The position numbers and the translations under genes were made by a program. DNA of 64,000 nt from Malacoraja senta (taxonomy: Eukaryota): contig CM075995.1 of assembly GCA_038087875.1 (NCBI GenBank), positions 3,908,001 through 3,972,000 on the forward strand. The letters are read 5' to 3'. Positions 1 to 64,000 of this stretch are shown here, piece by piece. Within the stretch, counting starts at the first letter, position 1. Each line of letters starts with the position of its first letter. The notes beneath the pieces were generated by a model that worked only from the letters and a program-made list of their open reading frames with translations, searched no databases and was not told the origin of the DNA.

Positions 1-294
1 GAGACTGATTTAGACAGCATTCGCAGAGATTATCCAAATGTGGACTACTATAAATGTGATGATCTACAGGACATTCCTAATGGGAAAGTAGTGGGCAGAA
101 AGGAATGTCATGCATGGTTTGAAGAGCAAAAACCCATAGTTTACAATGCCAAAGTTGAAAAGTTGAGGAAAAACAAGGTGTACAGAGTTGCTTATTGGTT
201 ACAATCTGAGGAGTATGATGATGCTACTGATTATGATAAGCCAATGTACCAGCTAGCAACTGATCTTCTCCATAAAGACTTGGTCTATTGCTAG
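1..294 (+). CDS. C-terminal end of a probable DNA-transposon protein (open from before base 1), ending in a spindlin/Tudor-like segment
   Basis: Frame +1 is open from base 1 (ETDLDSIRRDYPNVDYY...) to TAG at 292-294. VVGRKECHAW...YRVAY...MYQLATDLLHKDL resembles Spin/Ssty repeats (IVGCRIQHGW...; MYQLLDDYKEGDL). It lies just inside the transposon end at 5549. Confidence 0.5.
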   Translation, partial: ETDLDSIRRDYPNVDYYKCDDLQDIPNGKVVGRKECHAWFEEQKPIVYNAKVEKLRKNKVYRVAYWLQSEEYDDATDYDKPMYQLATDLLHKDLVYC

Positions 295-1059
295 AAATTG
301 TAATTTATTTACCTATCTGTTACGGATTTACAGCATATAATACAATAATATTAAAGTTCTGATCTTGAGAATATCACATTTTTGAACTTTCAAGGCAGTC
401 TGGGTGTTTATTACTATTTCCGTCACAACGGTCAATTTTGTAATTAGCTACAATTAGGTAACTAACTAATTATATGCTTTATTAGTAAGATTAAATGAGA
501 ACTTACCAGTTTGAAGTTTGATCTTTATTTTATGAGGAGTTACGATGAGCGATTACGTGAAGAAGGCCATCAACCCGCATGCACGTCAATCTTCAAAGCA
601 GCGGTGTGAAATCACAGATAACAGTAATTGAAGTAACATAGTAAGATTAAAGAAGACTAGAACTACCAGATGACCTTTATAATATGAGGGTGGGAGCGGT
701 GGGCACGTAATCACTCATCGTAACTCCTCATAAAATAAAGATCAAACTTCAAACTGGTAAGTTCTCGTTTAATCTTACTATTTTACTTCGGAGTCACGTG
801 AGTGATTCCGTGAAGACTTTGAAGCTCTATGATTTCATGCCGTGGATAAAACGAGTCCACACAAGCACGACTGCATCAGTTGACCACAGATAAGGGAAAC
901 ATTCATAATGCATACAGACATGACATAGACTAAAAACATGCTGATGCTGATAAATGAATAAATAATAATAATAGTAACCCCTCCCATCCTGGGGAAACTA
1001 TAAAATAGAACCTAAAAAAAAAATTGGCAAATACCCCTGGTCTGGCAATGGGTTAAAAA

Positions 1060-1880
1060 TAAAATATTTGGAAACTCGATCGTTAGACCATCCTGCAGTC
1101 GGCAGGATGTGGTCCAGAGGACCGTACATAACCCTTGCTACTGATGAAGTAGCAGCCCTGGTGGAGTGAGATTAGAAAATTAGTATCCACTCCTGTATAA
1201 GCCAAAACCCCGTTTGAACTACCTGGAGATGGTCTGAACTGATACCTTCTTATGAGGTTATTAGAAACTAATAAACAGCTAGTATGAGAGCCTCTAAGGC
1301 TCTAGGTGACCCTGACGTAATGTTGTAAACATGTGACCACACATAACCGAAGGTGCGTGGGGTATGTCATGAGAACTAGCTTGAGACCTGACACCCCTGG
1401 GCTGCCCTGCCTAACTAAATTGTAAACATGAAATATAATATTATTAGCAGGTATAACCATCCTGTCCAGTCCCAATTTATACAATGACTGGACCCGTTGT
1501 GCTGAGAACAGCACCAATGGGATACCTTATGAGCCCCGAGCCAAAGATATGGATATAGCTGGAGCCCCCTGGCGAAGTAGTGTCAACACAATGTCAATAT
1601 CCCATACTCCGTGTACTTGGGTCTGGGAGAACATGTGCAAAGATATCCTTAATAAACTAGAATCAGAGGGCAAGACCCGACAGAGCTGGGTCCCGCTCGC
1701 TGCAGCAAATATGATGAGAAAGCACATTGAGCACAGTTAATGGGACTATAACTTAATTTATTGTTAAGGGCCCATAGAAAATGAACTCTAAGACGTCGGT
1801 GTCCGTGCCGTATTATATGTAACATAGCATTTAAACAGAACGCTTCCCATCTGAAGAGTAAATGTACTGCTTTTTTGGTG
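1060..1880 (-). pseudogene. DIRS tyrosine recombinase remnant (frameshifted)
   Basis: ORFs 1302-1517, 1527-1727 and 1649-2023 match the copy-B YR (SAQRV, LCVVT, WEAFC). The HSTR catalytic motif is near 1160. Confidence 0.85.
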
Positions 1881-3426
1881 CTATCCCTGCACTCTGCAGT
1901 GGGCACATACATGGATTGGTCTGACAACCCAAGCCGCAGGAGCTGTCTTCTCAGATTCTGTAAGGCAATGAATTGATTAATCATACAGAGGCTGGTTCCC
2001 CGAGTCCCAGGCTGAACCAGCAAGTTTTATGTTTAGAAACCCCATATAAGGTTCTACTATAATTCCCAACATTTGCGGGAAACCAGGGCTACATAGGCCA
2101 GTCAGACAGTACGAAAAACCCTAAAGCGGGATCTTGCTGAATCATTGCAAGGCCCGACTGATGAGGCAAAATGGAGCAATGACACAAAAGAACATTCCTC
2201 CCTCGTGTAGCGAGAATGTATCTCTTGCCACTGTGATGCCACATGTATTTAGAACCTGATGAATGAGCCTGGATGCAAACATATCGATATTTCGTGTTCC
2301 ATCGAGCCATAATGTCATAAAATACTTAGTGATCCAACATCCATTCTGTGTTGTCATTGATTTACGTGATGATACACCAGTGCCAAATAAAGTTGGGTAA
2401 ATTATGACAGGATACTTTGACTTGATTGCACCCATGTGACCAACATAAGCCACCACCACAGTGTATCAACCTGGAATTGAGCATGCAGATCATGCATATC
2501 CGCACAACAAACCTTTTAACCCATAGTATGCACCTAGTGTCTATAGGTAGTTGATACCAATAACTGAAGAATTGGTCATTCGTGCAAATCCCATCCCTCC
2601 ATAACTAGAGATGGCATTCGTAATTTCCCATCTTTGAGCACTAGCATCAGTCTGAAATACAACTGAAGATTTATTGACCAAAACTACTGGAGCAATGCTG
2701 AATATTGTTCATCCACCATTGTGACCCTGGTGGCTTCAGCTGGTAATAGCATAGGTCTGTAACAAATGACCTAACTGGCACTTGAGAGATTATTACTTTG
2801 CACGTTGTAAGTTCTGATAATGCAAAGGCCTAATTGCACAGCTGAAACACAGCTGTTATATTGCCAATTACACTTGATGAATAGAAGACTGCTTGATAAC
2901 AAGGTTGTTACAGGCTTCTATTGATTCCGATCTCTTTCCCCAGAGCGGAGTCACAGATAAATAATAGTTAAAGGTACAACCGAAAACAATAGCTGTAGTT
3001 GGTATCAACTTAAATTTAACTGGATGGATGAGGAACCTCAATCTGTCAAATATAGTTGCAGCTGAAAACAGTTGATTTTAGCAAAACACAGCATTTAGAA
3101 TCTCATCCAGTAAAGGCATAATAAGTGTTTTTTTAGCTCTGAGCAGTCCCAGTTTAGTAAATTGGTAGATGAGCTGGGAGCTGAAATTAGCCCATTTACA
3201 ACACATTAACTGTTATCATGCCCCATCCAGCTAAATTCCAAATGACTCCTGGGATCCCTGTGAATGGGACCTGAAATAGTATGCCTTTGAAATCAATGCA
3301 TGCCATAAAGATCTTAAAGAAATCAGTTTGTTAGACAGTAACGAAGTACCATATACTGAAAATCTATGTTGCAAATGTGAGTTAAATCAACTATGAACCG
3401 ACATCCTCCATCTTTTACAATGAAAC

Positions 3427-3763
3427 AGGCCACGCCTGCCATAATTCCGTGCCTACCTTGAATCACAACTCTGGCCAGATTCCCGAGCTTGTCTCGAAAG
3501 GTGATCCTGACCATAATACTGAGGCTGCCTTGAAAGACAACTCTGGCCATAATACAGGGCCTGCCTTGAAAGGCTACTCCGGCCATAATTCTGAGCCTGC
3601 CTCGAAAGACAACTCTGGCCAATTTCCGAGCTTGTCTCGGAAGGCAATCCTGGCCGTAATACTGAGCCTGCCTCGAAAGACAACTCTGGCCATAATTCCG
3701 AGCTTGTTCCGTAAGGTAATTCTGGCCATAACACTGAGCCTGCCTCGAAAGGCAACTCTGGCC
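3427..3763. repeat. 36-bp minisatellite, about 9 copies, inside DIRS copy A
   Basis: Unit approx. CTGGCCATAATACTGAGCCTGCCTCGAAAGACAACT. It gives 12-aa periodicity in the overlapping ORFs 3323-3808. Confidence 0.9.
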
Positions 3764-5549
3764 CCAAATCAAAGCCAAGCTTGGTACACTCGTACTGTGC
3801 AATAACAACCCAATCTCATACTATAATTATCATTTGTACAAAAACAATTGTAAATATTACCAAGTTGTAAATGGTCCACTTACCCCATGTTTCAGAAGAA
3901 CCAGACCCACCTACCTCCATGGTTACCGGTGGTCTATGGTAAACCCAACGGCCCCTGATGTGGGTTCTATTCCCGTCCTTGATTGGAGAGTAGGAATGGT
4001 AGTGCATGTGGATTCCATTTCCTGAGACCAGCTTGGACTTTGGCCTCTGCGCAGCTTTCAAGCTGCCACCAGCTTCAGTGAACTGCTTACTGCCGATGAG
4101 GCGTGGGGTGTGTTGTCGCCGATACGATGAAGCTTTGTTCGCTGTTGGTACCGTAATCAGCCCGAAAGCTTTAGCTTCCTCATCCAGGTATACCTGTTGG
4201 ATAAGTCTTACCTGAAGAGAAGATTCGGCGGCTGGTTTCATTTCCTCCAATGTCACCCCTGATAGCGCTGTTCACTGCCGGCACTAGTAGCGTGAGGGGA
4301 AACTCTGGCCCCTTCCGGGTTTTCTGCCCACGGCAGTAACCCTTTCGTATGCGAGTATTTCCTTAGAGCCATATGCACGTGCCCCAGTATGTTCCACGGA
4401 CATACTTTGAATTTGAAGTCAGTTACATACTGACCACTCGCACTCCCCTCCACAGAGAGGGAGATTCGTAGGCAGCCCTGAGAACAGGTGCTGCTGCAAG
4501 CCTCTGAGGATACCTGCATCTGACTCAGTATAAAACTGGCCTCTTACGCTCCCCTCCTCAGAGAGGGAGACATCAAGCAGCCCTGACACAGGTGCCGCTG
4601 CCACGGGTTCTCCATAATACCCGGGCTCAGATAGCTCCCTTCTACGGAGCACATCTCTTTGGAGCAACCTCTCCAATAGGTACTCCAGATGGGTCAGTCT
4701 TCCAAACACACTGCCCACAGAAGGAGGAGAGTCCTCCTGGCCCGACTCATCCGAGTCCAGGGCCCTGACAGACTTTTTAGTGGCTTTTCTCCCCTGCGGG
4801 GTAGCCAAGGTGCTCACTGCTGGCACCAAGTCTGTAGCCGCTGGCTCTACCGCCAGTGACTCGAAAAATGCGAATTTTTGATCGCGCCCGCTACCCGCAC
4901 TTCCGTGGTATCCGTAGCGGGTTCCCCACGGTCCGTGGCCGGGCTTCCCCGAGGTCGTGACCGGGATTCCCTGCCATCCGTGACTGGGCACCCCGCGGTC
5001 CTAAAGGTTCCCCCGCGGCCCGTCCGGACTTCGCCCCGAATTTTTGCAGGAAACACTCTGTAAATAGAGACACCTGCAAAATAAAACATAACTTGAAAAT
5101 AAGATTAAAACTTACCTTTAGGTTTAAACTTACCGCTGGCAGGAGCAGCACCCCTGCCAGTCAGCTAATGACGTGCATGCGGGTTGACGGCCTACTTCAC
5201 GGAATCACTCACGTGACTCCGAAGTAAAATTTCAGGACATCCAAGTAAGATGTTTTATATTTGTTTCAGAATGCTTCAATCTATAATAACTGAAAATTTC
5301 ATTCAGTTCTCTTAATTTTTAAGAAAGTTATGGGCTTTTGACTGTCTTCAATCACAGCTTTTGTGTTGTCAATGGAAAAGCAATAGGGAACAAGATGCTA
5401 ATTTCCGAGCATGAAAATGGCCATAACTTTTTTAATACTGAAGATATGAAAGTGAATTAGGTGTCAAATTAAAGTTATTTTTATGGTTTATCTGATGGGA
5501 CAAATTACAGGCTTGATTTTTAAAATCTCAAAATTTTGTAACATTGCTA

Positions 5550-6145
5550 CATCAGCCGTCGCATACAACACATAATCCTCCGACATTTTCGCCACCTCTA
5601 ACGGGATCCCACCACGAGCCACATCTTCCCATCTCCACCACTTTCCGCCTTACTCAGAGACCATTCCCTCCGCAACTCCCTCGTTACCTCATCCCTTCCC
5701 ATCCAAATCACTCCCCTCCCTAGGTACCTTCCCCTGCAACCACAGGAGATGCAACATCTGTCCCTATCCCTCCTCCCTCGACTCTGTCCAGAGATCCTGA
5801 CAGTCCTTTCAGGTTAGGCAGAGGTACACTTGCACCTCCTCCAACCTCGTCTACTGTATCCGTTGTTCAAGATGTGGACTCTTATACATCGGCGAGACCA
5901 AACATAGACTGGGTGATCGTATCGCTGAACACCTGCACTCAGTCCGCTTGGACCTACCTGATCTCCCAGTTTCTAAGCACTTTAATTCCCCTTCCCATTC
6001 CCCTGACCTTTGTGTCCTAGGCCTCCTCCATTGTCATAATGAGGCTAATCGCAAATTGGAGGAACAGAATCTGATATTTCGCAGTGGTATGAATTTTGAT
6101 TTCTCTAAGTTCAAGTAACTCCTGCATTCCCTCTCTCTCCATCCG
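5550..6145 (+). mobile_element. Penelope-like element remnant (RT C-terminus, Cys linker, GIY-YIG); its 3' pLTR part resumes at about 6765-6930
   Basis: Homologous to 31308-31715 and 32650-32850; encodes a degenerate FTCTSSNLVYCIRCSRCGLLYIGETK. Confidence 0.85.
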
Positions 6146-6747
6146 TGGGCCCTGTGGAGACCCATTGTCAAAATAAACTTAAGCAAGAGAGGTGGCGGAA
6201 TGAGCACTCGATGCTGGTGCTCGGTCTGTTAAGCAGCAAGGATGAGATCAACATCAGACGAGGCGCTAGTGGGGTGAAAAAGACTCCGTGCAGACAGCGC
6301 CCAGAGTCAGGATCCAAACCCGTGTCCCTGGCGCTGTGAGGCAGCAGAAGTACGTGGGCCGAGTGGCCTCTCTCTCTCTGTGTACTTGCCAGCAGCCACA
6401 GCAGAACCTCCGTCTTCCAGATAGAGAACCGCATCCCTGGCGGTGACCCGGTCCCGGTCCCGGTTCCCTCTGCTCATCGGGCGCCGACTCCATGCTATAC
6501 CGAATCACCTGCGAGTCAAGTGGTGTGATGGGCTGGAGGAGAGAGCGAGATGCATGCGAGGCTTCGGCCGTGAGCTTGAATCGGCCCAGCGGGCGCAGAA
6601 AGGCCTCGTGAATGGGCCGATTCAGCCCTTAGAAAGTGGCTGATAAAGTCCAGATGACAAAACATGGGGGGGGGGGGGATTGTCCCCCACATCTCAAAGC
6701 ATGGGGGGGATGTGTCCTCCCTGTACCCCCCAGGATTTCCGCCCCTG
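6146..6747. mobile_element. GC-rich insert with a SINE-head fragment (about 6285-6350, minus) and a hAT-like MITE end
   Basis: Ends ...GGATTTCCGCCCCTG after G/C-run subterminal repeats. No matching left TIR seen. Confidence 0.4.
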
Positions 6748-7590
6748 CATATTACTCTATATTACCGTCTATATCTCTCTTTTCCCGTTCCCCTGACTCT
6801 CAGTCTGAAGAAGGGTCTCGACACGAAAAGCCACCCATTCCTCCCCAGAGATGCTGCCTGTCCCGCTGAGTTACTCCAGCATTTGTGTCTATCTTCGGTT
6901 TAAACCAGCATCTGCAGTTCCTTCCTCCACAATAAAGAAGGCAGACCCAAATGTTAGAGCCCATGGGATCTAAGGAAGGTTGGCAAATAGAATCCAAATT
7001 TGGCTGGTTAACTGGAGGAAGGTGGAGAGTTGCTTTTGCAAATATATACCTACAACCATTGGTGTGCCATGGACTCTTTTTGATAGCACTAGGTACTTTG
7101 TTTTTGCATTGGTATTGTAGTTACTAATTTATTGAACTCTTATTGATTATATATATTAACAATGCGTATTGTCTTTACAGGCCTGTTATGCTGCTGTAAG
7201 TTTCATTGTTCCTATGTCGTTACATATAACAAATAAACTGTATTGGCATTCTTAGTGCTCAGGGTACAATAATGAGAGTGTTCTATGAATCTGTCCTTAT
7301 CGTAACATGCCCTTTATTTATTGTGTGCAGTAATTGGCCATTGCCATTTTTATTTTGCCTGTAAACTGCTTTATCGCTCATTGTAAATGTAATCTGGGTA
7401 ACAAAGGTTACTGATTGTGCCATGGCAAACATTCTCCTTATAAAAGTAATCACTCGGCCAATATTATTCGGATAGGTAAAATGTTTAAAACTGTTTCTGG
7501 AAGCTTGCTGTGATAAAATTGGATGCCACGATTACTACATTAGAAACACAAGGACAGTTACAGTTTAGTTTATTGTCACGTTTAGCTTAG

Positions 7591-7907
7591 TTTAGTTTAG
7601 TTTAGAGATACAGCGCGGTAACAGGCCGTTCGGCCCAACGGGTCCGCGCCGACCAGCGATCCCCGCACATTAACACTATCCTACACCCACTAGGGACAAT
7701 TTTTTTAAACATTTACCAAGCCAATTAACCTACAACCTTGTACGTCTTTTGGAGTGTGGGAGGAAACCGAAGATTTCGGAGAAAACCCACGCAGGTCACG
7801 GGGAGAACGTACAAATTCCATACAGACAGCACCCGTAGCCAGGATCGAACCCGGGTGTCCGGCGCTGCTTTCACCATAAGGCAGCAACTCACCCGCTGCG
7901 CCACCGT
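7591..7907 (-). mobile_element. tRNA-derived V-SINE (HE1-like)
   Basis: Head GGTGGCGCAGCGG..GGTTCGATCC (Pol III A/B boxes), V-domain, CR1-like tail with (CTAAA)n. Confidence 0.88.
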
Positions 7908-8370
7908 CACCGTGTATCGAGGTACAGTGAAAAGCTTTTGTTGTGTGCTATTCAGTCAGCAGATAGACAATACGTGATTACAATCGAGCCATTTACAGTG
8001 CATAGATACATGATAAGGGAATAACGTTTAGTGCAAGGTAGAGCCAGCAAATTCCAATCAAGGATAGTCCGACGGCCACCAAAGAGGTAAATAGTAGTTC
8101 AGGACTCCTCTCTGGTTGTGGTAGGATGATTCAGTTGCCTGATAACAGCTGGGAAGAAACTGTCCCTGAAGCTGGAGGTGTGCGTTTTCACACTTCTATA
8201 CCTTTTGGCTGATGGGAGAGGGGAGAAGAGGGAGTGGCTGGGGTGCGACTCGTCATTGATTATGTTGCTGGCCTTGCCGAGGTAGTGTGAGGTATAAATG
8301 GAGTCAATAGAAGGGAGGTTGGTTTGTGTGATGGTCTGGACTGCGTCATTTCTCTTGCGGTCTTGGATGG
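7908..8370 (-). mobile_element. Rex1/Babar LINE 3' fragment
   Basis: ORF 8099-8536 contains LPSIDSIYTS..SHPSHSLFSPLPS..YRS..RDSFFPAVIRQLN, typical of the Rex/Babar ORF2 C-terminus. Confidence 0.8.
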
Positions 8371-9443
8371 AGGTGCAGATGGAACTGCAGATGCTGGAAT
8401 CATGAGAAAAACACAAAGAGCTGGAGTAACTCAGGATCTTACAGCAGGCATGGAGGGAACTAATGAGTAACATTTTGGGAGGGAGGAGAGTCCCATCTTC
8501 AGAGGTGAGAAGGGTCCCGACCGGAAACGTCACCAATGCATTCTCTCCACAGATGCTGCCTGACCTGCTGTGTTACTCCAGTACTTAGTGTTTTACTATA
8601 TTAGAACAACATTAGAAAATTACTTTATTGGCCACATTTAATAACTTTATTTTGGGTTATTCTGAAATGATAAAAGTTGCTCTAGAAATGCAAGCATTCT
8701 GGCAAAAATGGTTATGATCCTAATTTTGATGCTAACTGTATTTCTAATACAGGTGAGAGATTGCTCGAGTTACATAGACATTGACAATAGGTTCAGGATT
8801 AGGCCATTCAGCCCTTCAAGCCAGCACCGCCATTCAATGTGATCATGGATGATCATCCACAACCAGTACCCCGATCCTGCCTTCTCCCCATATACCTTGA
8901 TTCCGCTAGCCCAAAGAGCTCTATCTAACAAGTTATTTTCCATTAATGCTTTCTGTAGTCTGCATTTTAACAACGAGGAATAACATTTTCCAATTGATTA
9001 AGGATATGAAAGTAAATAGATATTGGTAGCTCCATTTTCATGTATGTGTAATTTATCTATATTACTAAAAGTCTGATCTTGACCACTTCCTGTAGTTCTG
9101 TATATTGATTTTAGAAAAAACGCTGCCACTTACGGCTGAGATTTTTGGCCATCTTACTCAGAGTCCCCCTCCGCTGTGCAAGACAAGAGGATTTTTCCCA
9201 TCGATGAAAAATAAAAGAGTTATTAGTGTTTATAAAATGTTGACATTCTCTCTCCTGAAGGCCACACCCCTTCCGGAGGGACTATAAAACCCAGAAGTGT
9301 TGAGTGCCTCAGTCAGTCTCTGCAAGATGGGGGAGAGGGTCACGTCTCTCAGTCTGAGCTGTGAATAACACTGAACACATGTCTACTAAACTGTGAGTGG
9401 TTTTACTGAACTGTCAGTGGCTTTAATGTGGTTTGAAATTATA

Positions 9444-9795
9444 GTTTGGAAATGCTACAGCTGTGTTGCCTTTGGTTTGGAAATGCTAAAGCTGTGTTGC
9501 CTTTGGTTTGGAAATGCTAAAGCTGTGTTGCCTTTGGTTTGGAAATGCTAAAGCTGTGTTGCCTTTGGTTTGGAAATGCTAAAGCTATGTTGCCTTTGGT
9601 TTGGAAATGCTAAAGCTGTGTTGCCTTTGGTTTGGAAATGCTAAAGCTGTGTTGCCTTTGGTTTAGAAATGCTAAAGCTGTGTTGCCTTTGGTTTGGAAA
9701 TGCTAAAGCTGTGTTTACTAATTAAAGTTGCCTTGCCTAATTAAAGTTGCCTTGCTTAATTAAAGTTGCCTTGCCAAATTAAAGTCGCCTTGCCT
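9444..9795. repeat. Helitron-internal minisatellites: 31-bp unit x about 9, then about 19-bp unit x 4
   Basis: GTTTGGAAATGCTAAAGCTGTGTTGCCTTTG tandem, then CTAATTAAAGTTGCCTTGC tandem. Confidence 0.95.
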
Positions 9796-10144
9796 TCTAT
9801 ATAATTTTACTTCGGAGTCACGTGAGTGACTACGTGAAGAAGCCCCGTCCAGCCGCACACGCGTCATTATCGATCAGACGCATAGCGTTCATGACCGTGT
9901 GTGGAGGAGCAGGAGCTCCTCCAGCCGGTGAGTAAAACAAAAGTAAAACAAAAGTCAGAAGGTAAGTGGAGTTACTTTTCACTTACAGGAGCGTTTCCTT
10001 CCCGTTTAGACTTGTTGGTGGAGCTCCACACAAGTTTATTATAGAGAAATGGGAAGGAGAGGCCAGGGACGCACCGTAGTAAAACCCCAGATCCTAAGGG
10101 TAGCGGGCGTCAGTCAGGGGAGTCAGTGGCAGCGAAGCCATTAA

Positions 10145-10344
10145 NNNNNNNNNNNNNNNNNNNNNNNNNNNNNNNNNNNNNNNNNNNNNNNNNNNNNNNN
10201 NNNNNNNNNNNNNNNNNNNNNNNNNNNNNNNNNNNNNNNNNNNNNNNNNNNNNNNNNNNNNNNNNNNNNNNNNNNNNNNNNNNNNNNNNNNNNNNNNNNN
10301 NNNNNNNNNNNNNNNNNNNNNNNNNNNNNNNNNNNNNNNNNNNN
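10145..10344. other. Assembly gap (200 N)
   Basis: N run. Confidence 1.
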
Positions 10345-10889
10345 TACTCTCCCATCAGCCCAGGAATTAACCATGGATGAGACTATCAAAAAATATGAGA
10401 CCCGGGAAATTGTAGCAGTTACAGCAGTGAATAAACTTGATATGGGTAATTTGAGCAGTGGTTTACGCTCACAAGAATTGAAATTACACAAGTGCTGAAA
10501 TTTCTGGGGTCAGTGGTTTGGATGAAGGTTATATATCGTATTCACAACAAAATGTAGCACTCATGTGTAGTGTGCACTTTGAAAGAAATTGTATTCATAA
10601 AAATGCAATAAGACCAAATATTCATCCTAAGTATGCAGGCTCTGCAAACCATGCAATATACAAATGCCTAAATCTGTTTTGGAGAAAATCTAGCAAAGAA
10701 ACTAAAGGATCACCTATGCTGAGCAGAGCGGTGAGAAGGCAGTATCCCTACAGGCGAAATGTGGTGCTGGAGAAGGAACAATCCTATCATTCTCGTATAC
10801 ACGTTGACGTGCTGCACCGAGGATACGTGGAGGTTACAATGTGCCTACTAGAAGGGGACAACAACTGCCGGTGGCAAACCCCGAGGTTA

Positions 10890-12854
10890 GGGGGCTTGGT
10901 CTGGTAAGAAACACAACAAATATTTCACACTCACAAATAGGGGGAAGGTTACGATTCTTCCTAAAAGAATGGCAATCAATAACAAATGATTCATTTATTC
11001 TATGTAGCATTGTAGGATTCAAAATTGAGTTCTCTCCACGTTTGGATCCTCCAATTCAGCATAATTCAAACTGGTCACGGATTTTCTCAAAGGAAGAGAA
11101 TGGGTTGATCAAAGGAGAATTGAAAAACTTTATGCAGAAAAGGATGATATAAATGTCAGGAGAACAACACCATCAGTTTGTGTCAAATATTCTCCTAGGA
11201 ATATTCTCCTAGAAAAGGGATAGTGGATATAGAATCATTTCCGATCTGACAAATCTTAACCTTTATGTACAATAGAAACATTTCAAAATGGAAACATTTA
11301 CTAATGCCATTTAGCTAGTCACAAAGAATTGCTATAAGGCAAGCATAGATCTGCAAAATGCATATTATTCTGCTTGGTCTGATTTCAGCACCAAGATTAT
11401 TCACTAAATTGCTCAAACCAAATTTTAGCTCTGTTAAGACCTGAGGGCCATGTATTAATGGCTTATTTAGATGATATCCTCATTGTAGGGGACACTTTGG
11501 CTGCTGCAAAATTGTCAGTATCCAGTCAAATACATTTTGAGAAATTAGGTTTCATTATTCACCTACAAAAATCTAAATTGTTACCAAGCAAAAAGATTGA
11601 TTACCTAGGGTTCACAATTAACTCCGAACACATGGTAATCACTTTGCCAAAAGATAAAAAGCTGCAGTTAATTGAAGGTTGCATAAAACTCATTAACAAG
11701 GACACACCTTCAATTAGAGAAGTGGCAAGTTTGCTAGGCAAATTAATTGCAGGGTTTCCAGCGGTCACGTTTGGACCATTGCATTATCAATGTTTACAGA
11801 GAGCTAAGGTACAAGCATTGAAAATGAATAGAGGGCATTTTGATAGGCCCATGAAATTAACAATTCAATCCATTACAGAAATAGAATGGTGGATTAATGG
11901 TCTGAAGAAGGGTTTCGGCCCGAAACGTTACCTATTTCCTTCGCTCCATAGATGCTGCTGCACCCGCTGAGTTTCTCCAGCATTTTTGTGTACCTGGTGG
12001 ATTAACAATGTTTCTAATGCTTCCAGAAAAGTTCTGGTAGAAACACCTTCCGTCACTCTACAGACTGATGTAAGTGTGCTGAGTTGGGGCGCTACTAACA
12101 TGATTTCCAGCTGTGGAGGTAGGTGGAATGTGAATGAAGTGCCTTTGCTGGAAAATCTGGGAATCAATTATCTAGAGCTATTAGGCGCATTTTACGGCCT
12201 TAGAGCTTATTGCACTGATATGGGAAATGTGCATGTTCAGGTACAGGTTGACAATACTACAGCTGTAGCATACATAAATCACATGGGTGGTATAAAATCA
12301 GAATCATGTGATAAATTGGCAAATGAAATTTGGACCTGGGGTATTGCCAGAAAAATTTGGCTGTCAGCAATATATTTACCAGGTAAAAATTAATACAATT
12401 GCAGACAAAAGATCACGTAAATTTAATGATAATACAGAATGGATGTTAAATCGGAAAATATTCACACAAATTATCACACAATTTGGAATGCCAGAAATTG
12501 ATCTGTTTGCATCAAGATTGAACCACCAGTTGACTAAGTATGTGTCATGGGAACCTGATCCTGGAGCAGTAGTGGTGGATGCTTTCTCGCTACATTGGGG
12601 TGGTATGTTTCTGTATGCTTTTCCACCATTTTGTTTAATCCACAAATGCATACAGAAAATTAAACAAGATTCAAGCCTCAGGGATTTTGGTAGTACCAGA
12701 TTGGCCTACACAGGTATGATACCCACTGGTGTTAAAAATGATCAAAAACCCCCTTATGGTTATTCCAAAGCAGATTGAACTGCTTGTACACCCTGTGACT
12801 AATGAATCACATCCTTTACATAATCGTATTGGTTTGTTGATTTGCAGATTCTAA
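10890..12854 (+). pseudogene. DIRS pol remnant: reverse transcriptase, RNase H, Dam-like methyltransferase domain
   Basis: IGGRLRFFLKEW; AYLDDILIV; YLGFTINS; INYLELLGA; DNTTAVAYINHMGG; IDLFASRLN..DAFSLHW..YAFPPF. Several stops and frameshifts. Confidence 0.93.
11898..11994 (+). mobile_element. 97-bp Penelope-derived mini-element with hammerhead-like core, inserted in DIRS pol
   Basis: TSD TGGTGGATTAA (11887-11897 / 11995-12005); CTGAAGA-A-GGGT(TTCG)GCCC-GAAA-CGTT. Confidence 0.8.
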
Positions 12855-12859
12855 GAAGG

Positions 12860-13826
12860 CATATCTTGGAAAAGGATTATCAGACCGTACGGTGGATGCT
12901 ATGACAGCAGCCTGGAGGAATAGTACCCAGAAGCAGTACATTTCCTATTTAAAGAAATGGGAGGTGTTTTGTTCAGGAAAGAATATTGCATATAACACAG
13001 TAGAAATTTCAGATGTAATAGAGTTTCTTTCAACTCTACACTATGAATTGAAATTAAGTTGTAGTGCAATTAATACTGCACAAAGTGCACTCTCTGCATA
13101 TTTAAGCAGTGAATCAGAACAAACTCCAATTGGAGAACATCCATGGGTCTGTAGGTTTATGAAAGGAATTTTAATCCTCCCAGACCCAGGTATACAGAAA
13201 TTTGGAATGTAAAAGATGTACTGATGTTCCTAAGGAGTTGGAATCCAGTTGAAACCCTGTCATTATCCAAAATTACCATGAAATTGGTTATGCTCATGGC
13301 ATTAGTTTCAGCGCAGAGAGTTCAAACATTACAGAAACTCAGAATTGATAGAATGAAAGTAGGGCAAAATGCCGTGACATTCTATGTCTATGATTTACTG
13401 AAGCAAAGTAGACCTGGGTCCACAGGATGCAAGTTGGAATTTTTAGCATTACCTACAGATTCACGACTGTGTGTTGTAACATATGTGAAATGTTACATAG
13501 AAACAACAAAAGTTTTAAGAGGCGCCGAATTGGCATTTTTTATTAGTCATAAAAAGCCTCATAAGAAAGTATCAACACAAACAATTTCACGATGGTTGAA
13601 ACAGGTGTTGATTTATTCAGGTATTGATACTGATAAATTTAAATCTCATTCCACGAGGGCGGCATCAACATCAGCGGCCAGGGATTCAGCTTGCCAATAG
13701 ACCTTATTCTCGCGGCCGCAGGATGGGCAAGTGAACAGATGTTTCACAAGTATTACCACAAGGAGATTAAAGATCTCAGAGGGTTTGGTGATGCCGTGCT
13801 GGATACAGTATTAAATCCCCCATTAT
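12860..13826 (+). pseudogene. DIRS tyrosine recombinase remnant
   Basis: ORFs 12892-13212 and 13224-13700: AWRNSTQKQY, LVSAQRV, TISRWLK, SHSTRAASTS; AAGW..F.KYY follows in a shifted frame. Confidence 0.92.
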
Positions 13827-14636
13827 AAATGGGCCTAATTTTAGTTATTTTTATTAAAATAAATAAAACCATTAACTGATTACATTCAAATGTTGTGGTT
13901 ATGCATTGTTGATTGTGCTTACTCAAATAGAGTCAATCGATGCAGTGAACACCTGGATTTGAATCCACGGTGTGAAATCACAGAGCTTTGAAATCTTCAC
14001 GTAGTCACTCACGTGACTCCGAAGTAAAATAGTAAGATTAAACGAGAACTTACCAAGTTTGAAGTTTGATCTTTATTTTATGAGGAGTAACGTTGAGGGA
14101 TTACGTGCCCTCCGCTCCCACCCTCATAAAAAGATCAAGCTGGTAGTTCTAAGTCTTTATGCATCTTACTATCATACTTCAGTAATTATCGTCTGTGATT
14201 GTCACTCCGCTGCTTTGAAAGATTGACGCGTGTGCGGCTGGACGGGGCTTCTTCACGTAATCCCTCAACGTTACTTCTCATAAAATAAAGATCAAACTTC
14301 AAACTTGGTAAGTTCTCGTTTAATCTTACTATTAAAAGTCTAATCGTGACCACTTCCTGTTTGCGCTTTATATTGATTTTAGAAAAAAACGCTACCACAT
14401 ATAACTGTGATTTTTGGTCATCTTACTCAGAGTCCCCCTCCGCTCATCAGGTGCCGAGGATTTTTGCCATTGATGAAAAATAAAAGAGTTATTAGTGTTT
14501 AAAAAATGTTGAGATTTTCTCTTCTGTCAATCACGCCATGAAGGCCATGCCCCTTCTGGTGGGAGGGGGGAGGGACTATAAAACCCAGAAGTGGCTCAGT
14601 CTCTGCAAGATGGAGAGGTCACGACTTGCTGTCTTT

Positions 14637-14760
14637 AGTGGCCTTGCACCCTGCTTGAAATGGTACGAAACTGCACTTGAATTTGGTGGCCTTGCACCCT
14701 GCTTGAAGTGGTAAGAAACTACACTTGAATTTGGTGGCCTTGCACCCTGCTTGAAATGGA
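14637..14760. repeat. 48-bp tandem repeat (about 2.6 copies) within the Helitron
   Basis: GTGGCCTTGCACCCTGCTTGAA..ACTTGAATTTG; 16-aa periodicity in ORF 14576-14857. Confidence 0.85.
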
Positions 14761-15459
14761 ATTTCAAGGAATAGCCATGAGTCAACTGCCAGCCCACCAG
14801 CCATGAGTGAGTGAGCTGCCAGCACAACAGGCTTGAGTGACTGAGCCGCAAGCCCAAGAATCCACAATGTCCATACTAGCCCTCTGGAAACCAGTCCCTT
14901 CAGCCACAACATCCATACTAGCGATCCAGAAAGCCCCCCCCCCCCCACTGGCCACCAATATTGGAATTGGTGGAGAGGTGGAATATTGCATTGGGGGACC
15001 AGCCCTCCCATGTGATGCTGGGACCCAACGAGTCCCACTTAGTCTAGTATTTAATTATATTTTTTGTGTTTGTCAGGAGTCAAGTGTGTTTAATTGTTAA
15101 ATGCACCTGGCCTGGAACAATGACATTTTTAAGATAGAAACAAAAAGCTGGACTAACTCAGCGGGTCAGGCAGCATCTCTGGAGAAAAGGAATAGGTGCC
15201 ATTTCGAGTCAAAACACTTTTTCAGAGATGCCTCAGCTTGACAGCCACTTAAAATGAAGCAATACAATAAATAGTTGATTAGTATGGGTGCCAGGGTTTA
15301 TGGGAAAAGGCAGGAGAATGGGGTTAGGAGGGAGAGATAGATCAGCCATGATTGAATGGTGGAGTAGACGATGGTCCGAATGGCCTAATTCCGCTCCTAT
15401 CACTTATGATCTTATTATCTTCTGAAATACATGTATAATAAATAATCACATACTAGGTA

Positions 15460-16015
15460 TTGTTTAAGAAAGAACTGCAGATGCTGGAAAAATCGAAGGT
15501 AGACAAAAATGCTGGAGAAACTCAACGGGTGAGGCAGCATCTATGGAGCGAAGGAATAGGTGACTGATGTGCGGGGGGGGAGTAAGGAAGATGCGGAGAC
15601 AGTAGGCTGTGGGAGAGCTGGGAAGGGGAGGGGAAGGAGGGAGAAAGCAAGGACTACCTGAAAATGGAGAAGTCAATGTTCATACCGCTGGGGTGTAAAG
15701 TACCCATGCGAAATATGAGGTGCGGCTCCTCCAATTTGCGGTGGACTCACTCTGGCCATGGAGGAGACCCAGGACAGAAAGGTCGGATTCAGAATGGGAG
15801 GGGGAGTTGAAGTGCTGAGCCACCGGGAGATCAGGTTGGTTAATGCGAACTGAGCGGAGGTGTTGGGCGAAGGTGTTGGGCGAAGCGATCGCCAAGCCTG
15901 CGCTTGGTCTCACCGATGTGTTGACACCTAGAACAGCAGATGCAATAGATGAGATTGGAGGAGGTGCAGGTGAACCTCTGCCTCACCTGGAAAGACTGCT
16001 TGGGTCCTTGAATGG
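15460..16015 (-). mobile_element. Penelope-like element 3' remnant (GIY-YIG + pLTR)
   Basis: FAQHLRSVRINQPDLPVAQHFNSPSHSESDLSVLGLLH in ORF 15680-15913. Confidence 0.85.
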
Positions 16016-17194
16016 AAACAGATGTCTGAGTTTATAGTATGTGCTGTGATGCGGCTGCAAGGAAGATTTTCATTGCACCTGTACCGTCCGTACAATAAAC
16101 CTGACTTGACGACATACGCTAAAGAGTACGTGGTATCCAGAGGCCTTATGTTCTCAAAGGGGCAAACGTCAAAGTGCAGCAAAGACCAAAGATCTCACAC
16201 TTCTATAACACCAGTCAGTCTACAGCAGCAGTTATATTCTCTCCTGTACAGTGGAGAATAGGAAGGTGTGAAAAGCAGTGAACTACAACAACACAGGCTT
16301 CCTCCATTTACAAGATCTCACATTATATTGCCCTCAGTGCCACGGCTTATTTCAGTTTCAACACAATCGTTATTTTGATATCTTCTGAAGATGCTGGGTT
16401 CAAATTTCTATCGGACTAAATCTGCTGCTTCTTGCAGGCATGTTCTAGGTCAGCTCACCCCATGGGACAGTCAGATTCTGATGGACCAGAATTAATTCAT
16501 TCTGCCACATGCAACGCACAAAACAAAAATCATTTGATTTCTCGGAATAATTACTCTTCCTTTATTCCCTTCCCAATCACCAATTTTCCGTGACAATTTT
16601 TCTGAAGTCAAGAGAGCACAATTATTATATGCACCAAAAACAGACCAATACGATTCTTACTTGCTGCAGCTGAACAGGCTCATAAACAAAGTATTTGGTG
16701 CTTCAAGTGACCCTTGCTTTCCCTCTCTCCCCATCTCTCCCCCTTCCTAGTTCTCCAACTAGTCTGACTGTCCCCTTGATTACATTTTATCTCTCTATGC
16801 TTCATTGTCATCTTCTCCTAGCTAACAATCATCTATTCTACCTTTTCCTTGATCTCCATCCCCTTTGATGTCTCGCTCTCAAACCTTGCCCTTCCTTATC
16901 TCTGTCTCCCCCTCCCAACTCTCAGTCTGAAGAAGTGTCTCGACCCGAAACATCACCCATTCCTTCTCTCCAGAGATGCTGCCTGATCCACTGAGTTACT
17001 CCAGCATTTTGTGTCTTTCTTCGGTGTAAACCAGCATCTGCAGTTCCCGCCAACATAATAATTGGTATATTTTATAATGTATAATAATCAGAAATATAAT
17101 ACATTAATAATTGTATCACTAGTCAAATATAATAGTGCAAACGAAAAAACAAAGACACAGTCCATAGACGATAATTGTTGCTGAAGCTACATAT

Positions 17195-17472
17195 ATCATA
17201 GAGTCATAGAGTGATGGAAACAGGCCCTTTGACCCAACTTGCCCACAACTTACCTGGCTAACTGTTTCTTAAACTATGGGATAGTCCCAGCCTCAACTAC
17301 CTCCTCTGGCAGCATTTTCCAAACACCCACCACCCTTTGGGTGAAAAAGTTACCCCTCAGATTTCTATTAAATCTTTTCCCCTTCACCTTGAACCTATGT
17401 CCTCAGTCCTCAATTCCCCCACTCTGGGCAAGAGATGCTATGCATCTACCCGATCTATTCCTCTCATGATTT
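17195..17472 (-). mobile_element. CR1 LINE 3' fragment
   Basis: Homologous to 30188-30580; (CTATGACT)-type tail. Confidence 0.8.
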
Positions 17473-17477
17473 TATGT

Positions 17478-18150
17478 GTATTGTTCAGCAGCCTGATAAT
17501 TGCTGGGAAAAAACTGTTCTTCTTTCTTAGGTTTCTTGGCGGCCACTGTTTTCAGGCCCCTGTGCCTTCTTCCCAAATGGTGGTAACAAACGGCCAGGGT
17601 GTGTGGGTCTTCAATGATACTGGCTATCTTTTTAAGGCAGTGCCTCCTGTAGACCTCTTTGATGATGGGGAGTTGAGTATCTGTGATGGACCAGGCAGTG
17701 TCTACCTCTGCCGTCTTCTACATCCCTGGGTGTTCGAGTAGCCAAACCAGGCCATGGTGCAACCGGTCAGAATGCTCCCCATGTTCAACTTGAGTATTCA
17801 CCGACATACCGAAACTCCTCAATTTTCTAAGGAAGAAGAGGTGTGGAGAGCTTTCTTGGATGTCTCCATTTAATCTCAAAAATAATAAATCGTGTTGAGA
17901 GTCCAAACACATTTGTTGCTGGTCTCAGAATAAAGCATCGTCATTTAGGCGAGAATTAAGTGTTCCTCTACTTTAGTTAAGTTTAGTTTTAGTTTAGAGA
18001 TACAGCGCGGGAACAGGCCCTTCAACCCACCGGGTCCACGCTGACCAGCGATCCCAAGATGTCCAGGAACTTAAAGCTGTTGACCCCCTCCACTGCTATA
18101 CCATCAATGAACATAGGTTTGTGAATCCTCAACTTTCCCCATCTAAAGTG
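17478..18150 (-). mobile_element. Rex1/Babar LINE fragment, interrupted at about 17860-18056
   Basis: HKPMFIDGIAVEGVNSFKFL (18056-18140) and HLFFLRKLRSFG (17800-17850). Confidence 0.75.
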
Positions 18151-19969
18151 CTCTGACAAAACTGCTAAAGTGCTCTCTAAAACTGACAAAGGGGATGCCG
18201 GTGCTGCTTTGGCCTGCACTCCAGCACAGACATTCCTTTGTTAGCTCCAGTCAATAGACAATAGACAATAGACAAAGGAGTAGGCCATTCGGCCCTTCGG
18301 GCCAGCACCGCCATTCACTGTGATCATGGCTGATCATCCACAATCAGAGTCCTTCACCTTTCTACATCTTATACCACTCTTCAAGCTAAACTAGTTTTCC
18401 AGTCCCCAGTATGAAACATCAACTATGTTTCTGTCCCTAAACATGCTTCTCGCCTGGTGGGTACTCCTAGCTTTCTCTGTTTTCGCTTTGACTGGGGAGG
18501 TAGACACAACATGCTGGAGTAACGCAGCAGGTCAGGCAGCATCTCCAGAGAAAAGGGATTGGTGACATTTCGGGTCAAGACCCCTTCACTGGGAATGGGG
18601 AGGATAAAGAATGGACTTCCTTATCTATGTATCTCCCTCTCACCTGACATCAGTCTGAAGAAGGGTCTCGACCCGAAACGCCACACATTCCTTTTCTCCA
18701 GAGATGCTGCCTGCCCCGCTGAGTTACTCAGCATTTTGTGTTTATCCTGAGAATAGGGAGGTATTTATTTGCTGCCATTTCAATGAGCATTCAAATTCTC
18801 TATACATTGCCCATTAGTTTTAATGCCAGAAAATATGATTAACACAATTCAGCATGAATTCCTCTTTGATAACCATGGGCGCCTCTAGATACACTAAATT
18901 ATGACAATGTTCTCATTTTAATATGACTGTATCATTAAAGGATTAATGTATCAATTAAAACCTAACAAAGTACATGTGGGTTGGTATTATAAGAGGCAGC
19001 AACACAGCATCAACTATTGGTTTAAGAGACAATCCAAGCTTTCATCTGAAAAAGGGGATGAAAGAGAATGGCATTTGCACACTCTTTCTTTGTCCCTATT
19101 AAGAATACGATTGCTGAGAGATTGGAAAACTTTTCATTTCTGGCACCCAGTGCCAACATTATGCAGCTGTGTGTAAGATTAAGCAGTGGGGAAATTAAAG
19201 TATAGGTGCCTTAATTTTGCCTCAGTCCGAACAGAGCAGCCAACAAATGTTACCATAAATATGCAGAAAGAAACAGATATATATCGAGTTACCTAAAGAT
19301 TAACCTGATCCTACATTAACCAGAACTCTTCACTATCGCCTTTGCATTAACCAAAAGCAAACCAATGGTGTTAGCATAGATAGGGATCAGGATTGGCATG
19401 GACGAGTTATTGAGTCACAGAGTGATACAGCATGGAAATAGGCCCTTCAGCCCAACTTGCCCACACCGATCAACTTGTCCCAATTACACAAGTCCCACCG
19501 AGATTTTCAGTTTCCTCCCACACTCCAAAGATGTACAGGAATGTAGGTAAATTGGCTTGGTAAATGTAAAAATTGTCCCTCGTGTGTGTAGGATAGCGTT
19601 AATGTGCGGGGATCAGCTGGACCCGGTGGGCCGAGGGGCCGAGGGGCCAGGAAATGGGACTAGCTCAGTTTTCCAGTTTTTCCAGCATGGGCAAGGTGGG
19701 CTGAAGGACCTGTTTCCATGCTGCAAAGCTCCATGACTCTGACTCTATAACTATCTGAATGACTTAGAGGTTGTTGGGTAAATTGCCAACTATGTTGCCC
19801 CTGGTGTGTAGGTGGGTGGTAGAATCTTAAGGGTAACTGATTGGAATGTGGCAAGCATAAAATGGGATGGTTGTGAATGGCATTGCAGGTTGATGCGGAC
19901 TCAGTGGATTAAAGGACCTGGTTCAATGTTTTATGACTCTACGGCTCAATAACGAGAAAGCTTTAGAGT

Positions 19970-20298
19970 AGGTGGCACGGTGGTGCAGCGGTAGAGTTGC
20001 TGCTTTACTGCGTTTGCAGTGCCAGAGACCCCGGTTGGATCCCGACCATGGGTGCTGTCTGTACGGAGTTTGTACGTTCTCCCCGTGACCGCGTGGGCTT
20101 TTTCCGAGATCTTCGGTTCCTCCCACATTCCAAAGACGTACAGGCATGTAGGTAAATTGGCTTGGTAAATGTGAAAAAAATTGTCCCCAGTGTGTGTAGG
20201 ATAGTGTTAATGTGCGGGGATCGCTGGTCGGCGCGGACCCGGTGGGCCGAAGGGCCTGTTTCCGTGCTGTATCTCTAAACTAAAACTAAACTAAACTA
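19970..20298 (+). mobile_element. tRNA-derived V-SINE, full length
   Basis: A/B-box head, V-domain GGAGTTTGTACGTTCTCCCCGTGACC, tail GGGCCGAAGGGCCTGTTTCC..(CTAAA)n. Confidence 0.92.
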
Positions 20299-20885
20299 AT
20301 CTAGAGGAACACGCCTAAATGACAAATTCTTTATTCTGAGACCAGCAACAAATGTGTTTGGACTCTCAACACAATTTTTTATTTTTGGAGTTTAAAGCAA
20401 TCTAACAATCAACAGCAGCACTTGCAGAACATTACTAAAAATTATATTACATTATATTTGTCAAGAAGTGGAAATATAATAGCTTTGGATTTTTTTTTGA
20501 TTAGTGAGAATAATGATTTATACAGCAATTTGCCAAAGGATGCTCCATTATTACACTCAATCAGTGGCATCGAAATTTTGTTTCTATTTAATTAAGACTT
20601 AAATTTAGCTTTAAAGCATTCAAAATCTTATCTGCACATGACATCTTCGGATATTTTACTTCTGCTAAGCCAGATAGATCCAAGGAGTTGTGGTAGGTGG
20701 TGAAGACACAGTTAGATCCCACAGAGACCATTGTGATAAAGCCCACCATCTGCTTCACTGATGGTGCCTGAGGGATAAAGGTTAGCCAGGATATCTCCTG
20801 CTTATCTTCTGAAATAGTGCCATGTGGGTTTTTACATCCACCTGGTATGGTATGGTACTTTATGGTATGGTACTGTATTTGCCAT

Positions 20886-21376
20886 GGGTGACGTTTCGTG
20901 TCGAGACTCTTCTTCAGTCTGAAAGAAGGGTCTGACCTGAAACGTCACCCATTCCTTCTCTCCAGAAATGCTGCCGGTCCCGCTGAGTTACTCCATCATT
21001 TTGTGTCTATCTTCAATTTTTTGCCCCGCTCTGGGGTAGAAGTGGGGGCGGACCAGACCGCAACGGCCGTGAGCCCCAGCCGAGCTCGGCGATCGTTTGC
21101 CTGCTTCTGCTGCTGTTGGAGTTGAGACGTTGCGTCGCGCCAGGGTCTTGGGCCTGTCCCACTTTGGCCGTCAGTTACGCGACAGGCCGGTGGCGCGTGA
21201 AGATTTTGTTCGCTACAAAAATTTCGGAGCCCCGCGCGATGTTGCGCACAACTACATACCCCTCCGCGCTTCTCAGTGGGACCGGCCACGCGCGGCCACA
21301 CGATGCCCATGCGCTTCAAGGTGACGACGAGGTCACGTAATTTGCGTGCCAAGGACATGTAAGTGGGACAGGCCCT
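20886..21376. mobile_element. Harbinger-type MITE half with embedded palindromic Penelope-derived insert
   Basis: Right TIR ...AAGTGGGACAGGCCCT|TAA; inverted homologue of 22694-23160. Confidence 0.75.
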
Positions 21377-21994
21377 TAACTCAGCGGGACAAGCAGCATC
21401 TCTGGAGAGAAGGAATGGGTGATGTTTTGGGTCAAGACCCTTCTTCAGACAGAAGAAGGGTTTTCCTTCGTCTGGCACATCCCTGGAGCCTTCTGCTGCC
21501 ACAAGGTGCATCCCGGGAGCCAAATGATCGACTCGTAATGCCTCTCATAGGACAGCGAGAAATGGTTTGGTTGGCTCCAGTAGGAAGAAACCCATGACTA
21601 TTTGACACCAAAGTAACCATGGAAGACGTAGAAACAAGGAACTGCAGGTGCTGATTCGCCAAGGAAAGACACAAACTACTGGAGTAATTCAGTGGGTCTG
21701 GCAGCATCCATGGAGACTATGGATAGGTGACGTTTCAGGTCAGGACCCTTCTTCAGAACTACGGAAGACATTGTGTAAGTATAAAAGATAAGGCACGCTT
21801 TAAAATACCTTCAATTTGCTGGTTTTTTCTTGCATTGATGAGAGAAGGACTGGGCTTAGAAGGGATCTGGAGAGCTGAAAGGTCAGTCAAATCCAATAAA
21901 GAAAGAAGCATAAAGAGAGGGAAGTAATAAAATCAAATTAAGAGAGACAGAATATAGGCAGAAATGAAATTTCAAAGATAAAACCATCCCAAAT

Positions 21995-22290
21995 TTGCGC
22001 AGTGGCGCAGCAGTAGAGTTGCTGCCAGAGACCGGGTCGATCCTGACTACGGGTGCTGTCTGTTTGGAGTTTGTACGTTCTTCGCGTGACTTGCGTGGGT
22101 TTTCTCCCGGTGCTCCGGTTTCCTCCCACATTCCAAAGACGTGCAGGTTTGTCAGCTAATTGGGTAAAATTGTAAAATTGTCCATAGTGTGTGCAGGATG
22201 GTGTTAGTGCGCAGGGATCACTGCTCGCCGCGGACTCGATGGGCCGACGGGCCTGTTTCCACGCCACATCTCTAAACTCAAGTAAACCAA
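21995..22290 (+). mobile_element. tRNA-derived V-SINE
   Basis: Same head, V-domain and tail as 19970. Confidence 0.85.
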
Positions 22291-22693
22291 AGAGCTGCTG
22301 GAATTGGACTGCATGGATAAAATGGGCATCAGAAGAGCATAAATCTCCTCATTAAAAGGGCATTTATGCTGTTAAGTACTCTCAGTAACTTTCTGTGGTG
22401 AGTTTAATGGGCCATGATTGCACAAATGCAGTAATTCCATGTTGTGCACAGGGAAATTAAGGGCAGGCTGCCATTTTTGCAAGGCTGATGGTGGTGTGGT
22501 AGAAATCATTCAACAACCTGCAGGGAATCGCAATCCACAAGCAAAATCTTCCGGACCACGCACTGCTCACACATTTCCATTTTAATAGCCACGGGCATAT
22601 TACAGTCGTCTTATTTTGGTGGCTAAACCTGTGCCACTTTGGTCTGGTTCATCTGAACCATTTGAGTGCATTATGTCCTGGCTCAGAGGCTAA

Positions 22694-23357
22694 AGGGCCT
22701 GTCCCACTTACGTGTCCTTGGCACGCAAATTACGCGACCTCGTGGTCGCGTTGAGGTGCACGGGCATCGTATGGCTGTGCGGGGCTGGTCCCACTTAGAA
22801 GAGCGAAGGGGTATGGAGTTGAGCGCGACATCGCGCGGGGCTCCAAAATTTTTGTAGTGAACGAAATGTTCGCGCGCCAACGGCCTGTCGCGGAACTGAA
22901 GGCCAAAGTAGGACAGGCCCAAGACCCTGGCCCGACGTAACGTCTCACCTTCAACAGCAGCAGAAGCAGGCAAACGATCGCCGAGCTCGGCCTGGGGCTC
23001 ACGGCCGTTGCGGTCCGGATCCGCCCCCACTTCTACTCCCAGTGCGGGACCAAGAAAATTGAAAATAGACACAAAATGCAGGAGTAACTCAGCGGGACCC
23101 TTTCGGGTCAAGACCCCTTCTTTTCAGACTGAAGAGAGTCTCGACACGAAACGTCACCCATTGTTTCTCTTCCAGAGATGCTGCCGGTCCCGCTGAGTTA
23201 CTCCAGCTTTGTGTCTATCTTCAAATGACGTCGCGCGCTCCAGACGGCTGTGCATACGCATGTAGTCGCGCCCGACCTTCGCGGGACGGTCTCGGCTCAA
23301 CGCGACCATGAGGTTGCGTAATTTGCGTGCCATGGACACGTAAGTGGGACAGGCCCT
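22694..23357. mobile_element. PIF/Harbinger-type MITE, complete
   Basis: About 60-bp TIRs starting AGGGCCTGTCCCACTTACGTGTCC; TAA TSD on both sides; CpG-rich; Penelope-derived palindrome at about 23060-23222. Confidence 0.85.
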
Positions 23358-23389
23358 TAAGGTTCTGTTTGCTAACGCACAGTTTCCTA

Positions 23390-23665
23390 AGTTCATAAGT
23401 GATAGGAACAGAATTATGCCATCAAGTCTATTCCGCCATTCAATCATGGCTGATCTATCTCTCCCTCCTAACCCCATTCTCCTGCCTTCTCCCCATAACC
23501 CCTGACACCCATACTAATCAAGAATCTATCTATCTCGGCCTTAAAAATATCCATTGACTTGGCCTCCACAGCTTACCGTGGCAATGAATTCCACAGAATC
23601 ACCAACCTCTGACTAAAGAAAATTCCTCCTCCTCTTCCTAAAGGAACGTTCTTTAATTCTGAGGA
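23390..23665 (-). mobile_element. CR1 LINE 3' fragment
   Basis: Same family as 24598-24990. Confidence 0.8.
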
Positions 23666-23719
23666 ATTTTTTTATGTTTCGTTGTTTTTTTTGTTATTTT
23701 AGGTAATTCGTTTTTTTAG

Positions 23720-24000
23720 CTTTTAGTGATACAGCATCGAAGCAGGCCCTTCAGCCCATCGAGTCCGCGCGGACCAGTGATCATCCCGTACACTAGGACT
23801 ATTCTACACGCTAGGAACACTTTACAATTTACAAAAGTCAATTATTCTACACATCTGTACACACTTGGAGTGTGGGAGGAAACCAGAGCACCGGGACAAA
23901 ACCCATGCAGTGACAGGGAGAGCAATGCGGGAAATTCAGGCAGTCACAGGACTAACTTGCAGACTCCACACAGACAGCATCTGAGGTCTGGATTGAACCC
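23720..24000 (-). mobile_element. V-SINE, diverged
   Basis: Tail and V-domain recognisable on the minus strand. Confidence 0.75.
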
Positions 24001-24597
24001 TGCATCAGTTGCAAAGTCCAATGTCCGCAATGGAAGCAGATAGTAAACCTAGCTTATGGAAGGACTGTTCAGAAGCCTGGTAACTGATGAGAAGAAGCTG
24101 TTCCAGAGTTTGGTTTTGAGTGCTTTCAAGCTTCTGTACCTTTTGTCGGGCAGGAGCAGGGAGAAGAAGGAAACTCCAGGGTGGGACAAGTCTTTGATTG
24201 GGTTGGAGATGGAGATGGAGTGTAGATGGAGTCATTTCTGAACTGAGTGAGATTGTTGGCAAAGATTGATCTGGGTGCAATGCACTGAGCAGTGCCCTAA
24301 GGCTAGCGGTTCAGTTGAAGTTTTTACTGCAGTCCATTGGGTTCTTGATATTGTATTGTGTGCATTCAGTTCTATAGCGTTCTGCTCCTGCATGTTGTTC
24401 AGTCTGTGACAGCAATGCAGTGCTGGAGTGATTTGTTCCTGACCACCACCCCATACCCTACTGCCCCAAATGAGAGATAACATCTTTTATCTCCTTCACC
24501 TATCAACCAAGGCCTCCAAGACTGCCATCGGAAACCCTTTCGGTTATTTCTCTCTTGTGTGTGTGTAGTGTGTTGCGTTATGTTGAAAACACCTTCA

Positions 24598-24990
24598 GAG
24601 GGACTTCATTGCAACTTACCGAATAGTGAAAGGCTTAGATGGAGTGGATGTGGAGAGGATGTTTCCACTAGTGGGAGAGTCTAGGACAAGAGGTCATAGC
24701 CTCAGAATTAAAGGACATTCCTTTAGGAAGGAGATGAGGAGGAGTTTCTTTAGTCAGATGGTGGTTAATCTGTGGAATTCATTGCCACTGAAGGCTGTGG
24801 AGACAGGCAATGAATATATTTAAGGCAGAGGTGGATAGATTCATGATTAGCTCGGGTGTCAGGGGTTATGGGGTGAAGGCTGGAGAATAGGGTTAAGAGG
24901 TAAAGATGGATGAGCCATGATTGAATGGTGGATTAGATTCGATGGGCTAAATGGCCTAATTCTGCTCCAAGAACTTATGAACTTATGAAT
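24598..24990 (+). mobile_element. CR1 LINE 3' fragment
   Basis: KGLDGVDVERMFPLVGESRTRGHSLRIKG..FFSQMVVNLWNSLP. Confidence 0.9.
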
Positions 24991-25419
24991 GAATTCCACC
25001 ACATGCTGCAGCCACAATGTACCTTCCTCTTTAAAGGTTAACACGAGCTAGATGCTGAAATGATGAACATGAACAGGCTGCAGACACGACCAGGTTGACC
25101 CCATGATTGCTAATCGGGATTAGATAGAGAAGCAATTCCCTTTCCCATTTTCCAGTGTCACACAAGTTAGCCCCAAGGCCATTCGGCCCATCATGTCTGG
25201 GCTGGTTTTTGAGAACTGTAACCCCGTTAGTCCCATTTCACAATTTAATTCCCATAGCCTTGCAATTGATTTTCCTCTGTGAATTTATCAAATTCCCTTT
25301 CAAGATTTGTCTTTAAATTTATTTCCATCACCCATTCAGACAATGCATTCCAATATGCTACATCAAATAATGGATATGCATGTTACCTTTAGTTTGTTGT
25401 CAATTATAGAGGAATAGTC

Positions 25420-25800
25420 ATAAACACATATAGCAGAGATACAGCCTCTTCAGCCCAACTTATCCATGCCGACCAAGATGCCCATCTGAGCTAGTCCCAT
25501 TTGCCAGTGTTTGGACCCTATCCCTCTGAATGTTTCCTATCCATCCACCTGTCCAAATGTCTTTTATATTCGCATATTTGCATTTGTCCTCTGGCTCCTG
25601 AATCCCCCATCCAGCACCCAGGGTAAAAGACCCTGTGCATTCATCCTATCAATCCCTCTCATGATCCGATACACCTCCAAAAGATCAATCTTCAGCTTCC
25701 TGCACTCCAAGGAATCAAATCCTAGTTTGCTCAATCTCTCCCTATAGCTCAGGCCCTCAAGTCCTGGCAACATCCTTGAAAAATACTCTCTGCACTCTCT
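25420..25800 (-). mobile_element. CR1 LINE 3' fragment
   Basis: RMLPGLEGLSYRERLSKLG..DLLEVYRIMRGID. Confidence 0.85.
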
Positions 25801-27440
25801 CCAGCCCAATTATCTTAATTTTTTTGTCTTCTGGTATCAACCCTTCTGCCAATTGAAACGGGTTCACCTTATATGCTTAATTGCAGCCCTTTTTGATTTC
25901 TGAAACAATAATTATCCTTAATCCTCTTTTCTTTAAGGAGAATGACCGATTTCAACCCATAATCCACAGACGGAGGTGATTTACGCCAAGGAATGATACT
26001 GATTGATACTATGTGGTGAATTTGATTTTAATGCTTTTGGTATTTTTAAAACAAACATAGAATTTAAAGAGTAGAAACAAGGAACTGCAGATGCCGATTT
26101 ACAAAAAAAGACACAAAGTGCTGGATTAACCCAGGCATCTCTGGAGAGCATGGATAGGTGGTGTTTCAGGTCGGGATGCTTCTATGGGGTATTTAAAGAA
26201 GTCAGCTTAATAAATATGCCAATTTGTTATTGTGAGTTTCACATCAAAATAAAATAAATTAAATTAAATGTCAAAATCTCCCTTGTCAGCACCTCATGAC
26301 CATGCACAAGCCATAAATTAAACAATTTCTCGTTCCTTGCAGTGGTTCTGATTTTACATGCGGTGAGACACATCCAATCTCAAAAACAAGAAAAGAAATC
26401 TGTTGGTTTTAGCTTTGACTAGTTGAGGTCAAACGTACACAAAAGCAAACCAGATCGGCTCGGAGATTGTCTGGCTCTCAGCTTGTCATTTAATGAAATG
26501 ATTATGACCGATACCGTAAAATTTCATCCGTGGCTTGAAAAATTTATGAAGCGAAGACACATTGACCAAGGATACGGTGGCAGGACATTTATTGTCCCGC
26601 CGGCAGTCTATTTTTTTAAAATATATCTTGACTTTTTATTAAAATCGACATTGATCTATCCTTGAGACTATTGCCATCGGCCTCAATCTTCAATTTTGGG
26701 GGCTAGGGCCAGATTAGAAGTCACCGCAGGTTGGGAGATCCAAAATTGATGAGCTGAATCTGTCCCTCTGACACGGAGCGCCCTGCCGAGACATTGTTCT
26801 TTACGAGAGCATTGAAGTCTAGAAACTCAATGCAGCTGCCCTTGCGATGCCGACCTGGGACTCAGCCTAGCCAGAGGCAATGCATCAAAGATCCTTGCTA
26901 ACAAATTGCTGTGAGCGCACCATGGCATTTGGTATTGCCTCCTTCAATATATTCAACGCAAGATGACAAAAACCCATTGCAGCTTCCCTTCGGGGTTGTA
27001 AAGAGGCCTCCTCTTTTTGCGCCTCCTTTCTCTCGCTGCCGGTTTTTTTGCAGCCTGTTTGTTTTTGCTATCGGGAAATTTCTTCTGTTTCCCCTTCCTC
27101 CGCCGTCAGGTTAATTTTCGTCCCTATCTGGCCCAAGCAACCATTTAAAGTGATTAGCAAGCTGTACCAGCAATTGTGCTGATGTTTCCTTCAGCACTGC
27201 ATCCACCAGTTATTCAAAATGAATAGACAACTACATAATTAAGGACCGCATCCCCAAAGAGGAAATTATAATCGAGTGTTCCAGCAAATGAAAAAAAAAG
27301 GTTGATAATTACGGAGACGTTTTCTTTTCAAGCAATGTCTAATTTTTTCTTTCTAAACCGTGAACAAAAGACGCAGGAAAAGGGCTGAGAGATTTTGCAT
27401 TCAGTTCCTTACACAAACTCGGCCTCTTTAATTTGTTTAA

Positions 27441-27806
27441 CAAAAGGGAACTAGCTCATTACATTTACAAATGTATAATTCTTAAGTCCTAAAAGTATGA
27501 ATACATTAGTTTGTTTAAGGGGTTTTTTTTCCCCGAGAGTGGTAGGCAGCCTTAAACACCAGTTTCAGGCATAAGTAGTAAAATTGTTGACAGAATAGGA
27601 GAAAGCGTACATCTATGTCAAAAGGGACTTAGCTCATTACATTTACCAATGTATAATTCTTAAGGCCTAATAGTATGAATACATTAGCTTGTTTGAGGGT
27701 TTTATTTCCCCCTGCAATGGTAGGCTGCCTTAAATGTCATTTTTAAGGCATAAGTGGTTACATTTTTGGACATAATAAGGAGAAAAGCACACATTAAGTC
27801 AAAAGG
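27441..27806. repeat. Old tandem duplication, about 180-bp unit x 2
   Basis: Units start CAAAAGG at 27441, 27619 and 27800 and share TAGCTCATTACATTTAC.AATGTATAATTCTTAAG..AGTATGAATACATTAG. Confidence 0.85.
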
Positions 27807-27819
27807 TAGAGATTTGAGC

Positions 27820-28100
27820 AGTCGGGAAAATTGCATTGTTAAAATGCCACGCTGGTGTAAAGTGTTAAACTAAAGCCGTATCTCTCCTTCCAGATGGATG
27901 TTAAACTCCCATGGCAGTATTTCAAAGAAGAAGGTGGGGGGTGCGGGGGGATTCTGCTTACCCAGTCTGGAATAAGATGTGATTCACAGCAATGTTGTCG
28001 AACATCTACAGGCGTAAATAGCCTAACAGACTGCTCAGTCCATGGGCAACTGAGAATGGGCAATAAAAGCTGACCTTGCTTTAATGCCCAGATCCCAGAC
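27820..28100 (-). mobile_element. Ancient Deu-domain SINE relic (SacSINE1/AmnSINE1-like); related pieces near 20770-20845, 36745-36830, 40020-40100 and 43975-44140
   Basis: TTCTTTGAAATACTGCCATGGGAGTTTAACATCCATCTG resembles the Deu core (GAAATAGTGCCATGGGATCTTTTACATCCACCTG), recalled from memory. Confidence 0.55.
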
Positions 28101-30187
28101 ACATATTTTTTTTAAATGCACAGTCTTCATCAAATTTTATTCTGGAGTCGCAGTGGAAAAAATCTACAAAGAAATTCATCCCTAGTCGTTAGCATTAAAT
28201 GTGCCACATGGCCAACTGATTCAATTGTGAAGACAGTAACAGTGTTAAATAGTGTGCTTAGCTCCACTGACCAAAGATGCATTTCTACACAACATAATTT
28301 CCAGCAAAGCTAAGTGGAAGTGGGGTTGATGGTTTGGATATATGGGCATCAAGCAGATTTTAAATTGTCCTTTACTTTGTACCCCTATCAAACTGCCAAT
28401 AATATGACGAGATGTACTGTGGATTATGTAACATCAGCCGATAAATCAGATCAATCCTCTCCACACAATATATCAGGATCACATTTCATTTTACGATACT
28501 GGTGCAGTTTGGTGGCATTTCCAGGATTTTTACTACCTCGAGTATGGACATTAAATCCCTTTAAATGATCCTCCTGCTTTTGGTCAATTTGATAACTTGG
28601 ATTTATTTCACTCCAGTAACTCTGGATAATTAATCTGAAGGGAAGATTCACTGTAAGTCTGGTATTCTACTGAAATTATGATCCAACCCACTTTCAGAGA
28701 AGTGAGAAGGGTCTCGACTCAAAACGTCACCCATTCCTTCTCTCCAGAGATGTCGCCTGTCCCGCTGAGTTACTCCAGCTTTTTGTGTCTGTCCACCTTT
28801 GAAGAAAAGGCACAAAGAGCTGGAATAACTCAGCGGTTGAAGCAGCATCTATGGAGCGAAGGAAATAGGCGACATTTCAGGTCTCGACCCAAAACGTTGT
28901 CTATTTCCTTCGCTCCATAGATGCTGCCTCACCCGCTGAGTTTCTCCAGCATTTTTGTCTACCTTCGATTTTCCAGCATCTACAGTTTCTTCTTAAACAA
29001 GAGCTGGAATAACTCAGCGGGTCAGACAGTATCTCTGGAGAACATGGATAAGTAACGGTCAATACCCTTCTCCAGTCTGAAGAAGGATCCCGTTGTGAAA
29101 CGTCACCTATCCATGTTCTCCATAGGTGCTGCCTGACCTGCTGAGTTACTCCTGCACTTAGTGTCTTTCTTTGAAAACCAGCATCTGCAGTTCATTGTAT
29201 CCACACTTTTAAAGAAGTAATTTCCAGCATTCAATTCACAAAGAAAGGTTTGACATCTAACTTAGACATGTAAATTACAAAACAGAAGCTCAGTTCAGTT
29301 CAGTTTAGTTTACTGTCACGTGTACCGAGTTACAGTGCAAAGCTTTTGTTGCACGCTATCCAATCTAAAGAAATAGAGACTTGCATCTATATTTCACCAA
29401 TTTGCTGGCCCTTAGAGATTTCGCACAGTGAGAAATGGTTGAGTTATTGGAAATCAAAATTGAACACTTTCTGTGACAGGCACATAATTCTCCCCATGTG
29501 TAGGAAGGAACTGCAGATGCTGGTTTAAACTGAGGATAGACACAAAAAGCTGGAGTAACTTAGCGGGTCAGGCAGCATCTCTGGAGAAAAGGAATAGGTG
29601 ACGTTTCGGGTCGAGACCCTTCTTCAGAGTGAAAAAGGGTCTCGACCTGAAACATCACCTATTCCTTGTCTTCAGATATGCTGTAATTCTCCCAATGGAT
29701 GGGACAGGGGATCACATGTTTAAGTTTATCGCCATGATAAACAGTTGGGGGAGAAGAAAGGAATATGCAGGAATGAACTGCAGATGCTGGTTTAAATCGA
29801 AGGTAGACACAAAATGCTGGAATAACTCAGTGGGAGGCAGAATCTCTGGAGAGAAGGAATGGGTGACGTTTCAGGTCGAGACCCTTCTTCAGACTGGAGA
29901 AGCGTCACCCATTCCTTCTCTCTAGAGATGCTGCCTGTCCCGCTGAGTTACTCCAGCTTTTTGTGTCTATCTTCGCAGATGAAAGGAATTCAATTTATGC
30001 ACACAACTACTGTGATCTGCAATTTACTGCCTGAAAGGAGGGACTAGACAGAGGCAATCACAGCTTTAAAATCCAATTAATCATCAGAAAAGGACTCAGC
30101 TGAAAGCGCAGGTGAATAGGACTCACTGGGTAATTTGTAGGGACAGGCACAATCCCCCAAATATCCTTCTTCTATGTACGCTCCCTT

Positions 30188-30580
30188 AGGTCGCAGGAGG
30201 ATGAGGGGTGATTTTATAGAGGTGTATAAAATAATGAGAGGGATAAATCGGGTAGATGTACAGAATCTCTTGCCCAGAGGAGGGGAATCGAGGACCAGAG
30301 GACACAGGTTGAAGGTGAAGGGGAAAACATTTAATAGGAATCTGAGGGGTAACTTTTTCACGCAAAGGGCATTATGGATGTATGGAACAAGTTGCCAGAG
30401 GAGGTAGTTGAGGCTGGAACTATCCCCACATTTAAGAAACAGTTAGACAGGTACATGGATAGGACACGTTTGGAGGGATATGGACCAAGCACAGGCAGGT
30501 GGGACCAGTGTAGCCGGTTGGACATGTTGGCCGGTGTGGGCAAGTTGGGTCGAAGGGCCTGTTTCCACACTGTATCCACT
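30188..30580 (+). mobile_element. CR1 LINE 3' fragment
   Basis: RRRMRGDFIEVYKIMRGINRVD..SRTRGHRLKVKG; WNKLPEEVVEAGT. Confidence 0.9.
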
Positions 30581-30884
30581 CTGTGGAATGATACAATTAA
30601 CATTCAGTTATTAAAATACCTCCCTACCCAGCTTCGAATACCCACATATTCCCAGTTCACAACGTGCCTCAGTCACCCCCACCAATTAAAGTTATTTTAT
30701 ATGAAGACCTGATTTATTACATCAGTCTTACTTAAAGAAAACAGTAAAGGATCAATTACTTTTAATATGTAGAAAGGAAATACAGATGTGCAGAACTGCA
30801 GATGCTGGTTTAAATCGAAGGTAGACACAAAATGCTGGAGTAACTCAGCAGGACAGGCAGCACCTCTGTAGAGAAGGAATGGGT

Positions 30885-31167
30885 TGTGGCGTCAGCTGAT
30901 ATACAGACCACTTACGGTCGAACCGTCGTCAGTAGCTACGAGGGCTGGCACGTGACATCATGGGCTAGGGGGAGTGTCCTGCTACTTAAGCTTATCTCAC
31001 CTCGAGACCTAGGCAGTCGACAGGTAGCTGAGCCCGAGAGAACAACCTCGCTCAGCTACAGCAGCAATGATAATTACGTTAGCGGACCAACTTAACATGT
31101 AACACCTGAATAAAATTATTGTTTGAACCTGCCTGACGTCTGGCCTTATTCATCACGTTTGGTAACA
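30885..31167 (+). mobile_element. Solo LTR (283 bp), probably Gypsy-type
   Basis: TG...CA termini (TGTGGC / GTAACA), 4-bp TSD GGGT, AATAAA near 31109. It interrupts a Penelope pLTR. Confidence 0.8.
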
Positions 31168-31307
31168 GGGTAACGTTTTGTGTCGAGACCCTTCTTCAGA
31201 CAGAGGTCAGGGGAGTGGGCGGGACAGAGGTAGAATATAGTCAGAGACAGTAAGACTGGTGGGAGAAATGGGAAGGGGAGGGGGTGGAGGGAGAGGGAAA
31301 GCAAGGG

Positions 31308-31670
31308 TTACTTGAAGTTAGAGAAGTCAATGTTCATACCGTTGGGGTGTAAGCTACCCAAGCGAAATATAAGGTGCTGTTCCTCCAATTTGCGCTGGGC
31401 CTCACACTGACGATGGAGGAGACCCAGGACAGAAGGGTCAGATTGGGAATGGGAGGGGGAGTTAAAGTGCTGAGCAACCGGGAGAACAGGTAGGTTAAGG
31501 CGGACTGAGCGAAGGTGTTCTGCGAAATGATCATCGAGCCTGCGCTTGGTCTCGCCGATGTAGAGAAGTTGACACCTGGAGCAGCGGGTACAGTAGATGA
31601 GGTTGGAGAAGGTGCAAGTGAACCTCTGCCTCACCTGGAAAAGACTGTCAGGGTCCTTGAATGGAGTCAA
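31308..31670 (-). pseudogene. Penelope GIY-YIG endonuclease domain
   Basis: NLIYCTRCSRCQLLYIGETKRRL..FAEH..HFN..RKLEEQHLIFRLGSLHPNGMN. Confidence 0.9.
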
Positions 31671-31724
31671 GGGGGGAGGTAAAGGGACAGGTGTTGCATC
31701 TCCTGCAGTTGTAGGGGTTAATTA

Positions 31725-32649
31725 CAATAGACAATAGACAATAGGTGCAGGGGTAGGCCATTCGACCCTTCGAGCCAGCATCACCATTCAATGTGATCAT
31801 GGCTGATCATCCCCAATCAGTACCCCGTTCCTGCCTTCTCCCCATATCACCTGACTCCGCTATTTTTAAGAGCCCAATCTAGCTCTCTCATGAAAGCATC
31901 CAGAGAACCCGCCTCCACTGCCCTCTGAGGCAGAGAATTCCACAGACTCACCACTCTCGTCTCCATTCTAAATGGCTTACTCCTTATACTTCAACTGTGG
32001 CCCCTGGTTCTGGACTCCCCCAACATCATGAACATGTTTCCTGCCTCTAGCGTGTCCAAACCCTCAACAATCTTATATGTTTCAATGAGATGCCCTCTCA
32101 TCCTTCTAAACTCCAGAGTGTACAAGCCCAGCTGCTCCATTCTCTCAGCATATGACAGTCCCGCCATCCCGGGAATTAACCTTGTAAACCTACGCTGCAC
32201 TCCCTCAATAGCAAGATTGTCCTTCCTCAAATTAGGGGACCAAAACTGCACACAATACTCCAGGTGTGGTCTCACTAGGGCTCTGTACAAATGCAGAAGG
32301 ACCTCTTTGCTCCTATACTCGACTCCTCTTGTTATAAAGGCCAACATGCCATTAGCTTTCTTCACTGCCTGCTGAACCTGCATGCTTACTTTCATAGACT
32401 GATGTACAAGGACCCCCAGATCCCGTTGTACTTCCCCTTTTCCCAACTTGACGCCATTTAGATAGTGATCTGCCTTCCTGTTTTTGCTACCAAAGTGCAT
32501 AACCTCACATTTATCTGCATTAAACTTCATCTGCCATGCATCTGCCCACTCCCCCAACCTGTCCAAGTCACCCTGCATTCTCATAGCATCCTCCTCACAG
32601 TTCACACTGCCATGCAGCTTTGTGTCATATGCAAATTTGCTAATGTTAC
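31725..32649 (-). mobile_element. CR1 LINE 3' portion with a 204-aa open RT C-terminal region
   Basis: ORF 31991-32605: [43 protein letters not shown]; (CTATTGT)n tail. Confidence 0.95.
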
Positions 32650-34311
32650 TTTGGGGAGACAGTGGTTTGGGTGGGAAGGGACTAGTTGACCAGGGAGTTG
32701 CGGAGGGAACGGTCTCTGTGGATAGCAGAAAGGGGTGGAGATGGGAAGATGTGGCCAGTAGTGGGATCCCGTTGGAGGTGGCGAAAATGTTGGAGGATTA
32801 TATGCTGTATGCGACGGCTGATGGGGTGGAAGGTGAGGACAAGGGGGACTCTGTCCTTGTTGCGAATGGGGGGAGGGGGAGCAAGAGTGGAGCTGCGGAT
32901 ATCGAGGAGACCCTAGTGAAAGCCTCATCTATAACGGAAGAGGTGATGCCCCGTTTTCAAAAGAATGAGGACATCTCCGATGCTTGGGTATGGAAAACCT
33001 CATCCTGGGCGCAGATGCGGAGTAGACAGAGGAATTGGGAGTAGGGAATAGAGTCTTTACAGGAAGCAAGGTGGGAAGAAGTGTAGTCTAGATAGCTATG
33101 GGAGTCAGTAGGCTTGTAGTAAATGTCGGTCAATAATCTGTCTCCTGTGATTGAGACTGTGAGATCCACAAACAGTAGGGAGATGTCGGAGATGGTCCAA
33201 GTGTATTTGAGTGCAGGTTGGAAATTAGTTGTGAAGTTGATGAAGTCAGTGGGTTCTGCATGGGTGCAGGAGGCAGCACCAATGCAGGAGGTAGAGTTCG
33301 GTGATAGGGCCAGTGTATGCATGGAACAGCGATTGTTCGACGTACCCTACAAAGAGGCAGGCACAGCTGGGGCCCATGCGAGTGCCCATAGCCACGCCTT
33401 GGATTTGGAGGAAGTGGGAGGAGTTGAAGGAGAATTTGTTGAGGGTAAGGATCAGCTCTTCTAGGTGGAGGAGAGTGTTAGTAGATGGAAATTGGCAGGT
33501 TCTGCAGTCGAGGAAGAAACGGAGGGCTTTAGGACCTTCCTGGTGGGGGATTAGGTGTAGAGTGACTGAACATCCATGGTAAAGATGAGGGAGTGGGGTC
33601 CTGGAAAACGGAAGTCATTGAAGAGTCGAAGAGCGCGTGTGAGGTTTCTTGGACATAGGTCGGGAGGGATTGGACCAGGGGGGATAGGATGGATTCGAGG
33701 TATGTGGAAATTAATTCAGCGGGGCATGAAGGAACTAAGGATGTTGTTTTATACTGAAAATAGACACAATATACTGGAGTAACTCAGCGGGTCAGGCAAC
33801 ATCTCTGGAGAAAAAGGATGGATGATGTTTCGGGATCAGTCTGAAAAAGGGTCCCGGCCTGAAACATCACCCATCCTTTTTCTCCAGAGATGCTGCCTCA
33901 CCCATTGAGTTATGCCAATGCTTTGTGCCTATCTTCAATCAAGTTTAACTTGTTTTCACAGACTACAAGTATCTATTTATTCAAGGATATATTTCTAAGG
34001 TTCATGTTACTGGAGCATTCATCCAGTCACTTAAGTTTGAATCTTAACATGACAGTTTTGAATTTAAATTATCAATACAAAAAGCATTGAGAATTGCCTA
34101 GTGTGCGTAAAGTGACTGAGGTTGCTGGATTGTTAAAAGCCCAATTAGCCCAACAATAACCTTCAGAAAATAATTTTTTTGTCCCTGCCAGATTTGATTT
34201 GCATTTGTCTTTCACCAACTGGTGGAATAAATCATGTACCAGTAGAACATGCCAAATCTTCATTTCCACTGCTTTCTGCTTAATGGAGGATGAAGATCGG
34301 CACATTGGAGG

Positions 34312-34625
34312 GGGGCGGCACGATGGCGGGACGGTAGAGTTGCTGCCTTACAGGGCCAGAGACATGGGTTCGATCGTGACCAAGGGTGCTGTCTGTACGG
34401 AGTTTGCACGGTCTCCCCCGTGACCGCGTGTGTTTTCTCTGGGTGCCCCAGTGTCCTCCCACATTCTTTGTGGACGTACAGGTTTGTAGGTTAATTGGCT
34501 TCTGGAAATTGTATATTGTACCCAGCCTGTAGGATCGTGCTGGTGTGCAGGATGATCGCAGGGTCGGCGCGAACTCGGTGGGCTTTGGGGTCTGTTTCCA
34601 TGTTGTATCTCCAAACTAAACTAAA
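34312..34625 (+). mobile_element. tRNA-derived V-SINE
   Basis: Head, V-domain and tail present. Confidence 0.85.
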
Positions 34626-34825
34626 TATGGAAACAGACCCCTGAAAGCCAATTGGCGAAATAAGCTGCCTTCCGTCACAGTGAGGAATGTGGAGGAGTCA
34701 ATGTGGTGGATGTTTATGTTAAAATGTATTTTGTGTGTTCTGTGGCTTTTTATTTTTATGACTGTATGGCAAATCAAATTCCTCGTATGTTGCAAAACAT
34801 ACTTGGCTGATAAAGTATGATTCTA

Positions 34826-35230
34826 GTTGGCACCCCTCAGTCATGACTGACCATGGGTGATGCATCCTAGTTTGCAGTTGACGTGTGGTCGGATGCAAGC
34901 CTGGGCGATGTCATATGGAGGACCCACGCAGCACGTCCCCCATCTCCATGTCAAAGGAACAGCAGGGCCGTTACAGTTTGGCACCAGCGCCGTCGCAGGA
35001 GCTGCCAGAGCGAGGTTGTAGACAACGACGAACTGCCTTAGGGGCTCCGACTCCGGATTTTCTTGAGGTTTACTCCAGGAGCCTTTTCCATGACTTGATA
35101 TGGCCACAAGGCAGTGGAGGTTTTAAATCCTAGATGGACCGCCTTCCCAGGCTGACGAGCCCCATCTGCCCGAAACTCATGGGGGCGGGAGCGTCTACCT
35201 TCCCGTGCAGGTCTATAGCACCTGCCCACT
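34826..35230 (-). mobile_element. Probable RTE-clade-related non-coding repeat
   Basis: TTTGGCACCAGCGCCGTCGCAGGAGCTGCCAG resembles RTE 5'UTR sequence from memory; unverified. Confidence 0.35.
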
Positions 35231-35996
35231 GATTATGGTTATGATTATGATTATGAGATGTAAACCCCTCCATTTCTTTCATAAGCGATTCAATGTCCCC
35301 AGTGAGGGGCAAATCTTTGGATTTCTAGAGAAGGAGGCGTAAAACAGGTCTGTCCTTCTGCTGTGAATATAGACACAAAAAGCTGGAGTAACTCAGCGGG
35401 ACAGGCAGCATCTCTGGTGAGAAGGAATGGGTGACGTTTCGGGTCTGGACCCTTCTTCAGACGTTCTTGTGCTGCACTATTTTATGTTCTATTAATTGAA
35501 TAAATGGGGTGTGGCTGGTTTGAAGCATGATTGATGTGTGGTGCAAGGTGCAAGGTGGATTCAATGAGCCACAGTGGGAAGTCTGTCCTGAACTTGTGTA
35601 TCATAGAGGGACTGAACGAATCCACATATCATCCAAACTTTAACTTCCACCTTTTCTGCCATGACTTGCCCCAGCCACACGAAGGAAACATTTCAAACTC
35701 ACGATCATCCATTTCATGGGCAGATTCCCAGGCTCACATCTATTTCTCATCCTGGCCGCACCCATTCCTATCTGACTAACTTTTTTCCAGCCCCACAACC
35801 CTGGACAACTTCATACACTTTAATTGTTGATCCTCCTGCACATTTCCCACACTTCTCACACCATTAATGGCAACTGTGCTTTTGGCTTTGAAAATTCCTT
35901 TCCTGAACTGTTATACCTTTCCCCATAAGATGTCTTAGCAATGCCTCTAAGTGCAAACTATTAGTCAAATGTCCCAGAGTTTCTTCTTGGATGCTG

Positions 35997-36268
35997 TAGT
36001 TTAGTTTAATTTAGAGATACAGCGTGGAAAAAGGCCCTTCAGCCCACCGGGTTCACGCCGACCGGCATATTAACACTATCCTACACAATTTACCTACAAA
36101 CCTGTACGCCTTTGGAGTGTGGGAGGAAACCGAAGATCTCGGAGAAACCTTGCACGGTCACAGGGAGAGCGTACAAGCTCCATACAGACAGCACCCGTGG
36201 TTGAGATCGAACCCGGGTCTCTGGCGCTGTAAGCGCTGTAAGGCAGCTACTCTACTGCTGCACCCATC
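35997..36268 (-). mobile_element. tRNA-derived V-SINE
   Basis: Family motifs on the minus strand. Confidence 0.85.
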
Positions 36269-36964
36269 GTAAATTTCATGTTAAAAAAGCCTTTGAGAAG
36301 CATGTATTCCTTACCGTTTCCCCATGTTAAAGCAGTAATGGGCACTCAAGTATTTGTAAACTTCCAAATATTACTTAAAGTCACCCCCCCCCCTCCACTT
36401 CCCCCAACCCCTCTGTTTTTATTTGTGTTTACATGGAATTCAAATGAATAATATCCAGTGGGACTGATGGCACAAAAGTACATCGTGTCTCCCATGCTTT
36501 TCTCTTTATTCAGATTTATATTTATAAATAGATATCTCGTTTATTGAAATACGAAAAGGTCATAAGGAATAGGAGTAGAATTAGGCCATTCGGCCCATCA
36601 AGTCTACTCCGCCATTCAATCACGGCTGATTTATCTCTCCCACCTAACCCCATTCTCCTGCCTTCTACCGGTAACCTCTGACACCCGTACTAATCAAGAA
36701 TCTAATGATGGGGGAGTCCAGAACCAGGGGCCATAGCCTCAATACAACAGTTTATCCAAAGAACAGCACCTTCAGCAATGAAGCATCCTCTTTGCAAGGC
36801 AGTGGGAGCTTCAATCTGGATCATCTGCTCAGTAGAAGGATGTAAGCCAACTCTATGTGTCTGAAGGAACTGCAGATGCAGTTTTAAACTGAAGATAGAC
36901 ACAAAATGCTGGAGTAACTCAGTGGGACAGGCAGCATCTCTGGAGAGAAGGAACGGGTGACGTT

Positions 36965-37366
36965 TCATAGAAACATGGAAAATAGGTATAGAAGTAGGCC
37001 ATTTGGCCCTTCGAGTCAGCACCGCCATTCAATATGATCATAGGTGATAATCCAAACTCCGTTCCTGCTTTTTCCCCACATCCCTTGATTCCGTTAGCCC
37101 TAAGAGCTAAATCTAACTCTCTCTTGAAAACACCCAGTGAATTGGCCTCCACTGCCTTCTGTGGCAGAGAATTCCACAGATTCACAACTCTCTGGGTGAA
37201 AATGGTTTTCCTCATCTCAGTTCTAAATGGCTAATCCCTTAAACTGTGACCCCTGGTTCTGGACTTCCCCCAACATTGAGAATATTTTTTCCTGCATCTA
37301 GCCTGTCCATTCCCTTAAGAATTTTATGTTTCTAAGATTCCCTCTCATCCTTCTAAATTCCAGTGA
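36965..37366 (-). mobile_element. CR1 3' fragment inserted in a Penelope-derived repeat
   Basis: FTQRVVNLWNSLPQKAVEANSL; host sequence GGTGACGTTTC..ACCCTTCTTCAGAC is split around it. Confidence 0.85.
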
Positions 37367-37945
37367 ACCCTTCTTCAGACGGGTCTCGACCCTAAATGTC
37401 ACCTATTCCTTTTCTCCAGAGATGCTGCCTTGTCCCGCTGAATTACTCCAGCATTTTGTGTCCATATTCGGTGTAAACCAGCATCTGCAGCCAGGTCCTT
37501 CCCACACATTCAGCCTTCCATGACAGAAAAAAACAGGATGAAGTGAAGATGTGATTTTACGCAACATTTCTTTACCGCTGAATGCTATTCCTTCCTCCCC
37601 TTAATGGTTATTAGGCCTGCAAAGTGTTATACATTTGTCAGAAACTCATGAAATGTCACTGATGTAAAATAATATATTTTGCAAAGCAATCCTCTCCCCC
37701 TCCTGCCCTGCATTTCCTTTATGCACTGTTCTTAGCTGCACCGTAGCTAGAATAAACAATGAGAACGCCTGGGCCAGCAAGGCTCTGTGCAAATATTGGG
37801 AACGATACTGTGGAAGGGAGCTAAGCTGGTTTGGGGGCTGATTAGCTGTTGCCCTGCTTGTCCTATCTCGCTTTAAAGAGCTGGGGGAGGGGGTGGAAAG
37901 ATGGGGGATGGAAGGTTAGGTCCGCGCGTCCTCAGGTTGGTACAT

Positions 37946-37963
37946 TGCTGCCATCTAGTGTCC
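37946..37963 (-). promoter_or_regulatory. Candidate CTCF-binding motif
   Basis: GGACACTAGATGGCAGCA on the minus strand, one mismatch to CCASYAGRKGGC, in non-repeat sequence. Confidence 0.4.
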
Positions 37964-38229
37964 AAGAGATCCTGAAATTGCAGGCATCCAACCAGTTTAG
38001 CGAGGGAGCGTAGGAAGGCACTGCAGGTACTGCTTTAAACTGAAGACGGACACACAATCTCTGGAGCAACTCAGCGGGACAGACAGCATCCCTGGAGAAA
38101 AGGAACAGGTGGCGTTTTGGGTCAAGACCCTTCTCCAGACTGCTGACAAGGGAGAGATCATCACATTCACTTCAAGAAAACATGGTCAAACTTGGTCAAA
38201 CCCAGTCCACACAGCACTCATTTCCCACT

Positions 38230-41010
38230 GGATAGGGGTGATCTTATAGAGGTGTACAAAATCATGAGAGGAATAGATCGGGTAGATGCACAGAGTCTCT
38301 TGCCCAGAGTAAGGGAATCGAGAACCAGAGGACGTAGGTTTAAGGTGAAGGGAGAAAGATTTTATAGGAATCTGGGAAGTAACATTTTCACACAGATGGC
38401 GGGTGTATGGAGTGAGTGTATGGAGATATGTAAGGATAGTCCATGGCAGAGGAGGTAAAGACAGGGACTATCGCAACGTTTAAGAAGCAATTAAGCAGGT
38501 ACATGGATCGGACAGGTTTAGAGGGATATGTGCCAAATGCAGGCAGGTGGGACTAGTGTAGATGGAACATGTTGGTCGGAGTGGGCAAGTTGGGCTGAAG
38601 GGCCTGTTTCCACTATGGCACTATAAGTCTCCTTCTTAACCAACCCATGCTATTTTGTGAGACTGATGCTCAGGTCAGCAAACCTTGTGTAGACTAGAGA
38701 CTGACCACTGGACCACAGGGTCTTCAGAGCTCCAAACCACTGAAGTTATAAGTTCAGAAGGACATAAATGATACGAATAGAATTAGGCCATTTGGCCCAT
38801 CAAGTTTACTCAGTCATGCAATCATGGCTAATGTATCTCTCCCTCCTAACCCCATTCACCTGCCTTCTCCCCATAACCCCTGACACCCGTACTGATCAAG
38901 AATCTATCTATCTCTGCCTTAAAAATATCCATTGACTTGGCCTCTACAGTGGCAAAGAATTCCAGATTCACCACCCTCTAACTAAATAAATTTCTCCTCA
39001 TCTCCTTCCTAAAATAACGTCCTTTAATTCTGAGGCTATGGTCTCTAGTCCTAGACCCTCCCACTAGTGGAAACATCCTCCCCACATCCACTCTATCCAA
39101 GCCTTTCACTATCCTGCATGTTTCAATGAGGTCCCCCCATCATTCCTCTAAACTCATTCTTGTGTCTAAGTTGCAGGTTCGTCCATACCAAAACCTTGAG
39201 TGCAGCATCAAAGGTGTTACTCTAGTGTGTCACTGGGGCAGTCAATAGACAATAGACAATAGGTGCAGGAGTAGGCCATTCGGCCTTTCGAGCCAGCACC
39301 GCCATTCACTGTGATCATGGCTGATCATGGACGAGGAAACACTTTTTCTCACAGAGAGTGGTGAGTCTGTGGAATTCTCTGCGTCAGAGGGCGGTGGAGA
39401 CAGGATCTTTGGATGCTTTCAAGCGAGAGTAGATAGGGCTCTTAAAAATAGCGGAGTCAGTGGGATATGGGGAGAAGGCAGGAACGGGGATTGGGGATGA
39501 TTGGGGATGATCAGCCAGGATTGGGGATGATCAGCCATGATCACATTGAATGGCGGTGCTGGCTTGAAGGGCCGAGTGGCGTACTCCTGCACCTATTGTC
39601 TATTGTCTATTGTCATCCACAATCAGTACCCCGTTCCTGCCTTCTCCCCATATCCCCTGACTCCGCTATCTTTAAGAGCTCTATCTAAATCTCTCTTGAA
39701 AGCATCCAGAGAATTGGTCTCCACTGCCTTCTGAGACAGAGAATTCCACAGATTCACAACCCTCTGTGTGAAAAAGTTTTTCCTCATCTTCGTTCTAAAT
39801 GGCTTACCCCTTATTCTCAAACTGTGGCCCCTGGTTCTGGACTCCCCCAACATCGGGAACATGTTTCCTGCCTCTAGTGTGTCCAAACCCTTAATAATAT
39901 TATGTTTCAATAAGATATCCTCTCATCCTTCTAAATTCCAGAGTATACAAGCCCAGCCACTCCATTCTGTCAACATATGACAGTCCCGCCATCCCGGGAA
40001 TTAACCTCGTGAACGTATACTGTGCTGACAAAAGAGGCATCTGAACAGCAAAATGTGAAACCAGTCTGCCCCATCAGGTGAATATTAAAGATCCCTTGTT
40101 AATACGTTGATAAATACTGAAAACTGAAGGCATTTTACCCCGAGTAGGGGAATCAAGAACCAGAGGATATAGTTTTACGGTGAGGGGTGAAAGATTCAAT
40201 AGGAATCTGTGGGTAGTGTTTTCACTCAGAGAATGGTGGGTGTGTGGAAAGAGCTGCCAGAGGAGGTAGTTCAGGCAAAAACATTTAAAAGGCATTCAGA
40301 CAGGTTCAGAGGAATATGGGTCAGTCACGGGCAGATGGGACTAGTGTAAATGTGGTAGTTTGGTCATCATAGACGAATTGGGCCGAAGGACCTGTTTCTG
40401 TGCTGAATGTCTCTGACTTGAGCTATTGAATATCCATTGCTTAATGAACATAGAAACATAGAAAATAGGTGATCATCCAAAATCAGTACCCTGTTCCTGT
40501 TTTTTCCCCATATCCATTGATTCCGTTAGCCCTAAGAGCTAAATCTAACTCTCTCTTGAAAACATCCAGTGAATTGGCCTCCATGACCTTCTGTGGCAGA
40601 GAATTCCACAGATTCACAACTCTCTGGGTGAAAATGTTTTTCCTCATCTCAGTCCTAAATGGCCTACCCCTTATTCTTAAACTGTGACCCCTGGTTCTGG
40701 ACTCCCTCAACATCGGGAACATTTTTCCTGCATCTAGCCAGTCCAATCCCTTAAGAATTTTATATGTTTCTATAAGATCCCCTCTCATTCCTACTAAATT
40801 CCAGTTAATACAAGCCCAGTCGACCCATTCTTTCATCATATGTCAGTCCCGCCATCCTGGGAATTAATCTGGTGAATTTACACTGCACCCCTCAATAGCA
40901 AGAATGTCCTTCCTCAAATTTGGAGACCAAAACTGCACACAATACTCCAGGTGTGGTCTCACCAGTGCCCTGTACAAGTGCAGTAGGACCTCCTTGCTCC
41001 TATACTCAAT
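38230..41010. mobile_element. Cluster of CR1 3' fragments (38230-38615 +, 38762-39155 -, 39243-40015 - with nested + copy 39330-39610, 40125-40415 +, 40449-41010 -)
   Basis: Repeated ESRTRGHSL / FTQRVVNLWNSL motifs and CR1 tails. Confidence 0.88.
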
Positions 41011-43285
41011 TCCCTGAACATCACTGAAAGATACCAGCATCTGCAGTTCCTTGTGACTTCACTGAAATACATGCTCAGTTATCTCATGGCTCTACATGCC
41101 ACCTTGCAGTGCATCCTAATGATAACAAGTGCCACGCGTACTGATTTACGCAATATCCTCAGAGCGTAAAAGGCTAAATGCAAGTTCTTTCTTCAGAGCT
41201 GCCGAAGTCCATTTTTATTATCTTTTTATTTTTCTAAACTGGATTAGCCTAATGAGACGGTTGGCACCTCAGGTTAGGAATGAACTGCAGATGCTGGTTT
41301 AAACCGAAGATAGATGCAAAAAGCTGGAGTAACTCAGCGGGACAGGCAGCATCTCTGGAGAGAAGGAATGGGAGACCCAGACTGAAGAAGGGTCTCGACC
41401 TGACACGTCACCTATTCCCTCGCTCCATAGATGCTGCCTCACCCGCTGAGTTTCTCCAGCATTTTTGTCTACCTTCGATTTTTCCAGCATCTGCAGTTCT
41501 TTCTTAAATGTTAAAGCAGAAGGTCACTTCCATCACTGGCAGATGCTCCCTGCAATCCCCCTCACAGGCCCGATCTCTCGCTCATTTCTATCCCTTCATA
41601 CTTCAAAGACAAAAATGCATCTTGTTGCCATTAATTTATAAACGGATTTAGGAGCAGCTGCGGGCAAATTAATTCCTCAAGCCTATTCAGACATTCAATT
41701 AGATTATGTTTAAGAAGGAACTGCAGATGCTGGAAAAATCAAAGGTAGACAAAGATGCTGGAGAAACTAGATTATGATTGTCTCCAACCACCTCCATACC
41801 TGATATCAAGCAACTGGATCATCCTAGCACAACCAGAGAGCAGCCCTCAACAACTATCTACCTCATTGGTGACCCCCAGACTATCCTTGATTAGACTTTG
41901 CTGGCTTTATCTTGCACTAAACGTTATTCCCTTATCACGTATCTATACACTGTAAATGGCTCGATTGTAATCATGTATTGTCTTTCTGCTGACTGGATAG
42001 CACACAACAGAAAGCTTTTCACTGTACCTCGGTACACGTGACATTAAACATGTCTCGGTGTCTCCCTCTCCCCTGACTCTCAGTCTGAAGAAAGGTCTCG
42101 ACCCAAAACGTCACCCCCCTTTCGTTCTATCCAGCCTGATCCGCTGAGTTACTCCAGCATTTTGTGTCTACCATAGGTGTTCAACCCATCTCCATTACTG
42201 TATGTTCACATCTCCATTACACATTACTGAACAAACCTCCGCCTACCTAGGAGATTGATGGATCTTGATGGGTCCCTTTTAACGTGGAACAAAGGGAGGT
42301 TGGTTACTTGTCTGCACAAGCGGATTTGTATTACAGACATAATAACCAGGACTCAACTGCATGCAATGTTTATTTTATGCGGCTGTTTGCTCTTGCTGAT
42401 ATACTGGGGAACAGGACCGGTGATAAAAAATCAGGGTGAATAATATCAACCTTTTAATTTTTTAAGAAAATATCTTAGTCTCCAGTAAGTTTGGTGTTGT
42501 CAAAAATCTGACCATATTTATTCTCACCCTTGAACTTAAATAGCAAATCAATTTAGTGTCTCCGTAAAAATCTGCAGCATATAAAGGATAGAAACTCATT
42601 CTCAATCACTAGCACGAGTTTAGTTTAGGTTTAGAGAAACAGCGTGGAAATAGGCCCTTCAGCCCACCGAGTCCATGCCGACCAACGATCACCCATACTC
42701 TAGTTCTAGACTGGAGACAATTTTATACAAGCCGACAAACCCACATGCCTTTGGAATGTGGGAGGAAACCGTAGTCTGGATTGAACCTGGGACACTGGCG
42801 CTGTCAGGCAACAACTTTATACCTAACCCTAACAGAGGCAATGAAGTAACATATGCAGAAAGCCACTATTCCTCTAAAATTGGCTTTCAACTGTATAATG
42901 TACTCTTGTGTTACAAACTGCTTTTGAAAATCACAAAGTTCACCATACGTTACTGTCTGGGGCATTAGAGGCTGAGGGAGGACCTGCTTGAAGTGTATAA
43001 AATAATATAAAAAGTACATGGGAGTCAGTGATAGGGCGGGGTCAAGGAAAGAGCGTTCACGTCGCGGCCCTGTTTCCACCAATCTTTCCACCATCACGCA
43101 CAAGAACCACAAGAAGCACAATACAGACACCATTGTATGCAGATGCCGAGAAGTGTGTTCTGCTCTGGCTGAACAACTTCTAATCTTGTGTGTGGACTCG
43201 ATAAGAAGAAGTGATAGGGTAGACAGTCAGAACATTTTTCCCAAGATGGAAATGTCAGAGTAGAGGGCATAGCTTTACGGTGAGA

Positions 43286-43598
43286 GTTTAGTTTAGTTTA
43301 GTTTAGAGATTAGGTTAGAGAAACAGGCCCTTCAACCCACCGAATCCATTCCGACCAGCGATCTCCACACACTAACACAATCCTACACACACTAGGAAAA
43401 ATTTTCAAATTATACCAAGTCAATTGGCCTACAGACTTGAACGTCTTTGGAGTGTGGGAGGAAACCTGAACTCCCAGAGATAACCCACGCAGGTCACGGG
43501 GAGAACATGCAAACTCCATACAGACAGCACCCGTGGTCAGGATTGAACCCAATTCTCTGGCGCTGTGAGGCAGCAACTCTACTGCTGCGCCACCGTGC
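43286..43598 (-). mobile_element. tRNA-derived V-SINE
   Basis: Family motifs. Confidence 0.88.
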
Positions 43599-43639
43599 CA
43601 TTGTTGTCAACATCGGGAGTTTCTGCACTTGTCTCCCAC

Positions 43640-43958
43640 GACAACACGGTGGCACAGCGGTAGAGTTGCTGCCTTACAGTGCTTGCAGCACCGGAGACAC
43701 AGGTTCAATCCTGTCTACGGGTGCTGACCATATGGAATTTGTATGTTCTCCCTGTGACTGCGCGGGTTTCCCCCTGGGTGCTCCGGTGTCCTCCCACACT
43801 CCTAAGACGTACAGGTTTGCAGATTAATTGGCTTGATATAATTATAAACTGTCCCTAGTGTGTGTAAGGACAGTGTTAGTGTGCGGGGATCGCTGGTTGG
43901 CGAGGACTCGATGGGCCGAAGGGCCTGTTTCCGCGCTGTATCTCTAAACTAAACTAAA
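43640..43958 (+). mobile_element. tRNA-derived V-SINE with 14-bp TSD
   Basis: TSD CACTTGTCTCCCAC at 43626-43639 and 43959-43972. Confidence 0.9.
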
Positions 43959-44730
43959 CACTTGTCTCCCACCTCAGTGTCGTTCGTTGAGCAGTGTAAA
44001 TGCTGAAAGTCCTACCTCAGCGCACAGGCCATCAACTCTACAGCTGAGATGTTGTCAGCCAAGATTATATGACCAGGTCTGTGGATTGGAGTTTGAACTT
44101 CTGGCTGAGCTGTGAAGATGCCACAGTTGAACTGCAGACCGAGGTTCAGATAGCTTGCACAGATCAGGGGTTATGTGGTGCAGAGTCAGTGTGGAATCCC
44201 TAATGCACTTGCATTAATTTGCTGTGACACTATCTTACCCAGTTAAAATAAATAGGTTGAGACTGCCATTAAATTAAAGTTGCTGGAGATCCACGTGATA
44301 CGTCCACACATTACAGCGCCCCACATGCGTCCAAGGCCAGTGAGATTAATGGCTACTTGGAAAGGATTACAAGTGAATAATTGAATCAGTGCTCTGATGT
44401 CTTATACGTGAAATAGTAAATGTCTCAGCAGTAATCTGGTTAGTTCACATGGTTTTATGGACACTAAGAAGTCATTAGACTACTACTTTAAATTCAGGTT
44501 ACTCTGTTGTGGGGTTTTGAGGTTTGATGTAGTTTTGTGGTACACTTTAGGAAACCACTAACAGTCGGTTTGGTGGATGACAATTCCTTTAATGAGGAGT
44601 GAACTGTTGCACTATCGTTTCTACCAGTGCATTAAAAAAAACAGATATAATCTACCATTAGGATAGTGTGGCTTTAGTTTATTCCTGCACATGTACTGTT
44701 TTATAATTCGCTGTGTTGTTACTGTAAAAA

Positions 44731-44930
44731 NNNNNNNNNNNNNNNNNNNNNNNNNNNNNNNNNNNNNNNNNNNNNNNNNNNNNNNNNNNNNNNNNNNNNN
44801 NNNNNNNNNNNNNNNNNNNNNNNNNNNNNNNNNNNNNNNNNNNNNNNNNNNNNNNNNNNNNNNNNNNNNNNNNNNNNNNNNNNNNNNNNNNNNNNNNNNN
44901 NNNNNNNNNNNNNNNNNNNNNNNNNNNNNN
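44731..44930. other. Assembly gap (200 N)
   Basis: N run. Confidence 1.
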
Positions 44931-45435
44931 AGGGCCTGTCCCGCCAGCATGCGATTGCATGCGTCTAGCACGACCAAACGGAAGCGGAGTTCGCGCTAAA
45001 TCCGCGGTAAGTATGCGCAAAGTTCGCGCGTGACGTAATTTACGTCATACTCACCAATCAGCTGGGCAGGAGGCGGGCCGACTGAATTGGGACATCGCAC
45101 GGCGTCGGGCGGTGACGTCATCACGCACCGGCACGCCGGGCGGTGACGTTATCGCGCAATGCCATGTGCTAGGCGTACGCCGTCAAGACACTGCGTACAA
45201 CGTCGAGACGCAGTGTACGCCCTCAATGCGCCTGCGGGCCGACAGGCTGTTGGCGCGCGGGATTTTCGGACAGTGCAAGATTTTTGGAGCCCCGCGCGAT
45301 GTCGGGACCAGCCCCGTACAAATCCATACGCCTCCGGCGATCGAAGTGGCACCGGCCCCACGCGGCCACATGCCTCAAGCGACCACGTTTGGTCGCGCTA
45401 GACGCATGCAGTCGCATGCTGGTGGGACAGGCCCT
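44931..45435. mobile_element. PIF/Harbinger-type MITE (second subfamily)
   Basis: About 50-bp TIRs AGGGCCTGTCCCGCCAGCATGCG.. / ..CGCATGCTGGTGGGACAGGCCCT|TTA; internal AGCCCCGCGCGATGT shared with the 21230 region. Left flank is an N gap. Confidence 0.8.
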
Positions 45436-45590
45436 TTACTCCAGCATTTTGTGTCCACTTTATGTTCTGCTGTTGGTTGTCGGACAATTGTTGGTCATGA
45501 AAACATCACTAATCTTCCTTGAAATACGCCATACAATATGTTGCACTATCTGAAATGGTGAAAAGTTCTGAACCTGAAACTTTAGGTCTC

Positions 45591-45773
45591 CTTTTCGAAC
45601 CAATGAAACAAAACAAAATATTCAGACGTGAAAATCTGCAATAATAAAAATATGGTGCAGCTGCACCACTGATCAGGCAGATACTGACTGATGGGTGGTG
45701 CAGCTGCACCATGTTCTTATTATTGCAGATTTTCATGTCTGACTATTTTGTTTTGTTTCATTGGTTCGAAAAG
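45591..45773. repeat. Long near-perfect palindrome (about 80-bp arms)
   Basis: CTTTTCGAACCAATGAAACAAAACAAAATA..TGGTGCAGCTGCACCAC vs its reverse complement ending GTTCGAAAAG. Confidence 0.9.
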
Positions 45774-46190
45774 AGGAATTAAGACAACAAGGTAAAATTA
45801 ACAATAGCTGCAATTGGATGAAATGTTATTAACTGCTCAGAAAAAAGGGCAGCATGTAAAACTAACAGTTGCCTCAGACTGTAGGAAGGAACTGCAGATG
45901 CTGGTTTAAACTGAAGATGGACACAAAATGCTGGAGTAACTCAGCGGGTCAGGCAGCATCTCTGTAGAGAAGGAATGTGTGATGTTTTGGGTCAAGACCC
46001 TTCTTCAGACTAGTCAGGGGAAAGGGAAACGAGAGATATAGAGGGTGATGTAGAGAGACATAGAACAAATTAATGAAATATATGGAAAAAAGTAATGATG
46101 ATAAAGGAAACAGGCTATTGTTAGCTGTTTGCTGGGTGAGAATGGGAACCTGGTGCAACTTGGTTTCATAAGACAAGTTAGTTAGTTAAG

Positions 46191-47229
46191 TAGGTATGTT
46201 ACAATACTTGCCTTCAGCGGCGCTGTAATTCTGTCACTGGCCGTGTGCGCGATTTTGGCGCCTTTAAGGGGGGGTGGGGTTAAAGCGCGGGTTTCTCCTC
46301 CCTTGTCCTGAATTATACTTTGTTGGAGTACCAGCTTCTGTGGAAGAAGCGTTCCGAGTGCCGTTTTGCGTAGTTTGTTTTAAAAATCTCCCAACAAGTT
46401 CAGCGTTGGAATCATTTTAAAATCATCTTCTGAAGCGTCAACGCCAACAACGGGGACGGATTTCACTCAAGGGAAAGGTAAACGAAAGTGCTTTATTTTA
46501 ATGTATAAACGTTCTCCTTAAGAGGCCTTTAATTCACATATTTACATGCGACACGGTGATTTTATTCCCCGAATTAACGGCAGTATTTTTCATGCCAATA
46601 CGAGGTTAAATTCACCGCAAATGAACATTCCAAAAGATCGCGTTCCAGAAATCCTCACTCGCAAGATGAATTAAATCCCCATTAATTTACAGGTATTAAA
46701 CATTCAATTCCTTCCATTTGGCCTGTAAATTCATGAAAATTAGATTAAAAAATTATGTTATATTGTGAATTATTGTGTGAATGTTATTTGGACACAGGCT
46801 ATTTAAAAATGTTAATCTATTCTTAAGAAATTGATAGATGTTTAGATCTAGTAATTGAATTTTGTAATTAGCTACAATTAGGTAACTAACTAATTATATG
46901 CTTTACTTTCATGTCTTCGAAGTAAGATTGTTTCATATTTGTTTCAGAATGCTTCAATCTATAATAACTGAAAATTTCTTTCAGTTATCATAATTTTTAA
47001 GAAAGTTATGGGCTTTTAACTGTCCTCGATCACAGCTTTTGTGTTAAGTCAATGGAAAAGCAATAGGGAACAAGATGCTAATTTCTGAGTATGATAATGG
47101 CCATAACTTTTTTAATACTGAAGATATGAAAGTGAATTAAGTGTCAAATTAAACTTCTTTTTATGCTTTATCTGATGGGATAAATTGCAGACTTTATTTT
47201 TAAAATCTCAAAATTTTGTAACATTGCTA
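46191..47229 (+). mobile_element. Non-autonomous TIR DNA transposon, TAG...CTA termini, apparent 7-bp TSD (hATw-like)
   Basis: TAGGTATGTTACAATACTT vs reverse-complemented end TAGCAATGTTACAAAATTT; AGTTAAG on both flanks (low-complexity context); 3' 370 bp homologous to the element at the window start. Confidence 0.7.
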
Positions 47230-47559
47230 AGTTAAGTTTATTATCATGTGTACCGAGGTTCAGTGAAAAGCTTTTGTTGCATGCTATACAGTCAGGAGAA
47301 AGACAATACATGATTACAATTGAGCCACTTACAGTGTCTAGATACAGGATAAGGGAATAACGTTTAATGTAAGGTCAAACCAGCAAAGTCCGATCAAGGA
47401 TAACCCGAGGTAGTTCAACACTCAATTGAAAATGAAACTTTATATCTCCAGCTGTCTTCACTGACAATATTTCTGAAGCCCTGAACACCTTCATTCATCA
47501 ATAGGATACGTTGGGTAAGAACAAAGGTAATTAATTCCATCATAAATTTTTGATTGAAG

Positions 47560-47872
47560 GGCGGCACGGTGGCGCAGCGTTAGCGTTGCTGCCTTACAGC
47601 GAATGCAGCGCCAGAGACCCGGGTTCGATCCTGACTACGGGTGCTGTCTCTACGGAGTTGGTACGTTCTCCCTGTGACCTGCGTAGGTTTTCTCCGAGAA
47701 TTTCGGTTTCCTCCCACACTCCAAAGACGTACAGGTTTATAGGTGAATCGGCTTGGTAAATGGAAAATGGTCCCTGGTTGGTATAGGATAGTGTTAATAT
47801 GCGGCGATCGCTGGTTGGCGCGGACCCAGTGGGCCAAACGGGCCAGTTTCTGCACTGTATCTCTAAACTAAA
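47560..47872 (+). mobile_element. tRNA-derived V-SINE
   Basis: Family motifs. Confidence 0.9.
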
Positions 47873-49628
47873 GTTATAGATTCCTGCAGAATGGAAACAG
47901 GCTCTTCAGCCCAACTTGCCAACACTGACCAAGATGCCCCATCTACACTAGTCCCACCTGCCCGTGTTTGGCCCATATACCTCTATACCTGTCCTATCCA
48001 TGTAGCTGGCCAAATGTATTTTTAAAGTTGTTATAGTACCTGCCTCAACTACTTCCTCTGGCAGTTCGTTCCATGTACCAACCAGGCTCTGTGCGACAAA
48101 GTAGAACGATCTGTAGAAGGATCTCTATCCAAAACATCACCCATTCCTTCTCTCCAGAGATGCTTCCTGTCCCGTTGAGTTACTCCAGCTTTTTGTGTCT
48201 ATCTTGGGATACCACATCCTGACTGATCTTCTGATTAAGACATAGAGATCATAGAAAAATAGGTGCAGGCCATTCGGCCCTTCGAGCCGCCACCACCATT
48301 CAATATGATCATGGCTGATCATCTGAAATCAGTACCCCGTTCCTGCTTTTTCCCCATATCCCTTGATTTCTTTAGCCCATAAGAGCTAAATCTAACTCTC
48401 TCTTTGAGATGTGGGAGGAAAACCCAAAGATCTCAGAGAATATCCACGCGGGTCACGGGGAGAACGTATAAACTGCGTTCAGGCAGTACCTGTAGTCAGG
48501 ATCGAACCTGGTTCTCTGGCGCTGCAAGGCAGGAACTCTTCCGCTGCCCCACCGTGCCGCCCCAGGTGCTGAAATTCTGAGCAAACCACAAAGTGCTGGA
48601 TGAACTCAGCGGGTCAGGCAGCAGTCTGAAGAAGGGTCCTGATCTGAAACATCATCTGTTCATTCCCTGCACAGATGCAGCCTAACCTGCTGAGTTTGTT
48701 TGTGTTTTGCCGGGGATTATCTAACTTGCTTCCAGGGGCACGTTTAGTGTTTGTCCCAGCTCAGATGGAGAAATGCATCACTATGGATTGCATATGCTTC
48801 CCTCCTGCCTTCTTCCCTCAGCTCTCTCTGATGCAGACCCTTGTCAATGCCACATGAGAGTATGTAGTTGTCCAATGTAACTGTCTGAGTTGTCTCAACA
48901 TTGAATTATGGCACTGGGCAAGCACCATAACTTCAGTTTAGTTTAGTTTAGAGATACACTGCCTTCTTCCCTCAGCTCTCTCTGATGCAGACCCTTGGGT
49001 GACGTTTCAGGTCGGGACCCTTCTTCCGACTTCTAGGTTTCAACATTAAATTAATCATATAGAACTCCTTAACTGGGGTAACATAGAAACCACCTGACTG
49101 ATCATTCGACCGAAACGTTGCCTATTTCCTTCGCTCCATAGATGCTGCCTCACCAGCTGAGTTTCTCCAGCATTATTGTCTATCTTCGATTTTCCAGCAT
49201 CTGCAGTTCCTTCTTAAACATAGAACCACCTGAGATTTGTTAACCTGGTGGAAATCAAAGAGACTTTTCAACAGTTTCTTGTCCAAGAAGGTGGTTTAAT
49301 GAGGAATGCTGTGGGTCTGGAGGAGCCATTAACAAAAGCCAATCTTTACAGTCTTCAGCGATATCTGCTTTAGGAATAGGGTTGAGACACTCGAGAATAA
49401 GGTTGAGACAACTTAACCAAGTAACTTTTTCACACAAAGGGTGGAGGGCGTATGGAACGAGCTTCCAAAGGAGGAGGACTATTGCAACGTTTAAGAAAAA
49501 ACTAGACAGGTACATGGAGAGGACAGGTTTGGGGGGATGTGGGCCAAACACAGGCAGGTAGGAATAGTGTAGATCGGACTTGTTGGTCGGTGTGGCTAAG
49601 TTGGACCAAAGGGCCTGTTTCCACACTA

Positions 49629-51245
49629 CAGTGGCTTGCAAAGGTTTTCATACCCCTTGAACTTTTCCACATTTTGTCACGTTACAACCACAAACGTAAA
49701 TGTATTTTATTGGGATTTTATGTGTTAGACCAACACAAAGTGGTGCATAATTGTGAAGTGGAAGGAAAATGATACATGGTTTTCAAATTTTTTTACAAAT
49801 AAAAAACTGAAAAGTGTGGCGTGCAAAAGTATTCAGCCCCCCTGAGTCAATACTTTGTAGAACCACCTTTCACTGCAATTACAGCTGCAAGTCTTTTGGG
49901 GTATGTCTCTACCAGCTTTGCACATCTAGAGACTGAAATTTTTGCCAATTCTTCTTTGCAAAATAGCTCAAGCTCAGTCAGATTGGATGGAGTGCGTCTG
50001 TGAACAGCAATTTTCAAGTCTTGCCAGAGATTCTCAATTGGATTTAGGTCTGGACTTTGACTGGTCCATTCTAACACATGAATATGCTTTGATCTAAACC
50101 ATTCCATTGTAGCTCTGGCTGTATGTTTAGGGTCGTTGTCTTGCTGGAAGGTGAACCTCCGCCCCAGTCTCAAGTCTTTTGCAGACTCTAACATGTTTTC
50201 TTCCAAGATTGCCCTGTATTTGGCTCCATCGATCTTCCCATCAACTCTGACCAACTTCCCTGTCCCTGCTGAAGAAAAGCATCCCCACAGCATGATGCTG
50301 CCACCACCATGTTTCACAGTGGGGATGGTGTGTTCAGGGTGATGTGCAGTGTTAGGTTTCCGCCACACATAGCGTTTTGCATTTAGGCCAAACACTTCAA
50401 TTTTGGTCTCATCTGACCAGAGCACCTTCCTCCACATGTTTGCTGTGTCCCCCACATGGCTTGTGGCAAACTGCAAACGGGACTTCTTATGGCTTTTTTT
50501 CAACAATGGCTTACTTCTTGCCTCTCTTCCATAAAGGCCCGATTTGTGGAGTGCACGACTAATAGTTGTCCTGTGGACAGATTCTCCCACCTGAGCTGTG
50601 GATCTCTGCAGCTCCTCCAAAGTTACCATGGGCCTCTTGGCTGCTTCTCTGCTCAATGCTCTCCTTGCCCGGCCTGTCAGTTTAGGTGGACGGCCATGTC
50701 TTGGTAGGTTTGCAGTTGTGCCATACTCTTTCCATTTTCGGATGATGGATTGAACAGTGCTCCGTGAGATGTTCAAAGCTTGGGATATTTTTTTATAACC
50801 TATCCCTGCTTTAAACTTCTCCACAACTTTATCCCTGACCTGTCTGGTGTGTTCGTTGGGCTTCATGATGCTGCTTGTTCACTAATGTTCTCTAACAAAC
50901 CTCTGAGGCCTTCACAGAACAGCTGTATTTATACTGAGATTAGATTACACACAAGTGGACTCTATTTACTAATTAGGTGACTTCTGAAGGCAATTGGTTG
51001 CACTGGATTTTATTTAGGGGTATCAGAGTAAAGGGGGCTGAATACTTTTGCACACCACACTTTTCAGTTTTTTATTTGTAAAAAAATTTGAAAACCATGT
51101 ATCATTTTCCTTCCACTTCACAATTATGCGCCACTTTGTGTTGGTCTATCACATAAAATCTCAATAAAATACATTTACGTTTGTGGTTATAACGTGACAA
51201 AATGTGGAAAAGTTCAAGGGGTATGAATACTTTTGCAAGCCACTG
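49629..51245 (-). mobile_element. Full-length Tc1 transposon, IR/DR type
   Basis: TA|CAGTGGCTTGCAAA...TTTGCAAGCCACTG|TA; about 215-bp TIRs with outer and inner GCAAAAGTATTCA..CCCC direct repeats; inserted in a CR1 tail. Confidence 0.97.
49847..50866 (-). CDS. Tc1 DD34E transposase, 339 aa, uninterrupted
   Basis: Paired-like HTH, GRPPKL, WSDETK, FQQDNDPKH, SPDLNPIE; 34 residues between the second D and E. Confidence 0.96.
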   Translation of the reverse strand: MKPNEHTRQVRDKVVEKFKAGIGYKKISQALNISRSTVQSIIRKWKEYGTTANLPRHGRPPKLTGRARRALSREAAKRPMVTLEELQRSTAQVGESVHRTTISRALHKSGLYGREARSKPLLKKSHKKSRLQFATSHVGDTANMWRKVLWSDETKIEVFGLNAKRYVWRKPNTAHHPEHTIPTVKHGGGSIMLWGCFSSAGTGKLVRVDGKIDGAKYRAILEENMLESAKDLRLGRRFTFQQDNDPKHTARATMEWFRSKHIHVLEWTSQSPDLNPIENLWQDLKIAVHRRTPSNLTELELFCKEELAKISVSRCAKLVETYPKRLAAVIAVKGGSTKY

Positions 51246-51519
51246 TATATGACTCTGTGACTCAATGACTCTATGACTATGAGTTTATGACTCTTAATAC
51301 CAACTCTCCCTACCATCCAATTCCATCACTGAGCTCTTGTTCCTTTCCTTGATGCTGCTGCATCCTCCAGCACCGTAATTCCTCATACCCACCTCAGGTG
51401 ACTCATTCTGCAATGCACCATCCTCCAATTCTCCACCCCCTAACGCCCTATTATCCTCCACTCTCAGATTTGGTAGATATGTTCCAACTACTCAGTTTAT
51501 GTATGGGGGGGATATTAAC

Positions 51520-53620
51520 CATACAGAAACATAGAAACATAGCAAATAGGTGCAGGAGTATGCCATTCGGCCCTTCGAACCAGCACCGCCATTCAATATG
51601 ATCATGGCTGATCATCCAGAATCAGTACCCCGTTCCCGATTTATCCCCATATCCCTTGATTCCGTTAGCCCTAAGAGCTATATCTAAATCTCTCTTGAAA
51701 ACATCCAGTGAATTGGCCCCCACTGCCTTCTGTGGCAGAGAATGCCAAGAATTCACAACTCTCTGGGTGAAAAAGTGTTTCCTCATATTAGTCCTAAATG
51801 GCCAACCCCTTATTCATAAACTGTGACCCCTGGTTCTGGACTCCCCCAACATCGGGAACATTTTTCCTGCATCTAGCCTGCCTAATCCCTTAAGAATGTT
51901 ATATGTTTCTATAAGATCCCCTCTGATCCTTCTAAATTCCAGTGAATATAAGCCCATATTTTTTTTTATCAGGATTTGTGATTCACTCCCTTTACCCTAT
52001 CAATACCATGGCAGTTGTTAACTCTGCATTCCACAATATAACATCCCACATTTTAAAACATTCTCTCCTTCATCCCCCAACTCACAAATTGCCATTTTAA
52101 TGGCTTGTTATATAACACATTATTAAACATATCCCAGTGGAGTGAGCAAGCTGTTTATTGAAAAAAAATGTTTTCACAGTGAGAGTGAGTTGGATTTGTT
52201 AGCACCTGCATGCATTTCATTGATATAATGCTTTGAGTTAATTTACTGATATTGTCTTTCACCATGAAGTTCATTTATTTCATTTAAGTCATTCAATAGA
52301 CATTAGACAATAGGTGCAGGAGTAGGCCATTCGGCCCCTCGAGCCAGCACTGCCATTCAATGTGATCATGGCTGATTATCCACTATCAGTATCTTCTCCC
52401 CATATCGCTTGACTTTGCTATCTTTAAGAGCTGTATCTAACTCTCTCGTGAAAGCATCCAGAGAACCAGCCTCCACCGCCTTCTGAGGCAGAGAATTCCG
52501 GAGACTCACAACTCTCTGTGTGAAAAAGTTTTTCTTCATCTCTGTTCTAAATGGCTTACCCCTTATTCTTAAACTGTGGCCCCTGGTTCTGGACTCCCCC
52601 AACACCGGGAACATTCTTAGAAGTCTTCTAACAATGATAGACACAATTTGCCACAGTAACTCAGCGGGTCAGGCAGCATCTCTGGAGGAAAAGGATGGGT
52701 AACATTTCAGTTCGGGACCATTCCACAGACTGGGGGCGGGGGAGGGAGGCGCCACAGAGGTAGAGTTGCAGCTTTTCAGCGCCAGAGACCCGGGTTCGAA
52801 CCTGACCAGGGCTGCTGTCTGTACGGTGTTTGTATGTTCACCCCGTGACCACGTGGGTATTCTCCGGGTGCTCCAGTTTCCTACCACACTCCAAAGACAT
52901 ACTGGTTTGTAGGTTAATTGGATTCGGTTAAGATTGTAAATTGTCCCTCCTGTGTGTAGGATAGCGTTAGTGTGCAGGGATCACTGGTTGCCGTGGACTC
53001 GGTGGGCCAAAGGGCCCGTTCATGCGCTGTATCTCTAAACTAAACACGTAAAACCACGATATGCTCCTCAATACGTTGCCTGAACTTTGGATGTCCCTCT
53101 GGATTGCAATTGTGTCTGCACAGCACCAGCAATCATAAGGTCCTAAGGTCGTTAGTGATAGGAGCAGAACTAGGCCAGTCGGCCCATCAAGTCTACTCCG
53201 CCATCCAATCATGGCTAATCTATCTCTCCCTCCAAACCCCATTCCCCTGCCTTCTTCCCACTACCCCTGATACCCGTACTAATCAATTATCTATCTATCT
53301 CTGCCCTAAAATATCCATTGACGGCCTTCACAGCCTTCTGTGGCAAAAAATTCCACTGATTCACCACCCTCTGATTAAAGGAATTCCTCCACATCTCCTT
53401 CCTAAAAGAACATCCTTTAATTCTGAGGCTCTAGTCCTAGATTCTCCCACTAGTGGAAACATCCTCTCCACATCCACTCTATCCAGGCCTTTCATTATTC
53501 GGTAAGTTTCAATGAAATTCCCCCCTCTTCCTTCTAAACTCCAGCGAGTACAGGCCCAGTGCCGTCAAACGCTCATCTTATGTTAACCCACTTATTCCTG
53601 GGATCATTCATGTAAACCTC
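51520..53620. mobile_element. CR1 3' fragments (51520-51956 -, 52294-52613 -, 53140-53620 -) and a V-SINE (52745-53045 +)
   Basis: Family motifs as above. Confidence 0.85.
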
Positions 53621-53819
53621 CTTTGAACCAGTCCTTTTTCTCTCTTGGTATATTGGCCTTCACTTAGGCAGTGGACCTCTCCTGACAAAGGCATTGGGAG
53701 CTGGATGTGGTGTGAAGAGCTCTCCCGTGCTTCTTCAAGGTCTACAGTTGGGATAGACTCGGGCAATGTGGTTCCCATAATTTTAATATGCTTCCATTGA
53801 GCAGAATTGGAGATATCGG

Positions 53820-54120
53820 GTCGCAAAGTGGCACAGAGCTGCTGCCTTACAGCGTTTGCAGCGCAAGAGACCAGGGTTTAATCCTGACTACGGGTGTTGT
53901 CCGTATGATGTTTGTATCCATGTGGGTTTTCTTTGAGATCTTCGATTTCCTCCCACACTCCAAAGACGTACGCGTTTGTAGGTTAATTGGCTTGGTATAA
54001 ATGTAAAAATTGTTCCTGGTGTGTGCCGGATAGTGTTAATGTGCGGTCATCTCTGGTCGGTACAGACCCGGTGGGCCAAAGGGCCTGTTTACGCGCTGTA
54101 TCTCTAAACAAAACTAAAAC
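53820..54120 (+). mobile_element. tRNA-derived V-SINE
   Basis: Family motifs. Confidence 0.85.
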
Positions 54121-54722
54121 ACTCCACATCCTTCTGGATACGAGGAAAACCTCAACTATGACTTTTGCAGGGACAACAACTGGAAGCAGAGAAACCTCAG
54201 CTGCTGACAAATTGGAACATTACATTGTACAGAAACCCTTTCAAATGATCAAAGCCTGCGCTGCAATGCAATGGGTGAACCTATGTGTGAAGGATTGTAC
54301 ATATGTGGTTTACTAATCTATTGACTGCCTTTTGTATGCAGACCTAGATTGTTTATTCATCTCAGACCTCACCTCAGAACCTGTCTCACTAAACGGCACA
54401 GTGCGGAGAATAGTTATGTTGAACACGTGACAATCACTTTGTACAGTCCTACGTAATTGTTATTTCAGGTACTCATTATTTTCCTGGCGCCGGCTGCAGT
54501 TAAGAAAATCCAGACTTAGATGTGGTCTAATATAGGGTTCGTTTAAAGGGGCCAACCCATCAAGGTAAGTTTTCAAACTCATTTTTTGCCTGACATGGAG
54601 GCAGCATATCTTTAGTTACGGCATTCTAGCAGGTTATTAACCTCTACTGCCCCACCAGACAAACCGGCATAGCCAAACCACCAACCAAACCAGAATGTCA
54701 AGAAGTTAAGAATAGTTTAATA

Positions 54723-56398
54723 AGTTTAAGAATAAGGGGTCGGCCATTTACGACTGAGATGAGGAAAAGCTTTTTCACCCAGAGAGTTGTGAATCTGTGC
54801 AATTCTCTGCCACAGGCAGCAGTGGAGGCCGATTCACTGGATGTTTTCAAGAGTGAGTTAGATTTAGCTCTTAGGGCCAAAGGAATCAAGGGATTTGGCG
54901 ATAAAGCCGGAACGGGGTACTGATTGGGGATGATCAGCCATGATCATATTGAATGGCGGTGCTGGCTCAAAGGGCCGAATGGCCTACTCATGCACCTATT
55001 TTTCTATGTTTCTAAGTTCTTGTGGCTTTGATTCTTATGTGATTTTTTTGCTAACAAGCAGTAACACTGTGATCTTTCCCGTTCAAAAACTGTAAATACC
55101 TGGGCGTGCATGTCTGTGAAGATCTGTCCTGGACCCAGCACGTTGATGTAATCATAAAGTCAGCCCTTCAACGCCTCTAGACCGTAGACATTAGACTTTA
55201 GAGATACAGCGTGGAAATAGGCCCTTCGGCCCACCGAGGCCGCGCCGACTAGCGATCACCCCGCACACTAGCGCTATCCTACACGCTAGGGACAATTTAC
55301 AATTTACATAAGCCAATTAACCAACAAACCTGTACATCTTTGAAAAGTGTGGGAGGAAACCGTAGCTCTCAGAGAAAGCCCACACAGTCACAGGGAGAAT
55401 GTACAACCTCCGTACAGACAGCAGCCATAGTCAGGATCATACCCGGGTCTCTGGCGCTGTAAGGCAGCAACTCTATCGCTGCGCCACTGTGCCGCCTTTA
55501 TTTACTTGGAAGATTGAGGAGATTCAGCATCTTGACGCATACTCTCTTGAACATCTACAGGTGAACATCTACAGTCGAGAGCAGATTGGCTGGTTCTACG
55601 ACAGCGTGGGTCAGCAATGCCCAGGCATGAAGTAAATTGCAAAAGGTGGGGGACCCATGTCCATCACGGGTATTGACCTCCCCAACATCGAAGGGATCTA
55701 CAGATGTTTCTGCCTCAAAAAGCAGCCAGCTTCATCAGAGACCCACACCACCCTGGCCACGCTCTCATTTCACTTCTGCCATCCAGAAGAAGATACAGGA
55801 GCCTGACAACTATAACATCCCAGTGCAGGAGAACCTTCTTCCCCACAACCATCAGGCTATTAAATATTACAACCTCCCACTAGGCTCTGAACTATATTGA
55901 ATTTGGGGGCATTGTTTTTTTGTCTTTGCACTGTTATTGATTGATTGTTAGTGTGTGTTTTTTCTTAATGTACTGAAGATCCAAGTAGACAACCCACCAC
56001 CACAGGGATGGACATTAACGGCAAAATCTGCTCACTCGAGAATTCTTGAGACTGCAGGGCATTTAACCATATAACCATATAACAATTACAGCACGGAAAC
56101 AGGCCATCTCGGTCCTTCTAGTCCGGGCTGAACACTTACTCTCACCTAGTCCCATCTACCTGCACTCAGACCATAACCCTCCATTCCTTTCCCGTCCATA
56201 TACCTATCCAATTTATTTTTAAATGATAAAATCGAACCTGCCTCCACCACTTCCACTGGAAGCTCATTCCACACAGCTACCACTCTCTGAGTAAAGAAGT
56301 TGCCCCTCATGTTACCCCTAAACTTTTGTCCCTTAATTCTCAAATCATGTCCTCTTGTTTGAATCTTCCCTACTCTCAGTGGAAAAAGCTTATCCACG
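54723..56398. mobile_element. CR1 (54723-55015 +), V-SINE (55195-55496 -), Rex/Babar (55640-55980 +), CR1 (56067-56398 -)
   Basis: CR1 FFTQRVVAVWNELP; Rex-like DPHHPGHALISLLPSRRRYRSL; SINE motifs. Confidence 0.8.
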
Positions 56399-56523
56399 TA
56401 AAATAGAATTTTAAAATAGAACTGGTGAAGATGATCAATACAATCCACTATTGCTTGTGGTTTCATTGCAATTTTGGAGGTTACTCCAGTTTATTCCATT
56501 ATGATCACGGGCAAGTATGGCCA

Positions 56524-57021
56524 ATACTTACCTGGCAGGGGAGAATCGGTGGTCATGATGGCCGATCTCAAGGGACGAGGTTATCCCATTGCACATCGTG
56601 TGTGCTGACGCCTGCGATGTCCCAAAATTAAGGTGGTGGGTGTATGGAACAAGCTGCCAGAGGAGGTAGTTGAGGCTGGGTCTATCCCACCGTTTAAGAA
56701 ACAGTTAGACAGGTACATGGATAGGACAGGTTTGGACAGATATGGACCAAACGCAAGCAGGTGGCACTAGTGTAGCTGGGACATTTGTGGCTGAAGAGGG
56801 GTTTCGGCCCGAAACGTTGCCTATTTCCTTCGCTCCATAGATGCTGCTGCACCCGCTGAGTTTCTCCAGCATTTTTGTGTACCTTGTAGCTGGGACATGT
56901 TGGTCGGTGTGGGCAAGTTGGGCCTAAGGGCCTGTTTCCACACCGTATCACTCTATAACTCTATGACTAAATGCGGGGGTACTCAACTGCAAACGCGTGG
57001 TAGTGGGGGACTGGGTTCGCG
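56524..57021 (+). pseudogene. RNU1: U1 snRNA-derived sequence (variant), split by a CR1 insertion at 56629-56968
   Basis: ATACTTACCTGGCAGGGGAGA 5' end; CCATTGCAC (U1A loop); CTGCGAT.TCCC.AAAT. Resumes at 56969 with AAATGCGGG..CTC.ACTGCA..GTGGTAGTGGGGGACTG.GTTCGCG. Sm site degenerate. Confidence 0.9.
56785..56884 (+). mobile_element. 100-bp Penelope-derived hammerhead-like mini-element
   Basis: 14-bp TSD TGTAGCTGGGACAT (56771-56784 / 56885-56898); nearly identical to 11898-11994. Confidence 0.85.
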
Positions 57022-57320
57022 GCCACGGTGGCGCAGCGGTAAAGTTGTTGCCTTCCACCGCATGCAGCGCCGGAGACCCGGGTTCGATCCCGATTACAGG
57101 TGCTTGTCTGCACGGAGTTTGTACGTTCTCCCCGTGACCCGCTTTCTCCGAGATCTTCGGTTTCTTCCCGCACTCCAAAGACATACAGGTATGTAGGTTA
57201 ATTAGCTTGGTGTATGTGTAAAATTGTCCCTAATGGGCGTGGGATAGTGTTAATGTGCGGGGATCACTGGTCGGTGTGGACTCGGTGAACTGAAGGGCCT
57301 GATTCCGCGTTGTATCTCTT
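57021..57320 (+). mobile_element. tRNA-derived V-SINE directly abutting the U1 3' part
   Basis: GGCCACGGTGGCGCAGCGG head starts where U1 similarity stops. Confidence 0.9.
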
Positions 57321-57636
57321 AAAAGAAAAGTCTATTTTGCAGTCATGTAACTGCACTCACCAGGAACAAGGGATGCAATGCCTGGAAGTGGGGCACATAG
57401 TCAGGATCAAGTGGCTGCTAATCAGCCAGAATAAAGTGAAGGATAATGTTCCTGGAGCACTGATCCAATGGTGCACTTTCACCCCAACTTGAGAAGTCCA
57501 CCAGCGTGACATTCATTTCCTCCAACAGACAGACATTGACGTGATTATTTTTCAGTGTAACTGCCAATTAGTGCCGAATTATGGTGTGTTGTGGACCTGG
57601 TAGTGATAAAAAGGAGACTTGGTCGACTGAAACTCA

Positions 57637-60600
57637 TTTAGAGTTTAGAGTTTAGAGATACAGCACGGAAACAAGCCCTTCACATTTGTCGGGTCCGGGC
57701 TGACCAGCGATCCCCGTACACCAGCACTATCCTACACACTGGGGACAATTTACAATCTTTACTGAAGCCTGTATGTCTTTAGAATGCGGGATGAAAGCAG
57801 AGCACTCAAGGAAATCCCGCTCGTTCACGGGGAGAATGTGCAGACAGTACCCGGAGGCAGGATCGAACCCAGGTCTCCATCACTATAAGGCAGCAACTCC
57901 ACCGCTGCGCCACCGTGCCACTCCTCAGGAACCTTCAGACAGGAACCTTATAGCCATGGGAAAGGAGGCTGTGAATACTTTGGATGCAAGCACAGCCTTT
58001 TGCGGTGGAAGGCTATCATTTAAATCTGTCCCATTACCGAGTCCTTCACTAACAGCTTTTTTTTCATATGTAGATAATTATTTCAGAATTCTCAAAGTCC
58101 CGAGTGCATTTGTGATGCTGTTTGCCTGAGCAGATTTTCTCCTGACTTTAAGGTGTGAAAAGAAAGTTATAATTCTCAGGTGGGAATTGGCCCTTATGGA
58201 CTTCACATATTGCAAGCTCGTGCTTCTGAATCTATGAGAATATTATTGACAGGCAGGGTGAAGTTATTTCCTCTCCAGAAGGTGCAATACATTTCAGTTG
58301 AGCCAGCTGGTGCCTTGAAAACAGACTGAGGGGAAGGGGATGAGAACTGGATATGAAAGAAAAAAGAAAACATCTGTTAGCTTATGCACATCTGTAAATT
58401 CTGATTTTTAATTTTATTTTCGAGTTTTTGGACCATGAAATTTTAAGCAGCACGGTGCCGCAGGGGTAGAGTTGCTGCCTTACAACGCCAGAGACCCGGG
58501 TTCGATCCTGGCTACGGGTGATGTCTGTACGGAGTATGTACGTTTTCCCCTGATCGCTTGGGTTTTCCCCGGGTGCTCCGGTTTCCTCCCACACTCCAAA
58601 GACATACAGGTTTGTAGGTTAATTGGCTTTGGTAAAGATTGTAAATTATCCCTAGTGTGTAGGGTAGTGTTAGTGTATAGGGATCGCTGGTTGGCCGAAG
58701 GGCCTGTTTCTATGCTGTATCTCTAAACTAAACTAAACTAATTGTCTCGGGTTGAGATTTAAGTCTCCAGTCTGGATCTGGGAGCTGAACAATGAGTCTG
58801 AAGAAGGGTCCCAACCCTAAACTTGTCTTTTCTCGAGAGATAGACACAAAAAGCTGGAGTGATTCAGTAGGACAGGCAGCATCTCTGGAGAGAAGGAATG
58901 GGTGACATTTTGGGTCGAGATCCTTCTTCTCTTTCTTTTAAAATCTTTTATTGTTTTTTTTTCAAAAAAACAACAAAAAAACATAAAAAACAGAGCAAAA
59001 AGAATAATAAACATAACAATGGTATTGATACATAGGGATCAGGATTACATTAATAACAGGTATAACCTAATATGAGACCAGTGTCAAAATACACAATGAA
59101 TATAGACCTCTATGTAAATATAGTTAAATCTTTAAAAGGGAACTTATAAATGTAAAAAAAACTGCAAAGATAAAAAGACAAAAAGAAAAAGAAAAAAGGA
59201 AAAAGACAAAACCCCCCTAAACTAAAGAAAAAAAAAATTAATAATAATAAAATAAGAATAAAAATAAAATAAATAAAAAAACAAAGCAAAGCAAAACAGA
59301 ATCTGAACTGAGAATTTCAACAATTTAAGTCTGTTTGTCGTCAAGTCCGTTCCACCCTATAGAGGTAAAATAAGAGACCCTTCTTCTCTGATGGAGCAGG
59401 GCTAACATTACCTGGTGCGACAGATGCTAAACCAATTGGGATTTCTGAATAATCGGATAGTGGATTATCATAAATAAATTACTCCAGCACTTTGTGTTTA
59501 GTTTAGTTTAGCTTAGTTTAGAGATAAGGCACAGAAACAGGCCCACAAAGTCCGCACCGACCAGCGATCCCCACACACTAACACTATCCTACAGACACTT
59601 TATAGACAATTTACATTTATACCAAGCCAACTAGCCTACAAACCTGTACGTCTTTGTAGTGTGGGAGGAAACCGAATTTCTCACGCGGTCACGGGGAGAA
59701 CGTACAAACCGTACAGACAGCACCCGTAGTCGGGATCGAACCTGGGTCGCCGGCGCTGCAAGCGCTGTAAGGCAGCAACTCTACCGCTGCGCCACTGTGC
59801 CGCCCTATTATTTTGTAATAATATTTTGTAAACCAACATCTTCCAGTGGATTTGCAGTTTTGCAGTAATAGTTTTATGGTAATAATCAGTGAGGGACCCC
59901 TTAAATGGAATTTGAAATCGCAATAGATATATAGCAATCAATATTTCTCATGTTGAACCGGTGCCCAAAGGCAGAAGGTGCCACCACATACTCAGTATTA
60001 ATGGATAGAGACATTTCGGGTTGGACCCTTTTCCAGACCAATCTGAAGAAGTGCCCCAACCCGAAACGTCACCTGTCCATTTTTTCCAGTGATGCTGCCT
60101 AACCCGCTGAGTTAGTCCTGAATTTTGTGTCTCTTTGTGTCTATCTAAACCAGCATCTGCAGTTCCATTGTATTTGTGTAAGAAGGAACAGCAAATGCTG
60201 GCTCACACCGAAGATAGACACAAAATGCTGGTGTAACTCAACGGGTCAGGCAGCATCACAGGAGAAAAGGAATAGGTGACGTTCCGGGTCAAGACCCTTC
60301 ATCAGATTGTTCCTTTTTATTACTCAGTATTAATGTTCAGTCTTGGTAGAATGTTATGATTTCATTTGAGTGACTGTGTTCTCATCCTTCAACATTACAA
60401 GCCAGGAAGAGGTGTTTATTTTGGTATGTGGATGTGTGGTGTAATTGCTGCATGATAATGCGAGTCTGAGCATCAACATCTGTGCATGTGAGAGAATCAT
60501 TAAACTTGTCTTTGGCAGTAGAATCGCTAAAAGGAATTATTCCATTGATTCCAAACCCGTCCCTCTGGTCATTATCACATTTCTGTTTGTGACGCCTTGC

Positions 60601-62280
60601 TGTGTGCAAAGTGGTTGGTGTGTGCCCTGCATTCTCTACTTCAACAGCATTCCATTAATTGTAAAGAAATTTGAGACGCCCAGAGGCTTTGAAACGTGTC
60701 TATATAAATGCAAAGCTTTTATTTATTCCTTATTCTATTTGTGTACTTTAGTTTAGTTTAGTTTCGAGAAACAGCGCGGAAACAGGCCCTTCGGCCCACC
60801 GAGGCAGCGATCCCCACACATTAGCACTATCCTATACACACTAAGGACAATTTACAATTCTACCAAGCCAATTTATCCTACACATGTCTTTGGAATGTGG
60901 GGGGAAACTGGAGCACCCGGGGAAATCCCGCAGGTCACGGGAGAAGGTACAAGCTCACTACAGACAATCACCCGTAGTCAGGATCGAACCCTGGCCTCTG
61001 GCGCTGTAAGGCAGCAACTCTACCGCTGCGCTACTGTACCGCTGTAGCATTGTTCACTATCCTATAGAACGATAATCCAGCCCATTGAACTGCTTCATCA
61101 AGTAACTGCTCTAAAATGGTGTTATCAGTCTAAATTTGCAGGCTAATTTACCAGACAATCAACTTGTTATATTATTAAATATTGAATCTTGCCTGAGGCT
61201 GAGTATGGAATGAAGAGGATTAAAGGTCTTTGATGTCAAGTGCTGAAAAGAGCTTCTGCCAACAGTTACAATGATTGAAGCAAACAGATGTGGAAGTAAA
61301 CGTCAATGAATAGCTCTTATGCATAGATAGAAAGGTATAACACAGTAACAAGCCTACAATGTCTGTGCTGAACATGATGCCAAGATGAACTGATCACATT
61401 TACAACATAGTAAAGTGCAAATTACATGGAAAAGTCCTTGAAAATTATCTATGTCAGATGAGTCAATGACAGTACATAATCCACATCATCACAGTAATAC
61501 ATAAATAGAAACTGTTGAAAATATTTAGCTGGTAAAGTGCCATCTATGGAGAGTTAAAATTTCAGGTGAAAGTTATGTTTACTGGATCACCATTTTCTTA
61601 GTGTTACCTGCAATGCATTAACATAAAACCTAACACAGATAACCCCTAACACAATAACAATATTGGAGAAGATGGCTTGAAGGGCCGAATGGCCTACTCC
61701 TGCACCTATTGTCTATTGTCTATTGACGTTTCAGGTCAGGATTCTTAACATTAGTATTATAGATAATCTTCAAACATTTTTTTGCCTTAGTTGGCCAAAA
61801 CCTATACTGGAGCACTGAAGACACTTAATTTTATCCTCAATATCTCTCTCTTCGCTGAGAGATGTCTCCTGAAATATGGGAGATGGTCCACATCTTTTCA
61901 AGGTCTTGCTGAGAGCTGTTATTATTAGAAGGCGGTATCGTACGGCAGGGGCAGGTTGGTAGAGGGCCTTTGCTTGAGAATGTTGAGATTGACTTAGTTT
62001 GGTTTGAGATACAGCACAGAAACAGGCCCTTTGACCCACCGGGTCCACACTGTCCAGCAATCCCTGCATATTAACACTATCCTACACACTCTGGGATAAT
62101 TTACACTTATCCCAAGCCAATTAACCTACAAACCTGTACGTCTTTGGAGAGGGGGAGGAAACCGAAAATCTCAGAGAAAACCCACATGGTCACGGGGAGA
62201 ACGTACAAACTTTGTACAGACAGCACCCATAGTCGGGATCGAACCCAGGTCTCTGGCACTACCGCTGCGCCATCGTGCCA
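57637..62280. mobile_element. Further V-SINE copies (57637-57919 -, 58446-58740 +, 59495-59805 -, 60746-61041 -, 61993-62280 -)
   Basis: Family motifs; separate insertions grouped in one entry. Confidence 0.85.
58932..59372 (-). mobile_element. T-rich 3'UTR fragment of an L1/Tx1-like LINE
   Basis: Minus strand ends AATAAAAAGATTTTAAAAAGAAA; flanked by GAGA(T/C)CCTTCTTCTCT repeats. Confidence 0.55.
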
Positions 62281-62857
62281 CCCAGTGTAAGGCCCATCCT
62301 GTTGTGTGCTACAGAGAACCAATTATCAATGATTCAATCCATCTGCCTCGAACAGAGACCCAAGTGTTCTCTTCCCCCACGGCCGAATGATCCCTTCGAC
62401 CTGTATCCAACACTGTTTTGTTCTGTTTCTGTGGAGCAGGGTTGCAGTATTTCAGATGCAAATCGTGCCCCACAATAATCAACATGCTGGGGATTAATGC
62501 ACCTAGTTCCAGTTTCCACTTCAAGTAATAAGATGGTCTTAAATATCCTTAAAATTAAAATTAAAGGGCACAGGTTTAAGGTGAGAGGGAGGAAAACTCA
62601 CCTAACCTGTTCAATAGATATGGATAATTATTCTTATGTTCACCTCCTCATTGTTATGTATATGGTTCCTAGCCAAAGCTTTCCAATAACTTTCCCCCAT
62701 TTTACACAACTTCTTAAATGTTAGCTGCACTTTAGTAAATCGTGTTGCCTGAATTTTCATCCGTAAGTCCACACACACCAACCCATCCATAATGCCCAAA
62801 TCTAAATATGTCTGCAAGTTGCACCCCTTTAATTATATGCACAGCCTGACCATACTT

Positions 62858-63218
62858 TCTTAAGTTCATAAGTGATAGGAGCAGAGTTGGGCCATCCGGC
62901 CCATCAAGTCTACTCCACCATTCAATCACAGCTGATCTATCTTTCCGTCTCAACCCCATTCTCCTGCCTTCTCCTCATAACCCATGACACCCGTACTGAT
63001 CAAGAATCTATCAATCTCTGCCTTAAAAATATCTATTAACTTGGCCTCCACTGCCTTCTGTGGCTATAATTCCACAGTTTCACTATCCTTTGACTAAAGA
63101 AATTCCTCCTCATCTTTCTAAAGGTATGTTGTTTTATTCTGAGGCTACAACCTCTGGTCCTAGACTCTCCCACTAGTGGAAACATCCTCTCCACACCCAC
63201 TGCATCCAGTCCTTTCAC
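62858..63218 (-). mobile_element. CR1 3' fragment
   Basis: KGLDAVGVERMFPLVGESRTRG..FFSQRIVKLWN. Confidence 0.88.
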
Positions 63219-64000
63219 TTTCTCCTGCTATTTCTCCTCTGATTTCTGCTTGCACACGCTGACCTCTGGAAAATCTCCGATGCTGTTGCGTTGAACCAAG
63301 CCTCTCACATCATCCTACCATCGAGGAAACTGATGGATTCACCAAGTTCTCGTGAGGTGGGAGTGGGCAACCAATGGAGGACCTGGGAGGAGGGACCGCC
63401 GTGAGGGGGGTGGGGTGGGAGAGAACAAAGGAGGACCCGGCCTGGGGGAAGCGCTGTGAGGGGGGTGGAGACAAAGGAGGACCAAAGAACAAAGGTGGTA
63501 AACATTGTAACTTTGTCGCTGTCCTTTATGTAGTGACTCTTTGCATACCTTGGGTAAAAATATCACTGTGACTCGTCACATGTGACAATAAAGTATCATT
63601 CATTCGTCTCTCATGTCTCTAGTTCTACCACCAGTGGTAATATTACCTTCTTAAACATTGCTGTATTTCCCCATTCTGTGTACACCCCTGTGATCTTTGC
63701 AGTGTTGTTCTTCGTAAAGAATATTTTCACTTGATTCCCCCGATTTTCCTGTCGTAGCCTGTATCACTGCTTTGCCATTGTCACTGCTCCACTTGATGCA
63801 TCCCTATTTCTCACACAATGGATGAGTGTCCTGTTAATCTCTCGAGTAGCAAAATCCCAAACGCAATGTTCAAGTAGTATCCTTGCCTTTCTTTTCATTG
63901 ATGCGTGATTAGACGGAAGAGGGTTACAAATAAAACATACTTTAATGATGGCGACACCTCTCGACTAAACTGCAGTGTCTGATAGAAGAATGTATTGAGG

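What the first reader, a model, noticed from the sequence alone, without database searches (positions are those of the whole stretch)
56524..57320. Variant U1 snRNA fused directly to a tRNA-SINE: chimeric retrocopy or U1-headed SINE
Seen: removing the CR1 insert (56629-56968, AAAT on both sides) restores about 155 nt of U1 lacking only the last ~10 nt, joined with no spacer to a V-SINE head. Stem-loop I differs from canonical U1 but still pairs (AUCGGU/GCCGAU, GAG/CUC) around loop GGUCAUGAUG (canonical GAUCACGAAG). The 5' splice-site-pairing end is perfect and the Sm site is lost. Known: snRNA-retroposon chimeras arise by template switching, and U1/U2-derived SINEs are described in crocodilians. 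Inference: the compensatory stem suggests the source was a functional divergent U1 variant; the fusion may define a composite SINE family.
Basis: partly seen in the sequence, partly recalled or inferred. Interest (0 to 1): 0.7.

Follow-up and report, generated by a model that had tools for sequence, protein, structure and literature searches.

The report
Dead U1 snRNA–SINE chimeric retrocopy
This is a broken, apparently one-off copy of a splicing RNA (U1) fused to a common jumping element, a known kind of genomic fossil, but it preserves a multi-copy U1 type whose first hairpin is rewritten yet still pairs.

Summary
U1 positions 1-154 (last 10 nt missing) abut a full-length tRNA-headed SINE through a 3-nt overlap. 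The missing U1 end is not behind the SINE, promoter marks are absent, and U1 relatives stop matching at +1. The best reading is a dead template-switch retrocopy (0.65), already present in the ancestor of a related species. A composite U1-headed SINE family is not supported: the U1 3' part lay at single-copy depth, and no other SINE in the window carries U1. That test is weak, because repeats flooded it. The stem-loop I variant is real. It has three double-sided compensatory pairs, and both partners of the loop-closing A29·A36 pair are changed while the U1-70K contact bases stay. U1-like contigs at about 10-20 times single-copy depth lie across this region in three related organisms and restore the broken base of the stem. 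No intact source gene or expression was shown, and whether this is a minor variant or the lineage's main U1 is open. It is a known kind of object with a modest lead.

The parts
56449..56523 (+). Unique 5' flank without promoter marks; shared with the orthologous site of organism G
   Evidence: No ACC core at -59 (13 of 14 reference U1 loci have it) and no C at -1 (14 of 14 have it). Only single-copy cover at 56490 and 56521
56524..56628 (+). U1 snRNA positions 1-105: intact 5' splice-site arm, stem-loop I, stem-loop II, 5' half of stem-loop III
56539..56571 (+). Divergent stem-loop I: 9 of 11 pairs formed; 23-42, 25-40 and 26-39 changed on both sides; loop G29/U36 in place of A29/A36; 16-48 and 17-47 broken in this copy but restored in paralogous contigs
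   Evidence: (table 3)
56629..56968 (+). 5'-truncated CR1-like LINE 3' end inserted in the loop of stem-loop III, with a 4-bp duplication (56625-28 / 56969-72)
   Evidence: 75-92% identical to other window copies; open reading of an ORF2-like C-terminus (the clade label is recalled, 0 Pfam hits); paralogous U1 contigs stop matching at 56628
56785..56884 (+). Younger 100-bp short repeat nested in the CR1-like fragment, with a 14-bp duplication (56771-84 / 56885-98)
   Evidence: 96.9% identical to 11902-11998; joint with 14 shared letters in 8, 6, 9 and 10 contigs of the 4 runs
56973..57021 (+). U1 positions 106-154; Sm site degenerate (56992-57000); ends in the 3' arm of stem-loop IV, last 10 nt missing
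   Evidence: 1 mismatch in positions 132-154
57019..57021 (+). 3-nt overlap (GCG) readable as U1 152-154 or as the first bases of the SINE
57019..57334 (+). Full-length tRNA-headed SINE (V-SINE/HE1-like by inference): A box 57029-39, B box 57081-91, 3' tail shared with the CR1-like LINE, short A-rich end
   Evidence: 87% identical to the window consensus, the 14 other copies 79-92%
57335..57500 (+). Unique 3' flank without the missing U1 end; joined to the SINE tail in organism G too
   Evidence: best match to the missing 10 nt is 5 of 10 within 57315-57345, the background mode; contig 16 spans 57258-57500

Best explanation
A single, dead chimeric retrocopy. A CR1-type LINE reverse transcriptase began on a SINE RNA, which carries the LINE's 3' tail, and copied it to its 5' end. 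It then jumped through a 3-nt overlap onto a U1 snRNA inside stem-loop IV and copied it to +1. The product inserted without promoter or 3' box, before the window's organism and organism G split. A CR1-like fragment later inserted into stem-loop III, and a short repeat into that fragment. The U1 template belonged to a real multi-copy U1 type with a compensated stem-loop I. Shown: the anatomy, the order of the two nested insertions, U1 and SINE at the orthologous site in G, and multi-copy U1-like sequence across stem-loop I. Inferred: the template switch itself, the enzyme, and that the source RNA was functional.
For: The missing 3' end is not behind the SINE. Paralogous contigs align from 56522-56526 and no other contig shares the upstream flank, so the 5' border is the RNA's start. 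No ACC at -59 and no C at -1. The SINE is complete, on the same strand, with a 3-nt overlap, and shares its tail with the CR1-like LINE. Precedent: U6 chimeras with L2-mobilised SINEs in platypus and anole, and stringent LINEs make snRNA copies only as chimeras (PMC4476161, section 10 and passages). U1 5' additions to SINEU-2 have variable 3' truncation and occasional short junction homology (PMC4494074). The chance that a SINE head lands in the last 15 nt of a given U1 copy on the same strand is about 0.0016. Source type: random placement of 6 stem changes keeps all 5 pairs with 3 double changes in 0.36% of trials. The loop changes hit 29 and 36, which pair with each other in the human crystal structure, while G28, U30, C31, A32 and G34 stay (PMC4383343 passages; chance 1/36). 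In one search the five listed paralog differences in the U1 5' part (47, 48, 49, 58, 72) all revert to the reference letter, and none of the nine stem-loop I diagnostic sites (23, 25, 26, 29, 36, 39, 40, 42, 45) is among the 40 rows shown.
Against: No target-site duplication flanks the composite (best 5 matches, background level), though only 1 of 10 ordinary SINE copies has one, so this says little. This same U1 copy took an independent CR1 insertion, so chance insertions into it do occur. In human, U1 rarely forms template-switch chimeras (0 U1/L1 among 33 U1 copies; PMC4476161 passage). No listed contig in a relative spans the U1/SINE junction or shows the empty site. The promoter comparison uses non-independent loci from another fish lineage (teleost-like by my recall). 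154 difference rows and 1860 joints were hidden, and the tool warned that some were not counted.
Confidence: 0.65

Rival explanations
1. Two independent events. A U1 retropseudogene (full-length or 3'-truncated 'tailless') inserted first. A SINE later inserted at its 3' end, with deletion of 10 or more target bases, using GCG as end-joining microhomology.
For: The region is repeat-dense (44% self-matching) and this U1 took another insertion. Target-site truncation is described for non-LTR elements (PMC4494074 introduction) and tailless snRNA retrocopies exist (PMC2912911 passages). Some paralogous U1 contigs carry indels, as dispersed pseudogenes would (table 4).
Against: It needs a landing in the last ~15 nt on the same strand (0.0016 per copy) plus loss of the U1 end, of which no trace lies downstream. 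Both parts were already in place in organism G.
Confidence: 0.24
2. The locus is one copy of a U1-headed V-SINE family, like crocodilian SINEU, spread from a master copy driven by an upstream promoter.
For: The structure is retrotransposition-competent in principle: the LINE-type tail is present, and the U1 part has no T4 run. About 10-13 distinct U1-like contigs per run cover 56570. The 3' continuation of those contigs was not visible.
Against: At 56992 the depth is 40.3 in the own species (single copy), 15 in G (1 contig) and 0 in B. There is no second U1 match in the window. The SINE's internal A/B boxes would start transcription downstream of U1 (established Pol III type-2 promoter logic).
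Confidence: 0.06
3. A once-functional variant U1 gene at its own locus, killed by a SINE insertion that deleted its end and 3' box.
For: The 5' end is perfect (0 of 21 changes; p 0.05 under 13% decay), and the A-rich stretch after the SINE body loosely resembles the A-rich half of the 3' flanks of the reference genes.
Against: No ACC core in the 110 nt upstream, no C at -1 and no octamer in 300 nt upstream. The octamer was also absent from the reference loci, so it says nothing. No paralog shares the upstream flank. The A-rich stretch equally fits the SINE tail.
Confidence: 0.05

Closest known systems
snRNA-SINE/LINE template-switch chimeras (U6-Mon-1 in platypus, U6-AnolisSINE2 in anole, U1-Alu in human; PMC4476161 section 10 and passages; PMC4494074 discussion)
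   Same: snRNA at the 5' end, non-LTR element at the 3' end, same strand, no spacer, no promoter, LINE-type tail supplied by the SINE, short or no duplication
   Different: U1 rather than U6; U1 nearly full-length (1-154) and the SINE full-length; a CR1-like partner; probably a cartilaginous fish (inferred from the repeats, not tested against named sequences)
SINEU of crocodilians (PMC4494074, parts 1-4 of 5 read)
   Same: U1-derived 5' part, 3'-truncated, with short junction homology
   Different: SINEU families have hundreds to thousands of copies, a polyA tail, no tRNA head and a Tx1-Mar partner. Here the evidence points to one copy with a tRNA-headed SINE and a CR1-like tail
V-SINE HE1 / HER1 LINE pair of sharks and rays (PMC3747384 table row, PMC4824008 passages)
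   Same: tRNA-type A and B boxes, about 300 bp, 3' tail shared with a CR1-like LINE, very abundant
Developmental U1 variants such as zebrafish maternal-type U1 (bioRxiv 10.1101/858944, parts 1-2 of 3; figures and supplements not seen)
   Same: The splice-site-pairing end is unchanged, the differences concentrate in a stem-loop with co-evolved pairs, and the gene is multi-copy
   Different: The zebrafish sequences could not be compared. No expression data exist here, and the type may be the lineage's main U1

Membership tests
Functional U1 snRNA gene (RF00003) | Full-length match above the gathering score | tested here: not met
   50.1 against 69.5 bits; interrupted; last 10 nt missing
Functional U1 snRNA gene (RF00003) | Intact 5' splice-site-pairing arm | tested here: met
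   0 of 16 mismatches to 9 of 9 references
Functional U1 snRNA gene (RF00003) | Sm site with a U-tract | tested here: not met
   AACGCGUGG against AAUUU(C/A/G)UGG in 10 of 10 references; human nonamer in PMC4383343
Functional U1 snRNA gene (RF00003) | PSE near -60 and 3' box | tested here: not met
   No ACC core at -59 (13 of 14 references have it), no C at -1 (14 of 14); the 3' flank is replaced by the SINE. The references come from another lineage
Template-switch snRNA chimera | snRNA 5' of a retroelement, same strand, no spacer, starting at the RNA's +1 | tested here: met
Template-switch snRNA chimera | One duplication flanking the whole composite | tested here: inconclusive
   None found, but 9 of 10 ordinary copies of this SINE lack one too
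Template-switch snRNA chimera | Empty orthologous site lacking both parts | tested here: inconclusive
   Organism G has both parts; organism B has only patchy flank cover; 1860 joints hidden
SINEU-like U1-headed SINE family | Many copies sharing one U1/body junction with different flanks | tested here: not met
   Single-copy depth at 56992; no other U1 match in a window with 14 other head-bearing SINE copies. Sensitivity is limited: copies with an intact Sm site may not have been laid across 56992
SINEU-like U1-headed SINE family | 3' polyA tail, no tRNA head | tested here: not met
   A and B boxes present and a LINE-type tail
V-SINE (HE1) | tRNA-derived head with A and B boxes | tested here: met
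   57029-39 and 57081-91 (box patterns recalled); ARAGORN tRNA genes in the window
V-SINE (HE1) | 3' tail shared with a CR1-type LINE | tested here: met
   Alignment of 3 SINE tails and 3 LINE tails; the clade name of the LINE is recalled
V-SINE (HE1) | 80-bp central V-domain | not testable with these tools
   The domain is shown only in figures in the papers read
Developmentally regulated U1 variant class | Intact genes and stage-specific expression | not testable with these tools
   No genome held; no RNA holder listed

The most novel reading that the evidence does not exclude
This fish lineage keeps a second, expressed class of U1 snRNA, possibly maternal or germline. Its stem-loop I is rewritten by compensatory changes, and its U1-70K loop is closed by G29-U36 instead of the A29·A36 pair found in all 15 reference loci. 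It exists beside a higher-copy class that did not lie on stem-loop I (about 390 times single depth at 56595 in organism B). The retrocopy is a germline fossil of that RNA.
Probability: 0.3. Interest if true: 0.6.

Novelty: new member of a known kind. Interest (0 to 1): 0.33.

Why it matters
The chimera extends snRNA template switching, known for U6 with L1, L2 and RTE partners, to U1 with a CR1-mobilised tRNA SINE in what is probably a cartilaginous fish. It is a dead locus and ordinary in kind. Its value is as a fossil. It records a U1 with covarying changes in the U1-70K binding hairpin that is multi-copy in three related organisms. If that class is expressed beside a canonical U1, it would widen the 'alternative spliceosome' question beyond zebrafish. 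If it is the lineage's main U1, it is a natural test of which loop contacts U1-70K needs.

Tried and rejected
Own-genome search: no genome is held, so a genome-wide junction count was not possible. Rfam on the 3' piece alone gave no U1 hit (3 chance hits); a profile of fetched U1 genes did find it. A variant stem-loop I pattern gave 0 matches in metagenome contigs, which is uninformative for a vertebrate. Run search: no RNA holder listed. Run X18 was 'probably DNA' with depth under 3 on U1; no evidence on expression either way. Laying contigs at 80% was flooded by SINE and LINE copies. No joint skipping the CR1-like insert or the SINE is among the 15 shown of about 1875, which is not evidence of absence. 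Organism B has no cover at 56474-56510 and at 56992; not interpreted. Folding z-scores were not significant. The duplication test was uninformative, as was the octamer test, which was absent from the references too. Earlier findings: 0 returned in 3 look-ups. Host gene: 120 of 229 open frames in mostly unique sequence (plus P0001) were scanned against Pfam; only transposon-type domains hit, so no host gene was found, though short exons would be missed. Literature searches found no report of this U1 type or chimera in cartilaginous fish (listings only; open-licence library, so subscription papers and Repbase/Dfam entries are not covered). The supplements of bioRxiv 10.1101/858944, which hold the zebrafish variant sequences, were not seen and could bear on the novelty of the U1 type. 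Rejected: a simple SINE insertion that left the U1 end downstream, and stem-loop I differences as neutral decay (10 of 22 differ; p 2e-4 at 13% decay). L011 and L013 (non-colinear) and four cut-off loci were left out of the 9-gene profile.

Full report
Observation. Rfam U1 matches from 56524 at 50.1 bits, E 2.8e-11, below the gathering score; nothing in the window reaches a gathering score. A scan of metagenome contigs with the first 21 bases returned 15 loci, 11 of which score as U1 above gathering. A profile from 9 colinear full-length ones matches U1 1-105 at 56524-56628 and U1 100-154 at 56967-57021. With the insert left out it matches 1-154 in one piece (E 4.7e-27), and it finds nothing else in the window. 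Ten bases are missing at the 3' end.

Anatomy. The insert 56629-56968 is flanked by AAAT. It is a 5'-truncated LINE 3' end, 75-92% identical to other window copies, with a short open frame that I recognise from recall as a CR1 ORF2 C-terminus; Pfam gave no hit for it. Inside it sits a 100-bp repeat with a 14-bp duplication, 96.9% identical to a copy at 11902. Contigs of all 4 laid runs show the LINE without it. The SINE is complete to about its first base, has A and B boxes, is 87% identical to the window consensus like its 14 aligned relatives (79-92%), and shares its 3' tail with the LINE. That matches the HE1/HER1 pairing of sharks and rays (PMC3747384, table row), which is the basis for inferring a cartilaginous fish. 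The V-domain could not be tested. Three bases (57019-57021) can be read as U1 or as SINE.

Is it RNA-derived? Upstream there is no ACC core at -59 (13 of 14 reference loci have it) and no C at -1 (14 of 14 do); the references are related to one another and come from another lineage. In the laid contigs, paralogous U1 pieces start matching at 56522-56526, and at 56490 and 56521 only the locus itself and one ortholog lie. The missing 10 nt are not behind the SINE: the best match is 5 of 10 in the next 31 bases, the background mode. No duplication flanks the composite, but 9 of 10 ordinary SINE copies lack one too.

Copy number and age. No genome was held. Of 24 listed runs, 2 held at least half of the words, both from organism A. 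Four runs were laid at 80% likeness: X1 (A), X3 (B), X11 and X18 (G). X1 may be the source sample and is not independent. Flank depth in X1 is 33.5-41.8. At 56992, in the U1 3' part, depth is 40.3 in X1, 15 in X11 (one contig) and 0 in X3, so the Sm-less 3' part is single-copy. Copies with an intact Sm site might not have been laid there, and the repeat flood hid most joints, so this is moderate evidence against a composite family. In G one contig bridges the 5' flank and U1 (56449-56632, 14 differences) and another bridges the SINE tail and 3' flank (57258-57500). Both parts therefore predate the A/G split, though no listed contig spans the junction. The first contig ends 4 bases into the LINE position, a weak hint that G lacks the LINE insert.

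Stem-loop I. Against the references, pairs 23-42, 25-40 and 26-39 changed on both sides and 19-45 became a pair. Random placement of the 6 inner-stem changes gives this in 0.36% of trials, and 10 of 22 differences exceed 13% decay (p 2e-4). The loop differs at 29 and 36, which are A in 15 of 15 references. In the human structure these two bases pair with each other to close the loop, while G28, U30, C31, A32 and G34 contact U1-70K (PMC4383343, passages). All of those are kept. In one search, 13, 11 and 10 other contigs cover 56570 in A, B and G (total depth about 13, 19 and 10 times single). Mean depth over 56548-56569 is at least about 21, 4 and 17 times single. The depths are summed contig depths, a rough guide only. 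The five listed differences in the U1 5' part (positions 47, 48, 49, 58, 72) all revert to reference letters and restore the two broken basal pairs. None of the nine diagnostic stem-loop I sites appears among the 40 rows shown, which seem to be those with a share above about 0.82; 154 rows were hidden. So a multi-copy U1 type with this kind of hairpin exists in all three organisms, but its exact letters, intact genes and expression are not shown. A class at about 390 times single depth in B and 64 times in A lies on 56595 but not on stem-loop I. This suggests that the type is a minority class, although unread or filtered contigs could produce the same picture, and G shows flat depth. The inner stem also resembles the Rfam consensus, so it may be ancestral rather than derived.

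Mechanism. The best reading (0.65) is a template switch from the end of a SINE RNA to U1, by the LINE whose tail the SINE carries, followed by two nested insertions. Precedent: U6 chimeras with L2-mobilised SINEs, and the point that stringent LINEs make snRNA copies only as chimeras (PMC4476161, section 10 and passages); U1 additions to SINEU-2 (PMC4494074, parts 1-4 of 5). Against it, U1 chimeras are rare in human. The main rival (0.24) is a later SINE insertion with target deletion at the end of a U1 pseudogene; it needs a 0.0016-per-copy landing, but this U1 did take another insertion. A composite family (0.06) and a killed gene (0.05) are unlikely. Any transcript would lack the Sm site and 3' end; human U1 mutants lacking protein-binding sites accumulate poorly (PMC13573567, section 8), so the locus is probably inert (inference).

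Novelty. snRNA-SINE chimeras and U1 variants with co-evolved stems are known kinds (also bioRxiv 10.1101/858944, parts 1-2 of 3). Seven searches of the open library found no report for cartilaginous fish (listings only), and the scan's own notes held nothing. Verdict: a real but ordinary chimeric pseudogene, with a modest lead on a divergent U1 type. Interest 0.33.

Noticed in passing
window 49627-51247 (ORF 49847-50866, - strand): A Tc1/Sleeping-Beauty-like transposon with an uninterrupted 339-aa ATG-to-stop transposase frame (HTH_SB, HTH_Tnp_Tc3_2, DDE_3) and 222-nt inverted repeats that are 95% complementary. It looks young and structurally complete.
   Followed up: partly
window about 10482-13697 (+): Reverse transcriptase, a methyltransferase-like stretch and tyrosine recombinase domains in successive broken frames, consistent with a decayed DIRS-type retrotransposon (label inferred).
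   Followed up: no
window 56785-56884 and more than 30 matches across the window: An abundant short repeat of about 100 bp, partly palindromic (hits on both strands), which inserted here with a 14-bp duplication, unlike the SINE and the CR1-like element. Not classified.
   Followed up: partly
window 56992-57000: The three U's of the Sm site are replaced in a row while positions 132-154 have only 1 mismatch. One contig of organism G lies across this spot with an extra C, so the change is probably older than the A/G split. It is unexplained whether it was in the source RNA.
   Followed up: partly
window 43303-43945: Two SINE copies head to head; the one at 43640-43945 has a perfect 14-bp duplication, the only one among 10 copies tested.
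   Followed up: no
window 10145-10344 and 44731-44930: Two assembly gaps of 200 N each.
   Followed up: no
L011 9-429: A U1 5' fragment (to about position 46) joined to unrelated sequence in a metagenome contig, possibly a U1-targeted insertion or a truncated copy.
   Followed up: no
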